Assembly (NCBI GenBank): GCA_963763775.1 | Contig: CAVXPZ010000004.1 | Span: forward strand, 640,001 to 704,000 | Source of the DNA: an uncultured Chloroflexia bacterium | Lineage (GTDB): Bacteria; Chloroflexota; Limnocylindria; Limnocylindrales; CSP1-4 | DNA: 64,000 nt | Direction of reading: 5' to 3' | Program-made: the position numbers and the translations under genes | Notes under the pieces: generated by a model | Databases searched by the model: none | Told to the model about the DNA's origin: nothing | Seen by the model: only the letters and a program-made list of their open reading frames with translations | In this document: piece after piece, positions 1-64,000 of the stretch | Layout: each line of letters begins with the position of its first letter | Position numbering within the stretch: the first letter of the stretch is position 1

Positions 1-1060
1 CCATGTCGGTGGTGCTCCCGGTGTGCGCGACGATGCGCTCGCCATCGAGCGTGCCGTCCGTCCAGCCCAGGCCGTAGCGTTGGTCGCCGACACCCGTGGC
101 GACGACGCCCTGGTGCATCAGCGCGAGGCTCGTCGGCGAGACGACAGCCCGGCCATCCGTGGCGGCACCGGTCTGGGCCACCAGGTAGCGGCCCATGTCG
201 TCCGCGCTCGCGGCGATGAACCCCGCCGACACGAGGTCAGGACGATCGAGAGCGTCGCGTGAGTCGGCGATCCCGAACCACAGTCGGTGGGCTCGCGTCA
301 GGCCCTCCTGTTCCGCGACGGCGTGGTCGGTCGTGGCGGTCGTCATCGCGAGCGGCCCGAAGACGTGCGTCCGCAGGTACGTGCCGTAGTCGACGCCGGA
401 GACCTGCTCGATCAGGCGGCCCAGAACGACGTAGTTCGCATTGGAGTAGTGATAGGCCGCGCCCGGCGCGGACACGGGAGCGACGTCCGCCAGGTCGTCG
501 ACGCGCGCGGCCAGGGACGTGACGGGAGTCGAGAGGGGCTCGGTCCCGGCCGCGGTCGAGATGCCGCTGGTGTGCTCGAGGAGCTGCCGGACGGTGATCG
601 CGGCGCTGGCGTTCGCATCGGCAAGCCGGAACGCCGGCACGTATCGGACGACCGGCCGGTCCAGGTCGACGCGGCCGGCATCGACGAGCTGCATGACGGC
701 GAGCGCCGTGAACGACTTCGTGAGCGAGCCGATGACGAACGGGGTCTGCGCCGTGACGGGACGGCCCGCGTCATCGGCCGAGCCGAAGGCCTGCGTATGG
801 ACGATCCGACCGTCGCGGACGATGACGACAGCACCGCCCGGGATCCCGGAGTCGGCGATCTGATGCGCCAGCCAGGCATCGATCTCGGCGTAGGTCGCCG
901 GGCCCCCGCGGGCCGGCGCCTGGCCGCCCGGGACGACGAGGTTGACCGCGAACAGCACGGCCGCTGCCAGGAACAGGAGCGGACGGACGGGGATCCGTCG
1001 GCGGATCCGAACGAGCGGGGAAGGCATTTCGGTGGGCTCCGATGTGGTGGGGAGGTTCAT
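1..1060 (-). CDS. Serine hydrolase, beta-lactamase/AmpC-like family, secreted (3' end runs off window)
   Basis: Manual translation of the minus strand: N-terminal hydrophobic segment, then SGIPGGAVVIV, F-x-IGSLTKSF (SxxK), LLEHTSG, YHYSNANY (YxN). Absent from the ORF track because there is no stop in the window. Confidence 0.88.
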   Translation of the reverse strand, partial: MNLPTTSEPTEMPSPLVRIRRRIPVRPLLFLAAAVLFAVNLVVPGGQAPARGGPATYAEIDAWLAHQIADSGIPGGAVVIVRDGRIVHTQAFGSADDAGRPVTAQTPFVIGSLTKSFTALAVMQLVDAGRVDLDRPVVRYVPAFRLADANASAAITVRQLLEHTSGISTAAGTEPLSTPVTSLAARVDDLADVAPVSAPGAAYHYSNANYVVLGRLIEQVSGVDYGTYLRTHVFGPLAMTTATTDHAVAEQEGLTRAHRLWFGIADSRDALDRPDLVSAGFIAASADDMGRYLVAQTGAATDGRAVVSPTSLALMHQGVVATGVGDQRYGLGWTDGTLDGERIVAHTGSTTDM

Positions 1061-1203
1061 GGCGCCACGATCGGGCGATCCGGCCTCCGCGCCATCCGTC
1101 TGGCGGCGGAAACGCGACTCCCCCGCGAGACGGAGGCCGGATCCGATGAGCGGGCCGGAACGTCGCGCTCCGAGTCGGCACGGGCTCGCTACACTCGGCC
1201 GCG

Positions 1204-3053
<1,850 letters not shown>

Positions 3054-3057
<4 letters not shown>

Positions 3058-4114
3058 CCCACGACCCGACGCACGCCCCGCGGCCGGACCCCGTGTCGCC
3101 GCCCCTCTCGGCGATCCTCATGTCGCCGCCCGCACGCCCCTCGAAGCCGCCCTCCGCGCCCGTCGTCGACGCGCCGCCCCCGGTCGAGCTCATGATCGAC
3201 GGCGAGACCGTGACGGTCCCGGCGGGCACGACGATCCTCGGCGCGTGCCGCCAGGAAGGGATCGACACCCCGACGCTGTGCTACGCCGAGAACCTGACAC
3301 CGGTCAACGTCTGTCGGGTCTGCGTCGTGGAGGTCGCCGGGTCGCGGGTCCTGGTGCCGGCCTGCTCGCGCAAGGTCGAGGCCGGGATGGACGTGCAGAC
3401 CGACTCGGAGCGCGTCCGGACCTCGCGCAAGATGGTGCTCGAGTTCCTCGGTTCGTCCGTCGACATCTCGCTGGCCGGGGCGCAGGCGCCGGACGGCTCG
3501 ACGGCCGCCTACGCCGAACGCTACGGCGCCGACCCGACGCGATACGGACCGCCGCCGCGCCAGCCGCCGCCGGCGAGCGCGACACGCACGAGGCCGGGCA
3601 TCACCACGCCGCGCCGGGTGACGCCGCCGCTGCGACGGTCGCCCAGCCGACCAAGATCGACAACGATCTCTATGTCCGCGACTACTCGAAGTGCATCCTC
3701 TGCTACAAGTGCGTCGAAGCCTGCGGCGAGGACGCGCAGAACACGTTCGCGATCGCGGTCGCCGGGCGTGGGTTCGACGCCCGCATCTCCACGGAACAGG
3801 CGGTGCCCCTCCCCGAGAGCGCGTGCGTGTACTGCGGGAACTGCATCGGCGTCTGCCCGACCGGCGCGCTGATGGCGAAGCCCGAGTACGACATGCGCGA
3901 GGCCGGGACCTGGGACCCGTCGCAGCAGACGGTGACCGAGACCATCTGCCCGTACTGCGGGGTGGGCTGCGCGGTCGAACTGCACGTGCAGGACGACAAG
4001 ATCCTCAAGGTGACCTCGCCGCTCGACTCCTCGGTCACCGACGGCCACCTGTGCATCAAGGGCCGGTTCGGCTTCGAGTTCGTCAACGAGCGGCCCCCGA
4101 AGCGCGGCCGATGA
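3054..4114 (+). CDS. NuoG/FdhF N-terminal-like multi-Fe-S protein (2Fe-2S, 2x4Fe-4S, Mo-bis-PGD-type 4Fe-4S); frameshift near 3555
   Basis: ATGA overlap with the upstream gene; motifs PTLC...CRVC...[34 protein letters not shown]...CIKG split across ORFs 2847-3872 and 2828-4114. Confidence 0.9.
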
Positions 4115-4474
4115 CGGACGGCGGGTCGGCGCGGCCGGCCGAGATCACCCTCGACGACTTCGAGCGCGTCGACATCCGGGTCGGGACGGTCGTGGCCGCA
4201 GCGCCGCTCGAGGGCGCTCGCAAGCCGGCGATCACGCTCGAGATCGACTTCGGGCCGGAGATCGGGATCCGGCATAGCTCGGCGCAGATCACCGTCCACT
4301 ACGAACCCGCCGAGCTCATCGGCCGCCAGGTGGCCGCGGTCGTCAACTTCCCCCCACGCCGGATCGCGGGCTTCAAGTCCGAGGTTCTGACCCTTGGCTT
4401 CCCCGACGCCGAGGGGGCGGTCGTGCTCGTCGGACCCGGCCATCCCGTGCCCGACGGCGGCCGCCTGTTACTGA
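4111..4474 (+). CDS. csaA: CsaA-like tRNA-binding protein / secretion chaperone (probable indel just before stop)
   Basis: [44 protein letters not shown]; ATGA overlap with the upstream gene. Confidence 0.88.
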
Positions 4475-4498
4475 GGCGTCCGGCGTACGCTGTCAGCG

Positions 4499-5138
4499 AT
4501 GACGGTCGACCACTGGGAACGGATCTATACGTCGCGACCGACGGACGCCGTCGGCTGGTATGAGCCGGATCCGATCCTCTCCCGCCGACTGGTCGAGGCG
4601 GCCATCGCACGCGGGGCTCGCAGCGTCATCGACATCGGTGGTGGCGCCTCGTCCCTCGTCGACCACGTCATCGACCTTGGCCTGGATCGCATCGCGGTGC
4701 TGGACATCGCCGGCGCGGGACTGGCCGTGTCGCGGGCCAGGCTCGGCGCGCGCGCCGACGAGGTCGAGTGGATCGTCGCCGACGTGACCGCGCCGCTCGA
4801 CCTCGGGCGGTTCGATGTCTGGCACGACCGGGCGGTCTTTCACTTCCTGCTGGATCCGGCCGCGCGATCGCACTACGTCACGCTCGCGAGGCAGACGATC
4901 CCGCTCGGCGGCATGGCGATCATGGCCACGTTCGCGGCCGACGGTCCGGAGCGGTGCAGCGGCCTGCCCGGTCCGTCGGTACGAGCCGGAGGGGCTCGCG
5001 TGCGAGTGCGGGCCGGCGTTCCACCTCACGACCACGACCCGACATCAGCACCGCACGCCGTCAGGCGTCCTGCAGGCCTTTCAGTACTCGACCTTCGAGC
5101 GCGTCGCGCTCGGCCGGGGATCCGACCGAGCCGCCTGA
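4499..5138 (+). CDS. Class I SAM-dependent methyltransferase; frameshift near 4970
   Basis: [14 protein letters not shown] (motif I), [19 protein letters not shown]; continues in ORF 4815-5138 (VRRY...HRTPSG..Q.FQY). Confidence 0.85.
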
Positions 5139-5168
5139 GGCGCCTCGCATCCGACGGCTCGTTCGACC

Positions 5169-6038
5169 CTAGCCCCAACCCGAGAGGTCGCGCAGGTCGA
5201 CGCGGTTGTCGTGGGTGTAGACGTTGAAGCCGTCGCCGCGGAGGAAGCCGACGAGCGTGACGCCGAGCCGCTCGGCGGTGTCGATGGCGAGGTCCGACGG
5301 CGCCGAGACGGCGCACACGATGGGGATGCCGGCGACCGCCGCCTTCTGGATGATCTCGAAGCTCACGCGACCCGAGACCATCAGCACGCGGTCGTGCAGC
5401 GGCATGGTCTTCGCCAGCACCTGCGACCCGATGACCTTGTCGAGCGCGTTGTGCCGCCCGACGTCCTCGCGAATCGCGATCAGCTCGCCAGCCGGCGAGA
5501 ACAGCCCGGCAGCATGGAGGCCACCCGTCTCGTCGAAGGCGCGCTGCGCGGCTCGGAGGAGGTCGGGCAGGGCGAGGATCACGGTTCGTGGGACGACCGG
5601 GCCTGGCGGGAGCGGGTCGACCCGCAGCGCGACCTCGTCGATGGAGGCCTTGCCGCAGATCCCGCATGACGCGGTGGCGATGAAGTGGCGCTCGGCGACC
5701 TTCGAGTCGTCGAACGGACGAGTCAGCCGGACGAGGATGGTGTCGTCGGGCTGGCTCAACGAGCCTGGATCGCCCGACGTCGTGGAGGCGACCTCATCGC
5801 CGTCGATGAGGCCCTCCGTGCGAAGGAACCCGACGGCCAATTCGGCCTCATGACCCGGGGTCCGCATCGTGATCGCCACCGCGACCGGCTGCTGTCTTGG
5901 GCCGGCCGCGCGGATCTCGAGCGGCGCTTCCCCGACGACGCGATCGTCGCGGACCTCGAGCGTCGAGCCGTGGACCGACACGATCTTGCGGGTCGTGACG
6001 TGGCGCACGGGCGGCCGCGGATCGTTCAGCCCGGGCAC
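5169..6038 (-). CDS. fdhD: Formate dehydrogenase accessory sulfurtransferase FdhD (start approximate)
   Basis: TMRTPG..ELAVGFL, SCGICGK, FDETGGLHAAGLF, REDVGRHNALDK, VSAPSDLA. Confidence 0.93.
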   Translation of the reverse strand: MPGLNDPRPPVRHVTTRKIVSVHGSTLEVRDDRVVGEAPLEIRAAGPRQQPVAVAITMRTPGHEAELAVGFLRTEGLIDGDEVASTTSGDPGSLSQPDDTILVRLTRPFDDSKVAERHFIATASCGICGKASIDEVALRVDPLPPGPVVPRTVILALPDLLRAAQRAFDETGGLHAAGLFSPAGELIAIREDVGRHNALDKVIGSQVLAKTMPLHDRVLMVSGRVSFEIIQKAAVAGIPIVCAVSAPSDLAIDTAERLGVTLVGFLRGDGFNVYTHDNRVDLRDLSGWG

Positions 6039-6704
6039 GTCGTCCCCTCGAGCGCCTTGCCGAAGGCGGTCAGCCGGTCCGCCGCGACGTTCGCGGCGTC
6101 GACGGCCTTGCCGAGCGCATCGAGGCCCTTGAGGCCGCCGCCGGTCGCCGACCAGTCGAGGAACCGCTCGGCCGCGTGCCGTAGGCCGCGACCATCGAAC
6201 GAGCCGCCTTGTGCGCCTTGGCGTAGCACGCCGCCGGCGGGTGGTCGCGCAGCCAGTCGCGCTCGCTGTCGACGAAGTCGAGGATGTCCACGGACGCATC
6301 GTGGACCCCCTTCGTGTCCTGTGCCTGGGCCGCGCGTGCTGAGCGCGGCGTTCAGGCGGTCGACCGTCGCGCGGTCGTCGTTGACCCGCAGGAGGAACTC
6401 CGCGTAGAGGAGTCGCGGGTCGCCTCGGGCGGTCGGCGGATCGGTCGGTGTCGGTTCGGGCGTGGGCTCGGGCGTCACTTCGGGCGTTGCGGTCGGCCAG
6501 GCGATGCGGCTCGGCGGTCGGCGGGTCGGTCGGCGTCGGCTCGGCCGTCGGCAGGTCGGTCGGCATCACGCTGGTGGCGGGCGACGCCTCGGCGGCGGTC
6601 GCGTCCGCCCCGTCGGCCTGGCGAAGGCGGCCGGCCATCGCGGCGAGCAGCACCACCGCGACGACGAGCGCGCCCGCGACGAGGAGCCATCGGTTTCGTG
6701 TCAT
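6026..6704 (-). CDS. Membrane-anchored or secreted hypothetical protein with Pro/Thr/Glu linker and helical C-terminal domain (several frameshifts)
   Basis: MTRNRWLLVAGALVVAVVLL anchor, EPTPTDPPTA repeats, C-terminal domain with two Cys assembled from three frames. Confidence 0.6.
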
Positions 6705-6736
6705 CCGGGCGCGCACACGGCCCATGATAGGCGGCG

Positions 6737-7187
6737 ATGCCGTCCGACCCGCCGCTCACCCTCCGCGATCGCGCGTTCCTCGAAGGATCGCGGCGCGCCG
6801 TGCTGGCCACCATCGACCCCGCCGGGCATCCGCGCCAGGTCCCGATCTGCTTCGTGCTCGATCCGGCGGCGTCGGTGCTGTATACGCCGCTCGACGACAA
6901 GCCGAAGCGCACGGACGACCATCTCGCGCTGGCCCGCGTGCGCGACATCGCGACCCGTCCGGACGTGACGGTCCTCGTCGATCGATGGGACGAGGACTGG
7001 TCCCGACTCGCCTGGCTTCGCTGCTCCGGCCGCGCGTGGCTGCTGCCGCCGGCCGGTCCGGGTCACGCGGCGGCGGTCGGCGGCGCTCCGCGCCAAGTAC
7101 CCCCAATACGCCACGCACGACATCGCGTCGCGTCCGCTCATCGCGGTCACGATCGAGCGATCCGTGAGCTGGGCGTCAGGCGCCTGA
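6737..7187 (+). CDS. PPOX-class (pyridoxamine 5'-phosphate oxidase-like) putative F420-dependent protein; indels near 7080-7105
   Basis: AVLATID..G.P..VPICF, YTPLDDKPK, LVDRWDEDWSRLAW, then KYPQY in the shifted frame. Confidence 0.82.
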
Positions 7188-7214
7188 AGCCGGCCCTCGC
7201 CAGCGGCGTCGGCC

Positions 7215-7469
7215 TCAGGCGCGGACGCCGCCCGTCGGATGCTTGTGCCACTGGTCCGGCCCTTCGACGACCGGCACGCCCAGCGACTCGAGGAGGCGGT
7301 CCGACGCGGCGGTGATGTCGGCGATCGCCGCATCGAAGGCCTCGCGGTTGCGGACGCTCGGCTCGCGGAAGCCGCTGATCTTGCGGACGTACTGGCGGGC
7401 GGCGGCCTCCAGTTCACCGGTCGTCGCTGATTCCCCGGGACGACGCAGGGTCTTGATGCTTCGGCACAT
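7215..7469 (-). CDS. DUF2277-family small protein
   Basis: MCRSIKTL...AAARQYVRKISGFREPS signature. Confidence 0.85.
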   Translation of the reverse strand: MCRSIKTLRRPGESATTGELEAAARQYVRKISGFREPSVRNREAFDAAIADITAASDRLLESLGVPVVEGPDQWHKHPTGGVRA

Positions 7470-7511
7470 ACCCGTACGGTACGACCATCCGCGTCACCGT
7501 ATCCTCGGGCG

Positions 7512-7937
7512 GTGACCGACCCGGCCGATGTCATCGCCGCGCTTGGGCTCCAGCCGCACCCCGAAGGCGGCTGGTGGGCCGAGACGTGGCGCGCCCCCGA
7601 GGTCGACGGTGCGCGCCCCGTCGGCAGCGCGATCCTCTACCTCCTGGCCGCGGGTGAGCGGTCGCACTGGCACACGTTCGATGCCGCGGAGGTCTGGCAG
7701 TACGCGGCCGGCGACCCGCTCGAGCTCGCGGTCTGGAACGAGGGCAGCCCGGTGGTCCGGCACCGGCTCGGTGGCGACGTCGCCGCCGGCGACCGACCGC
7801 AGGCGGTGGTGCCGGCCCACGCCTGGCAGACCGCCAGCTCCCTCGGCGCGTGGACGCTGGTCGGGTGCATCGTGACGCCCGCCTTCGAGTTCGCGAGCTG
7901 GCGGTTGGCGCCCGACGGCTGGGAGCCGCCGGCCTGA
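7512..7937 (+). CDS. Cupin (DUF985/Cupin_5) protein
   Basis: LQPHPEGG, SAILYLL, SHWH, EVWQY, GCIVTPAFEF. Confidence 0.9.
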   Translation: MTDPADVIAALGLQPHPEGGWWAETWRAPEVDGARPVGSAILYLLAAGERSHWHTFDAAEVWQYAAGDPLELAVWNEGSPVVRHRLGGDVAAGDRPQAVVPAHAWQTASSLGAWTLVGCIVTPAFEFASWRLAPDGWEPPA

Positions 7938-9104
7938 TGCCGCCACGACCGACGACCGCCCGCGGGACCGGGCCTGACCTTGCGACAGCTGAACCGGACG
8001 ACCCTGCTCCGGCAGGCGCTGCTCGAGCGCGCGCCATGGAGCGCCCCGGAGGCCATCGGACGGCTCGCCGGGCTCCAGGCCCAGCACGCGAACTCGCCGT
8101 ATGTCGCGCTGTGGTCGCGGGCGGAGGCGTTCACCATCGCCGCGCTCGAGGCGGCCCTCCGCGACCGCTCGGTCGTGAAGGGCACGCTGATGCGCTCGAC
8201 GCTGCACCTCGTGTCCGCGGAAGACGTCGCGGCGTTCGATGCGGCCGGCGCGCCGAGCCGCATCGCGAACTGGCGACCGACCGCCAGGCGCGCCGGTGTC
8301 GACATCCTCGAGCTGCATCGGCAGTTGATCGCGTACGCGGCGGAACCACGGTCCGTCGCCGAGATGGAGGCCTTCCTCGAGAGGATCGTCCCGAACACGA
8401 GCATCGCCGACCACGCCCCGTCGGGCGTGCGAGGCGTCGGGTTTCGCCTGGCGAGCGCGCCGGGCCGGCTGGTCCACGTACCGCCGTCGGGCCTGTGGGC
8501 ATCGCATGCGAAGCCGCGCTACATCGACCTCGGCGTCTGGCTGCCACAGGCGGTCGCGCCGGACCCGGCCGAGGCCCTCCGTCTCGCGGCGATCCGCTAC
8601 CTCACCGCCTACGGACCGGCATCGATCGCCGACTTCGCGAAGTGGGTCGGCCAGTCGCGCATCACGGCCGCCCGGGCGGCGATCGAGGCGCTCGGCGACC
8701 GCGTCCGGCGCTACACCGGTCCCGACGGGCGCGAGCTCGTCGACCTCGACGGGCTGCCGATCGCCACCGGCGACGAGCCGGCGCCGGGGCGGTTCCTCGC
8801 CCGATGGGACAGTGTCGTGATCGGCTACGACGTCCGCGACCGGATCATGCCGCCACGCCCTCTTCCCGGTCGTGGTCCGGGTGAAGAACGGCGACTTCCT
8901 GCCCACGTTCACGGTCGACGGGTTCGTGGCCGGGTCATGGCTGACGCGAGACCGTCCGCGGGGAAGCGATCCTCACGCTCTCGCCGGCCGTGCGCGCTGA
9001 CGGAGCGGTCGGTCCGAGCGGGACTCACCGAGGAGGCGGAGCGCCTGGTCCGGTTCGTCGCCCCGGAGGCGACCCGCCACGAGGTGCGCTGGGCGGACGC
9101 CTGA
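7937..9104 (+). CDS. AlkZ/YcaQ-family (HTH_42) DNA glycosylase-like protein; indels near 7970 and 8850-8990
   Basis: LNRTTL.RQ.LL, GLQAQ (QxQ catalytic motif), LWSR, LMRSTLHLV, RYL.AYGPAS..D...W.G, FL..WD. Confidence 0.85.
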
Positions 9105-9107
9105 CGG

Positions 9108-10321
9108 TCAGCCGCCCTCGCGCATCCCCCAGGGCGACCCGTAGGCGGTCAGCAGGTCGAGGAACGGGACGGCATCGAAGGCCTCCGGCCCGAGGACGCC
9201 GGTGCCCGTCCACGTGCCCGATGGCCAGCAGCTCCAGGGCCACGACCGGGTTGATCGCCGTCTGCCAGACGACCGCCTGCGAGCCGTACTCGCGCATCGT
9301 CCATTCGTTGTCGACGACGTGGTAGAGGTAGACCTCGCCGCGGCTGGCCGTCCTTCCCGGTGCCGGTCACCCAGGTGCCGGCGCAGGTCTTGCCGCGCAT
9401 CCGGTCGCCGAGCGTGGCCGGGTCCGGCAGCGCGGCCGCCACGACGTCCCGGGGCGAGACCTCGACGCCGCCGACGCGGAGCTTGTCCGTCCGGTCGAGA
9501 CCGAGCTTGTGCAGGACCGAGAGGACCTCGATGAACTCGTCGCCGAGCCCGTACTTGAACGTGACGCGTCGCGCCTTGACCCAGCGCGGGACGAGGAGGA
9601 CCTCCTCGTGCTCGACGTTGACGCACTCGACCGGGCCGATCCCCTCCGGGAAGTCGAAGGTCTCGGGCTCGCTGAAGGGCGGCGTCGTGAACCAGCCGCG
9701 GTCGCGTTCCCAGATGACCGGCGGGTTGAGGCACTCCTCGATCGTCGTCCAGATCGAGAACGACGGCGCGAAGTCATAGCCCTCGACGACGAGGTTCGCG
9801 CCGTCGCGGATCCCGATCTCGTCGATCTCGCTGAAGAGGTGGTCGGCGGCATACCGGGCGAAGATGTCGGAGAGGCCGGGCTCGACGCCGATGCCCGCGA
9901 GCGCCAGGCGTCCCGCGGCCGACCAGGCATCGGATGCCGCGAACTGCTCGTCGCCGAGCTTGACGCCGGTCTCGGCATACGGCCGGTCCGGGTGCGGGCG
10001 CGAGAGCGACATCGCCATGTCGAGGTAGTCGGCGCCGGCCGCGAACGCGCCCTCGAAGATCGGCATGACGAACCGCGGGTCGACCGCGTTCAGGACGTGC
10101 GTGATGGCGTTGGCGCGGCAAAGGGCGGTGACGTCGACGGCGCTGGACGCATCGATGCGAGCCGCGCTGAACCGCGCGTCACCACCAAGCTTCGCGACGG
10201 CGCGCTCGGCCCGGCCGATGTCGTAGTCGGCGACCACGACCGCCTCGAAGAAGTCGCGGCGGGCCGCGATCGGGACGACCGAACTGCCGACGCCGCCAGC
10301 GCCGACGACCAGGATCCGCAT
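9108..10321 (-). CDS. Saccharopine dehydrogenase-family oxidoreductase; frameshifts near 9340 and 9225
   Basis: MRILVVGAGGVG, NAVDPRF, YLDMAMS, GVEPGLSD, NVEHEE, VVWQTA, GVLGPEAFD. Confidence 0.9.
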
Positions 10322-10387
10322 GCAGGGTGCCTCCGGCCGAGGTGGGACCACGACGGATCCCGGACCCTAGTGTGCGCGACGCGGAGG

Positions 10388-10996
10388 TCAGTCGCCGGTC
10401 GCGTACCGCCATTGGATCTGGCCGGTGTAGCAGTGCTTGAGCTTGGCGCACAGCCCGTGCGAGAGGTCCCACGTCCGGCCGCTGACGAACGGGCCGCGGT
10501 CGATGACCTGGGCCATCACGACCACGCCGTTCTTCGGATTGCGGAATTCGAGCTTGGTCCCGCAGGGCAGGGTCCGGTGGGCGACGCCGACCAGGCCCTT
10601 CGTGAGCCGTTGGCCGCACGCGGTGCCGTTCCCGTAGAGACCCGGGCCGTACCAGGAGATGTTCCGGTCCAGCCGCCACGGGTTGCGATCCGCCGCGACG
10701 GCCTTGCCGACGGGGAGGGCAGCGCGTGGCCGAGCCTGGGGCGGCTCGGTTCGCTGTGTGGGCTCGAACAGGGTCGAGCCTTGATCCAGGTTCCCGGCGG
10801 ACCGGGCCCCCGGATCGGGGGCATCGGTCGTCATCGTCGTCCCGCGGTCGGCAGCCGCGATCTCCACACGTTGGAAGAGATCCGTGTCCGGCTGGTCAAG
10901 GAACGATTGGGCACGTGACCAGGCCGGATCGGGGACGGCGACCGAGGCGAGCGTGGCGATGAGCGCCACGGTCGCGACGACCCTGAGGTGTCGCAC
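10388..10996 (-). CDS. rlpA: RlpA-like (double-psi beta-barrel) lytic transglycosylase, secreted
   Basis: Signal peptide; SWYGPG..G..TACG, AHRTLPCGT, VIDRGPF, DLS. Confidence 0.88.
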   Translation of the reverse strand: MRHLRVVATVALIATLASVAVPDPAWSRAQSFLDQPDTDLFQRVEIAAADRGTTMTTDAPDPGARSAGNLDQGSTLFEPTQRTEPPQARPRAALPVGKAVAADRNPWRLDRNISWYGPGLYGNGTACGQRLTKGLVGVAHRTLPCGTKLEFRNPKNGVVVMAQVIDRGPFVSGRTWDLSHGLCAKLKHCYTGQIQWRYATGD

Positions 10997-11060
10997 GTCT
11001 AGACAACCTTACCATCGTTCCTCTGGCACCGCCGTTCGTCCGGGGTCCGAGCTCGTTGCA

Positions 11061-11987
11061 GATGCATGACAGACTGCCGTCCGTGCCCACGCGGACCTAC
11101 GCGCTCGACGCGCCGTTCGACCTCTCGCTGACGCTCGGCGTGCTCGCCCGAGGGCGGGGCGATCCCACGCTCCGATCTGGCGCCGGGACATGCGTGGCGA
11201 ACGATGCGAACGGCGGCCGGCCCGGCCACGATCGCGATCGTCCAGCGCCCCGGCGAGCTCGCCGCAGAGGCCTGGGGACCCGGCGCGGAGACGGCCCTCG
11301 CGGCGCTGCCACAGGTCCTCGGCCTCGACACCGGTCCGTTCCGGCCGGCCGACGGACACCGGCTCGTGACCGAACTGGCGCGGCGCTTTCCAGGCGTCCG
11401 GCTCACGCGCACGAGCGCCGTCCTCGACGCCCTGATCCCCGCGATCCTCGAGCAGAAGGTCACCGGCGAGGAAGCGCGGCGGGCCTGGCGTGGCCTCATC
11501 GCGCGATACGGGGAGCCGGCTCCGGGCCCGCCGGCCTTCCGGCTACGCCTGCCGCCGGAACCGGCGACGATCGCCCGCCTCCCCTACTACGACTTCCACC
11601 CGCTCGGCGTGGAGCAGCGTCGGGCGGAGCTCATCCGCCGGGTCGCCGGACGGGCGGCCTGGTTCGAGGCGATCGCGAGCCTCCCGGTGGCGGACGCGTA
11701 TGCGCGGCTCGCAGGCCGTGCCCGGCATCGGTCCATGGACCGCGGCCGAAGTCGCGGTGCGCGCGCTCGGCGACCCGGACGCCGTGAGCGTCGGCGACTT
11801 CCACCTGCCGAACCTCGTCGCGTACGCCCTCGCCGGCGAGCCGCGCGCTGACGACGAGCGGATGCTCGAGCTCCTCGAACCCTGGCGCGGCCACCGTGCG
11901 CACGTGGTCCGGTTGCTCGAGCTCAGCGGGATCCGTGCGCCCCGCTACGGTCCACGCCTGACGCCACGGCGGATCGAGAACTCCTGA
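11061..11987 (+). CDS. AlkA-like DNA-3-methyladenine glycosylase (HhH-GPD); frameshifts near 11180 and 11715
   Basis: AILEQKVTG, HhH motif VPGIGPWTA, DAVSVGDFHL, LEPWRGHR. Confidence 0.85.
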
Positions 11988-12007
11988 CGCCCAGGGTCGA
12001 GCGCCGA

Positions 12008-12916
12008 CTACGCGCGGTAGCGCCGATACCCCTCGGTGAGGACCGCCAGGGTGGCCGGTGTCGCCGGGTCGGAGGCGATGATCAGCTGGTCGGCACCCCA
12101 CGCCTCGTAGGCCCGGAACGCCGCCGCGATCTCGTCGGGCTCGCCGTTGACCGGCCCTGGCGACAGGCCGGAACCCGTCGACGGCGAGGTCGCCACCTCG
12201 GGAAACCGGACCTCGACACCGACCGTGATCTCCACCGTGGCCGGGTCGCGACCCTCGCGGGCACAGGCGGCCCGCAAGTCCTCACGCGTGGCCGTGAGCC
12301 GCTCGCTCGGCAGGCCGTACCACGCGGTGTTCCAGGCGTCGGCGTACCGCGCCGTCAGGTCCATCATGCGCGGCCGCTTCGCCGCCACGAGGATCGGCAG
12401 GTCCGGGCGGGCCGGTGGGACCAGCGCGGCGTCCGCCACGGAGTGGAATCGGCCCTGGTGGTCGGCGCGCCCGTCGCGGATGAGCGAGTGGATGATCGTG
12501 AGCGAGTCCTCGAACCGCCCGACCTTGTGGTCGGTGGGGTAGCCGAACGCGTCGTACTCGGGGTCGTTCCAGCCGCACCCGAGCCCGAGGATCAGCCGCC
12601 CGTCGCTGACGTGGTCGAGCGTGGCCGCCATCTTGGCCAGGAGCGCGGGGTTCCGGAACTCCGTGCAGAGCACGTTCGTGCCGAGCTGGACCCGGTCCGT
12701 GGCCTCGGCGATCGCCGTCAGGATCGTCCACGCCTCGTGGAGGCCGGTCGTCTCGTCGCCGTCGCGGAAGAGCAGGTGGTCGTACACCCAGACGGCATCG
12801 AATCCGGCGGCTTCGCTGCTCAGCGCCATCTCGCGGATGACGCGATACGGGTAGCCGACCCCGTCGACATCCTCCATGGGCAACCCGACACCGACCCGCA
12901 TCCGGACCTCCTGCAT
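12008..12916 (-). CDS. LLM-class flavin/F420-dependent oxidoreductase
   Basis: GFDAVWVYDH, RNPALLAKMAATLDHVSDGRLILGLGCGW. Confidence 0.92.
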   Translation of the reverse strand: MQEVRMRVGVGLPMEDVDGVGYPYRVIREMALSSEAAGFDAVWVYDHLLFRDGDETTGLHEAWTILTAIAEATDRVQLGTNVLCTEFRNPALLAKMAATLDHVSDGRLILGLGCGWNDPEYDAFGYPTDHKVGRFEDSLTIIHSLIRDGRADHQGRFHSVADAALVPPARPDLPILVAAKRPRMMDLTARYADAWNTAWYGLPSERLTATREDLRAACAREGRDPATVEITVGVEVRFPEVATSPSTGSGLSPGPVNGEPDEIAAAFRAYEAWGADQLIIASDPATPATLAVLTEGYRRYRA

Positions 12917-12976
12917 CTGTCGCGACAGCGTACGACAGCCCACGGCCGCGGCGTACCGTATCCGCAGGAGGACCCG

Positions 12977-13351
12977 ATGGCGACCTACGAGAAGTCACCG
13001 ATCGCGCTCGTGGAGCGGTTCACGTCGATCGTCGACACGCTTCCCGGGGTCGAGCGCCGTCAGATGTTCGGCAACCAGTGCATCTTCGTCGGCGGCAATC
13101 TCGTCAGCGGCCTCTTCGAGGACCAGTGGTTCGTGCGGTTGCCGCCGGACGACACGGCCGAGCTGGCCGGGCTCGGGGGCGTTCCGTTCTCGCCGATGCC
13201 GGGTCGCCCGATGCGGGCCTACACGATGATGCCGGCGGCCGTGATGGCCGACGAGGCCCAGATCCGGCGATGGGTCGACCGGTCGATCGAACTCGGGCGG
13301 ACCCTGCCGCCGAAGGCGAGCTCGACGGCGAAGCGCCCCACGAAGGGCTGA
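12977..13351 (+). CDS. TfoX/Sxy N-terminal domain-like protein
   Basis: RBS AGGAGG; RQMFG...FVGGN...GLF...FVRL, F.PMPGRPM..Y, LPPK. Confidence 0.8.
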   Translation: MATYEKSPIALVERFTSIVDTLPGVERRQMFGNQCIFVGGNLVSGLFEDQWFVRLPPDDTAELAGLGGVPFSPMPGRPMRAYTMMPAAVMADEAQIRRWVDRSIELGRTLPPKASSTAKRPTKG

Positions 13352-13375
13352 CGAGGTCGCGCGCCGGACGTCGAC

Positions 13376-13855
13376 CTACTCGACGGCCTCGCGCACCTGC
13401 TCCTCGAGTTCGGGGTCGAGCGTCGTCTGGATGATCGTGCCGCCCTGGATCGGGCGGAGCGCCGCGAGGACGGCATCCGGCTCGGCGTCCTTGACCAGGA
13501 CGAAGAGCGCGGAGTGGCCGGCGTCGAGCTTGTCGGTGACCTCGCGGACGAAGTCCTTGTCGATCCGGTCGCTGACGGCATGCCCGACCAGCGCCCCGCC
13601 GATCGCCCCGATGGCGATGCCGAGGACCGGGAAGAACATGAAGAGCAACAGGCCCAGTGCGCCGCCGATGGCCGCTCCGCCGAGGGTCCCGCCGTCGAGC
13701 GTGCCCTTGACGTGGGTCTTGCCGTCCGGATCCTTCTGGACGACGGCCGCGTCCGCGATGCCGGCAGCACCCGCGTGCTGGACGTCGCGGAGCGCATCGA
13801 GCGCCTGCGCCGCCGTCGCCTCCTGCTCGAACGCCACCACGATCAACTGGCTCAT
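13376..13855 (-). CDS. DUF1269-family membrane protein
   Basis: RBS GGAGG; LIVVAF, DAAVV.KD.DGK, glycine-zipper hairpin, [15 protein letters not shown]. Confidence 0.88.
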
Positions 13856-13938
13856 CACGACCTCCGGCGAGTTGGTCCGCCGGTCCACTCGGCGGTGGCC
13901 ACACAGTATCGGGCCCTCGGCTGGTAGGATGCGGGCCC

Positions 13939-15249
<1,311 letters not shown>

Positions 15250-15270
15250 CACGCGGTGGACGCACGGAAA

Positions 15271-15302
15271 CGGCCCCGTCGACCTCCCGGTCGACGGGGC
15301 CG
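15271..15302. terminator. Hairpin between convergent genes
   Basis: cggccccgtcgacc-tccc-ggtcgacggggccg, a 14-bp perfect stem; short U-tract on the minus strand. Confidence 0.75.
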
Positions 15303-15319
15303 CTGCTCGTCCGGCTCGA

Positions 15320-16720
15320 TCAGCCGATCCTGGCGGGCCGGATGTTCTGGTTGGAGCGGAACAGGTTCGTGGGGTCGTAGCGGCGCTTGATCTGCGACAG
15401 GCGCTCGTAGGTCTCGGGTCCGTACGCCTCGCGGATGCGGGCCTCGCCCTCACGCTCGAGGAAGTTCGAGTAGACCCCGACGGCGTTCGGTGCGAGCGCC
15501 TCGTGGAGCCCTTCGGTCCAGGCGACCTGCTCGTCGATCGTGTCGGGATCCTCGAACGGGTCGAGCACGGCGATCATGACCGCGGCGTCCCGATGGACGA
15601 ACGCCGTGGCGTCGGACGGGACCCGCGCCATCGCCCCACCCAGGATCCGGATCTGGACCATCGCCATCGGCGACGGGGCCTTCGCGATCGCGTCGAGCAT
15701 GGCATCGACCGCCGCGTCATCGATCCGGTCGAGGAACCGCGAGCGCGTGACCTCGAACCCGCGGCTCTCGGCGGCCTCCAGGAGGGCATAGATCCCTGGG
15801 TAGGGCATCGGCACCGCGAGCTCGGCCAGCGGCGTGGCCACCTGTCGGAACGGGGCGATGGCGGTCGCGCCGTCGGCGGCGTCGCCGACGTAGACGAACA
15901 TGACCGCGAGCGCCAGCTGGCCCACCTGCTCGGCGGGCACGAACGGCGCCGGCGGCATCCGCATCAGGAACGAGATCGTCGTGAGCTCCTCGGGCGCGCC
16001 CGCCGCGATCGGCACGAGGCGGCGAAGCACGTCGGCCGTGGGCGGCATGAACAGCGCCCCACCGAAGATGCCGTCGACCGGGTACAGCGCGAACTGGAAC
16101 CGCGTGACGATCCCGAAGTTGCCCCCGCCGCCGCGGACGGCCCAGAACAGGTCCGGATGCTCGTCCTCGCTCGCGGTCAGGATCCGGCCGTCGGCCGTGA
16201 CGATCTCCACCGCTCGCAGCGCATCGATCGCGAGCCCGTACTTGCGGACGAGCCAGCCGATGCCGCCACCAAGGGTCAGGCCGGCGATGCCCACGGAGCC
16301 GGTATCGCCGAACGGCGTCGCGAGGCCGTGCGCGGCCGCGGCCGTCGTGTACTCGCGCGCCGTGAGACCGGAGCCGGCCCAGGCCAGCCGCCGTTCGGGG
16401 TCGATATGCAGGCCCTTCATCGCCGTCATGTCGACCACGATCCCGCCGTCGACGGTGCCGTAGCCGGCCAGGCTATGGCCGCCGCTCCGGACCGCGAGAT
16501 CCATGCCGGTCTCGCTCGCGAACCGGACGGCCCGCGCGACGTCGGGGGCGCCGGCAGCGCGGACGATGATGGCCGGGCGCTTGTCGTCGTAGGCGGCGTT
16601 CCGGATCTGGCGGATCTCGTCGTAGGCGGCGTCGCCGGGTCGGATGACCTCGCCCTGGAGACCGGCTGCGAAGGCTTCGACGTCGGCGTCGTCGTGGGGG
16701 TTCGGACGGAAGGCTTGCAT
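15320..16720 (-). CDS. FAD-binding oxidoreductase (VAO/berberine-bridge type)
   Basis: VRSGGHS (covalent-FAD His), VGIAGLTLGGG, LFWAVRGGGGNFGIVT, KRRYDPTNLF. Confidence 0.93.
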   Translation of the reverse strand: MQAFRPNPHDDADVEAFAAGLQGEVIRPGDAAYDEIRQIRNAAYDDKRPAIIVRAAGAPDVARAVRFASETGMDLAVRSGGHSLAGYGTVDGGIVVDMTAMKGLHIDPERRLAWAGSGLTAREYTTAAAAHGLATPFGDTGSVGIAGLTLGGGIGWLVRKYGLAIDALRAVEIVTADGRILTASEDEHPDLFWAVRGGGGNFGIVTRFQFALYPVDGIFGGALFMPPTADVLRRLVPIAAGAPEELTTISFLMRMPPAPFVPAEQVGQLALAVMFVYVGDAADGATAIAPFRQVATPLAELAVPMPYPGIYALLEAAESRGFEVTRSRFLDRIDDAAVDAMLDAIAKAPSPMAMVQIRILGGAMARVPSDATAFVHRDAAVMIAVLDPFEDPDTIDEQVAWTEGLHEALAPNAVGVYSNFLEREGEARIREAYGPETYERLSQIKRRYDPTNLFRSNQNIRPARIG

Positions 16721-16915
16721 CGGGCGGCTCCTCGGTGGGGTGCACGGATGGTTGAGGTGACCCGATCCTCGGCGCGGCGCGGCCGCCCGTCAGCCGACGT
16801 GCGTCGGTCGTCGGACATGGACATCCGACGATGGCGTGTGGGCGCCCGAGCCGTCACCGCGGGCCGCCATGTGCCACGCTACTGGCCCGCCATCGACCGC
16901 ACGAAAGGAGCGCCC

Positions 16916-18073
16916 GTGTCTCGATTCGAATGGGTCAGCGAGAGCTGCCGGCTCCTCAAGCAGACGGGCGCCGAGTTCGACCGGACGCAGCCGTTCCGCG
17001 GCCTCCGCATCGGCACCGGCATCCACCTCGAGCCCAAGACGGCCGCCCTGCTGATGGTGCTCAAACGCGGCGGTGCCGACGTCGTGTCGACGGGCAACCT
17101 GAACTCGACGCAGGCCGAGACCGTGACGTACCTGCGGGAGCATGGCGTCACGGTCGTCGGCGGCCCGACGGCGGATCCCGAGGTCCACGACCGCGACCTC
17201 CGGGAGGTCCTGGAGGCCGAGCCGGACCTCATCCTCGACAACGGCGGCGACCTGTTCGCGCGCTACCTCGAGGCGCCGTGGCCCGGCCTCCTCGGCGGCA
17301 CCGAGGAGACGACGTCGGGTCGCGACCGCCTGCTTCCCCTTCGCGACCGGATCGCGAAACCGCTCCTCGTCATCAATGACAGCCCGATCAAGCAGTTCGC
17401 GGAGAACACGCACGCCGTCGGCCCCGGCACGGTCGAGGCCTTCATGCGCATCACGAACCGGATCACGAACGGCCGTCGCGTGACGGTGTTCGGTTACGGC
17501 TCGGTGGGCCGCGGGGTGGCGGCGTACTTCCGCAACTTCTACGCCGTCGTGTCGGTCGTGGAGCCGCAGCCCGTGCTCCAGCTCCGGGCGGTCCTCGACG
17601 GCGTGGAGGTCCCGGGCCGCGCGGCCGCCCTGGCCAGCGCCGACATCATCGTCACCGTGACGGGCGCCCCCGGGATCGTCACCGCCGCCGACCTGCCGCA
17701 CCTCCGCGACGGCGCGATCCTGATGAACTCCGGACATCTCCCGTGGGAGATCGACGTCGCCGGCATGACCGCGGACCCGTCCGTCGTGTCGGTCGACGAG
17801 GTCGTCGACGGGATCACGGCGCTCCACCTCGCCGATGGGCGCGTGGTCAACATCCTGACCGCGGGCCACATGGTCAACCTGGCCGGCCCACGCCCGCTCG
17901 GGAATTCCATCGAGTCGATGGACCTCGGGTTCACGCTGCAGGCTCGCTGCCTCGAGGCCGTCGCCACGGGCGCGGTGCCGGCGACGTCGTGCGTCGTGCC
18001 GGTCCCGGCCGCGATCGACGACGCGGTCGCCTCGGCCTACGTGACGCTCGTCAACGAGGGTCGGTCGACCTAG
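16916..18073 (+). CDS. ahcY: Adenosylhomocysteinase-like protein (divergent active site)
   Basis: RBS AAAGGAG then GTG; [37 protein letters not shown]. Confidence 0.8.
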
Positions 18074-19754
18074 CCCGTGCCCCGGTCGACCTGGCCGGCC
18101 GGCTGGTGCCGATAGAACGGGCGTCGTCTGGGGCGCGAGCGGCGTGTTGCCGATGATCAGGTCCGCGGCCTTCTCCGCGAGCATCATCACCGGCGCGTAG
18201 ATGTTGCCGTTGGTGACGTACGGCATCGCGGACGCGTCGACCACCCGCAGCCCGTCCAGGCCGTGGACCCGCATCGTCAACGGGTCGAGGACCGAGGCGT
18301 CGTCCACCCCCATCCGGGCGGTGCACGACGGGTGCAGCGCGGTCTCCGCGTCGCGAGCCACCCAGTCGCGGATCTCGTCGTCGCTGGTGACGACCGGGCC
18401 GGGCGACGTCTCGCCGCCGTTGTACGGGTCCATCGCCGGCTGGTCGAGGATCCGTCGCGAGACGTTCACCGCCTCGACCCACTCGCGTCGGTCCTGCTCG
18501 GTCGAGAGGTAGTTGAAGCGCAGCGCGGGGTGCACCCGCGGGTCCGTGCTCGTGAGCGACACGGTGCCGCGCGCGTCGGAGTACATCGGCCCGACGTGGA
18601 CCTGGTAGCCGTGCCCAGCGGCTCCGGCGCTCCCGTCGTAGCGGATCGCCAGCGGGAGGAAGTGGAACATCAGGTTCGGGTACGCGACGTCGTCGTTGCT
18701 GCGGGCGAACCCGCCCCCCTCGAAGTGATTCGTCGCGCCGGGACCGCTGCGCAGGAACAGCCACTGCGCCCCGATGAACGGCCGTCGCCACTTCTGCGTC
18801 GCGGACGGCTGCATCGAGACGGGCTGCAGGCTCTTGTACTGGATGTAGACCTCGAGGTGGTCCTGCAGGTGGTCGCCGACGCCCGGCAGGTCTGCGACCA
18901 TCGGGATCCCGAGCGCCTCGAGGTCCGCGGCCCGGCCCACACCGGAGAGTTGCAGCAGTTGCGGCGAGTTGATGGCGCCGCCGCACAGGAGGATCTCGCC
19001 GCCGCGGATCACCTCGCGACCGTCGCCCTTGGCGACCTCGACGCCCGACGGCGCGACGGCCCTCGAACACGATCCGGGTGACGAACGTGCGCGTCCGCAC
19101 GGTGAGGTTCTTCCGACCCATCACCGGATGGAGGTACGCGCGCGCCGCACTCAGCCGCCGGCCCTTGTGGATGTTCCGGTCGAACGGGGCGAAGCCCTCC
19201 TGCCGGTAGCCGTTGACGTCCTCGGTCAGGTGGTAGCCGGCCTGCTGGCACGCTTCGAAGAACGCCGTGAAGAGTGGGTTGGTGGCTGGGCCGCGCTCGA
19301 GGACGAGCGGGCCGTCGTGGCCGCGCCACGGGTCGTCGGCCGCGGCGGCCAGGCAGGTCTCCATCCGCTTGAAGTACGGGAGGCAGTGCGCGTAGTCCCA
19401 CGTCGCCATGCCCGGGTCGGCCGCCCAGCGCTCGTAGTCGAGCGGGTTGCCGCGCTGGAAGATCTGGCCGTTGATGCTCGACGAGCCGCCGAGGACCTTG
19501 CCTCGCGCGTGGTAGATCCGCCGGCCGCCCATGAAGGGCTCCGGCTCGGACTCGTACTTCCAGTCGTAGAAGCGACTGCCGATCGGGAAGGTCAGCGCGG
19601 CCGGCATGTGGATGAACGGGTCGATGCGCCAGTCCGACCGGCCGGCCTCCAGGACGAGCACGCTCGTGGCCGGATCGGCGCTCACGCGGTTGGCGAGCGC
19701 GCTCCCGGCCGAGCCGCCGCCGATGATGATGACGTCGAAGTGACCCTTGGGCAT
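18070..19754 (-). CDS. betA: Choline dehydrogenase (GMC oxidoreductase); frameshifts near 19050 and 18120
   Basis: [52 protein letters not shown]. Confidence 0.88.
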
Positions 19755-19831
19755 CGTCCGGCGATGCTAGCAGCGCCGCCGGGCGGTGGAGGGCGGTCCC
19801 GGCTCGCGGGCCGACGCGTCGTTCGGTGGGG

Positions 19832-21480
19832 TCAGGGCTTGACGCGGAAGGTCGCTGCGGGGCTGCGCAGGGAGAGCAGTCGCTTGCCGCCGACGCTGTA
19901 GACGCGGATCGGCGACCTTGTACGTGCCGGTGTGCCGCGTCGCCGAGACGTAGAACGTCGGCTTGAACGTGCGGACCACGCCCGCCTTGAACGCCTGGGC
20001 GTCGTAGACCTTGCGCAGCAGCCGCGTGCCCCTCGAGTCGTAGATCCGAACGTCCACCATCGCCTTGGTCGCCTTCGAGGCGCGGACGTTCACGGTCACG
20101 GTGACCGTGTGCTTGCGCGTGAGGCTGGCAGGCTTCACCGAGGCGCTCCGCGCCCATGTCAGCGCGGGCGGACCGGGCGGTGGCGGGACATACGGGGGCG
20201 GCGGCACGCCGTCGCCGAGCTCGAGCCCGCCCGAGCTGTAGTACGCGGCAGCACGCTCCCGGAAGTAGCCGCCATCGTCGTCCGCCGAGAGCGATGTGCG
20301 GCTGTTGCCGTTGATCGCCGGTGGGTCCGTGGTGCCGTCGTTCACGGCGTCGCAGGCGCATGTGGTCCCGCCGGCGCCCCCACCGAACAGGAGGGCGATC
20401 ACGCCGGCGTCGCGCCACAACGCCAGGTGCGTGCCACCCGGGTCGTCGAGGAACCACTGGACGCGGTTGTCCTGGTAGTGGCCCCAGCTGTCGTCCTGGG
20501 CGCGCATCTTGGTGTTGCCGAGCGGGATCTGCCAGACGACCACGCGATGGCCCGTCCCGGCGACATAGCCCTTGATGAAGCGCGCGTACCGCACGAAGTC
20601 GGCGTCGTCCCACCACGACGCGCCGCCGTCGCCGTACTGCGCCTCTTTGAAGGCGGCGTCGCGGTCGGCGATGTCGGTGAACGTGAGGTCGAAGTGCGCG
20701 CCGAGCGATGTGTAGAAGGCCGCGGCCCTGGCCGCCAGGGCGTCCACCTGCGGATCCGAGCTGTTCGAGTACGCGATGTCCGTGTTCGTGCCCCACACCG
20801 ACAGGTGATAGGCGAGGAGGACGTTGGGCGCGAGCTGATCCCGAAGCCGGACGATCGCCCGCGCGAACCCGGCGGCGGTGTTCGGCAGGTCCGCGAGCGC
20901 CGCGTCCCCGGAGCTCGCGACGGACGCTGGGATGGCGCTGGCATCGTCGGCCGTGCCGGTCGCCTGCTCGATGTAGCCCCACAGATCGGGCTCGACATGG
21001 AGGACCACGGTCGTAGTCGCCCGCCGCGCGCTGGAAGAAGAGCCGCAGGTCCGCGTACCAGGCCGCCATCGTGGCGGTGTTCCGGAGGTTGGACAGGTCC
21101 TTCGCCTGCTCTGTGCTGCCCGTCGCCGGGTTCGACTGCAGGAGCATGTAGTACGGGAAGACCGGCGTGACCCCGTGGGCCGCCGAGTCCTGCACGTAGT
21201 AGCTGACGAACTGCCCGTTCGTGTTCCAGGTGGCCCAGCCATTCCCCGTGTTCACGCCGCCGGCGAGGTACTGGTAGCGGAGCCCGAACGGGGCCGAACC
21301 GCGGAGCGCTGCGGCGCCGCCCGGCGCGTCGGCGAGCCCGATCTCGACGTGGTCGAACGGCCACGCGGCCGGAGGGTTCGGGCAACGGGTCGGCGGCGCG
21401 GACCGGCAGCGCTGGGGCCATGAGCAGGCCGGTGGCGACGAGGGCAGCGAGCAGGCGATGGACGAAGGGGCGGATCGTCA
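19832..21480 (-). CDS. Secreted glycoside-hydrolase-like protein with C-terminal beta-sandwich; three frameshifts, start uncertain
   Basis: Signal peptide ending VRA-AD; aromatic-rich domain (YQYLAGG, WATWN, HVEPDLWGY, DIADRD, WQIPLGN); Pro linker; basic beta-rich tail. Confidence 0.6.
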
Positions 21481-21623
21481 GGTCCTCAGCGTTCGCGCAT
21501 CGTCGGGCCGTTCCGGGTCGATGTCACTCCCACACTCGTCCCGGATGCGACCGTACGATGGGCTCGAGGCCCGAGACGGTCGCGCGCTCGCCTGCGACCC
21601 GGACATCGCCGCGCGGCGCCTGG

Positions 21624-21652
21624 TGGACACAGTTCACGTCGGTGTGTACTAT
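21624..21652 (+). promoter_or_regulatory. Sigma70-type promoter of a leaderless marR transcript with overlapping imperfect palindrome
   Basis: TGGACA-17 nt-TACTAT-6 nt-ATG; AGTTCAC-N6-GTGTACT at 21631-21650. Confidence 0.7.
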
Positions 21653-21658
21653 CCGCGC

Positions 21659-22117
21659 ATGACTGAACCATCACCGACGACCGCGGCACCCGATCCCGTG
21701 CTCGCGGTCGCTCGTGACCTGGCCATCGCGTTCCACGTCGGCACACCTCGCCATCAGGCGGCAGCACTCATCCGGGACCTGACCTTCGGCCAGGCCCGCC
21801 TGCTCTTCCTCCTGGACCGCGAAGGCCCGCAGCCGATGGGCCGCGTGGCCCACATCTTCGACCTCAGCAGTACGGCCTCCACCGGGTTCGTCGAGCGCGT
21901 CGAGCGCCACGGCCTCGTCGAGCGCCGACATCGGTCGGACGACCGGCGCGTCGTCGAATGCGCGCTCACCGACGCTGGCCGACGGACCGTCGAGGAGCTG
22001 TCGGGCGTGCGGATCGACGCGATGCGGCAGGCGCTCTCGGTCCTCGAGCCGGACGAGCTCGAGGCCTTCCATCGACTGATCCGCCAGGTCCTCGCCCGTC
22101 GGGTGCGGGCCGCATGA
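21659..22117 (+). CDS. MarR-family regulator
   Basis: LTFGQARLL...TGFVERVERHGLVER....DRRVV...LT..G. Confidence 0.9.
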   Translation: MTEPSPTTAAPDPVLAVARDLAIAFHVGTPRHQAAALIRDLTFGQARLLFLLDREGPQPMGRVAHIFDLSSTASTGFVERVERHGLVERRHRSDDRRVVECALTDAGRRTVEELSGVRIDAMRQALSVLEPDELEAFHRLIRQVLARRVRAA

Positions 22118-23844
22118 TCGCGCTGCTGCGGACCTACCTCAGCCCGTACAAGCGGCCGCTCCTGCTCGTCGTCTCCCTGCTGACGGTCCAGGCGCTCGCG
22201 ACGCTCTACCTGCCGGAGCTCAACGCCGACATCATCAACAACGGCGTGGCCAAGGGCGACACCGGCTACATCCTCCAGGTCGGCGCGGTGATGCTCGGGA
22301 TCTCGCTCGTCGTCGTGGTCTGCGCGGTCATCGGGGTCTACTGGGGCTCGAAGACCGGCATGTCGTTCGGCCGGGATGTCCGCGGGGCGATCTTCCGCAA
22401 GGTCGAGAGCTTCTCGCAGGCCGAACTCAACCAGTTCGGCACGCCGTCCCTCATCACCCGGAACACCAACGACGTCCAGCAGGTCCAGATGGTGGTCCTG
22501 ATGGGCCTGAACATGATGATCATCGCGCCGATCCTCGCGGTGGGCGGCGTGATCATGGCGCTCCGCCAGGACATCCCGTTGTCCGGGATCCTGATCGTGA
22601 TCCTGCCGATCATGGCGTTGATCGTCGGGACACTCATGACGCGGGCGCTGCCGATGTTCCAGCGGATGCAGGTCAAGGTGGACCGCGTCAACCAGGTCAC
22701 CCGCGAGGCCCTGAGCGGCGTCCGCGTCATCCGGGCGTTCGTGCGGACGCAGCACGAGGAAGTCCGCTTCGACGTCGCCAACCGCGACCTCACCGCCACG
22801 TCCCTGCAGGTCAACCGCCTCTTCGCCCTGATGATCCCGCTGCTGATGGCGGTCTTCAACCTCTCGACCGTCGCGATCCTGTGGTTCGGCAGCCTCCGCG
22901 TCGCCAGCGGCGAGATGCCGATCGGGAACCTGATCGCGTTCCTGCAGTACGTCATGCAGATCCTGATGGCCGTGATGATGGCGGTCTTCATGTTCGTGAT
23001 GGTCCCGCGGGCCGTCGTGTCGTCCGGCCGGATCCAGGAGGTCCTCCGCACCAAGGCCTCGATCGCGGACCCCGACGAGCCGGTCTCGGCCCCGGCGGGT
23101 GTGGGCTCGATGGCGTTCGAGGACGTGGAGTTCCGCTATCCCGGCGCCGAGGACCCGGTCCTGCGCGGCATCACGATGCGGATCGAGGCCGGCCAGACGA
23201 CGGCGATCGTCGGAAGCACGGGCAGCGGCAAGAGCACGCTCATCAACCTCATCCCCCGGTTCTACGACGTGACCGGCGGCACCCTCTCGATCGACGGCAT
23301 CGATGTGCGGTCGATCAACCGCGACGACCTCTGGGCCCGGATCGGCCTGATCCCGCAGAAGGCCTTCCTGTTCAGCGGGACGATCGCGAGCAACCTGCGA
23401 TTCGGCAAGGCCGACGCGACCGACGACGAGCTCTGGGCCGCCCTCCGGATCGCCCAGGCCGAGGATTTCGTCCGCGACCTCCCCGAGGGCCTCGAGGCCC
23501 CCGTGACCCAGGGCGGCATGAACCTGTCGGGCGGCCAGCGTCAACGCCTGGCGATCGCGCGGGCCCTCGTGAAGCGACCGGAGATCTACGTCTTCGACGA
23601 CAGCTTCTCCGCCCTCGACTTCAAGACGGACTCGCTCCTGCGCGCCGCCCTGGCCGAGGAGATCGTGGACGCGACCGTCGTGATCGTCGCCCAGCGTGTC
23701 GGCACGATCATGCAGGCCGACCGCATCGTCGTCCTTGACGGCGGCACGATCGCCGGCATCGGCACGCACGCCGAGCTGATGACCACCTGCGAGACCTATC
23801 GCGAGATCGTCTACTCGCAGCTCAGCCAGGAGGAGGCCGCGTGA
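22114..23844 (+). CDS. ABC exporter, fused permease/ATPase (degenerate-site half)
   Basis: GSTGSGKS, LSGGQRQ, Walker B FDDS, switch VAQR. Confidence 0.95.
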   Translation: MIALLRTYLSPYKRPLLLVVSLLTVQALATLYLPELNADIINNGVAKGDTGYILQVGAVMLGISLVVVVCAVIGVYWGSKTGMSFGRDVRGAIFRKVESFSQAELNQFGTPSLITRNTNDVQQVQMVVLMGLNMMIIAPILAVGGVIMALRQDIPLSGILIVILPIMALIVGTLMTRALPMFQRMQVKVDRVNQVTREALSGVRVIRAFVRTQHEEVRFDVANRDLTATSLQVNRLFALMIPLLMAVFNLSTVAILWFGSLRVASGEMPIGNLIAFLQYVMQILMAVMMAVFMFVMVPRAVVSSGRIQEVLRTKASIADPDEPVSAPAGVGSMAFEDVEFRYPGAEDPVLRGITMRIEAGQTTAIVGSTGSGKSTLINLIPRFYDVTGGTLSIDGIDVRSINRDDLWARIGLIPQKAFLFSGTIASNLRFGKADATDDELWAALRIAQAEDFVRDLPEGLEAPVTQGGMNLSGGQRQRLAIARALVKRPEIYVFDDSFSALDFKTDSLLRAALAEEIVDATVVIVAQRVGTIMQADRIVVLDGGTIAGIGTHAELMTTCETYREIVYSQLSQEEAA

Positions 23845-25826
23845 GCGGGCCGGGTGGCGCGGCCGCCGGCCAGGGCGCGGCCCGACGGCCGCCGCCTCGC
23901 GGATTCGGCGGCGGCGGGCCGTTCGGCGGCCCGGGGCTGCCGGCCGAGAAGGCCAAGGACTTCAAGGGCTCGTTCCGACGGCTGGCCGGCACGCTCCGAC
24001 CGGAGGCGCCACGCATCTTCCTGGTCGTGCTGCTGGCGATCGTGAGCGTCACGTTCGCGGTCATCGGCCCGAAGTTGCTCGGGAACGCGACGGACATCCT
24101 CTTCGACGGCGTCGTCAGCCAGCAGATCCCCGCCGGGATGACCCAGCAGCAGGCCATCGACGCGCTGAATGCCGCCGGCCAGACGCAGCAGGCGGACATG
24201 CTCGCGTCCATGACCGTGACCCCGGGCGCCGGCGTCGACCTCACCGCGTTGCGCAACGTCCTGGTCGTCGTCGCGGTGATCTACATCCTGAGCTCGCTCT
24301 TCGCGTGGATGCAGTCCTACGTGATGGCCGGCGTGTCGCAGCGGACCGTCTACCGGATGCGGCAGGACGTCGACGAGAAGCTGTCGCGGCTCCCGCTGCG
24401 CTACTACGACAGCCACGCCCGCGGCGACATCCTGAGCCGCGTCACCAACGACATCGACAACATCGCCAACTCGCTCCAGCAGACGCTGACGCAGCTCATC
24501 ACCGCGGTCTGCACGATCATCGGCGTGCTCGCGATGATGCTCTGGATCAGCCCACTGCTCGCCGTCATCTCGCTGCTGACCGTGCCCCTCTCGATCGTCG
24601 TGACGGTGTTCGTGGCCAAGCGCTCGCAGATGCAGTTCGCCGCGCAGTGGGCCCAGACCGGGCGGCTGAACGGCCACGTCGAGGAGTCGCACACCGGGCA
24701 CGCCATCGTGAAGGCGTTCGGCCGGCAGCACGAGGCGATCGAGCGCTTCGACATCGAGAACGAGCAGCTCTTCCAGGCGAGCTACCGGGCCCAGTTCCTG
24801 TCCGGCACGATCCAGCCGGCGATGCAGTTCATCGCCAACATCAACTACGTCCTGATCTGCGTCATCGGCGGGATCCAAGTGGCGAACGGCCAGATGAGCC
24901 TCGGCGACGTCCAGGCGTTCGTGCAGTACTCGCGCCAGTTCACGATGCCCATCACGCAGACCGCCAGCATCGCCAACGTCATCCAGTCCGCGGTCGCATC
25001 CGCCGAACGCGTCTTCGAGCTCCTCGACGAGCCCGAGGAGGTCCCGGACACGGCGATCGTCGGGATCCGGCCGGTGGTCCAGGGTCGCGTCGAGCTCGAG
25101 GACGTCTCCTTCCGCTACCTGCCCGACGCGCCACTGATCGACGACCTGAACCTCGTCGTCGAGCCGGGCCAGACGGTCGCGATCGTCGGTCCGACCGGGG
25201 CCGGGAAGACGACCCTCGTGAACCTGCTCATGCGCTTCTACGAGATCGACGGCGGGCACATCCGCGTCGACGGCATCGACAGCCGCGAGATGTCGCGCGA
25301 CGAGCTGCGCTCGACGTTCGGGATGGTCCTCCAGGACACGTGGCTGTTCCACGGCACGATCCGCGAGAACATCGCCTATGGCCGCGACGACGCGACGGAC
25401 GAGGAGATCGATGCGGCCGCGACGGCCGCGCACGTCGACCACTTCGTGCGGACGCTGCCCGACGGCTACGACACGATCCTCGACGACGACGCGACGAGCG
25501 TGTCCCAGGGCGAGAAGCAGCTCCTGACCATCGCGCGGGCGTTCCTCGCCGATCGACGCATCCTCATCCTCGACGAGGCGACGAGCTCGGTCGACACACG
25601 GACCGAGGTGCTCATCCAGCGGGCGATGGCCAAGCTGATGCTCGGGCGGACGAGCTTCGTCATCGCCCATCGGCTCTCGACCATCCGCGACGCCGACACG
25701 ATCCTGGTCATGGATCACGGGAAGATCGTCGAGCAGGGGACGCACGAGGCGCTCATGGCGCGCGGCGGCTTCTACTTCGACCTCTACGACAGCCAGTTCG
25801 CCGAGCCGTTGCAGGAAGCGGTCTAG
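23841..25826 (+). CDS. ABC exporter, fused permease/ATPase (consensus-site half)
   Basis: GPTGAGKT, SQGEKQ, LDEATS, AHRLST; heterodimer of the TM287/288 type. Confidence 0.95.
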   Translation: MSGPGGAAAGQGAARRPPPRGFGGGGPFGGPGLPAEKAKDFKGSFRRLAGTLRPEAPRIFLVVLLAIVSVTFAVIGPKLLGNATDILFDGVVSQQIPAGMTQQQAIDALNAAGQTQQADMLASMTVTPGAGVDLTALRNVLVVVAVIYILSSLFAWMQSYVMAGVSQRTVYRMRQDVDEKLSRLPLRYYDSHARGDILSRVTNDIDNIANSLQQTLTQLITAVCTIIGVLAMMLWISPLLAVISLLTVPLSIVVTVFVAKRSQMQFAAQWAQTGRLNGHVEESHTGHAIVKAFGRQHEAIERFDIENEQLFQASYRAQFLSGTIQPAMQFIANINYVLICVIGGIQVANGQMSLGDVQAFVQYSRQFTMPITQTASIANVIQSAVASAERVFELLDEPEEVPDTAIVGIRPVVQGRVELEDVSFRYLPDAPLIDDLNLVVEPGQTVAIVGPTGAGKTTLVNLLMRFYEIDGGHIRVDGIDSREMSRDELRSTFGMVLQDTWLFHGTIRENIAYGRDDATDEEIDAAATAAHVDHFVRTLPDGYDTILDDDATSVSQGEKQLLTIARAFLADRRILILDEATSSVDTRTEVLIQRAMAKLMLGRTSFVIAHRLSTIRDADTILVMDHGKIVEQGTHEALMARGGFYFDLYDSQFAEPLQEAV

Positions 25827-25936
25827 CCGGCCGACCGGCGCGGTAAGCCGTCGTGGGGTATGGTCCCCGAGGCTCACATCCGCGTGACGAGCCCCGTCAC
25901 GCCGTCGCTGACCAACCACGTTCCAGGAGGTTCCGC

Positions 25937-26708
25937 GTGCGTCGACTCTTCATCGGGCTGGCCATGGCGGCCATCGCCGTCTCGGCCATGGCCTGCTCCG
26001 CATCCGGCGGTTCCGGCGGGACCATCGATGGCACGAGCTGGAAGCTCACGTCGTACAGCGTCTCCGGGACGTCGACGAACGTGCCGGCCGGCGTCGTGGT
26101 CGATGCCCACTTCGCGGGAGATCGCGTGTCCGGCTTCGGTGGTTGCAACGCCTACGGTGGCACGGCCGCCATCTCGGGCTCCACCATCAAGATCAGCGAC
26201 GTCTTCAGCACGCAGATGGCGTGCGAGGGCGATGGCTCGACGGTCGAGACGGCCTACCTCGCGAACCTCGCGAATGCCGCCACCTTCACCGCGACCGCCG
26301 ACGCGCTGACGATCTTCGACAGCAGCGGCAAGTCGATCCTGGTGTACGCGGCCGGGGCGGCGAACCCGATCGAAGGCTTCTGGAACGTCACCGGCTACAA
26401 CAACGGCAACGAGGCGGTCGATCTCGCCGATCACCGGGACGACCCTGACAGCCAACTTCACCCCGGGTGACGAGGTCGGCGGATCCGCGGGCTGCAACGA
26501 CTACAGCGGGACCTACAAGCTCGACGGCACGAGCCTCACCGTGAGCCAGGTCGTCACGACCCGCAAGGCCTGCGACCAGGCGATCATGGACCAGGAGACC
26601 CAGTTCCTGACCGCGCTCCAGACGCCGACCACGGTCGAGACGTCCGGGGCGACGATCACCCTCCGCGCCGCCGACGGCGCCACCCAGGTGGTCCTCGGTC
26701 CGAAGTGA
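25937..26708 (+). CDS. Lipoprotein with two META (HslJ-like) domains; frameshift near 26420
   Basis: RBS AGGAGG; lipobox AMAC; W.L..., GFGGCN.Y.G, STQMAC; second copy GSAGCNDY.G, TTRKAC. Confidence 0.85.
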
Positions 26709-26732
26709 TCCCCGGCCGCCCACCAGCGGCCC

Positions 26733-27882
26733 TCAGGCCGCCGACGGGACCGGTCCGAAGCGGGCCGGGTCGAGCGGCGGCCGGCGGGCTGGCCTGACGG
26801 CCGAGGACAAGGTCGGCGATCAGCCGGCCGCTGGCAGGCCCGGTCGAGATGCCCCATGGGCCGTGGCCCGCGGCGATCCAGAGTCCGTCGATCCCGGGGA
26901 CGGCCCCGATCAACGGGCGACCGTCCGCACTGAGCGGGCGGGCGCAGACCCGATCCGCCCCGACCGCCGCGCCGGCCAGGCCCGGGACGAATCCACGGCC
27001 TCGTTCGATGAGCGCCGGGACCACCCGTGACGGGTGCGGCTCGGCCAGGAAGAAGGTCGAGCCCAGCGAGCTGGCGGCCCCAGCCGGGACGAGACTGAAC
27101 CCGAACTCCGCCGACGGTTCCGGCTCGCCGGCGTCGCCCGGCTCGATCTCGAGCTCGATCTCTTCGAGGACGTGCGACGGCGCGGCCGCGAGGGTCACCG
27201 ACACCACCACGCCCCAGGTCCGGGTGATCGGCCGCCAGGCTCCGCTCGGATCCACGAGGCCAGGCGACCACGGGCCGGCCGCGACCACGATGTCCGCGGC
27301 GGCCAGGGTCGTCCCGTCCGCGAACGTCACGCCGGCGACCCGGCCGTCGACGATCCGAGGGCTGGCGCCCGCCCCGACCCGGACCTCGACACCGAGGGCC
27401 GCCGCCCGGTCGGCGTACGCTCGAGTCGCTGCCTCAGGAGCCACCGGAAACCCGATCGGGAGCCTGACCGCCGTGACGTCCGGCGCCACGGATGGTTCGA
27501 GCCGGCGGGCCTCCCCACTCGGGAGAAGGACCGGTTCCAGCTCCGGGTGCGCCGCCGCCAGCTCGTCCGCGAACCGTCGTGCTGCGGCCTCGTCATGCCC
27601 GACGCACAGCATCCCGACCGGCTCGGCGGGGAACGCGAAGGCCCCCGACGACTCGGCAGCCAGCGCCTGATACCGGGCGACCGTCTCGTGGTACAGCCGC
27701 GCGAGCACCGGGTCGAACGGATGCTGGACGACGCCCGAGTTGCGGCCCGAGGCGCCCGCCGCCACGGCGGTCCGCTCCACGAGGACGACCCGTGCGCCCG
27801 CCGACGCGAGATGGGCGGCGGCCGAGGTGCCGATGATCCCGCCCCCGATCACGATGACGTCGATCGGGCGCGTCGAGCTCAT
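26733..27882 (-). CDS. FAD-dependent oxidoreductase, D-amino acid/glycine oxidase family; frameshift near 26775
   Basis: IGGGIIG, GASGRNSG, VAAGPWS, RPLSADGRPLIG, AGHGPWGISTGP. Confidence 0.9.
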
Positions 27883-27892
27883 CCGAGAGCGC

Positions 27893-29272
27893 TCAACCGG
27901 GTGCGGCGGCGGGTGGCGGCGCGGATGCGACGGGCGGCGCGGCCTGGCGCAACGCCTCCGTGGCCGGCGGCCGCCCGCGGCGCGCGCCGAGCAACTCGGT
28001 GACGATGAAGGCCACCACCACCGCGACGATGATGAGCGGCGCCAGGGCCAGCCCGGCCTGGGTCACGACCATCGCGAGGATCACCGCCGAGAGCGGCAGG
28101 CGAAGCATCGAGACCGTCATCGCGCCCATCCCGATCGCGATCATCACCGTCTCGGACAGCCCGAGCAGGTTCGCCGCGAGCAGACCGCCGACGAGCCCCA
28201 GGAACATCGCCGGGAACGTGGGGCCGCCGCGGAAACTCCCCAGCGAGACACTCCAGGCGAGACCCTTGAAGACCAGCAGCGCGGCGAGCGTCGCGACCGA
28301 CAGGGTCGGCCCGAGCTGGACGACCTGCCCCATGGCGTCCTGGCCGGAGAACAGCACGGACTCGGCCGGCTGTCCGGTGACCTGGGCGAAGGCGATCGCG
28401 AGGACCGCGACCACGAGACCCGCGACCGGGATGAGCAGGAGCGGCCGTTTCATGACCACGTCCTCGGCCTTCCAGGCGAGCTCGAGGATGACCCGGACGA
28501 AGATGGCGCACAGGACACCGAGCACGATCGCCAGCACGAACTCGCTGATGCCCAGGTCGGGCGGCGCCGGCAGCCCGAGCGGTCCCAGCGCGTACGCGGA
28601 CGTACTGAGCCCGCTGAGGTTGCCCATGCCGATGAAGACCACGGACCCGATCCCGGCGGCGATCAGCCCGGGGAGCAGCACCAGGGGCAGGGTCGGCCCG
28701 CCCAGGCCGGCCGCCTCGATGATGATCACCGCGCCGATGACCGGGTTGCCGAAGATCGTGGAGATCGCCGCGAAACTCCCCGCGGCGGCCATGACCAGCT
28801 TCACCTGGTCGGGTGCGCCCTTCCGGACGAGGTCGACCGTGAGGAGCGCGAGTCCCCCGCCGAGCGCGATCAGGGGCGCCTCGGGGCCGAGGACCACGCC
28901 CAGGCCGATGCCCGCGACGGCCGCGAGCAGGACACCGGGCAGCATCGCCGGGAGCGTCGGCGGTCCGGCCGAGAGGCCGGCCGCCGGTCGATGCCCGCCG
29001 TGCCCGGGCATCCGGACGATGGCGTACGCGATCGGGATGCCGGCGAGGCCGAGGATGGGTAGCGGCCACCACCCCGGTGTGTCCGCGAACCCGATCGCGG
29101 CCGGAAGGTCGACGTAGACCCAGTGCTGCATCCGCACGGTCAGCTCGAGGAAGGCCCAGCCGACCAGGGACACGACGATCCCGACGATCGCCGCAAGGAT
29201 GAGGACGGCGATGTAGCCGCGGCTCCGGATGAGGGCGCCGGGGTCGATCGGATGGTCGGCGGCAGCGGTCAC
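27893..29272 (-). CDS. ClC-family chloride channel/transporter (GPEAP subtype)
   Basis: Multi-TM protein; LGPEAPL, FSGQ, FRGGPTFP; RBS GAAGGAG. Confidence 0.88.
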   Translation of the reverse strand: MTAAADHPIDPGALIRSRGYIAVLILAAIVGIVVSLVGWAFLELTVRMQHWVYVDLPAAIGFADTPGWWPLPILGLAGIPIAYAIVRMPGHGGHRPAAGLSAGPPTLPAMLPGVLLAAVAGIGLGVVLGPEAPLIALGGGLALLTVDLVRKGAPDQVKLVMAAAGSFAAISTIFGNPVIGAVIIIEAAGLGGPTLPLVLLPGLIAAGIGSVVFIGMGNLSGLSTSAYALGPLGLPAPPDLGISEFVLAIVLGVLCAIFVRVILELAWKAEDVVMKRPLLLIPVAGLVVAVLAIAFAQVTGQPAESVLFSGQDAMGQVVQLGPTLSVATLAALLVFKGLAWSVSLGSFRGGPTFPAMFLGLVGGLLAANLLGLSETVMIAIGMGAMTVSMLRLPLSAVILAMVVTQAGLALAPLIIVAVVVAFIVTELLGARRGRPPATEALRQAAPPVASAPPPAAAPG

Positions 29273-29419
29273 GCGGTCTCCTTCGGGCGGGCACCGAATG
29301 CTACTAGACGGCACTGCACCGTCGACGTCCGGGACGACGTCCCAGCAGGGACGCTAGAATGCCGCGGCGTCCCGCGGGCGGGTCGCACTCCGCTCTGACA
29401 CCAGCACCTTGGGAGACCC

Positions 29420-30475
29420 ATGCGCAAGCTCGCCTTCATCGTGATCGCCGCCCTCGCCGCGGTGATCGTCGCCGCGTGCGGCAGCAGCACGAGCAACCTG
29501 ACCGGCAAGGATTGGCACCTGACCGCGATCACCGAGAAGGTGCCGGCGTACCAGGGCGTCGTGCCAGCGGAGAACCAGGGCAAGTACACGATCACGTTCA
29601 ACACGGATGAGACGTACAACGGCAAGGCCGACTGCAACGTCTTCGCCGGGACGTACAAGACGACCGGCTCGGGAGGCCTGACGATCAGCGCCGGACCGTC
29701 GACGCTGGCCTTCTGCCCGGACGGTTCGTACTCGGACCTCTTCATCCATGCCCTCACCCAGGCCGAGAGCTACGCCGTCGCGAACGACCAGCTGACGATC
29801 ACCCTCAAGGACGGCGGGATGCTGGTGTTCGTGGTCGGGACGCCTGGCGCCTCCGCGAGTGCCGAGGCGGTCGTGACGGCCTCTCCGACGCCGACGGCCT
29901 CCCCCACTCCGACGCCGACGCCCACGCCGACGCCGACACCCACCGCGTCCCCGACACCAACGCCCACGCCGACGCCCACCGCGTCCCCGACCGCGACGCC
30001 GAAGCCGAGTGGCAGCGCCAAGCCGACGGCCACGCCGGCGCCTACGCCCACACCCACCCCGAAGCCCACGCCGGCCCCGACGCCCAAGCCGACCCCGGCC
30101 CCGACGCCGGCTCCGACCCCGTCGCCCGGAGCGGGCCTGGTCGGCCCGACGTGGCGGTTGAGCAGCATCACCGAGCGAAACCCGGCCTTCCAGGGCGTCA
30201 TCCCCGAGGCCGATCGCGACAAGTACACGATCTCGTTCGCGGCGGCCGGCACGTTCAGCGCCCGCGCCGACTGCAACACGGTCAACGGCACGTGGACGGC
30301 CACCGCCTCGGGCGGGCTGACCCTCACGCTCGGACCGTCGACGCTCGTGATCTGCGGTGAGGGCTCGTTCTCGGACCTCTACATCCTCGGTCTGAGCAAC
30401 GCGGCGAGCTACACCGTCGCGGGGACGACGCTGACGATCACGCTCCACGACCAGGGCACGCTCGTCTACCAGTAG
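29420..30475 (+). CDS. Lipoprotein with two META domains separated by a Pro/Thr linker
   Basis: Lipobox VAAC; duplicated W.L..ITE..PA.QGV.P...KYTI.F...ADCN...GPSTL..C...SDL.I..L. Confidence 0.88.
29875..30130 (+). repeat. Pro/Thr coding repeat tract
   Basis: [13 protein letters not shown] repeats in frame. Confidence 0.85.
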
Positions 30476-30511
30476 ACCCGGGGAACCTGTGCCGGGGCTG
30501 GGGAGCGGTCC

Positions 30512-31735
30512 TCAGCCCTGCTGGAGGTAGATCTTTCCGCTCGCCTGGTCGACTTTGATGGGGAGCTCGGTCAACGGCGTGTCCGTCGGCCCGCCGACCA
30601 CCGCGGCGTGGTGTCCCGGGTCGAAGGCGGCGCCGTGGCACGGGCACAGCAGCAGGCCGGAGGCCCGGTCGTAGCGAACGGTGCACCCGGCGTGCGTGCA
30701 GACGGTGTCGTACGCCGCGACCGAGCCGTCCGGCAGTCGGACGATCACGGCGGGGTCGCCGGTCGACTGGACGTGGAACCGTCGCGCCTGACCCACGGGG
30801 ACCTGATCGAGCGTGCCGAGCAACGTACCGGTCACACCGGCGGCGGGGGCGGACGACGGCGCTGCGGACCCTCCTTGGGCCCCCGACACTGCCTGGGCCG
30901 ACGGGGCGTCCGTCGCGCCGCCGGCTGGGGCCGAGCCCGGGTTCCCCTGCGCGGCCGTGGCGTCCGGGAAGGTGCCGGCGCCCTGGTCTGCCGCGGCGAC
31001 GACCGGCGCCGACCGTGACAGGAATCGTCCGAACGCCGCCAGGCCGATGCTGGCGAAGGCGAGGATCCCGAGCTGCAGCGCCGTCCGACGTCCGGGGTCG
31101 GCCGGGTCCTCCCAGCGGGCGGCACCGGCCCAGGCCGAACGCGAGGCCGACGCCGCCTCGCGTCGAGCGAGCCACGACTCGATCGTCAGCACGCCACCGG
31201 AACCGGCCGCGGCCAGCGTGATCCACCCGAGCGCGTACGGGAGGTCCGGCCCGAGGTAGTACGGCCGCGTCGTCCACGATGCGGTCAGGAAGAACAGGAT
31301 CGAGAGGCCGGCGCCGGCGATCGCGCTCCAGCGGTAGAGCAACCCGAGGACGGCCCCGAGGCCGACGGCGATCTCGAGGAGTGAGATCCCCAGCCCGGTC
31401 AGGACCGGGAACGGTTGGGCGAAGATCGTCACGAGCGGCGCGAGCGGCGAGACCCGGACGAATTCCTGGAGCTGCATGGCGATCGACCCTGGACCGTCCG
31501 ACCGAAGGAACGCCGGGTCGAGCAGCTTGTCCAGACCGGCGTACACGAACATCGCGCCCAGGAAGAAGCGGAGGGGCAGCAGCGCCGCGGCCGGGACGGA
31601 TCCGCGGAGGGTCTCCGGCAGGCCGGGCCCCTCGTCGGCCTCGTCAGCCGTCCCGGGAGGTCGGCGTGGCTGGGCGAACGGGTCGAATGCCGCCCCGTGC
31701 GATCGGCGGGCGGAGCGGGAACGTCGTGAGGACAC
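30512..31735 (-). CDS. DoxX/DoxD membrane domain fused to a Rieske 2Fe-2S domain
   Basis: LLPLRFFLG...YAGLDK, EIAVGLG, YYLGPD; C-terminal CTHAGC...CPCHGAAFD. Confidence 0.88.
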   Translation of the reverse strand: MSSRRSRSARRSHGAAFDPFAQPRRPPGTADEADEGPGLPETLRGSVPAAALLPLRFFLGAMFVYAGLDKLLDPAFLRSDGPGSIAMQLQEFVRVSPLAPLVTIFAQPFPVLTGLGISLLEIAVGLGAVLGLLYRWSAIAGAGLSILFFLTASWTTRPYYLGPDLPYALGWITLAAAGSGGVLTIESWLARREAASASRSAWAGAARWEDPADPGRRTALQLGILAFASIGLAAFGRFLSRSAPVVAAADQGAGTFPDATAAQGNPGSAPAGGATDAPSAQAVSGAQGGSAAPSSAPAAGVTGTLLGTLDQVPVGQARRFHVQSTGDPAVIVRLPDGSVAAYDTVCTHAGCTVRYDRASGLLLCPCHGAAFDPGHHAAVVGGPTDTPLTELPIKVDQASGKIYLQQG

Positions 31736-31925
31736 GGGCCATCCTTGCGGTCATCGAGAGCGAGCGGTCAGGGCGCGAGTCTGTCTGCCCGGCGGTTATG
31801 TTCGGGCGCACGGTTGGCCAAGATTCCGAAACCTTTGTGAAGTCTCATCTCCGGCACCATGCGGGGGTCGCCACCGCCCCTCAGACTGTGTCCATCCGCC
31901 GATCCGCCCGGAACGAGGTGATCCC

Positions 31926-32315
31926 ATGCTGGCCGATTCGATGATGGTGACGACGGTCGCGGTGACCGATCTCGAACGGGCGAAGGCCTTCTTCGCCGAT
32001 CGACTCGGCCTGCCGGTGCTCGACGAGCAACCGTTCGCGATCCGGTTCGGTGCCGGGCGCGGGACCCAGATCTCGGTCAGGCGCGGCCAGCCCAATGTCG
32101 GACAGACCGTCGGCCATTTCGAGGTCGACGACATCGAGACCGTCGTGCGCGACCTCACGTCGCGCGGCGTCCCGTTCCAGGAGTACGAGACCCCCAAGAC
32201 CGTCGACTTCATCGCGCAGGTCGGTCCCGCCCGCGGCGCCTGGTTCACCGATCCCGACGGCAACGTCTTCGGCGTTCGGGAGGGCCCGGTGCCCTCCGCC
32301 GCGGCCGCCGGCTAG
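31926..32315 (+). CDS. VOC/glyoxalase-family protein
   Basis: VTDLERAKAFF...LGL, FEVDDI, AWFTDPDGN; RBS GAGGTGA. Confidence 0.9.
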   Translation: MLADSMMVTTVAVTDLERAKAFFADRLGLPVLDEQPFAIRFGAGRGTQISVRRGQPNVGQTVGHFEVDDIETVVRDLTSRGVPFQEYETPKTVDFIAQVGPARGAWFTDPDGNVFGVREGPVPSAAAAG

Positions 32316-32318
32316 CGT

Positions 32319-32344
32319 GAGGCCCTCCCGGTCGGGAGGGCCTC
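32319..32344. terminator. Hairpin between convergent genes
   Basis: gaggccctcccg-gt-cgggagggcctc. Confidence 0.65.
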
Positions 32345-32367
32345 GACGGACGGAGCCGGGTCGTTCC

Positions 32368-35139
32368 TCAGGCTGCCGCGGGGGCCGCGGTTCCCGAGGA
32401 GGTGACAGCCGCGGCCTCGTCGACCGTGCTGATCTTGAGCAGCTTCCTGGCCTCTTCGACCACGATGATCGCCAGGGCGACGAGGAGGCAGATGGCCCAC
32501 TGGTCGGGCGACAGGCTCACCGTGCCCAGGAGCCGCTGAAGGACCCCGAGTTCGGTGGCCAGGATGATCGTCAGGACCGACAGGCCCGTCCCGATCAGGA
32601 GCGGGCGGTTCCCGAGGACGGATCCGCTGAACAGCGACTCGTCCACGTCCGCCGTCTCCAGCGAGGAGAAGAGTCGGAACAGGGCGAAGGTGGTCATCCC
32701 CATCGTGCGGGCGATCGTGTCGTCGTAGTTGGCACTTCCCCAGGCGAGCACGCCGAGCGTGCCGGCGGCCATCACCAACCCGCAGAACACGAGCCAGGTC
32801 AGGAGACGGCGGGGCATGATCTTCTGCGACTTGGGCCGCGGCGGGACCTCCATGAGTCCCTCGCGGGGCTTCCCGTAGCCGAGACCGAGGCCCTGGAAGA
32901 CGTTGACCGTGAAGTTGAGCCACAACGTCTGCAGCGGCAGGAACGGGATGCCGCCGACGATGTCGAAGATGGCCGACCCGAGGAACGTCGCGATGTATCC
33001 GAAGAGCCCCGCCATCTGGAACCGGATGAAGCGCAGCATGTTGTCGTAGACGGAGCGCCCGAGGCCGACCGCCTTCACGATCGTCGCGTAGTTGTCGTCG
33101 GTGAGGATCATCACCGCGGCCTGCTTGCTGACCTCCGTTCCGGTGATCCCCATCGCGATGCCGATGTCGGCCTTCTTGAGCGCCGGGGCGTCGTTCACGC
33201 CGTCGCCGGTCATCCCGACGACATGGCCCTTCTTCTTGAGGATGTCCACCAGGTGGACCTTGTCCTCGGGCGAGACGCGGGCGATGACGCCGATGCCGTC
33301 GATCTCGCGCATCGCCTCGTCATCGCTCATCGCCCGGAACTCGGCGCCGGTGATGGCCCGGCCCTCGATGCCGAGCTGGTGCGCGATCGCCCCGGCGGTG
33401 ACCGCATGGTCGCCGGTGATCATCCGGACCTGGATGCCGGCAGCGTGAGCACGCGCGATCGCATCCTTCGCCGCGGGTCGCGGCGGGTCGACGATGCCGA
33501 TCATGGCGAGGAGCGTGAGTCCGTCGATGGCGGGCAGCAGGTCGGCGTTGGGATCGAACGTCGCCGGGTCGAAGTCCTTCTGGCCGGTCGCCATGACCCG
33601 CAGGCCCTGGGTGCCGAGCCGCTCGTTCTCGGCGAGGAAGCCATCGCGGATCTGATCGAGCGGCACGGCTTTGCCGTCCGGGCCGTGGACGTCCTTCGCC
33701 CGCGCGAGGAGCTGGTCCGGTGCCCCCTTGATGTACGCGCGGATGACGTCCTTGCCATCCGCGTCCTTCATGGCGTGGAATGTCGCCATCATCTTGTAAG
33801 CGGCGTCGAACGGCAGGGTCGCCACCCGCGGGTACTGCTCCCGGGTCAGCGTGGGATCGACGCCGCCCTTGGCCGCCAGGACGACCAACGCGCCTTCCGT
33901 CGGGTCGCCGACGAGCGCGCCGTCGCGGACCTCGGCGTCGGCGCACAGCGCCATCGGCAGGAGGTAGGGCTCGAGCGGGAGGTCGGGCTGGCCGCCGGTG
34001 TGGGTGATCTGCCCGGTCGTCTGGTATCCGTCGCCGCTGATCGCGTACCGCCGCCCGACGATGGCCATCTGGACCGCCGTCATCTGGTTGAGCGTGAGGG
34101 TCCCGGTCTTGTCCGAGTTGAGCGCAGAGGTCGACCCCAGCGTCTCGACCGAGCGCAGACGCTTCATGATCGCCCCCGCCTCCGCGAGCGCCTGCGAACC
34201 CTTCGACAGGATGGCGGTGACGACCGCCGGGAGGGCCGTCGGGATCGCGGCCACGGCGAAGGCGACGGCGCTCAGGAACAGCTCCTGGAGCTGGACGCCA
34301 CGGTACAGGCCGAGCCCGACCGACACCGCGAGCGCAACGCCCGCGATGATCAGGATCTGGTTCGTCAGCGCGTCGAGCTGCTTGGTCAGCGGGGTCTTCT
34401 CGATCGTCGTCGACTGGAGCATCCCGCTGATATGGCCGACCTCGGTGGCCATGCCGGTGGTGACCACAAGGACCGTTCCGGCACCCCTCGTGACCTGGCA
34501 GTTCATGAACGCCATGTCCACCCGGTCGCCGAGCGCGGCGTCGGCGGCGACCACGTCGACCTGCTTGGGCGTGGGGACGCTCTCTCCGGTGAGGGCGGAC
34601 TCGTCGATCTCGAGGGTCGCCGCGGTCAGGATCCGCGCGTCCGCTGGGACGAGGTCGCCCGCCTCGATGTTGACGATGTCACCCGGGACGAGCTGGTCCA
34701 TCGGGATCTCGACGAGGTCGCCGTCGCGCCGCACCTTCGCCTTGACGACCATCATGCCCTGCAGGGCGGAGGCACTCGCTTCCGCCTTGCCCTCCTGGTT
34801 CATCGCCATCCAGGCGTTGAACACCGTCAAGAGGATCAGGAAGACGCCGGTGTAGAACTGGCCCGGCAGGAAGAGACAGACGGTGCCGGCGATCAGCAGC
34901 ACGATCTGCATCGGGTCGGCGTACTGCCGCGTGAACATCTGGAGCGGCGACGCCTTCTTGGCCTCGGCGAACGTGTTCTTGCCATAGGTCGCGCGCCGGG
35001 CGTCCGCCTCGGCCGAGGTCAGGCCGCTGGCAGGGTCGACCTTGAGGCGGCTGGCGGCATCCTCCGGGGACAGCGCGTACCACGCCACATCGGGCGCGGC
35101 CTGGACGGCGCCGGTGGACTGACCGGTGGCGGCGGTCAT
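32368..35139 (-). CDS. P-type ATPase, P2A-like scaffold with atypical membrane ion site
   Basis: TGES, DKTGT, GDPTE, KGAP, MITGD, TGDGVNDAPAL; about 10 TM segments; M4 reads IPTALP. Confidence 0.95.
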   Translation of the reverse strand: MTAATGQSTGAVQAAPDVAWYALSPEDAASRLKVDPASGLTSAEADARRATYGKNTFAEAKKASPLQMFTRQYADPMQIVLLIAGTVCLFLPGQFYTGVFLILLTVFNAWMAMNQEGKAEASASALQGMMVVKAKVRRDGDLVEIPMDQLVPGDIVNIEAGDLVPADARILTAATLEIDESALTGESVPTPKQVDVVAADAALGDRVDMAFMNCQVTRGAGTVLVVTTGMATEVGHISGMLQSTTIEKTPLTKQLDALTNQILIIAGVALAVSVGLGLYRGVQLQELFLSAVAFAVAAIPTALPAVVTAILSKGSQALAEAGAIMKRLRSVETLGSTSALNSDKTGTLTLNQMTAVQMAIVGRRYAISGDGYQTTGQITHTGGQPDLPLEPYLLPMALCADAEVRDGALVGDPTEGALVVLAAKGGVDPTLTREQYPRVATLPFDAAYKMMATFHAMKDADGKDVIRAYIKGAPDQLLARAKDVHGPDGKAVPLDQIRDGFLAENERLGTQGLRVMATGQKDFDPATFDPNADLLPAIDGLTLLAMIGIVDPPRPAAKDAIARAHAAGIQVRMITGDHAVTAGAIAHQLGIEGRAITGAEFRAMSDDEAMREIDGIGVIARVSPEDKVHLVDILKKKGHVVGMTGDGVNDAPALKKADIGIAMGITGTEVSKQAAVMILTDDNYATIVKAVGLGRSVYDNMLRFIRFQMAGLFGYIATFLGSAIFDIVGGIPFLPLQTLWLNFTVNVFQGLGLGYGKPREGLMEVPPRPKSQKIMPRRLLTWLVFCGLVMAAGTLGVLAWGSANYDDTIARTMGMTTFALFRLFSSLETADVDESLFSGSVLGNRPLLIGTGLSVLTIILATELGVLQRLLGTVSLSPDQWAICLLVALAIIVVEEARKLLKISTVDEAAAVTSSGTAAPAAA

Positions 35140-36113
35140 GCCTTCTTCCTCTTCTTCGACTTCTTCGCGGCCTTCTCGGCGAGCTCGGCCTCGATCGGAT
35201 CCGGCGCGGCGCCGGGAGGCGCCTGGCCTTCGAGCTCGACCTTCGCCGCCCCCAGCGCCTCCTTGGCCTCCTTGGAGACCTTCGGGAACTTCGGGTCGAT
35301 CTGGATCAGGGTGTGGGCCAGGACGGCTGCCGCCGCAACGCGAGCGAACGGCTTGTCATCCGCCGGGATCACGTACCACGGCGCCCACGGCGTGCTCGTA
35401 TTCGACAGCACCTCGCTGAAGGCCTTCTGGTAGTCGTCCCAGAACATCCGCTCCTTGGCGTCGTTCGCGCTGAACTTCCAGTTCCGGTCCGCCTCGTCGA
35501 TCCGGGTCAGGAACCGCCGGCGCTGCTCTTCCTTGCTCACGTTCAGGAACATCTTCGCGAACCGGTAGCCCTGGTCGGCGAGGTAGTGCTCCCAGTCGTT
35601 GATCTCCCGGAACCGGCGCTGCCAGATGCCGCGATCCTTGAGCTTGGGCGGGATCTTCTGCCCGGCCAGGATCTGCGGGTGCACGCGGACGACGAGGACC
35701 TCCTCGTAGTAGGAGCGGTTGAAGATCCCGATGTTGCCGCGCTCGGGGAGCCGCTTCTGGTACCGCCACAGGTAGTCGTGGTCGAGGTCCTCGCTCGAGG
35801 GGATCTTGAAGCTGCTGACCTGGACGCCCTGCGGGTTCACGCCGCTCATGACGTGCCGGATCGTGCCGTCCTTGCCCGCGGCGTCCATCGCCTGGAGCAC
35901 CACCAGCACGGCGAAGTCGTCCTGCGCGGCCAGTCGCATCTGGTACTCCGCGAGCATCTCCGTGCCCTGGGCGAGGATGGCCTTCGCCTCGGCCTTCGTC
36001 TGCTGTCGCGTGCCGGACGGGTCGAAGTCCTTGGGCAGCCGGACGCGACGGCCAGGCTCGACGCGGAATGGCTTGATGAAGTCGGCGATCCGCTTGGGTC
36101 CGATGGCAGGCAT
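35136..36113 (-). CDS. ppk2: Polyphosphate kinase 2 (class III-like)
   Basis: QAMDAAGKDG, VNPQG, FNRSYYEEVL, WKFS..D, APWYVIPADDK. Confidence 0.93.
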   Translation of the reverse strand: MPAIGPKRIADFIKPFRVEPGRRVRLPKDFDPSGTRQQTKAEAKAILAQGTEMLAEYQMRLAAQDDFAVLVVLQAMDAAGKDGTIRHVMSGVNPQGVQVSSFKIPSSEDLDHDYLWRYQKRLPERGNIGIFNRSYYEEVLVVRVHPQILAGQKIPPKLKDRGIWQRRFREINDWEHYLADQGYRFAKMFLNVSKEEQRRRFLTRIDEADRNWKFSANDAKERMFWDDYQKAFSEVLSNTSTPWAPWYVIPADDKPFARVAAAAVLAHTLIQIDPKFPKVSKEAKEALGAAKVELEGQAPPGAAPDPIEAELAEKAAKKSKKRKKA

Positions 36114-36251
36114 GGGGCAGGTCCTTTCGAACGACCCGCGAGCGCCGGATGTCGGCAGCGCTCCGGACGACAAAGGATATCGTCCGCACGGGGCGGCCGG
36201 CGCGGCAGATGCCGTTCGTCACCATCCGGGCCAGCTCGAACCACGGCCGCT

Positions 36252-36272
36252 TCATCCCGTGCGGGTGATGCG
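36252..36272 (+). promoter_or_regulatory. Candidate activator box TCATCC-N5-GGGTGA(TGCG)
   Basis: Imperfect palindrome in the divergent ppk2/DUF6325 intergenic region; resembles 48425-48444. Confidence 0.5.
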
Positions 36273-36374
36273 CCGCGACGTCGGGCGTGGTGGACTTGTC
36301 CGTGGATGTCGCTCTGAGCGGCTCGCTCGGCGAGCCGGGCCCGCGGCACCAATCACCGAACGGATGGAGACGCC

Positions 36375-36830
36375 ATGACCGACCGATCCATCGACGAGCT
36401 GGGGCCCGTCGACTTCCTGATCGTCGAGTTCCCCGTGGGATCACAGAACTTCACCGGCGAGGGCGCGGACGAACTCCTGCGGCTCCACGACGCCGGGATC
36501 ATCCGGATCATGGACATCCTCATCCTCCAGAAGGACGAGGACGGCTCGGTCGAGGCCATGGAGCTGTCCGACCTTGACGAGCTGGGCGAACTCTCGCGTC
36601 TCGAGGCGGAGCTCGCGCAGACGCTCGCCGAAGACGATGTCGAGCACCTGGCGGCCGCCATGGACCCGGGCAGCATCGCCGGCGTCCTCGTGTACGAGAA
36701 CCTGTGGGCCGCCCCGTTCGCCTCGGCCATGCGCCGGGCCGGCGGGCAGCTCATCGCCAACGGCCGGATCCCGATCCAGGCCCTCATCGCCGCCGTCGAG
36801 GCGGACGAGCTCGAAGCAGCAGGAGGCTGA
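36375..36830 (+). CDS. DUF6325-family protein
   Basis: LGPVDFLIVEFP, GIIRIMD, LVYENLWAAPF...RRAGG..IA.GRIP. Confidence 0.85.
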   Translation: MTDRSIDELGPVDFLIVEFPVGSQNFTGEGADELLRLHDAGIIRIMDILILQKDEDGSVEAMELSDLDELGELSRLEAELAQTLAEDDVEHLAAAMDPGSIAGVLVYENLWAAPFASAMRRAGGQLIANGRIPIQALIAAVEADELEAAGG

Positions 36831-36831
36831 C

Positions 36832-37038
36832 ATGCCACTCGGACCAGGTCGCCGCGGCGTCGGCGTCGTCGGCGCCCCCGTCGCCAAGACCGCCGCCGTC
36901 GTCGCGGTCGCCAAGCCCGGCCCGTCACCGGTCGCCAAGGCCGCCGTCGTCGGCGCGGCCGTGTCGCCAGGGCCGTCACCCGTCGCCAAGGCGGCCGTCG
37001 TCGGCGCCGTGGTCACCCCGGGTCGCCGGCGCTTCTAG
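36832..37038 (+). CDS. 68-aa basic/hydrophobic peptide with three 17-aa repeats
   Basis: RBS AGGAGG; ATG 1 nt after the upstream stop; repeat copies differ at synonymous positions. Confidence 0.75.
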   Translation: MPLGPGRRGVGVVGAPVAKTAAVVAVAKPGPSPVAKAAVVGAAVSPGPSPVAKAAVVGAVVTPGRRRF

Positions 37039-37052
37039 CCGCCATCGCGGAG

Positions 37053-37074
37053 GCGAGCCGACGCGTCGGCTCGC
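37053..37074. terminator. Perfect 22-nt palindrome after the peptide gene
   Basis: gcgagccgacg|cgtcggctcgc. Confidence 0.55.
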
Positions 37075-37094
37075 GCTCATGGCCCGGAGGGCCT

Positions 37095-37112
37095 ATCGGT
37101 CGGTCGACCGAT
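37095..37112. promoter_or_regulatory. Inverted repeat upstream of the STAND-LuxR gene
   Basis: ATCGGTCG-gt-CGACCGAT, 20 nt upstream of a -10-like TACACT (37133-37138). Confidence 0.55.
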
Positions 37113-37146
37113 GCCACGAAGACGCGCTTGCGTACACTCGCGGCAT

Positions 37147-40024
37147 ATGGATCCCACGACGCTCCTCCAGAGTCCCCTGCTGATCGGTCGCGACCAGCTG
37201 CTCGTGCTCGCCGACGACCGGCTCGAGAAGGCGGCCGCCGGGCACGGGCAGGTGCTGCTCCTGGCCGGGGAGGCGGGCATCGGCAAGACCCGCCTGCTCC
37301 ACGCGCTCCTGCGCAAGGCCGGGGCCGCGGGATTCATCATCAGCAAGGGCGACCTCGCCCCGCAGGACTCGCTCGTGCCGTTGGCGTCGATCCTGGACCA
37401 CGCCCGGACGATGCGCCAGATCCCGGCCTTCGGCACGCTCGGCGACGACCTGCTGGCCCTGCGCCGGGACCGTGGCGCCGATTCGCTCGCGTCGCGGCGG
37501 ATCCTCGTCCATGACATCGCGGGGCGGATCGTCAGCGCCGTGGACCGACCGACGTTGCTGGCCTTCGAGGACCTCCAGTGGGCCGACGAGCTGACCCTCG
37601 AGGTCATCGGGGAGCTCGCCCGACTCGCCCCGGAACGACCCCTCTTCCTGATCGGGGCGTACCGGCCGGATGAGCTCCGGGCCGACGCGATGCATCGCGA
37701 GTGGCGGGCGCGGCTGCTGAGCCAGCGTTTCGGCGAAGAGGCCGTCCTCGCACCATTGACGTACGACGAGACGGCCCTGGCCACGACCCTCATCCTGGGC
37801 ACGGGACTGCCCGCGTCGCGCGACGTCGTCAGTGCCATCTTCGAACGGTCCGATGGCGTGCCCCTCTATATCGAGGAACTGCTGGCCGCGCTCCGCGGTG
37901 CCACGGCGGACGGCCGGGCGATCCGGGACGCCAAGGTCCCGACCTCGATCGAGGACGCGATCATGGCGCGGGTCGGACGTCTGTCGGCCGACGCCCAGGT
38001 CGTGGGTCGAGCGGCCGCCGTGATCGGCCGGTGCTTCGTGCCGAGCGTCCTGGCCGGCATGCTGGATCGTCCCGTCTCCGACCTCGACGAGCCGCTCGAC
38101 GAGCTCACGCGGAACGCCTTCATCTTCACGTACGGCGAAGGCATCCTCGACTTCCGCCACCAGCTCATCCGCGATGCGCTGTACCGCAGCGTCCCGTCGA
38201 GCGAGCTGCGTCGCCTCCATGCTCGCGCCGGGGAGTTCGGGGCGCAGCTCGAGGGCGCGTCCGAGATCCATGCCTCCGCGCACTTCGAGCGGGCCGGTCT
38301 TCGCCCGCAGGCGTACCGTGCGGCCCTCGCGGGCGCCGACGCGGCGAGCGCCGTCTCGAGCCGGCATGAGGCGTTCGAGCTGTACGCCCGCGCTGTGGCC
38401 AACATCCCGGACGAGCTTTCCGCCCTCGATCGAGCCGCCTTGTACGACGCGTACTGCACCTCCGCGTTCGCCGTCGACGACGTCGAGATCGGGGTGACCT
38501 CGGCAAAGGAGGCCCGGCGCTACTACCTCGAGGCCGGGCGGCCGATCGAGGCCGCGATGGCGCTGGTGAGCCTGGCCGGGATGGGCCGCCGCGATGTCTG
38601 GCCACACGAGGAGCGCGTGCGACTCCTCGCCGAGGCGGAACACGACCTCGAGGACCTGCCCGAATCTCCCGAACGCATGGCCCTCCTGTCCGACATCCGC
38701 CTGTTCCAGGGGATCATCGAGCTCGAATTCGACCGCCCTCGAACCCGCCGCGGTGCTCTTCGGGGAAGCGCGCCGACTCTGGCTCGCGGCCGGCGAGACG
38801 GACACGACCGACTTCGAGTGGACCGCCGCCCAGGTCGACGTGCTGTCGGGGCGCATCGATGCCGGGCTCGAGACGATGCTGCGGCTGGCCCGGGAGTCCC
38901 GCGACGCGCGGCTCGAGAGCAGCGGCGTGACCGCGTACCGGACCGCGGCCGCGATCGCCGTGCGGGTCATGGCGTACCCAGCCGCGGAGATCGGCCTGCG
39001 CGAGGGACTTCGCTATGCCGACGAGATCGAGCAGTCCTACTGCCGACACGTGATGGCCGCGACGTCGGCCCACGTCGCGTGGGCGTCCGGCCGATGGGAC
39101 GAGGCAGTCCTGGCGGCTGAGCTCGAGCTTGTGGAGCGGGGCAGCCGGCGCGGGACGCTCGGGTCGCGCGACGCGCTCGGGTTCGTGGCGTTCGGCCGCG
39201 GTGAGGTCGACCGTGCCCGCGACCTGCTCGACGGGTCGCTCGCCGTCGCGCGCGACAGCGCCGAGGTGGAACTCGTGATGCCCGCCATGTGGGGCCTCGC
39301 CGAGACGGCGCTGATCGCCGGCGAGCCCGGCGTCGCGATCGAGCACGTCGAGGCAGCGGATGCCCTCGCCACGCGCACGGGCGAGCGGGCACTGCTCGTC
39401 CCGTTCGTCGTGACCGGCGTCCGGGCCTACCTCGCAGCGCGCCGCCCGGCGGACGCGGAACGTTGGGTCCAGAGCGTCGCCACGCACCTGACCGGCTGGG
39501 AGCGGGCCCGCCCCGCGCTCGACCATGCGGACGGGCTTCTCCGCCTGACGACGGGGTCGACGGTCTCGGCGCGCACCAGCCTCGAGGCGGCGGTCAGCGG
39601 CTGGGACGCGCTCGGGCGCACCTGGGAGAGCACCAACGCCCGGCTCGACCTCGCGTCATGCCTGATCCGCGGCAATCGCCACATGCATGCGATGCCGATC
39701 CTGACCGAGGTCCGTGCGATCGCCGAGGGCCTGCGGAGCCGCCCACTGCTCGAGCGGGTCGAGGAGTTGTCGAGCCTCGCCCGTCGACGCGGGGTCACCG
39801 AGGAGCCGTGGCACCCGCTGAGCGCCCGAGAGTTCGAGGTCGCGAGCCTCGTCGCCCAGGGCCAGACCAATGGCGAGATCGCCGAGGTCCTCGGGCTGTC
39901 GCCGAAGACCGTCAGCGCCCACCTCGAACACATCCTGGCGAAGCTCGGCGCCCTCCGGCGGGCCGAGGTGGCGGCGTGGGTGGCAACGGTGCGGACACCC
40001 GAAGGGGTCGGCGCCGGTCGCTGA
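37147..40024 (+). CDS. Large AAA/STAND ATPase-TPR-LuxR regulator; frameshift near 38735
   Basis: GEAGIGKT, FEDLQWAD, G.PLYIEE, FRHQLIRDALY; C-terminal LSAREFEV...G.TN.EIA..L..S.KTV..H...IL.KLG. Confidence 0.92.
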
Positions 40025-40045
40025 GCAGACCGATCCCGGCCCCGG

Positions 40046-40465
40046 CTACCTAGGTGCTGGGCCGTCGCGCTTGATCTTGCGCCAGCCGCCCGCGCGGTTG
40101 TTCGCGATGATCTGCCGGAACATCTCGGTCAGGGCACGCTCGTTGACGGTATCGTCGCGGCGGAAGGCCACCGTGCGGGCCGTCTGGTTGTCGTGGCCCG
40201 CGGTGATGATCCCCTCCGGGTCGGGCACGATCGCGCCGTCGTAGAGGAACACGTTGACGTGGTCCTTGGCAGCGAGCAGCGCGCAGACGTTCCCCTCGAG
40301 GACGAAGTACGGCTGGACGCTCCGCTTGATGGTCTCGACGACGTCGGGGTCTGCTTCGTGCACCAGGTCGCGGACGCGCTGGCCGATCGCCCGCTGCCAC
40401 GCGGGGAGCGCATCAAGGTAGGTGTCGACGCGGGCGTCCTTCGCGTACGGGACGGGCGCGCCCAC
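40046..40465 (-). CDS. DUF1801 (YdhG-like) protein
   Basis: VDTYLDALP.WQ..I...VR.LVH.ADP.V.ETIK...PYF. Confidence 0.85.
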   Translation of the reverse strand: MGAPVPYAKDARVDTYLDALPAWQRAIGQRVRDLVHEADPDVVETIKRSVQPYFVLEGNVCALLAAKDHVNVFLYDGAIVPDPEGIITAGHDNQTARTVAFRRDDTVNERALTEMFRQIIANNRAGGWRKIKRDGPAPR

Positions 40466-40481
40466 GGTCAGGTCGCGACGC

Positions 40482-41006
40482 TCAGCAACCCGCGCCACTC
40501 ATGGCGCCGGCGATGGCGCTCTGGTGGCCGAGGAAGTCGGCGACCGTGCCGATCTTCTGGTCGTAGGTGTCGATCGCGGCCTGGGTCACGGGCTCGGTGG
40601 CGAACAGCACCTGCGCGGCCTTGCCCGCCTCCTCGTAGAAGTCGATCGCGGCCTTCGGGTCCCCGAGCGGGGACGAGTAGCCGTCGAGCGCGTGCAGGTC
40701 GTGCATGCCGGCGAGGAACCGGTCCAGGTCCAGGTCGCCGATCTGCTTGGTCTTGATCGGTTCGACGGTCTCCGGGCTCCGGAGCTGGGCCAGAAGCTGC
40801 ACGGCCAGCAACTGGATGGCGGCGGTCTTGATCTTGGCGCAGTCGACCGAGCCGACGGCCGCGGGCGCGGAGGTGGCATCGGTGGCCGCCGACGCCTGGC
40901 CACCGGCCGGTGACGCCGCCGAGCCGGGACTCGCGTTGGCGCTGCCGCCTCCGCACGCCGCGAGGAGGAGGACCATCAGGAGCGGAAGGACGAGTCGGTT
41001 GCGCAT
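40482..41006 (-). CDS. Hypothetical lipoprotein
   Basis: Lipobox LLAAC, Ala/Ser linker, helical domain bounded by two Cys. Confidence 0.78.
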   Translation of the reverse strand: MRNRLVLPLLMVLLLAACGGGSANASPGSAASPAGGQASAATDATSAPAAVGSVDCAKIKTAAIQLLAVQLLAQLRSPETVEPIKTKQIGDLDLDRFLAGMHDLHALDGYSSPLGDPKAAIDFYEEAGKAAQVLFATEPVTQAAIDTYDQKIGTVADFLGHQSAIAGAMSGAGC

Positions 41007-41066
41007 AGCCGCATCGTATCGTCGGCGGGAGCGGCACGCGAGTCGGCGGACGGGCAGCCCAGACCG

Positions 41067-42131
41067 TCAGCGCGGACCGTCAGCCCGGACCGCGGCTGGC
41101 CCGGTCGAACCGCGGACGATCAGCCGCGTTTCGAGCCGGATCGGCCTGGTGGGTGGATCCCGTCCTTCGACGACGGACAGGAGCAGGCGCACGGCGCTCT
41201 CGCCTTTGAGGCGGATCGGCTGGTGCACCGTGGTCAGGGGCGGGTTCGTGTGCTGGGCGATGTCGATGTCGTCGAACCCGACGACCGACAGGTCGTCCGG
41301 GACGCCCAGCCCGAGCTCGCGCGCCGCCCGAAGCACCCCGATCGCGATGGCATCGGACATCGCGATCACGGCGGTCGGGCGACGGCCGTCCGCCCACGCT
41401 CGGCGAAATGCGGCGATGCCGCCGTCGATCGTGATCGGCGAGACGACGATCGCATCGTCCGGCATCTCGAGTCCGTGCGCGGCGAGCGCGGCGACGTGAC
41501 CACGCAGGCGACGGGGTACGACGCCATCGTCATGCGTCGGACTCCCGGTCGTCGACGGCTCGAAGGCGACGATGAGGATGTCGCGGTGGCCAAGGCCGAT
41601 CAGGTGCTCGGTCGCGGCCCGCGCGCCGCCCTCGTCGTCGACGACCACACTCGGCTGGTTCTCGAGACCGGTCGAGTCCACCATGACCAGCGGCACGGCT
41701 GCGGCGCGGATCTCCTCGATCTCCGGATGGTCGGCCGACAGCCCGATCGCCACGACCCCATCCACCGTCGCCCGATGCATGGCGCGGGCGAGCGACCCGT
41801 GGAGCGGGGAGATGAAGTGCAGGGCATACCCTTCGCGCTCGGCGGCGAGGGCGACGCCCTCCGAGAAGGCCCCGAAGAACGGGTTGGAGAAGATCACCGA
41901 GAGCGCCTGCGGCGTCAGGATGCCGAGGGAGTAGGTGCGTCGCTGGGTGAGCATCCGGGCGACCGGGTGCGGCCGATACCCCAGGGACTCGGCGACGATC
42001 CGGACCCGGTCGGCCGTCGCCGGCGCCAGGCGATCCGGACGGTTGAAGGCGAACGACACCGTCGTCTTGGAGACGCCGGCCTCGCGGGCGACGTCAGCGA
42101 TCCGGGGCCGTTGCGGGATCCGCTCCTCCAC
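41067..42131 (-). CDS. LacI-family regulator
   Basis: IADVAREAGVSKTTVS, LGYRP, VPDDLSVVGFDD, PPLTTVHQP. Confidence 0.95.
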   Translation of the reverse strand: MEERIPQRPRIADVAREAGVSKTTVSFAFNRPDRLAPATADRVRIVAESLGYRPHPVARMLTQRRTYSLGILTPQALSVIFSNPFFGAFSEGVALAAEREGYALHFISPLHGSLARAMHRATVDGVVAIGLSADHPEIEEIRAAAVPLVMVDSTGLENQPSVVVDDEGGARAATEHLIGLGHRDILIVAFEPSTTGSPTHDDGVVPRRLRGHVAALAAHGLEMPDDAIVVSPITIDGGIAAFRRAWADGRRPTAVIAMSDAIAIGVLRAARELGLGVPDDLSVVGFDDIDIAQHTNPPLTTVHQPIRLKGESAVRLLLSVVEGRDPPTRPIRLETRLIVRGSTGPAAVRADGPR

Positions 42132-42162
42132 GGTCTCCTCGATTCCGGGCCAGGGTCCTAGG

Positions 42163-42199
42163 CGCAAACCGGTTTACCAAGCGTCGGTGGCGGTGTCAA
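42163..42199 (-). promoter_or_regulatory. lacI-family promoter with overlapping operator
   Basis: TTGACA (42199-42194), 17 nt, extended -10 TG-g-TAAACC, overlapping the palindrome AAACCGGTTT (42166-42175), a typical CG-centred LacI operator. Confidence 0.78.
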
Positions 42200-42268
42200 T
42201 AGGGTTGTGCCGTCGTGCACCCTCGCACCGATTTCGGGTATCGGGATGCCGCCGCCATGCCATCGCCG

Positions 42269-43091
42269 TCAGCGGCGGACCGCCCCGTCGGTCAACCCCC
42301 GGATGAACCGCCGCTGGAGCACGAGGAAGAGCAGCAGCGGCGGAAGGATCACGATCGCCATGCCAGCGAAGGTCAGCCCCTGGTCCGTCGAGTACACGGT
42401 CGAGAAGCGGCTGAGCGCCAGTGGCGCCGTGAACGTGTCGGGCTTCTGGAGCAGCACGAGGGCTCCCCCGAAATCGTTCCAGGTGAAGATCGCGACCAGG
42501 ACGGCGACGGCGAGGATCCCCGGCCGTGCGAGCGGGATCACGATCCGAAGCAGGATGTCATCCGTCCGGCGCCATCGATCCGTCCGGCGTCGATGACGTC
42601 CCGGGGGATCGTCCGGAGATAGCCGACGAGCAGCACGGTGGCGAACGAGACGCTCGTCACGACATCGGTCAGCGCGAGCCCGGTCAGGTTGTTGATCAGG
42701 CCGAGCGAGCGGAACATCGAGAACAGGGGACGATCAGCACGTCCGTCGGGATGATCAACGGCGCCAGGATCACGATGAACAGCACCGCGCGACCGGCCGG
42801 CCGCAGGAGGGTGAGGGCGTAGGCGGCCGAGACCGCGAGGGCCAGAACGACCGTCACGGTCACGACGGTGACGTAGACGGAGTTCGCCAGGGCGAGGCCA
42901 AGCTGCGCGCGGCTCCACGCTTCGCCGATGTTCTCGATCGCCGGCGGCCATGGCACATCCCACGGCGCGCGATAGATGTCGGCACTCGACCGGACCGCGT
43001 TCGCCAGCGTCCAGGCCAGCGGGTAGAGCCATACGAGTGCGAGGACCGTGAGTAGCACGGTGGTCCAGTGCCGGCGAGGCAGGCCGATCAC
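42269..43091 (-). CDS. Carbohydrate ABC permease (MalG-like); frameshifts near 42730 and 42560
   Basis: YPLAW, ANSVYVT, IPRDVIDAGRIDGAG (EAA loop), PLARPG, WNDF, LQRRFIRGLT.GA. Confidence 0.88.
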
Positions 43092-44009
43092 GACCTCACC
43101 GCCTCGGCGCGTCGGTCAAGGACCCGGTACTCGACGACCGCGAACACGAGGATGAGGGCGAGGAGGATCATCGCTTTCGCCTGCGCGGGACCGACCTCCA
43201 GGAACCGGAAGGCGGTCGTGTAGATGTCGGTCGCGACGGTCTCCGTGGCGTGGGACGGACCGCCCTCGGTCATGACCCAGACCATGTCGAAGGTCCGCAG
43301 GGTCCCGATCGTGGTCAACAGGACGACCGCGAACGTCTGCGGCCACAACAACGGCCACGTGACCCGCCGGAATTGCTGGAGACCGACCGGCGCCCTCCAG
43401 GACCGCGTGCTCGTAGTAGGCCCGCGGGAGCGCCTCGATCGCCGCGAGGTAGATGACCATGACCAGCCCAGAGAACCGCCACAGGAAGACGACGAGGATC
43501 GCCCAGAGAGCCGTGTCCGCACCCGACAGCGGCGCAACGGTCTCGGTATCGAGACCGAGGGCGTGACCGACCGTGGCGGCGATCCCGAAGTACGGGGCGT
43601 AGAGGAACTTCCAGACCGCGCCGACCGCGACAGGGGCGAGGACGAACGGCGCGAAGAACGCGATCGTGAAGAAGGTCCTCCCCCGGTGCACGTCGACCAT
43701 GAGGACCGCAAGCGCGAGGCCGAGTCCGGTCTGGAGCACCACGGCCACGCTCGTGAAGAGGACCGTATCGAGGAGGCTCCGCTGGAAGACGGCGTCGCCA
43801 AGGATCGCGTGGGCATAGTGGTCGAGCCCCACGAATGTCGTGGGCTCGAAGGCCTTGGTGTCGTGCAGGCTGAGCACGAGACCGTCGGCGAGCGGGTACA
43901 GGAGGAAGCCAGCGAGGATCGCCAGCAGCGGGAGGATGAACAGCGTGTCGATCGCGCGTTCGCGACGGGCGCGGCCGCGAAACGCGGCGCCATCCAAGGT
44001 CTTGGTCAC
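43088..44009 (-). CDS. Carbohydrate ABC permease (MalF-like); frameshift near 43390
   Basis: FILP, YPL, FVGLDHY, YLAAIEALP..YYE.A.LEGA, FD.VWVMT.GGP..ATET. Confidence 0.88.
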
Positions 44010-44187
44010 GTCCCGGGCGGGCGGGCATGGCGCGGCCCGACGGTCGGCGACGGGTGCAATTCCCTCAGGACCATCACGTCTCGCGAGCGGGATCCGACCG
44101 CTCGAACCATACTCGCTCAGCGAGCCTCGAACGAGAGCAGGCGGCTCTCCGGGCCCGCGAGCGAACCTGGTCTCGACGGAGGGCCCG

Positions 44188-45591
44188 CTGCACCCAGCTC
44201 GATCGACCCCGGACCTCGCCTGGTCGCGATCGCGCGCCCGCCGCGATGTCCTCAAGCTCGGCGCCGTGATGGCTGCCGGTGGCGTCGTGGCCCCGCTCCT
44301 GGCCGCATGCGGCGCGGCGGCGGGACCACGTGAGACACCCGCGACGGCGACCGGCGTCGACAGTGTGTCGGGACGGATCACGGTCCTCACGGAGGGCGGC
44401 GACCCCAGTGCGGACCCGGCGCTGCAACGGGTCTACGACGACTTCAAGCGGCAGCATCCCGCCGTCGAGTGGGACATCCGGGCGATCACGGGGCTCGGGC
44501 CGGAGTGGGATCGACTTGCACGTGCCACGCTCGCGTCCGGCGAGCCGGTCGGGCTGATCCTGGTCGATGGCCTGTTCGTCCGCGCGTGGACACGGGACGG
44601 CCTCCTGGCCGACCTCGGCGCCGATCCCAGGCTGTCCGCCGTACTCGCCCGGGTCCCAGCCTCCTTCCACCTCGGAGGGATCCGCGAAACCACCACGCGA
44701 GCCTTTCCGCTCGCCCTGAGCCGGGGTGTGCAGACCACGGGCTTGTACTACAACAAGGCGCTCCTCGACAAGGCAGGCCTGCAGCCTCCCAGGACCATCG
44801 CGGACCTGCGCGCGATGGTCGGGCCGCTGGCGGCCCTCGGCGCGGCGCCGCTCGTCCACCCGTCGGGTGATGCCCCGTTCAACCCGTTGCTCGTGATGTG
44901 GCTCCTGCCGATGATCGCGGAACGCGGCGGCGACCCGGTCGACTTCGTCGAGCGAACGATCAAGGGCGAGATCCGGTACGACAGCCCCGAATGGACCGAG
45001 GCGTTCCAGACGATCGCCGACCTCCGGAGCTCCGGCGTCCTGCTGGACGGGTCTGGCGCGACGGACTACGCCACGATGCAACTCCTCTTCCTCCAGGGCA
45101 AGGCGGCCATGACGTACAACGGCACCTGGATGCTGGACCAGCTGCTGACAGGGACGCCGACCGTCGACTTCGACCTGCACGTGGCGCCGCTGCCGCTCGT
45201 GGGTGGAGCCTCGAAGGCACGATCCATCCTCGCCTGGGCCGGTTTCGCGATGCCGGCCTCGCCCGCGGCAAGCGGCGACAGCGTCGCAGCGTTCCTGGAG
45301 TACGCGAGTCGCCCCGACGTCGACCGCGCCGTCGTCCAGGGCCTGCAGTGCTACTCGCCGATCGCGGACTCGAATGTCGCGATCGAGAACGAGGTGGCCC
45401 AGGAGTTCCTCCCGATGCTCGACGACGCCATCACCTCGCTCAATTGGCTCTGGGAGCCGGAGATCGATGCCGAGATCGGCGACCAGGTCCAAGCCCTCGT
45501 GAAGGGCGATACGGACCCAGCCGCTGTCGGGGCGGCGATCCAGGCCGTCGCCGACCAACTCCGTTCGGCCGGTCGAAGCTACTACCCTTGA
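44188..45591 (+). CDS. Sugar ABC substrate-binding lipoprotein with Tat signal (start uncertain)
   Basis: ARRDVLK twin-arginine motif, lipobox LLAAC, LYYNKALL.KAG, F.QGKAAM..NGTW; best RBS GGAGGG precedes a CTG. Confidence 0.88.
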   Translation: MHPARSTPDLAWSRSRARRDVLKLGAVMAAGGVVAPLLAACGAAAGPRETPATATGVDSVSGRITVLTEGGDPSADPALQRVYDDFKRQHPAVEWDIRAITGLGPEWDRLARATLASGEPVGLILVDGLFVRAWTRDGLLADLGADPRLSAVLARVPASFHLGGIRETTTRAFPLALSRGVQTTGLYYNKALLDKAGLQPPRTIADLRAMVGPLAALGAAPLVHPSGDAPFNPLLVMWLLPMIAERGGDPVDFVERTIKGEIRYDSPEWTEAFQTIADLRSSGVLLDGSGATDYATMQLLFLQGKAAMTYNGTWMLDQLLTGTPTVDFDLHVAPLPLVGGASKARSILAWAGFAMPASPAASGDSVAAFLEYASRPDVDRAVVQGLQCYSPIADSNVAIENEVAQEFLPMLDDAITSLNWLWEPEIDAEIGDQVQALVKGDTDPAAVGAAIQAVADQLRSAGRSYYP

Positions 45592-45596
45592 GGGGC

Positions 45597-48340
45597 GTGA
45601 CCGACTCGCTGCTCGATACCAAGTTCTATGCGCCGAGGCGCCGGCAGGACCTCGTGCCCCGACCGCAGCTCACGGATCGCGTGCGGCGCGGGACGCGATC
45701 GAAGCTGACGCTCGTCTCGGCCCCGGCCGGGTTCGGCAAGTCGACCCTGTTGGCCGAGTGGCTGGCCGCCGCGCCGGCCGATGGATCGGTCACCGCGTGG
45801 CTGTCGCTCGATCCGGGCGATGACGACCCGATGGTGTTCTGGACGCAGGTGGTCGCCGCGCTACGGACGGTGGCGGACGTGGGCGCGAGCACGCTGACGC
45901 TGCTCGAATCGCCTGACCGGGCGATCGACACCGTGTTGGCGCCCTTGCTCAACGACCTCAACGCCTTGCCGCATGACGTCGTCCTGGTCTTCGACGACTT
46001 CCACGTGATCGGATCGGCCGCGATCCAGGTCGGGATGGCCTTCCTGCTCGAGCATCTCCCGGCGCACGTGCACCTGGTGATCGCGACGCGCGCCGACCCG
46101 GCCTTGCCGCTCGCCCGTCTCCGCGCGCGCGGCGAGCTGGTCGAGATCCGGCCGGAGACCTTCGCTTCACCACCGACGAGGCGGATGCGTTCCTCAACGA
46201 GGTGATGGCACTCGATGTGACGGCCGACGATGTCGCGATGCTCGAGGGCAGGACCGAGGGCTGGATCGCCGCCATCCAACTCGCGGGGATCTCGATGCAG
46301 GGGCGCGCGGACGTCGCCGGTTTCATCGCCCGGTTCGCCGGCGACGACCGGTACATCGTCGACTACCTCGTCGAGGAGGTCCTCCAACGGCAGTCGGAGC
46401 AGGTCCGCACTTTCCTGCTGGAGACGTCGATCCTGAGCCGTCTGAATGGCGCGTTGTCCGATGCCGTGACCGGCCAGGTCGGCGGCAGGGCGATGCTGGA
46501 GGCTCTGGAGCGACAGAACCTGTTCCTCATCCCGCTGGACGACCGGCGAGCGTGGTATCGCTACCACCACCTGTTCGCCGATGTGCTCCAGGCGCGACTT
46601 CGGGACGAACGCCCCGAGCGCGTGCCCGAGCTTCACGGCCGCGCCGCCGAGTGGCACGAGCATGACGGCGAGCGAGCGGACGCGATCCGCCACGCGATGG
46701 CCGGGAGGGACTTCGAGCGAGCCGCGGATCTCGTCGAGCTCGCGATCCCGGCGACGAGCCGGGGCCGACAGGAGGCGACGTTGCGCCGGTGGCTGGAGGC
46801 CCTCCCCGACGAGGTGATCCGGGTGCGACCAGTGCTGAGCGACGGCTATGCCGGGACCCTGCTGGTCCGGGGCGAGACGGCGGGCGTCGAGGCGCGGCTC
46901 GAGGATGCCGAGCGTTGGCTGGAGGCGACCGACGTCGTGCCTTCGGCGGACGGGTCCGGGCCCAAGATGGTCGTGGCGGACCAGGAGGCCTTCCGAACCC
47001 TGCCCGCCAGGATCGCGATGCACCGCGCGGGCCTGGCGCGACTGCGCGGCGATGTCCCCGGCACCATCGAGCACGCTCACCGGACGCTCGAGCTCGTGGA
47101 CGAGGACGATGACCTCGGCCAGGGAGCGGCGTCGACCCTTCTTGGTCTCGCCCACTGGGCCAATGGGGATCTCGAGGCAGCGACCGACCTGTACGCCGGG
47201 GCGATGACGCGCTTCGAACGAGCGGACTACCTGTCCGACGCGATCGGGCTCGCCATCGCCATGGCCGACATGCGGCTCGCCCAGGGCCGGCTTGCCGAGG
47301 CGATGTCGACGTACGAACGGGGACTGGCGCTGGCGACGCGCGGGCGCTCCGTGACCCTGCGGGGGGCCGCGGACATGCACGTGGGCATCGGCGAGATCAT
47401 GCGTCAGCGCGGTGACATCGCGGGTGCCGCGCAACAGCTGCGCCAGGCCGGCGACCTGGGCGAAGAGAACGGCCTCCCGCAGAACCCATACCGGTCGCGG
47501 GTGGCTGGCGCTCTGCTCCTGGCCTCGCAAGGGGACTTGGCCAACGCCGTCGGGCTGCTCGACGAGGCGGAGCGCGTCTTCTTCAGTGACTTCTCCCCGA
47601 ACGTCCGACCCATCCCGGCCTTGCGGGCCCGGCTGTGGCTACGCCAGGGGCGCTTGCCGGAGGCGCTCGGGTGGGCGCGCGCCCGGAACCTGTCGGCGAC
47701 TGACTTGACGTATGAGCACGAGTTCGAGCACGCGACCCTGGCCCGAGTCCTGTTAGCGCAAGGGGTGCAGGAGCGGGCCGACGACCACATCCGCGCGGCC
47801 ATCGATCTCACCGAGCGCCTCCTCGTCGCGGCCGAGGCAGGTGGGCGCCACGGGAGCGCCATCGACATCCTCATCGCGCAGGCGCTCGCCCGTCAGGCAG
47901 ATCACGACGAGGCGGGCGCGACGGCGGCCCTGGGTCGCGCGCTCGCGATCGCGGAGCCTGAAGGCTATGTCCGCGCCTTCCTCGACGAGGGACCGCCGAT
48001 GAGCATGCTGCTGAAGCTGGCGGCCAAGGACCGTCGCGCGCCGAGCTACGTCCGCCGACTCCTGGCGACCGCGAGCGTCGCCGACCGGATCGAGGCAGCC
48101 GTCCCGCAGCCACTCATCGAACCGCTCAGCGAGCGGGAACTCGGGGTCCTCCGCTTCCTAGCGACCGATCTCGACGGCCCCGATATCGCGCGTGCGCTTT
48201 CCATCTCGGTCGCCACCGTGCGGACGCACACCCGCACCATCTACTCGAAGCTCGGCGTGAACAACCGGCGGGCGGCGGTCCGCCGCGCCGACGAGCTCGG
48301 CCTCCTCTCGCGAACGCAAGAGCGTCGCCCCAGCGAGTGA
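45597..48340 (+). CDS. MalT-like STAND ATPase-TPR-LuxR regulator; frameshift near 46150
   Basis: LL.TK, APAGFGKSTLL, WLSLD, DDFH, TEGW, DYLVEEVL, YRYHHLFAD; LuxR HTH EPLSERE...TVRTH...IYSKLGV. Confidence 0.93.
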
Positions 48341-48412
48341 CGCCTCGCGGCGAACGCCGCGACGACCATGCGCGTGCAGCGCGCAAGAGCCTCGATGGCG
48401 CTTGCCGAAGTT

Positions 48413-48453
48413 TCATCACCCCGCTCATCAGGTGTGGTGATGCGCGCTCATCA
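48413..48453. promoter_or_regulatory. Cluster of CATCA(CC) direct and inverted repeats
   Basis: TCATCA at 48413, 48425 and 48448; CATCACC (48414-48420) inverted with GGTGATG (48436-48442). Confidence 0.7.
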
Positions 48454-48534
48454 CATCCGCTTCCACCTTGTGCGAGTGACTCAGGTCGGTGTCGCCGGCC
48501 GGAGATCCAGTTGGCAACACGCACAAGGAGCGGG

Positions 48535-48813
48535 ATGACCGAACGACACGCCAGGACGACAGACGCCGATGAAGCCGGGCGCTACGAGATCCGGCTCGCC
48601 GGCCGGCTCGACGCACGCTGGGCCGCGTGGTTCGACGGACTGACCGTCGACGACACGGTCGACGGGACCACCGTCATCGCTGGCGATGTGCCCGACCAGG
48701 CGGCCCTCCATGGGCTGCTCCAGCGAGTCCGTGATCTCGGCTTGCCGCTGATCTCGGTCACGAGGATCGAGCCGGACGAGCCCGACCTCCCACCTTCCGA
48801 CCAACCGCGATGA
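48535..48813 (+). CDS. Small conserved-looking hypothetical protein (ACT/ferredoxin-like pattern)
   Basis: RBS AAGGAG; YEIRLAGRLD..W..WFDGL...T.I.G...DQAALHGLL..VRDLGL.LISV. Confidence 0.8.
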   Translation: MTERHARTTDADEAGRYEIRLAGRLDARWAAWFDGLTVDDTVDGTTVIAGDVPDQAALHGLLQRVRDLGLPLISVTRIEPDEPDLPPSDQPR

Positions 48814-48836
48814 CGCGTAACGACAAGGAGACCGAC

Positions 48837-49643
48837 ATGACCCAGACATCACGAGCCACCGCCAGCAAGCCAGCCCCGATGGACCCGGAGCGGAAGACCG
48901 CCCTCGTCGTCGGTGTGCTCTTCATCCTCACCTTCATCACGTCGATCGCGGCCGTGTTCGCCTACGGCACGGTCCTCACCGATCCCGACTACGTGACTGG
49001 TCCCGGCGCCGACACCGGCGTGTTCGTCGGGGCGTTCCTGGAGCTGTTCCTGATCATCACCAACATCGGCTGCGCCGTCGTGCTGTACCCGATCCTGAAG
49101 TGGCAGAGCGAGGCGATCTCGCTCGGCTACGTTGCCGCCCGGATCATGGAGTGCACGTTCATCCTGGTCGGCATCATCGCCGTCCTCGCGGTCGTCTCGT
49201 TGCGGCAGGTCGCCGCCAGCGCCGACGCGGGTTCGGTCACCACGCTCGGTACCTCCCTGGTCGACATCAAGGACTGGACGTTCCTGCTCGGCCCCGGCTT
49301 CGCCGACGGGATCGGGACGGGCCTGCTCCTCGGGTGGCTGATGTACCGGTCGGGCCTCGTGCACCGTCGCATGGCCCTCTTCGGGGTCATCGGTGGTCCG
49401 CTGCTCGCGATCTCCGGCGCCGCCGTGCTGCTGGGCGTGATCCCGCAGGGTTCGTCGGTCCAGGGTCTGATGACCATCCCGGAGATCATCTGGGAGGCAT
49501 ACCTCGGCCTGTGGCTCACCTTCAAGGGCTTCAACGCGGCGGCCCCGATCCTCGGCCTCGTCCGCCGCGAACGCGGGATGCGCGAGCAGGCCATCGCTCA
49601 GGAGGCGATCGCACCGGCGTACGTGGCCCCCGCCGCGGCCTGA
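48837..49643 (+). CDS. DUF4386-family membrane protein
   Basis: RBS AAGGAG; about 6 TM segments; LYPILK, GYVAARIME, YRSGLV.R, WE..LGLWL..KGF. Confidence 0.85.
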   Translation: MTQTSRATASKPAPMDPERKTALVVGVLFILTFITSIAAVFAYGTVLTDPDYVTGPGADTGVFVGAFLELFLIITNIGCAVVLYPILKWQSEAISLGYVAARIMECTFILVGIIAVLAVVSLRQVAASADAGSVTTLGTSLVDIKDWTFLLGPGFADGIGTGLLLGWLMYRSGLVHRRMALFGVIGGPLLAISGAAVLLGVIPQGSSVQGLMTIPEIIWEAYLGLWLTFKGFNAAAPILGLVRRERGMREQAIAQEAIAPAYVAPAAA

Positions 49644-49660
49644 AACGTCACAAGAAGGAA

Positions 49661-49693
49661 CGACGGCCCCGGTGCTCGGCGCCGGGGCCGTCG
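49661..49693 (+). terminator. GC-rich hairpin after the DUF4386 gene
   Basis: cgacggccccggtgc-tcg-gcgccggggccgtcg. Confidence 0.65.
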
Positions 49694-49757
49694 TCACGTC
49701 CGGATCTCCGACCGCCGAGCCTAGGGCTCATGACGATCAAGCGAAAGGAACGTCTCC

Positions 49758-50733
49758 ATGTCTGACCAGGACGACCCGACCGACGCGTACGACGTCGTGA
49801 TCGTCGGGGGCGGGGCCGCCGGCCTGAATGCCGCCCTCGTCCTCGGCCGCGCACGGCGTCGGGTCGCCGTCGTCGACGCGGGCGCGCCGCGCAACGCACC
49901 AGCCGCCCACATGCAGGGCTTCCTGTCCCGCGACGGGATGCCGCCGACCGAGTTGCTCGCGACGGGCCGGGTCGAAGTCGGCGGCTACGGCGTCGAGCTG
50001 ATCGAGGACAACGTCGTCGCGATCGAGGCCGGATTCACCGTGCGGCTCGCCGGCGACCGGGCCCTGGATGCAAGACGGATCCTGATCGCCACGGGTGTCC
50101 GCGATGTCCTGCCGGATATCCCCGGAGTCCGGGAACGATGGGGCCGCGATCTCCTCCACTGTCCGTACTGCCACGGGTGGGAGGTCCGCGATCAGCCGCT
50201 CGGGGTGCTCGGGACCCGGCCGGACGCCGTCGATCATGCGCTGCTGATCCGCCAGTGGTCCGAGGACGTGATCCTCTTCGCCCACACGCTGGATCTCGGC
50301 GCCGACGACCTCGGCCGGCTGGACGCGAGGGGCGTGCGGGTCGTGCCGTGGGACCGTCGCCCGCCTGCTCGTCGAGGACGACCGGTTGACCGGCGTGGGA
50401 CTCGACGACGGTCGCGTGATCCCGCGTGCGGCCGTGTTCATCCGGCCGACCAACGTCCCACATGCCGATGGCCTGCTGGCGGGGCTCGGGTGCGATCTCG
50501 ATGTCGCCGGCTTCCCCGTCGTCGACGGGGCCGGGCGGACCAGCTGCCCGGGGGTCTGGGCAGCCGGGAACGTGGTCGATCCCCGGTCCCAGGTGATCAC
50601 GTCCGCCGGCGCTGGCTCAGCGGCGGCGATCGCGATCAACGCGGACCTGGTCCAGGACGACGTCGATCGTGCGGTCGAGCTCGGTCGGGCGACATCGGCA
50701 CCCGACCGCCTACATGACGGGGAACGTCTCTGA
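49758..50733 (+). CDS. Thioredoxin-reductase-like NAD(P)/FAD oxidoreductase; frameshift near 50350
   Basis: VGGGAAG, IATG..D, HCPYCHGWE, GVWAAGN. Confidence 0.9.
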
Positions 50734-51021
50734 CACGAGGACCGCGGCTCCGCCCGCCAGGACCGGGCACCCCTTCGCGAGCGAGACTGCTGCGTCCAGG
50801 TCGTCGGCCTTGATGATCGAGTAGCCGCTCGGCGCCGACGTCGCGTCCATCACGGACCCGTCCGGCGAGATGGCCTTCGATCGTGAGATGGGATTGCCGC
50901 CGTCGACCAGGGCGTCGCCCAGGGCGCCGAACCAGCTCGTCCAGGCGGCCATGACCTGGTCCTGCTCCTCCTTGGTCTCGGGCATGCTGCCGCCATGGAA
51001 CGTGAGCAAGAAGTTCGCCAT
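50710..51021 (-). CDS. YciI-like protein
   Basis: RBS GGAGG; W..WF..LG..LVDGGNP, SGYSIIKA.DLD.A...AKGCP. Confidence 0.8.
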   Translation of the reverse strand: MANFLLTFHGGSMPETKEEQDQVMAAWTSWFGALGDALVDGGNPISRSKAISPDGSVMDATSAPSGYSIIKADDLDAAVSLAKGCPVLAGGAAVLVSETFPVM

Positions 51022-51155
51022 ATCGATCCACCTCCGTGGCCGCGACGCCTTCGCGGCGCAGCCGACCTGCCTCCGGCGACCGGATGTCGCCAGTCTTCCG
51101 GGAGAACGACGAACGGGCCGCCGCGAATCGACAGCCCTCGCCGAGGATCCCACGC

Positions 51156-51446
51156 TCACATCGCGATCGACTCGTAGAGCCGCACGCTCGAGGCATACGG
51201 ACAGTCGACAAGGAGTGCCTCGGCATCTTCCCGACTCGCGGCGGAGATGATCGCGTAGCCGGTCGCCGCGACGTCCGTCGACACCAGCTCGCGCGAGCCC
51301 GACCGCGTGACCTCGACGCCCGTCCCAAGCGGTGTCCCGCTATCGATGAACCGGTCGCCGACACGGGCGAACCATGCTTGCCATGCCTCCATGATCTCCG
51401 CCTTCGGGTCCCACTGATCGTGGAACAGGACCAGGTACTTCTTCAC
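51156..51446 (-). CDS. YciI-like protein (paralog)
   Basis: RBS AGGAGG; W..WF..VG..FIDSG.P, TGYAII.A.S.EDA..L..DCP. Confidence 0.78.
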   Translation of the reverse strand: MKKYLVLFHDQWDPKAEIMEAWQAWFARVGDRFIDSGTPLGTGVEVTRSGSRELVSTDVAATGYAIISAASREDAEALLVDCPYASSVRLYESIAM

Positions 51447-51799
51447 GGGTCCTCCTGGGTGCTGGGTGCCGCTCCGGATAGATAGCGGAGCTGGTTCTCG
51501 AGGGTTTCCCGCTCGGTCCCCCAGTAGGCGTGGAACTGGCCGAGCCAACCCTGGACATCACGGATCGCCGCACGGTCGAGTGTCAGGAATGTGGTCCGGC
51601 CGAGCTTCCGGCGATCGACAAGACCGGCGGCCTCGAGGACGCCGACGTGCTTGTTCATCGCCGGCAGCGACAGGCCGACGTCCCGGGCGAGCCGGCTGAT
51701 CGACGTCGGGTTGTGACCGAGCTGCTGCACCATCGTGCGCCGGTTCCGATTGGCCAGCGCCGCGAACCGGCGATCCAGGTCGTCCGGCTCGTCCGGCAC
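51443..51799 (-). CDS. ArsR/SmtB-family regulator
   Basis: LD..F.ALA...RR.MV..L, SLPAMNKH..VLE.AGLV.R.K.GR. Confidence 0.9.
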   Translation of the reverse strand: MPDEPDDLDRRFAALANRNRRTMVQQLGHNPTSISRLARDVGLSLPAMNKHVGVLEAAGLVDRRKLGRTTFLTLDRAAIRDVQGWLGQFHAYWGTERETLENQLRYLSGAAPSTQEDP

Positions 51800-51815
51800 G
51801 TCGTCCTCGCTAACA

Positions 51816-51833
51816 GTTCACCGACCGGTGAAC
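51816..51833. promoter_or_regulatory. Probable ArsR operator
   Basis: Perfect inverted repeat GTTCACCG-ac-CGGTGAAC adjoining a minus-strand -10-like TAAGGT. Confidence 0.7.
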
Positions 51834-51933
51834 CTTAGTCCGGCGGTGCGTCCAGGTCAAGTCGATGGACATGAAGACGGGCGCCTCATGGCGCCCGTCT
51901 GAACCGCATCGGTGGCGCGCCGCGGCGCCGAGG

Positions 51934-52203
51934 TCAGGAACGCGTCGTGAACCAGATCGTCGGGGCCCCTTCGACGCCGGCGTCGTGCATCGCCGCGCGC
52001 AGCTCGGGGCTGGCACCGAAGGCCTGGGCCGCCTCGAGCGTCGCGAACTCGTGGCGCACGGTGACGTCGTTCGGGTTGTCGATGGCCTGGTACACGGCCT
52101 GGTCCTGGACGCCGAGCGTCTTCTGGGTCGGCGTGAACCCGTCGTAGACCCGGCGCCAAGCCGCGTAGTCGGCGACCTCGTGACGAACGAAGAGCGTGGT
52201 CAT
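51934..52203 (-). CDS. Small dimeric alpha/beta-barrel (ABM/cyclase-like) protein
   Basis: RBS GGAGG; VRH.VADYAAW...YD, DNPNDV.V.HEF, LR.AM..AGV.G.P.IWF. Confidence 0.78.
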   Translation of the reverse strand: MTTLFVRHEVADYAAWRRVYDGFTPTQKTLGVQDQAVYQAIDNPNDVTVRHEFATLEAAQAFGASPELRAAMHDAGVEGAPTIWFTTRS

Positions 52204-52281
52204 CGTGATGCCTCCGGCCGGTCAGCGGCGAAGCGCGGACGTCGCACCTCGGCTGTCGCGTCGATCCTGCTCCTCCAGTCT

Positions 52282-52340
52282 CTGTCATGTCAAGTACTGT
52301 CATGTGAGAAGTTGCAAAGACAGCCGTCCGTTGCTATGGT
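52282..52340. promoter_or_regulatory. Divergent promoters with repeated operator
   Basis: CTGTCATGT direct repeat (52282, 52297); minus-strand TTGACA (52293-52288); plus-strand TTGCAA-17 nt-TATGGT-6 nt-ATG. Confidence 0.72.
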
Positions 52341-52346
52341 GCCCGC

Positions 52347-52820
52347 ATGAGCGACGAGGATGATCCCGCCCGGCCTGCGGCGCTCTGGAATGACGCCTGG
52401 CGCGGCGTGCTCTTCGCCACGTCGAGGACGCTCCAGGTCGCCGAGCCGGAACTCATCGAGCGCGCGGGTTTCCCGCTGACCTGGCTCGACGTCCTGGCGC
52501 AGCTGTATGACGCCCCAGAGAGCGGTCTGCGGATGCAGGAGCTCGAGCAACGCTCGCTCTTCACGAGGAGCGGGCTGACCCGACTGGTCGATCGGATCGA
52601 GGCGGCGGGCCTCGTGCGCCGCGAAGCGGTGCCGGGGGATCGGCGCGGCGTCCGGGTCGTCCTGACGCCCGAGGGTCGCCGCCGGCACGACGCGGCATTC
52701 GCGGACCACCTCCAGGTCATCGAGCGGGAATTCGGCCGCCGGCTGACCGTCGACCAGCAGCGAGCGGTCGCCGAGGCCCTGGCGACCTTCTGGCACGACG
52801 AACCGCCGACCGGAAGCTGA
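52347..52820 (+). CDS. MarR-family regulator
   Basis: DVL.QL, LRMQEL, TRSGLTRLVDRIE.AGLV.R, DRRG...LT.EG. Confidence 0.92.
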   Translation: MSDEDDPARPAALWNDAWRGVLFATSRTLQVAEPELIERAGFPLTWLDVLAQLYDAPESGLRMQELEQRSLFTRSGLTRLVDRIEAAGLVRREAVPGDRRGVRVVLTPEGRRRHDAAFADHLQVIEREFGRRLTVDQQRAVAEALATFWHDEPPTGS

Positions 52821-52879
52821 CCGAAGGACATGGTGTCGATCGCGGAGCCTGGCCGTCCCGGCACGTCCCAGGGCAGGCC

Positions 52880-53545
52880 GTGACGACCGTCCGCTTGGCC
52901 GCGGTCAACGTGGGAACGCCGACCCTGCTCGGCGAGCTCCAGGGCGAGCGTGTCTGGAGCGGGATCCGCAAGCAGCCGCTGGCTCCGGGCGATCGGACGT
53001 GGCTCTCGTGGCTCAACCTCGCGGGCGATGGGCAGGCCGATCTCGACGTCCATGGTGGAACTGACAAGGCGGTGTACGCGTATCCGTCGGAGCATCTCGC
53101 GACCTGGGCCAAGGAGCTGCACGAGGAGCTCGGCGCCGCCCCGTTCGGCGAGAACCTCAGCACGATCGGCGCCACGGAGGGCGACGTGCGGATCGGCGAC
53201 GTCTGGCGATGGGGCGCCGCGACCCTCCAGGTGACCCAGCCGCGCTGGCCGTGCTTCAAGCTCGACCTGTTCCGGAGCCGCACCGACGTCGGGCTTCGGT
53301 TGCGCTCGACCGGGCGGACCGGCTGGTACCTGCGCGTCCTCGAGCCGGGCGATGTCCCGGTGGCGGGCCCGATCGAACGGATCGAGCAGGATCCGGCCGG
53401 GATCACCGTCCTCGATGCCCACATGGCGATGCTCGATCGGCGGATGTCCCCGGACCGCCTCCGCGAGGTGGCCGGGCACCCGGCGCTGGCCGAGCAGTGG
53501 AAGACCCCGCTTGAGCGTCGCCTGGCATATCTCGGGGCGCGCTGA
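52880..53545 (+). CDS. MOSC-domain protein (YiiM-like)
   Basis: SGIRK, GDGQAD..VHGG.DKAVY, FGENL, QPRWPCFK, RTGWYLRVLEPG. Confidence 0.92.
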   Translation: MTTVRLAAVNVGTPTLLGELQGERVWSGIRKQPLAPGDRTWLSWLNLAGDGQADLDVHGGTDKAVYAYPSEHLATWAKELHEELGAAPFGENLSTIGATEGDVRIGDVWRWGAATLQVTQPRWPCFKLDLFRSRTDVGLRLRSTGRTGWYLRVLEPGDVPVAGPIERIEQDPAGITVLDAHMAMLDRRMSPDRLREVAGHPALAEQWKTPLERRLAYLGAR

Positions 53546-53558
53546 CGGCTGGATTGGG

Positions 53559-53963
53559 TCACGCCGCACGATCGAGAGCGACCCTCGCCGACTTCGTGTC
53601 ACCGCTCAACGCGAACCCTGAGCCGATCAGGGACCCGAAGACGATGACCGCGAAGGCGAAGATGCCCGACATGGATCCGGCGTCCACGCCCCTTCCCAGG
53701 ACCACGCCGAAACCGACGACGTCGAGGATGATCGGGAGGAGGCCCAGGACGGCCGCCGCCGCGATCGCGTGGAGATACGTGCCGCCGACACCGATGGCTC
53801 GATAGCCGACCCAAGCACCGTAGGACAGCAGGATCGGGGCCAGAACGGCCGGGATGAACGTCGCCCGCAGATCCGGCCAGATGGCTTCGAGCGCGAAGTG
53901 CGTGGCTCCGGTGAGGAGCAGGCTGATGACGGGCCACTTCAGGGTCCGATAGAAGATGTCCAT
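53559..53963 (-). CDS. Small 4-TM membrane protein
   Basis: RBS AAGGAG; four hydrophobic segments; divergent from the HxlR gene. Confidence 0.7.
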   Translation of the reverse strand: MDIFYRTLKWPVISLLLTGATHFALEAIWPDLRATFIPAVLAPILLSYGAWVGYRAIGVGGTYLHAIAAAAVLGLLPIILDVVGFGVVLGRGVDAGSMSGIFAFAVIVFGSLIGSGFALSGDTKSARVALDRAA

Positions 53964-54065
53964 GCGCCGAGGCTCCTTGGGCTTGCCGGTCGCGAGCATC
54001 GCGAACCTGCGGCCAGCCTCGACCTCGCAGGACCGTCACCGCTAGTGCGATCGCTGGAGTTGCTG

Positions 54066-54080
54066 GTGCAAGATCTGCAC
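54066..54080. promoter_or_regulatory. Candidate HxlR operator
   Basis: GTGCA-agatc-TGCAC in the divergent intergenic region. Confidence 0.5.
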
Positions 54081-54115
54081 TTGGAACCTCGGCCCGTGCG
54101 GAGGACACTGACGTC

Positions 54116-54835
54116 ATGAGATACCAGCAGATCTGCCCGGTGTCCCTCGCCAGCGAGGTCATCGCCGAGCGCTGGACCCCCCTCATCCTTCGGGAGATCG
54201 TCCTGTTCGACCGGCATCACTTCACCGAGATCCAGCACGGGGTCGGGCGGATCTCGCAGAGCCTCCTGTCGGCGAGACTCCGCACGCTGGAGAGCGCCGG
54301 TGTCATCGAGCGGCGACCGAATCCGCTGGGTCGCGGCTGGGAATACCACCCGACCCGCGCCGGACGGGAGCTCGAGACGGTCCTGAACGAGCTCGGCATC
54401 TGGGCGCAGCACTGGCTCGAGCTGCGGCAGGAAGACTGCGATCCGGCCTACCTGATGCAGACGGTCCACGCCGTCCTCCGGCTGGATCGGTTGCCACGCA
54501 CCCCACTGACCGTGCGCTTCGAGTTCACCGAGCATCCGAAGATCTACTGGCTGGTCCTCGGTGGCGAGCAGCCGGAACTCTGCTACTTCGATCCAGGCCG
54601 GGAGGCGGAGCTCGTCGTCACCGCCGACGAGCGGGCGCTCGGTGGCGTGCTCCTGGGACGCATCCCCTTCGCCCAGGCCGTCGGGTCTGGCGACATCCGG
54701 CTGGAGGGACCGCCGGCGCTGGTCCGGGCCTTCCCGACGTGGCTCGGCCTGACCCGGTTCGCGAGGTACGCGCAGCCCCGGCCAGCGAACGCGCCGAGGC
54801 CATCGGAACAGGCGGCGACCGTCAGCGTCGCATGA
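54116..54835 (+). CDS. HxlR-family regulator with C-terminal SCP2-like domain
   Basis: YQQICPV..A.E.IAERWTPLILRE, LS.RLR.LE; C-terminal CYFDPG.E..L, A...G.I.L.G. Confidence 0.9.
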   Translation: MRYQQICPVSLASEVIAERWTPLILREIVLFDRHHFTEIQHGVGRISQSLLSARLRTLESAGVIERRPNPLGRGWEYHPTRAGRELETVLNELGIWAQHWLELRQEDCDPAYLMQTVHAVLRLDRLPRTPLTVRFEFTEHPKIYWLVLGGEQPELCYFDPGREAELVVTADERALGGVLLGRIPFAQAVGSGDIRLEGPPALVRAFPTWLGLTRFARYAQPRPANAPRPSEQAATVSVA

Positions 54836-54853
54836 CCGTTCGCTCGGGGTCGG

Positions 54854-55295
54854 TCACGCGTCGCTTGACCCTTCGAGGATGAGCTTGAGGCGTTCCGTCG
54901 CCTGCACCTCCGCGTCCATGGTCTTCTGGACGGCCCCGCCCATCAGCAGCTTCTTGACGCCGTGCAGCTCCGCCTCCAGGGCGAAGGTCAGACGTGTCGC
55001 TCCGTCGAGCGCCTCGAGGGTGTAGGAGCCGGTCGGCCGGACCGGTCCGGCTGTCGCCTCGAACGCGAGCCGCGTATCGGGCTCGTAGGCCGTGATCACG
55101 TAGTCGGCGTCGATGCGGCGACCACCGGGACCCTTGACGCCCTGCTTGTATCTGGCGCCGACGCCACTGCCGGAGACCTGATCGATGTCGAGGATCCCGG
55201 ACCGCCACTGCGGCCCATTGCGCCCGTCGGCGATGAACGCGAAGACATCACCGATCGGTCGTCTGGATCGTGACCTGGTGTCGCGCCTGTGGCAT
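54854..55295 (-). CDS. SRPBCC (polyketide cyclase-like) protein; frameshift near 55265
   Basis: VTI.RPI.DVFAFIAD..N.PQW, ITAYEP, C-terminal helix ERLK.ILE. Confidence 0.82.
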
Positions 55296-55484
55296 CACGC
55301 ACCCCTGTCGGTGCCGCCCGGCCGGCGGTTTGGACGGCACGATACGCCGATGGATCGGCGACCGCCATCGCCAGCCGGATCCTGTCCGCGGGTGATCCGA
55401 ACCTTCAAGGTGACCGAACGCGTGGTCGAGGGCCGGGTCCGAGCGTATCCTCGCGCCGAGCCGCCTCCACGCATGGTGATCGCG

Positions 55485-56660
55485 ATGCCAGATCGTCCAG
55501 AGCCAGCCTGCCTCGTCCTCGCCGACATCAGCGGGTACACGAGCTACCTCGCCGGCGTCGAACTCGACCACGCGCAGGACATCCTCGCCGACCTCACCGA
55601 CGTCGTCGTGAGGACGCTCCGACCCACGTTCCGCCTCGCCAAGCTCGAAGGCGATGCCGCCTTCGTCTACGTCGTGACGGAGGCCGTCGACGGCTCGATG
55701 CTCCAGGACACGATCGAGGGCTGCTACATCGCGTTCCGCCGACGGCTACGGGACATCGCCCAGGCCTCCCAGTGCGAATGCGACGCTTGCACGTACACCC
55801 CCCGGCTCGACCTCAAGTTCGTGGTCCATCACGGCCTGATCGCGCGGCAGCGGATGGCCGGCCGCGAGGAGCTCGTCGGGCGAGACGTGATCGTCGTCCA
55901 CCGGTTGCTCAAGAACGACATCCAGGCCACCCTCGGCCTGGGCGCGTATGCCCTGTACACCGACGAGTGCGTCCGGATGATGGGTCTCGCGGATCCGGCC
56001 GCGGCCGGGCTCGTCGAGCATCGCGAGTCCTACGAATTCGTGGGGGACGTGCCCGGGTGGGTCCGCGACCTCGAGTCCGTGTGGCAGGACGCCGAGGCGA
56101 AGGCGACGCGCGCGGTCGCGGCGGCCGATTCCGCGTGGTCGACGTCGTTCGCCTTCGACGGCCCGGTGGCGGTGGTCTGGGAGTGGGTGACGTCGCCCGC
56201 ACGCCGCCTGCAGTGGCAGATCGGCGTGGACGAGGTGAACGAGGAGGTAACCGGCGGGCGGCGTGGCGTCGGGACGACCAACCACTGCGTCCACGGCCGC
56301 GACGCGATCGTCGAGGAGATCCTCGCCTGGCGTCCGCCCGAGGTCCTCACCACGCGCTTCCAGATGCCGATCCCCGGGTTCCCGAAGCTGACGCGGACCG
56401 AGATGTTCGAGGCGTCGGCTGACGGCACGACCACATCAGTGACCGTCCGCGTGCAACGACCCACGTCGGCGAGGGACCGGGCGAAGCTCGAAGAGATCGG
56501 GCCGATGCTCACCCATGCCTACGGCGACGGCCTCGCGCTGCTGGCCGAGAAGATCCGCGAAGACCTCGCTGCACGAGCGGCCGCGGTCGCGGAGGACGGA
56601 CCCGAACCGGACGTTCCGAGATCCGCGGGGCGGCATCTCACGGCGCCGATCAGTGCGTAG
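55485..56660 (+). CDS. DUF2652 (class III cyclase-like) domain fused to an SRPBCC domain
   Basis: LADISGYT, KLEGDA, CECDAC, LKFVVHHG, L.GRDVIVVHRLLKN; C-terminal VWEWVT.P..R..W, HCVHG, WRPP. Confidence 0.85.
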   Translation: MPDRPEPACLVLADISGYTSYLAGVELDHAQDILADLTDVVVRTLRPTFRLAKLEGDAAFVYVVTEAVDGSMLQDTIEGCYIAFRRRLRDIAQASQCECDACTYTPRLDLKFVVHHGLIARQRMAGREELVGRDVIVVHRLLKNDIQATLGLGAYALYTDECVRMMGLADPAAAGLVEHRESYEFVGDVPGWVRDLESVWQDAEAKATRAVAAADSAWSTSFAFDGPVAVVWEWVTSPARRLQWQIGVDEVNEEVTGGRRGVGTTNHCVHGRDAIVEEILAWRPPEVLTTRFQMPIPGFPKLTRTEMFEASADGTTTSVTVRVQRPTSARDRAKLEEIGPMLTHAYGDGLALLAEKIREDLAARAAAVAEDGPEPDVPRSAGRHLTAPISA

Positions 56661-56711
56661 CCGGCAGGGGCCACCACGACGCGCGCCAGTCACGGCGAGC
56701 GCCGGCGTCGA

Positions 56712-57662
56712 TCACTCGAGGAGGTAGCGCTCGACCACGTTCTCCAGCGGCTCGCCGGCCGCGAATCGTCGGACCTGGGCGCCCGCGAGCGCGAAGGCCC
56801 GACGGGTGGCACCGGGCGAATTGCCCGCGATGTGCGGGCTCACGAGGACGTTGGGCAGCGACCAGAGCGCATGCCCCGCGGGCAGCGGCTCCGGGTCGGT
56901 CACGTCGAGCACGGCTCGGAGCCGCCCGCGCTCCAGCTCGGCGACCAGCGCCGTCGTGTCGATGGTCGTACCTCGGCCGGCGTTGACGACCAACGCGCCG
57001 TCAGGCAGCAGGCCGAGACGGCGCGCATCGAGCAACCCCGCCGTGTCGGCCGTCGACGGCAGCAGGTCCACGAGGATCCCTGCGCCGGCGAGCGCGGCGT
57101 CGAGGTCGGCCATCGCGACGACGCCGTCCCGCGCCGACCTGGCCACGCCGACGACCTCCACATCGAATGGGCGGAGGCGGTCCGCGACGGCCGCGCCGAT
57201 GGAGCCGTACCCGACGATCACGACCCGCTGACCGGCGAGCTCGTCGGGCTCGAACTCGGTCCAGGTCGCCTGGGCCTGGGCGTCGCGCGCACGGACGAGG
57301 CCGCGCTGCATGGCCAGGATGGCCCCGACGACCCACTCCGCGAGTGGCCCGTCGTAGACCCCGCGGGCGTTGCAGACCGTCACGTGCGCCGGGACCCGGC
57401 CCGCGAGGAAGTCGACGCCGGCGCTCAGCGTCTGGATGACGCGGAGGCGTCCAGAGCTGCCCAGCACTCCGAACAGCGGCGCCCGCATCCGCCCCATGGG
57501 GATCACGAGGTCGGCGCGCGCGAAGTCCGGGATCGGCCCGTCTTCGAGCGAGACCGGCACCAGCTCGACGTTCGCCGGCAGGTCGCCCAGCAACGAGCGC
57601 TCGGGGACATCCGGCGCGAAGACGACGACGGGTTCGGCGGCGGGTGGCGGCGAACCAGGCAT
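56712..57662 (-). CDS. D-isomer-specific 2-hydroxyacid dehydrogenase
   Basis: SAGVD, VGYGSIG, VNAGRG, LDVTDPEP, SPHIAG. Confidence 0.93.
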   Translation of the reverse strand: MPGSPPPAAEPVVVFAPDVPERSLLGDLPANVELVPVSLEDGPIPDFARADLVIPMGRMRAPLFGVLGSSGRLRVIQTLSAGVDFLAGRVPAHVTVCNARGVYDGPLAEWVVGAILAMQRGLVRARDAQAQATWTEFEPDELAGQRVVIVGYGSIGAAVADRLRPFDVEVVGVARSARDGVVAMADLDAALAGAGILVDLLPSTADTAGLLDARRLGLLPDGALVVNAGRGTTIDTTALVAELERGRLRAVLDVTDPEPLPAGHALWSLPNVLVSPHIAGNSPGATRRAFALAGAQVRRFAAGEPLENVVERYLLE

Positions 57663-57717
57663 GCTCGTGAGTCTAGTGGACGGGCGGGCGCCACCCATGC
57701 GGTCCAGAATGGCGCCG

Positions 57718-58581
57718 ATGCCCCGCCTCCGATCGCGTCGCTTCGCGACACCCGACGAGCTTCGAACGTTCGTGCACGGCCGCGGCGAGGTCGTGCACCT
57801 CGATGAGACAACGGTCGGCCGGGCGACCTACGAGCCCGGCTGGCGATGGTCCGTCGACATGCCGGGCATCGCCGGCACGGCGACCTGCCAGCTGCACCAC
57901 CTCGGGTACTCGATCTCCGGGCTCATGCACGTCGTGACCGATGACGGGCAGGAACTCGACATCCACCCGGAGTCGGTCTACGAGATCCCGACCGGTCATG
58001 ACGCGTGGGTCGTCGGCGACGAACCGTGGGTGACGGTGGAGTGGACGAGCGCCAAGTCGTTCGGCGTGGCGTCCGAAGGACCCGGCGAACGCGTCGTCGC
58101 GACCGTCCTGTTCACCGACATCGTGGATTCCACGGCGACCATGGAGCGGATGGGCGATGCGGCGTGGCGGGATGTGCTGTCCATGCATAACCGCCTGCTG
58201 CGCCAGGAGCTCAACGTCTTCCGTGGACGCGAGGTCGCGACCACCGGCGATGGGTTCCTCGCCGTGTTCGACGGCGCGACCCGGGCCGTTCGATGCGGCG
58301 TCGCGATGGCCCGCTCCGCGGAGACGCTGGGGATCGCGATCCGGGTCGGCATCCACACGGGCGAAGTCGAGTTCGTCGGGCCCGATGCCCGTGGCCTCGC
58401 CGTGCATGCCGCGGCGCGCGTCATGTCGGTCGCCGGCGCGGGCGAGGTGCTCGTCTCATCGACGACGAGGGACCTGCTGGAGGGCTCGGGGCTCGCGCTC
58501 GACGACGCCGGCACCCACGAACTGAAGGGGCTCCAGGGGCCGCGCCATCTGTTCCGGGTCGCCGCCGCGGCGGAGGGATGA
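57718..58581 (+). CDS. Cupin domain fused to a class III adenylate/guanylate cyclase
   Basis: EPGWRWS, CQLHH, GHDAWV cupin; LFTDIVDST, TGDG, RVGIHTGE, AVHAAARV. Confidence 0.9.
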   Translation: MPRLRSRRFATPDELRTFVHGRGEVVHLDETTVGRATYEPGWRWSVDMPGIAGTATCQLHHLGYSISGLMHVVTDDGQELDIHPESVYEIPTGHDAWVVGDEPWVTVEWTSAKSFGVASEGPGERVVATVLFTDIVDSTATMERMGDAAWRDVLSMHNRLLRQELNVFRGREVATTGDGFLAVFDGATRAVRCGVAMARSAETLGIAIRVGIHTGEVEFVGPDARGLAVHAAARVMSVAGAGEVLVSSTTRDLLEGSGLALDDAGTHELKGLQGPRHLFRVAAAAEG

Positions 58582-59909
58582 GCCGACCCGACGCCCTGCC
58601 GAGCCCGCCAGCAGCCGCCGCGGCGAGCAGCGTTCGGAGCTTCGCCAGGTGGTTCTGGCGGCCGCCCCGAGCGCACGGCGAGATCGAGGTCGAACGACGG
58701 GTCAGCTTCCTCGAGCTCTTCTCCGACCTCGTCTACGTGGTGGTGATCTCGCAAGCGGCTCGGGTGCTGGCGAGCGCCGTCTCGGTCCGCGGCTACCTCG
58801 AGTTCCTCGTCGTCTTCGGCGTCATCTGGGTCGCCTGGGCGAACGGGACGCTCTACTACGAGCTCCACGGCCGGGAGGACGGCCGAACGCGGACGTTCGT
58901 CTTCCTCCAGATGGCGATCCTGGCCCTGCTCGCCGTGTTCACCGGCGAGGCCGCCGGCGCCACGGGCACGGCGTTCGCGGTCGTCTACCTGGCGTTCCTC
59001 GGCGTGATGACGTGGCTCTGGTATGCGGTGCGCCGACAGGACCGCGCGGAGTACATGGCCACGACGGCGCGCTACATCGCCGCGATGGTCGTCTCGATGG
59101 TCGTCATCGCGGCGAGCGCCGTCCTGCCGACGGATGCCCGGCTCGTCGTGTGGGCCGGGTTCACGCTGGGGTGGCTCGCGTTGATGCTCCTCTTCGGCCG
59201 GAACTCGCGGCGCAGCTCGGTGACCGGCATCGTCCCCACCGACGCCATGGTCGAGCGGTTCGACCTGCTCGTGATCATCGTGCTCGGCGAGGTCGTGGTG
59301 GGCGTGGTGAACGGGCTGTCCGGCGCGGACCACGACCCCATGACGCTGGCGACGGGGTTCCTCGCGCTGATGGTGGGGTTCGGCCTCTGGTGGATCTTCT
59401 TCGACGTGGGCGGGCGGCGGCTGCCTCGGTTCGACGGGCTCGCCGTCAATGCGTGGATGGCGGCACACCTGCCGATCGCCATCGCGATCATCGGCGCCGG
59501 CGCCGCGATGGTCAGTCTCATCGCGCATGCACACGATCCGCAGACGCCGGCGCCGACCGCGTGGCTGCTCGCGGGCTCGGTCGCGCTGGGCACTCATCGC
59601 GCTCGGCCTGATGACTCGCACGCTCGCCGACTACGGGCGTCACGTGGCGATCTACCGACCCCTGGCGTTCGTGATGGTCGGGCGCTGCGGGCGTGGCGCT
59701 CCTGCTCGGGTGGTGCACGGCCGACGCCATGGCTCCTCGCGCTGCTCCTGGCGGCGATCCTCGCGGCGATCTGGCTCTTCGCCGTCGTCCGACTCTTCAA
59801 GACCGGGACGTGGACCGCGTCCGGCGCGGTCGGGGACGGGGGCCGAGCCGCCAGCGGCGGTCTGACGCGGGGCGAGGTACGTCCGAACCCGCCGAAAGGA
59901 CGGGTCTAG
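58578..59909 (+). CDS. ltrA: Low temperature requirement protein A (LtrA) family membrane protein; indels 59595-59715
   Basis: VSFLELFSDLVYVV, ERFDLLVIIVLGE, LWWIFFD, HLP; ATGA overlap with the cyclase gene. Confidence 0.85.
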   Translation: MSRPDALPSPPAAAAASSVRSFARWFWRPPRAHGEIEVERRVSFLELFSDLVYVVVISQAARVLASAVSVRGYLEFLVVFGVIWVAWANGTLYYELHGREDGRTRTFVFLQMAILALLAVFTGEAAGATGTAFAVVYLAFLGVMTWLWYAVRRQDRAEYMATTARYIAAMVVSMVVIAASAVLPTDARLVVWAGFTLGWLALMLLFGRNSRRSSVTGIVPTDAMVERFDLLVIIVLGEVVVGVVNGLSGADHDPMTLATGFLALMVGFGLWWIFFDVGGRRLPRFDGLAVNAWMAAHLPIAIAIIGAGAAMVSLIAHAHDPQTPAPTAWLLAGSVALGTHRARPDDSHARRLRASRGDLPTPGVRDGRALRAWRSCSGGARPTPWLLALLLAAILAAIWLFAVVRLFKTGTWTASGAVGDGGRAASGGLTRGEVRPNPPKGRV

Positions 59910-60283
59910 CCGTCTACCCCCCGGCGGATCCGCTCGAGCTCGCGCCGGAGACGCTTGCTGGGTCGGCCCTCCCCGCGCGTGGGCGTGATGTTCGGTCCGA
60001 CCACCGGCACCACCGGCGGACTGTGGTCCACGTAGCAGGTCTCGGCGACGGCGGCCCCGACCCGCGACTCGATCGGCCGCACGACCTCGACGATCCGCTG
60101 GCGGTCCGCGATGAACGCCTCCACCCGATCGCCCGCCCGCACCTTCGTCGACGGCTTCGCCGGCGATCCATTCACGAGGACGTGGCCGCCCTCGCACGTC
60201 CGGGTCGCCAGCGGACGCGTCTTCACGAGGCGCACAGCGCACAACCAGCGATCGATGCGCGTTGCGATCCCGTCGGACGTCAC
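59906..60283 (-). CDS. S4 RNA-binding protein (Hsp15/HslR-like)
   Basis: RIDRWL.AVRL.KTR..A...C.GG.V.VNG...KPS, GRPSKR.RR. Confidence 0.9.
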   Translation of the reverse strand: MTSDGIATRIDRWLCAVRLVKTRPLATRTCEGGHVLVNGSPAKPSTKVRAGDRVEAFIADRQRIVEVVRPIESRVGAAVAETCYVDHSPPVVPVVGPNITPTRGEGRPSKRLRRELERIRRGVDG

Positions 60284-60943
60284 CGCTCGAACAGCCGCCA
60301 GTGTCCTTCGGAGACGACCTCCACCGTGCCGTCGACGACCTTGATCGCGGTCTCGTCATCGATCGCGTAGCCGGCCCTGGTCAAGCCCGCCGCCCATCGC
60401 TCGGCGTCGGCCGTGGTGTTCTCGGGCAGCTCCGGGTTGTCCAGGTGCGGAAAGATCTCGAAGTCGACCAGGCCGAGGCCTTCGCCACCCGCCGGCCGGG
60501 TCCATGACGCGAACTCGTCCGCGACCGCGGGCGACATCACCAGGCTCCCGGCGCTGAGCCCCACGTACACCAGGTCGAGGGACGGGAAGAGCTCCGCCAG
60601 CCCGGACTCGCGCATCCACCGGTCCAGGTAGATCGTGTCGCCGCCGTTGACCAGCAGGACGTCGGCTTCCTTGACCGCCGCCTGCCACCTCGCTGGATCG
60701 AGGCTGGGCAGCGCGGTGAGCTCGAGGACGCCGACCGACTTCCAGCCGAGTTCGGCCATCGGGGTCTCGGGCTCCTCGCCGGCGATGAAGTTCCACGCCA
60801 GTTCGGGACCGCCGCGCAGCGGGTAGCTCGCGGTGGAATTGACGAGAGCGCGGCACTCGGCGATGGGCTTGCCGAGCAACTCGAGGAGTGCGGCGCGGAT
60901 GCTCGGCGTTCTTGATGCCCGCGGACGTGAGTAGCAGCTTCAT
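60280..60943 (-). CDS. Peptidase S51 (dipeptidase E)-like; frameshift near 60900
   Basis: MKLLLTSAG, VNGGD, YVGLSAGS (nucleophile), GLGLVDF.IFPH, YAIDDETA. Confidence 0.88.
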
Positions 60944-61070
60944 CGAAACTCCATGCAGTGATCGGACAAGCCTACGCTGGAAGGTCCGTGCCTCGAGATA
61001 CCGAACTGCTACCAGGCGCCGCAGACGGCGACAGTCCTCGTTGCCGTCACTAGCTGTAGGCTCCCGAGGG

Positions 61071-62277
61071 ATGAGCACACTCCTGCGGCGATACCTCGCG
61101 ATCGGCACCGAGACGACCGACGACGACGACACCCGCCTTCGCAAGTTCCTGCTTCTGGCGGCGGCCCTGGCGATCACGCCACTGGCGGCGCTGTGGGGAG
61201 CGATCTACTGGACCGTCGGAGCGCCCGATGCGGCGGCGATCCCGTGGCTGTACGTGGTCATCTCCGTCGCGAGCCTGGTCGCGTTCCGCGTCACCCGGAG
61301 CTACCGCTGGTTCGCGATCGGCCAGTTCGCGCCCTACATCAGCCTGCCGTTCGTCCTGATGTGGGCGCTGGGAGGGTTCGTCTCGGGCAGTGCCGTGGCC
61401 GTCTGGGCTGGCCTCGCACCGATCACCGCGCTGCTCCTCGGACACCGTCGCGCGGCGCTCTGGCTCGCCGTCGGGCTATGCCGTTCTGATGGCCGCTTCG
61501 GCGATCGTGCCGACCCCGTCTCCGGCGGCCCTGCCCGGATGGTTCCAGGACGGCATGTTCGTGCTCAACCTGGGCGCCGTCCCGTTGGTCGGCTTCCTCT
61601 TCGTCCGAGTCTTCGCCGGCGATCGGGCTGTGACGCTGGCCACCATGCGCCGGGTCGTCCAGCACTACTTCTCGCCCGACCTGGCCGAGGTACTCCTGGC
61701 AGATCCAGGTCGCGCCGAGCTCGGTGGCGAGATCGCGGAGGTGACGGTGCTCTTCGCCGACCTCGGGAGCTACTCGACGTACGCCGAGAAGCGGGCGCCG
61801 GCCGAGGTCGTGACCATGCTCAACACGTCCTTCGGGATCGCCCTCCCCGCGATCCTCGAGCAGGGCGGCTTGCCGGTCCAGTTGGCGGGTGACGCGATCA
61901 TGGCCGTCTTCGGGGCACCGAAGCCCCAGGCGGATCACGCCATCCGAGCCTGCCGGGCAGCGCTGGCGATCCTCGAGCAAACGAATGACCTGGCCACCGG
62001 TCGCCTACCGGGTCCGCGCTTCCACATCGGCGTGAACACCGGCCCGGCCCTCGTCGGGAACATCGGCAGCGAGGAGTATCGGAACTTCACCGCGATCGGC
62101 GACACGACGAACCTTGCCGCCCGCCTCCAGGACGTGGCCAAACCCGGTCAGGTCGTCATCGGGCCCGTGACGGCTGCCCAGCTCGACGGCGCCTTCGAGG
62201 TATCGTCACTTGGATCGGTGACCGTCAAGGGACGGACCGAACCCACGGAGGTCTTCGACCTGCGCTCGATCGGATAG
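61071..62277 (+). CDS. Membrane-bound (about 6 TM) class III nucleotidyl cyclase; frameshift near 61475
   Basis: TM region then VTVLFADL..YS, AGDAIMAVFG, IGVNTG, FTAIGDTTNLAARL, VKGR. Confidence 0.88.
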
Positions 62278-62309
62278 CGCGTCACAGCGGCCGGGCGCGG
62301 TGCCACGAC

Positions 62310-63110
62310 TCACAGCTCGATGTCGAGCGTGTCGATGACGCTCCGCGCGAGATCGAGGTCGGCCGGTGGCGTCCCCTCGTACGAGAGGATCGCGGCGATG
62401 AGCCGGGTGCCCTCGACATCGAGGATGTACAGGTGCCAGCGGTTGGCCGGGCCCTGGGCGTAGAGGCCTGGCCCGGAGAACACGAACGCATGGCCACCCG
62501 CGTCCGCAGGATCATCCTTGTGACAGGTCGTGAACGAGTCGTCCGGCAGCTGGAGCTCCAGCTCCTGGCCGGCGTAGCCGTCGATGGTGATCGGCGTCGC
62601 GACTGACGACGTGTAGAACGTGTTGGCGCGGAGCGCGGTCACGAGGTCGTCGACGGACGGACCGACCGCCACGTCGCCCGGCATACCCGCCTCACCCGTG
62701 CCGTGCACGTCCCAGTGGCACGGGTCGCTGTACAGGCCGTTCGCCGAGAAGAACGCGATCCCGATCCCAGTCGGCGCGTCGGCGCGCACGGGTTCGGGCG
62801 CGTCCATCGCCCAGCTCGGGTACCCGACCCAGCCGTTCGGTCCCGTGGCCGCGACCGTCAGCGATGGCTTGTCCCCGATCGGCCGGAACAGGTACCGCCC
62901 ACCGGTCAGGACGTCGGTCACGGGGCCTGGGCCTGACGTAGCCGGCGCCTTGGGTGCGGACGTGGCGGCGACGGGGGCCGACGTCGCCGGCGGCGTGCTT
63001 ACCCGTGCGCTCGACCCCGGCTGCGGATCGACCACGCCGCCGCCGACGCAGCCCGCCAGCGCGACGACGGCCACACCGAGGACCATCCCGACAGGCACGA
63101 ACTTCTTCAT
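62310..63110 (-). CDS. Hypothetical lipoprotein
   Basis: RBS GAGGAGG; lipobox LAGC; Pro/Ala/Thr linker; DPC, ILDVEG.RL, C-terminal helix. Confidence 0.8.
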   Translation of the reverse strand: MKKFVPVGMVLGVAVVALAGCVGGGVVDPQPGSSARVSTPPATSAPVAATSAPKAPATSGPGPVTDVLTGGRYLFRPIGDKPSLTVAATGPNGWVGYPSWAMDAPEPVRADAPTGIGIAFFSANGLYSDPCHWDVHGTGEAGMPGDVAVGPSVDDLVTALRANTFYTSSVATPITIDGYAGQELELQLPDDSFTTCHKDDPADAGGHAFVFSGPGLYAQGPANRWHLYILDVEGTRLIAAILSYEGTPPADLDLARSVIDTLDIEL

Positions 63111-63152
63111 GGCGTCCTCCTCATCGCGATCGCTTCAGGCGACCGGCTACGG

Positions 63153-64000
63153 CTATCCATCGGGAAGCCTTCCCCAGGAACGGTTCTCGCCGCCAGCGTC
63201 GAGGCCGTCGTACAGCACGACGGGGTCTGCGCCCGGGTCGAGCGGACGGGCGATCAGCGCCCTGCCCGGCCGCCCGCTGACCCATGCCGTGTACAGGAGC
63301 TCCTTGCCGTCAGGCGACCACGTGACACTGTCTGGGCGCCAGGAGACCGACGCGTCCGACCCCGGCACGGGCAGATCGGGCAGGACGACCTCGGTCCCGT
63401 CATCAGGCGTCACGAGCACCACCACATGGGCTTCCGTCCCTGGCCCCCACATCCGCTGGTAGACGATGCGATCTCCGGTCGGAGACCACACAGGACCGAC
63501 TCCGTAGATGGCGCCGAACGGCCGACGGGTGATCTGATGACGCTCGCTGCCGTCGACCATGACCACCCAGACCTCCTGGTCCATCGCGGCGCCGTCGCTG
63601 TTGCCGCGCTGGTAGGCGATCCGGCGGCCGTCCGGCGACCACGCCAGCAAATCGACGCCCGACGGGCCGACAAGCGTCCGCAGGCTGCCCGTATCGGCGT
63701 CGTACAGGCGAATGGATCCGTCGCGAAGCGACTGCCCGCCGACCAGATCGGCCTGGCCACTTGCGATGGCGAGTTGCTCCCCGTCAGGCGACCACTCAAG
63801 GTCGGTAGCCAGCAGGTCAGTCAGGATGTCGACGTGGCCGTCAGCGACGGTTGCGACCCAGACCGCACTTCCGGCTGCCGATCGATCGGGGTTGGCCGGC
63901 GACGTCAGCGGGACGCCGAAGGCGACCCGGCGACCATCCGCCGACCAGACGGCGCACGGCGGCGGGAACGAGCCGCCAACGTCGATCCGCAGAGACTCCG
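63153..64000 (-). CDS. TolB-like PD40/WD40 beta-propeller protein (5' end off window; frameshift near 63655)
   Basis: Repeated WS(P/A)DG/WSPTG motifs (at least five). Confidence 0.82.
   Translation of the reverse strand, partial: ESLRIDVGGSFPPPCAVWSADGRRVAFGVPLTSPANPDRSAAGSAVWVATVADGHVDILTDLLATDLEWSPDGEQLAIASGQADLVGGQSLRDGSIRLYDADTGSLRTLVGPSGVDLLAWSPDGRRIAYQRGNSDGAAMDQEVWVVMVDGSERHQITRRPFGAIYGVGPVWSPTGDRIVYQRMWGPGTEAHVVVLVTPDDGTEVVLPDLPVPGSDASVSWRPDSVTWSPDGKELLYTAWVSGRPGRALIARPLDPGADPVVLYDGLDAGGENRSWGRLPDG

Follow-up and report, generated by a model that had tools for sequence, protein, structure and literature searches.

A PPK2-linked P-type ATPase with a carboxylate-free canonical transport site: a candidate polyphosphate-fuelled module from an undescribed P2A-derived clade

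Few transporters are understood as well as the P-type ATPases, which are divided into subfamilies according to the residues of the membrane transport site. In the P3A H+-ATPases AHA2 and Pma1, the transport logic rests on Asp684 and Arg655. KdpB, the P1A subunit of the Kdp K+ pump, holds its ion largely by neutral ligands, and in the P4 and P5 pumps an altered M4 motif marks substrate switches. Polyphosphate kinases 2 (PPK2) of class III and class I both make ATP from ADP and polyphosphate (polyP), and polyP granules contain Mg2+, Ca2+ and K+. A review gives the P4 and P5B families as eukaryote-only (Palmgren 2023, PMC10654040). The same review cites CtpE (proposed as family 'P6') and the mycobacterial CtpH/CtpI as undescribed prokaryotic diversity beyond P1–P5, and CtpE is placed outside all families (PMC10654040). 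The best solved relative of the pump described here is LMCA1 of Listeria monocytogenes (PDB 6ZHF), a single-site P2A pump of the SPCA1/PMR1 type.

The window, i.e., the whole stretch of 64,000 nucleotides from an uncultured Chloroflexia bacterium that was analyzed, contains a gene for a P-type ATPase (P0001), which overlaps a gene for a PPK2. The features are as follows, with positions in the window:

36375..36830, plus strand: DUF6325 gene in divergent orientation (Pfam E 9.6e-07), a neighbour here only
35136..36113, minus strand: ppk2, class III polyphosphate kinase 2, from the ATG at 36113; the frame is open up to a TTG at 36173
35141-35150, minus strand: purine-rich, SD-like aggaagaagg ahead of the ATPase start
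35136..35139, minus strand: ATGA overlap of the ppk2 stop and the ATPase start
32368..35139, minus strand: P-type ATPase gene P0001, signature T301-L712-Y715-N742-V745-N746-R822, member of the PPK2-linked, P2A-derived clade
34579..34590, minus strand: TGES, A-domain dephosphorylation motif, residues 184-187
34228..34245, minus strand: M4 IPTALP, Thr301 in place of the canonical PEGL Glu
34099..34113, minus strand: DKTGT phosphorylation motif with Asp343, residues 343-347
33190..33210, minus strand: TGDGVND hinge motif, residues 644-650
32992..33033, minus strand: M5 RFIRFQMAGLFGYI, Leu712 equivalent to Asn768 and Tyr715 to Glu771
32902..32919, minus strand: M6 LNFTVN, Val745 equivalent to Thr799 and Asn746 to Asp800
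32674..32676, minus strand: Arg822 in M8, aligned with the M8 Arg of LMCA1, equivalent to Glu908
32656..32658, minus strand: Glu828 in M8, six residues past Arg822; Glu in 34/36 clade rows, Asn in 13/17 canonical rows
32551..32553, minus strand: Glu863 in M9; Glu in 8/8 compared rows of the Asn/Thr746 subclade to which the window's pump belongs

The ATPase is encoded by one uninterrupted frame of 923 amino acids with an ATG start. The ppk2 frame (35136-36173, minus strand) closes with a TGA that overlaps this ATG as gcATGAcc (35139-35136), exactly the overlap that the preliminary description had reported, and the ppk2 start at ATG 36113 is consistent with the N-termini of 19 orthologues. As read from the sequence of the junction, ppk2 and the ATPase gene are translationally coupled in the window. 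The ppk2 product matched the Pfam family PPK2 (PF03976, E 3.6e-62) and passed the cut-off of TIGR03709 (355.7 bits versus 247.2). Its closest solved relatives are 6au0/6an9 (E 9e-86) and 5lc9 (E 3e-64), which we take to be class III PPK2s from the depositors' molecule names. The genome of the window has only two PPK2 genes.

The catalytic core of the ATPase was found to be complete. The protein retains TGES, DKTGTLT, KGAPD, DPPR, MITGD and TGDGVNDAPALK, and the same motifs were present in every subclade examined, with the sole exception of a single representative (P0147), which has lost them. Minor variants across the subclades included KGAAP, MVTGD and, in place of the terminal L, an I; two rows had DPAR or DPLR. 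All five Pfam domains (E1-E2_ATPase, Cation_ATPase, Hydrolase, Cation_ATPase_N and Cation_ATPase_C) scored above their cut-offs, and the P-type ATPase superfamily model TIGR01494 was passed with 263 bits versus 62.3. The encoded ATPase is thus predicted to be catalytically competent, and the earlier statement that the gene is unbroken and has intact TGES, DKTGT and TGDGVND motifs was correct on all points. None of the NCBIfam equivalog cut-offs for P2A, P2B, P3, P4, P5 and KdpB was reached. The best of these models was the PMR1 type (TIGR01522, 548.2 bits versus 798.3), and the further scores were 497.9 versus 703.4 for TIGR01116, 398.6 versus 507 for TIGR01517, 377.1 versus 615.5 for the P3A H+-ATPase model TIGR01647, 58.5 versus 431.25 for the P4 model TIGR01652, 202.9 versus 618.25 for the P5 model TIGR01657 and 133 versus 528 for kdpB. 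Neither a PISL nor a PP-x-x-P motif occurs in the protein, the M4 of which reads AIPTALP. At least 120 database clusters were 82-89% identical to it; such proteins are publicly annotated as 'Ca2+-transporting ATPase', a label that is probably wrong.

The transport site was mapped by a HMMER alignment to LMCA1 (6zhf; E 2e-139, residues 37-901). The window's pump has the domain order, the M8 Arg and Asn742 of M6 in common with LMCA1, and Asn742 was invariant in 70 homologues. The other ligand positions differ. AAIPEAL of LMCA1 M4 is replaced by AAIPTAL (Glu to Thr), FAGNLGA of M5 by MAGLFGY (Asn to Leu, and the Ala of LMCA1 to Tyr), and NLVND of M6 by NFTVN (Asp to Asn). In an alignment of 151 sequences, the seven ligand columns read TLYNVNR for the window's pump, versus ENENTDE or ENENTDQ, and also ENANMDQ, for ordinary homologues. 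ENENTDE and ENENTDQ represent the SERCA pattern, and because the ordinary homologues show this pattern in the same seven columns, the column mapping is sound. Both alignments upheld the replacements in M4, M5 and M6 and the M8 Arg that had been proposed by manual alignment, and IPTALP lies exactly where it had been placed (34245-34228). The claim that every cation-binding carboxylate of the membrane has been lost holds for the canonical positions only, as Glu828 in M8, which is specific to the clade and distinguishes it from LMCA1 and PMR1, and Glu863 in M9 are present; Glu863 may be the charge partner of Arg822. At the canonical positions the formal charge of the subclade is +1. Because Thr301, Leu712, Tyr715 and Asn746 leave no carboxylate at the canonical ligand positions, Ca2+ transport by this subclade is very unlikely.

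The remodelled site turned out to be highly conserved. Close homologues with PEGL and NxxTD, which the preliminary description had named as counter-evidence, did not turn up: M4 carries the Thr in 80/80 related Chloroflexota loci. Among 77 readable loci, 70 have Asn746 together with Arg822, four have Thr746 and three Asp746. In 20 orthologues with 70-89% identity, invariance extended over residues A297-A305 and over 17/18 positions in 732-749, compared with a mean column identity of 85%, and M4 and M6 rank among the most conserved segments within the subclade. This indicates that the new, carboxylate-free site is under strong purifying selection, which implies that the protein still performs some function there. 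Sister lineages with 58-74% identity have kept the M6 Asp, though not the M5 Asn; loss of the M6 Asp is limited to the subclade of the window's pump, whereas the M5 Asn is replaced by Leu throughout the clade. In FastTree trees, the only ones computed and rooted at the midpoint, the clade had an SH-like support of 1.00 and was nested within the single-site bacterial P2A pumps, beside those with the signatures ETFNMDQ/ESFNMDQ and ENANMDQ. It occurs in Chloroflexota and Actinomycetota, including Streptomyces rimosus. Its traits, all of which are found in the window's pump, are a Leu equivalent to Asn768 (L712), an aromatic or otherwise hydrophobic residue equivalent to Glu771 (Y715), E828, the catalytic motifs and an adjacent PPK2. 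The ligand set differs strongly between subclades, and other PPK2-linked members have TLFNVD[HR], ELFNIDR, MLYNITL or LLFNVNL. By these analyses, the proteins form a monophyletic clade of undescribed and uncharacterised pumps that is defined by the remodelled site, and the earlier suggestion of an uncharacterised class gained ground from the conserved site, the tree and the missed equivalog cut-offs. The clade would have originated inside the single-site bacterial P2A (LMCA1/PMR1-like) Ca2+/Mn2+ pumps, and its transport site would have been rebuilt afterwards.

The linkage with ppk2, which had been proposed as conserved, extends more widely than had been claimed. PPK2 adjoins the pump in 69 of 80 close loci and in 53 of the 56 metagenome loci with both flanks readable from the deep branch around P0127, counts that possible mobility of the pair inflates across kin. 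The 80 close loci comprise 29 with a class III enzyme upstream, three with class I upstream, 36 with class I at most about 0.3 kb downstream, one with both, eight without PPK2 despite full flanks and three with incomplete flanks. Class I was found upstream in 40 and class III upstream in 13 of the 80 loci fetched for the P0127 branch; three had none despite full flanks, and the flanks of 24 were incomplete. That enzymes of two classes occupy the same place speaks for selection on the activity they share, rather than for a gene order that was simply inherited. SulP-STAS and CHAD are further recurrent neighbours with a relation to polyP. Across 81 genomes from the same family, PPK2 lay within 1.5 kb for 17/25 clade pumps and 3/4 paralogues (45-47% identity), in contrast to 0/22 canonical P2 pumps, so that the obligate-looking linkage sets the clade apart. 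By our tally of the same genomes, a clade pump occurred in 23/64 PPK2-positive genomes and in 0/17 PPK2-negative ones. Adjacent PPK2 was missing for 8/77 close loci and for the remaining 8/25 clade pumps of the family sample; it was also missing for the TLFN[AV]DH subclade (L082, L086 and L101), for Nonomuraea and for one Streptomyces plasmid copy. The distribution in the genus is patchy (13/24 relatives searched), and copies of the pair were found on Streptomyces plasmid records, and thus the pair may travel partly as a mobile unit.

We consider it an even proposition that pump and PPK2 form a polyphosphate-fuelled module of a non-Ca2+ P-type ATPase from this P2A-derived clade. PPK2 would regenerate ATP from the pump's ADP by drawing on the polyP store, and the pump would thereby be able to run when respiration or substrate fails to supply ATP. 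As cargo, our leading but tentative guess would be Na+, K+ or H+, a monovalent cation for which the M4 backbone, Thr301, Asn742, Thr744, Asn746 and Gln749 could provide neutral ligands. Unless Arg822 is paired with Glu863, the formal charge of +1 in the subclade counts against a cation. We infer from sequence that PPK2 fuels the pump, and likewise the direction of coupling and the cargo; the linkage as such indicates a functional tie without direction, and the role of PPK2 could also be the storage of ATP as polyP, or that of the pump the handling of ions set free from polyP. Such a module would suggest a concrete use for bacterial polyphosphate, namely to supply one particular membrane pump with fuel when energy is short.

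Several described families resemble the pump in part. Like the P3A H+-ATPases, it has an M4 without the PEGL Glu, and the TLFNVD[RH] sister lineages combine a single M6 Asp with a built-in basic residue, resembling Asp684/Arg655; a membrane-energising role as in P3A would suit the polyP link. Unlike P3A pumps, it stays far below the cut-off of their model, the clade is P2A-derived by the tree, and its subclade has no M6 Asp. It shares with KdpB the Thr after the M4 proline (IPT), but it fails the kdpB model, has P2-type N-terminal and C-terminal domains, and no KdpA or KdpC gene adjoins it. By the description in the review, CtpE, CtpH and CtpI likewise represent prokaryotic P-type ATPases beyond the established P1–P5 subfamilies, but the clade of the window's pump is nested in P2A, whereas CtpE is placed outside all families (PMC10654040).

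As to other cargoes, the Thr/Asn/Arg site might, as the preliminary description had suggested, bind an anion such as phosphate, chloride or sulfate, and phosphate might be moved alongside polyP turnover, which we regard as unlikely. Exchange of a carboxylate for Thr or Asn converts proton-pumping rhodopsins to chloride pumps, and this analogy, the charge of +1 with an Arg822 that is invariant in the subclade, a SulP-STAS anion transporter in 28/80 related loci, a polyP-binding CHAD domain in 10/80 and a CLC gene 3 kb from the pump within the window would fit. However, the sole basis for an anion or phosphate cargo is the formal site charge, and Arg822 might be neutralised by Glu863 or Glu828. 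The PPK2-linked MLYNITL and LLFNVNL members have no Arg, and TLFNVDH and ELFNIDR keep an Asp or Glu; the formal charges of 0 or -1 in TLFNVD[HR], ELFNIDR and MLYNITL mean that anion binding cannot be a trait of the whole clade. Moreover, we know of no P-type ATPase that carries an anion. The bolder version, in which the Thr301/Asn746/Arg822 subclade would be the first anion-translocating P-type ATPase, most plausibly for phosphate or chloride and powered from polyP via its dedicated PPK2, and the whole clade would be polyP-powered pumps with diversified non-Ca2+ cargoes, is a long shot. A divalent-cation pump (Mg2+, Ca2+ or Mn2+) with other ligands, exporting the metal that is freed as PPK2 consumes metal-laden polyphosphate, would agree with the ancestry among single-site Ca2+/Mn2+ pumps, with the metal content of polyP granules, with the clade-specific Glu828 and with the ELFNIDR members, in which, as in LMCA1, M4 still has its Glu, M6 its Asp and M8 its Arg. 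It is improbable for the window's pump, given a site with an Arg and without canonical carboxylates, the clade-wide Leu for the M5 Asn, and the unlikelihood that a divalent ion is bound without acidic ligands.

A large or organic substrate, such as a lipid, an organic cation similar to polyamines or even polyphosphate, is suggested by the likeness to the lipid flippases (P4) and polyamine pumps (P5B), i.e., a carboxylate-poor canonical site and a changed M4 motif, in which small or hydrophobic residues (Thr, Met, Leu, Ser) take the PEGL Glu position across the clade, and by the aromatic-rich M5 and M6. Yet the length and domain order are typical of P2A, the P4 and P5 scores are far under their cut-offs, the PISL and PP-x-x-P motifs are missing, and the neighbourhoods examined showed no gene for an accessory subunit that would be conserved, and we regard such a substrate as quite improbable. 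The strong variation of the ligand set between subclades and the loss of the catalytic motifs in P0147 could also mean that no transport is left, and that the protein acts as a regulatory ATPase or an uncoupled one, for example in sensing or in generating ADP together with PPK2, or is the product of a slowly decaying gene. This is very improbable, as few parts of the protein are as conserved within the subclade as M4 and M6, all other lineages examined have intact motifs, and the long frame is open and has close clusters among the matches listed. Intact catalytic machinery, a selected carboxylate-free site and a tie to PPK2 in two phyla point to a class of substrate or a mode of coupling that has not been described. 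With the related pair of Streptomyces rimosus, the question can be addressed in an organism that is in culture and open to genetics.

The proposed synteny with DUF6325 proved weak (13/80 related loci), and DUF6325 is not a conserved partner. A frequent order on one strand of the related loci is pump, PPK2, CHAD and SulP.

The pump gene and its junction with ppk2 lie at the following positions of the window.

32368-35139, minus strand: P-type ATPase gene, one uninterrupted frame of 923 codons
35139-35136, minus strand: ATGA overlap of the ppk2 stop codon and the ATPase start codon, with a purine-rich aggaagaagg ahead of it

The domain set of P2-type pumps was complete (Cation_ATPase_N, E1-E2_ATPase, Cation_ATPase, Hydrolase, and Cation_ATPase_C), and the motifs TGES (184-187), DKTGT (343-347), and TGDGVND (644-650) were unaltered. 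Judged by its sequence, the P-type catalytic core is intact, and the preliminary description was right in reporting intact motifs and no frameshift. The top solved relative was LMCA1, a Ca2+ pump of Listeria (6zhf, E 2.2e-139), followed by SPCA1 and SERCA. In pairwise alignment with LMCA1, AAIPEAL of M4 corresponded to AAIPTAL, FAGNLGA of M5 to MAGLFGY, and NLVND of M6 to NFTVN, and Arg822 in M8 lay opposite an Arg of LMCA1. The IPTALP motif had been placed exactly, at 34245-34228. The column mapping was checked by reading the same seven site columns (positions 301, 712, 715, 742, 745, 746, and 822) across a 151-sequence alignment. They read ENENTDE, ENENTDQ, or ENANMDQ in ordinary homologues, which we take to be the SERCA pattern with two sites and the PMR1/LMCA1-like pattern with one, and TLYNVNR in the window pump. 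The transport site thus has no carboxylate at any canonical position; both alignments confirmed that the canonical carboxylates proposed to be replaced in M4 and M6 are indeed replaced, that M5 is altered, and that M8 carries an Arg.

These substitutions are neither private nor sequencing errors, two possibilities raised at the outset, since 77 readable loci show the residues to be conserved. A scan with one genome per species yielded 246 relatives, and the best 80 of these 246 loci were kept, all from Chloroflexota MAGs going by their titles. Thr occupied the M4 position in 80 of these best 80 loci. T-[LC]-[FY]-N-V-N-R was found in 70 of the 77 among them with readable M5-M8; four of the 77 ended in N-V-T-R, and three kept the M6 Asp. 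For 20 orthologues that are 70-89% identical, the mean column identity was 85%, and A297-A305 of M4, 17 of the 18 positions 732-749 of M6, and Arg822 were invariant, which indicates purifying selection on the rebuilt site rather than decay. At least 120 database clusters among the matches listed were 82-89% identical to the window pump, with source names of "Ca2+-transporting ATPase" or of Limnocylindrales/Chloroflexota MAG proteins. A compensating acidic membrane residue gained upon the change of Asp746 to Asn was sought, but the 27 positions that distinguish the 54 Asn-type from the 8 Asp-type sequences included none. Many MAG loci were left out of the alignments because tblastn matched the pump gene as fragments, two to five per locus, that lay in different frames (loci L026, L033, L039, L043, L045, L056, L062, L066, L070, L072, L074-L078, L080, and L083, and genomes G017, G024, and G001). 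Given the assemblies, these fragmented genes are probably the result of indel errors and not pseudogenes.

A search against 1.84 billion representatives revealed few 50%-identity clusters near the window pump, and the M4 Glu was missing in 13 of 140 aligned representatives. In trees of 131 and 56 sequences (FastTree LG, midpoint rooted), the group of the window pump and its relatives formed one clade with an SH-like support of 1.00. It includes Asp-keeping TLFNVD[HRNGS] relatives that are 58-74% identical, the representatives P0123 (ELINVIV), P0127 with its group (MLYNITL, M4 PMAMP), P0135 (TLLNVAT), and the single representative P0147, as well as pumps with the signatures ELFNIDR, ELFNVDR, ELFH[VI][NS]L, LLFNVNL, and [SD]LF[SN]IDG, and it adjoins E[TS]FNMDQ and ENANMDQ pumps. 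Clade members share a Leu at the equivalent of Asn768 and, at that of Glu771, a hydrophobic or aromatic side chain; position 828 was Glu in 34 of 36 clade rows compared and Asn in 13 of 17 canonical rows. TGES, DKTGTLT, DPPR (DPAR or DPLR in two rows), M[IV]TGD, and TGDGVNDAPA[LI]K were kept in all lineages examined except P0147, a single-member metagenome cluster with the degenerate motifs TGGT, DESGC, and VGCDVTD, which looks catalytically dead and is probably a pseudo-enzyme.

The carboxylate-poor pumps are a clade that spans two phyla, Chloroflexota and Actinomycetota. A search with P0127 in a sample of 401 Chloroflexota genomes gave matches at E <= 1e-180 in 9 of them, with three families represented besides that of the window pump, and the ESM Atlas clusters nearest to P0127 were mostly from Actinomycetota. 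Plasmid-collection records contained a clade pump (ELFHVNL) of Streptomyces rimosus (locus L189 on pSRIMDV3, NZ_CP100444, about 1369-1373 kb) with a class III PPK2 immediately upstream that is 59% identical to the PPK2 of the window. This pair is a ready experimental model in a cultured, genetically tractable actinomycete. The same records held a plasmid copy of a clade pump in a Streptomyces sp., without PPK2 and with mobile elements on its flanks, and the pump of Nonomuraea gerenzanensis (TLFNVQN, 59.7% identical to the window pump) had no PPK2 within 4 kb.

Among the new facts of the analysis, the linkage of the clade to PPK2 is the most secure. The overlap of ppk2 with the ATPase start was confirmed at 35139-35136. 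By its solved relatives (6au0/6an9, E 9e-86, and 5lc9), the PPK2 of the window belongs to class III, and it passes TIGR03709. In the best 80 of 246 loci, PPK2 was scored by tblastn, since stop-to-stop ORF clustering had fused PPK2 and pump into one cluster. A class III PPK2 lay directly upstream in 29 of the 80 and a class I PPK2 in 3; in 36, class I followed the pump on the same strand at a distance of up to about 0.3 kb, and one locus had both classes. Eight loci had no PPK2 despite full flanks, and in three the flanks were too short to judge. The proposed conservation of the linkage was thus borne out, with PPK2 beside the pump in 69 of these 80 loci. Identity between the class I and class III proteins is about 30%, and the best solved relatives of the former are 5ll0 and 3czq. 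At 80 metagenome loci of the P0127 type, whose pump is 45-48% identical to that of the window, class I was upstream in 40 and class III in 13; three had none with full flanks, and 24 were incomplete.

The control sample comprised 81 genomes of the same family as the window, with a proximity limit of 1.5 kb; G465, an unpublished genome, enters it solely as PPK2-positive without a pump. PPK2 was within this limit for 17 of 25 clade pumps, 3 of 4 paralogues with 45-47% identity, and 0 of 22 canonical P2 pumps, and, by our reading of these results, a clade pump was present in 23 of 64 PPK2-positive versus 0 of 17 PPK2-negative genomes, although such linkage counts overstate independence because the genomes are kin. 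Nevertheless, two PPK2 classes in two positions, on branches only 45% identical and in two phyla, make inherited gene order alone hard to credit as the explanation. PPK2 is a near-constant neighbour of these pumps and, from the arrangement of the start and stop codons, would be translationally coupled to the pump in the window. The genome of the window has two PPK2 genes in total.

Both class I and class III PPK2s catalyze polyP + ADP -> ATP. As this reaction is common to both classes, local ATP regeneration for the pump is the simplest common denominator, and PPK2 would regenerate the ATP of the pump locally from a polyphosphate store.

Several gene arrangements varied this pattern. The tandem array L097 (G284:C10) consists of a TLFNVDN-type pump, a class III PPK2, and an ELFNIDR-type pump that is 45-47% identical; similar arrays occur at G481:C177 and G495:C46, and the latter genome has a third pump after the array, so that one PPK2 is common to two or three clade pumps. 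A partial second paralogue in the window's own genome, outside the window (G000:C4:719802-720464, minus strand), is 62% identical over residues 699-919 and is broken by the contig end. In several genomes of the family (G208:C1, G385:C4, and G432:C9), a distance of 5-15 kb separates a class I-like PPK2 from another P-type ATPase with about 35% identity to the window pump, which may be a looser recurrence.

The assignment to known families was evaluated by model scores and motifs. The window pump scored below every NCBIfam equivalog cut-off, and only the generic P-type model was passed. With P3A proton pumps and KdpB it shares an M4 without Glu, and with P4 and P5 pumps a carboxylate-poor site, but membership in any of these four is ruled out by model scores and motifs. 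It shares descent with the P2A Ca2+-ATPases but lacks their defining ligands and stays below the curated thresholds; a Ca2+-ATPase label would be inappropriate. The earlier suggestion of an uncharacterised P-type class is thus supported by the clade and by the failure to reach any equivalog cut-off. A literature search found no description of a pairing of PPK2 with a P-type ATPase; the clade may already be named in TCDB or in Chan et al. 2010, which is reportedly a survey of uncharacterised prokaryotic P-type families. Prokaryotic P-type diversity that is still undescribed is noted in Palmgren 2023 (PMC10654040), with CtpE, CtpH, and CtpI as examples, and "polyphosphate" occurs 0 times in the text of that article.

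The formal charge of the site differs within the clade: it is -1 in ELFNIDR and TLFNVDH, 0 in MLYNITL and TLFNVDR, and +1 in the window pump. This variation speaks for diversified small-ion specificities and not for one common cargo. Arg822 is invariant in the subclade of the window pump. Glu863 in M9, the helix next to that of Arg822, was Glu in 8 of 8 rows compared of the window pump's subclade and is not conserved elsewhere, and the two residues may pair. If so, Thr301, Asn742, Thr744, Asn746, and Gln749 would make up a site that is polar and neutral, and Na+ or K+, which would suit such a site, is our leading, albeit weak, guess for the cargo. If Arg822 is unpaired, the anion cargo put forward in the preliminary description would gain weight; transport of an anion or of phosphate is speculative.

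Other neighbours were less constant. Neighbouring ORFs were clustered after a codon-position GC filter, which can miss genes and admit antisense ORFs. Of the two neighbours for which synteny was to be checked, ppk2 and DUF6325, PPK2 proved to be conserved, but DUF6325 was rejected as a conserved partner, being present in only 13 of the best 80 of 246 loci. In the same 80 loci, SulP-STAS was found in 28, DUF2252 and MFS in 9 each, and CHAD, a polyP-binding domain (the subject of PMC6537752), in 10, six of which have the order pump and PPK2, then CHAD, then SulP. DUF1269, DUF308, and DUF7144 also recurred, and the remaining neighbours were variable. At L019, L042, L046, L047, L053, and L078, genes for the pump, a class I PPK2, CHAD, and a SulP-STAS anion transporter follow one another on one strand, an arrangement suggestive of a larger polyP module.

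No Rfam family reached the gathering score in 10 loci, and window positions 31000-38000 gave only four sub-threshold, chance-level matches; consequently, there is no riboswitch hint to the cargo. A promoter and terminator scan of 32200-36500 returned 0 sites of either kind.

In a second polyP locus of the same genome (L190, G000:C1:1223000-1236000), a distant P2-like ATPase and ppk1 are divergently oriented, with CHAD and ppx coming next. This ATPase, whose N-terminal portion lies in a different frame, is about 29% identical to the window pump, and its site reads ELFEIDQ by a rough tblastn reading. Pumps therefore adjoin polyP genes twice in this genome. Near the pump, two overlapping plus-strand frames, 37111-39120 and 38594-40024, together hold a LAL/LuxR-type regulator with AAA_16 ahead of TPR and GerE; in related loci it is a single ORF of about 1000 aa (e.g., L067 788-4018), and the split reflects either a pseudogene with a frameshift or an indel of the assembly. 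On the other side, a 407-aa ORF at 30512-31735 on the minus strand encodes an N-terminal DoxX/DoxD membrane domain fused to a C-terminal Rieske [2Fe-2S] domain.
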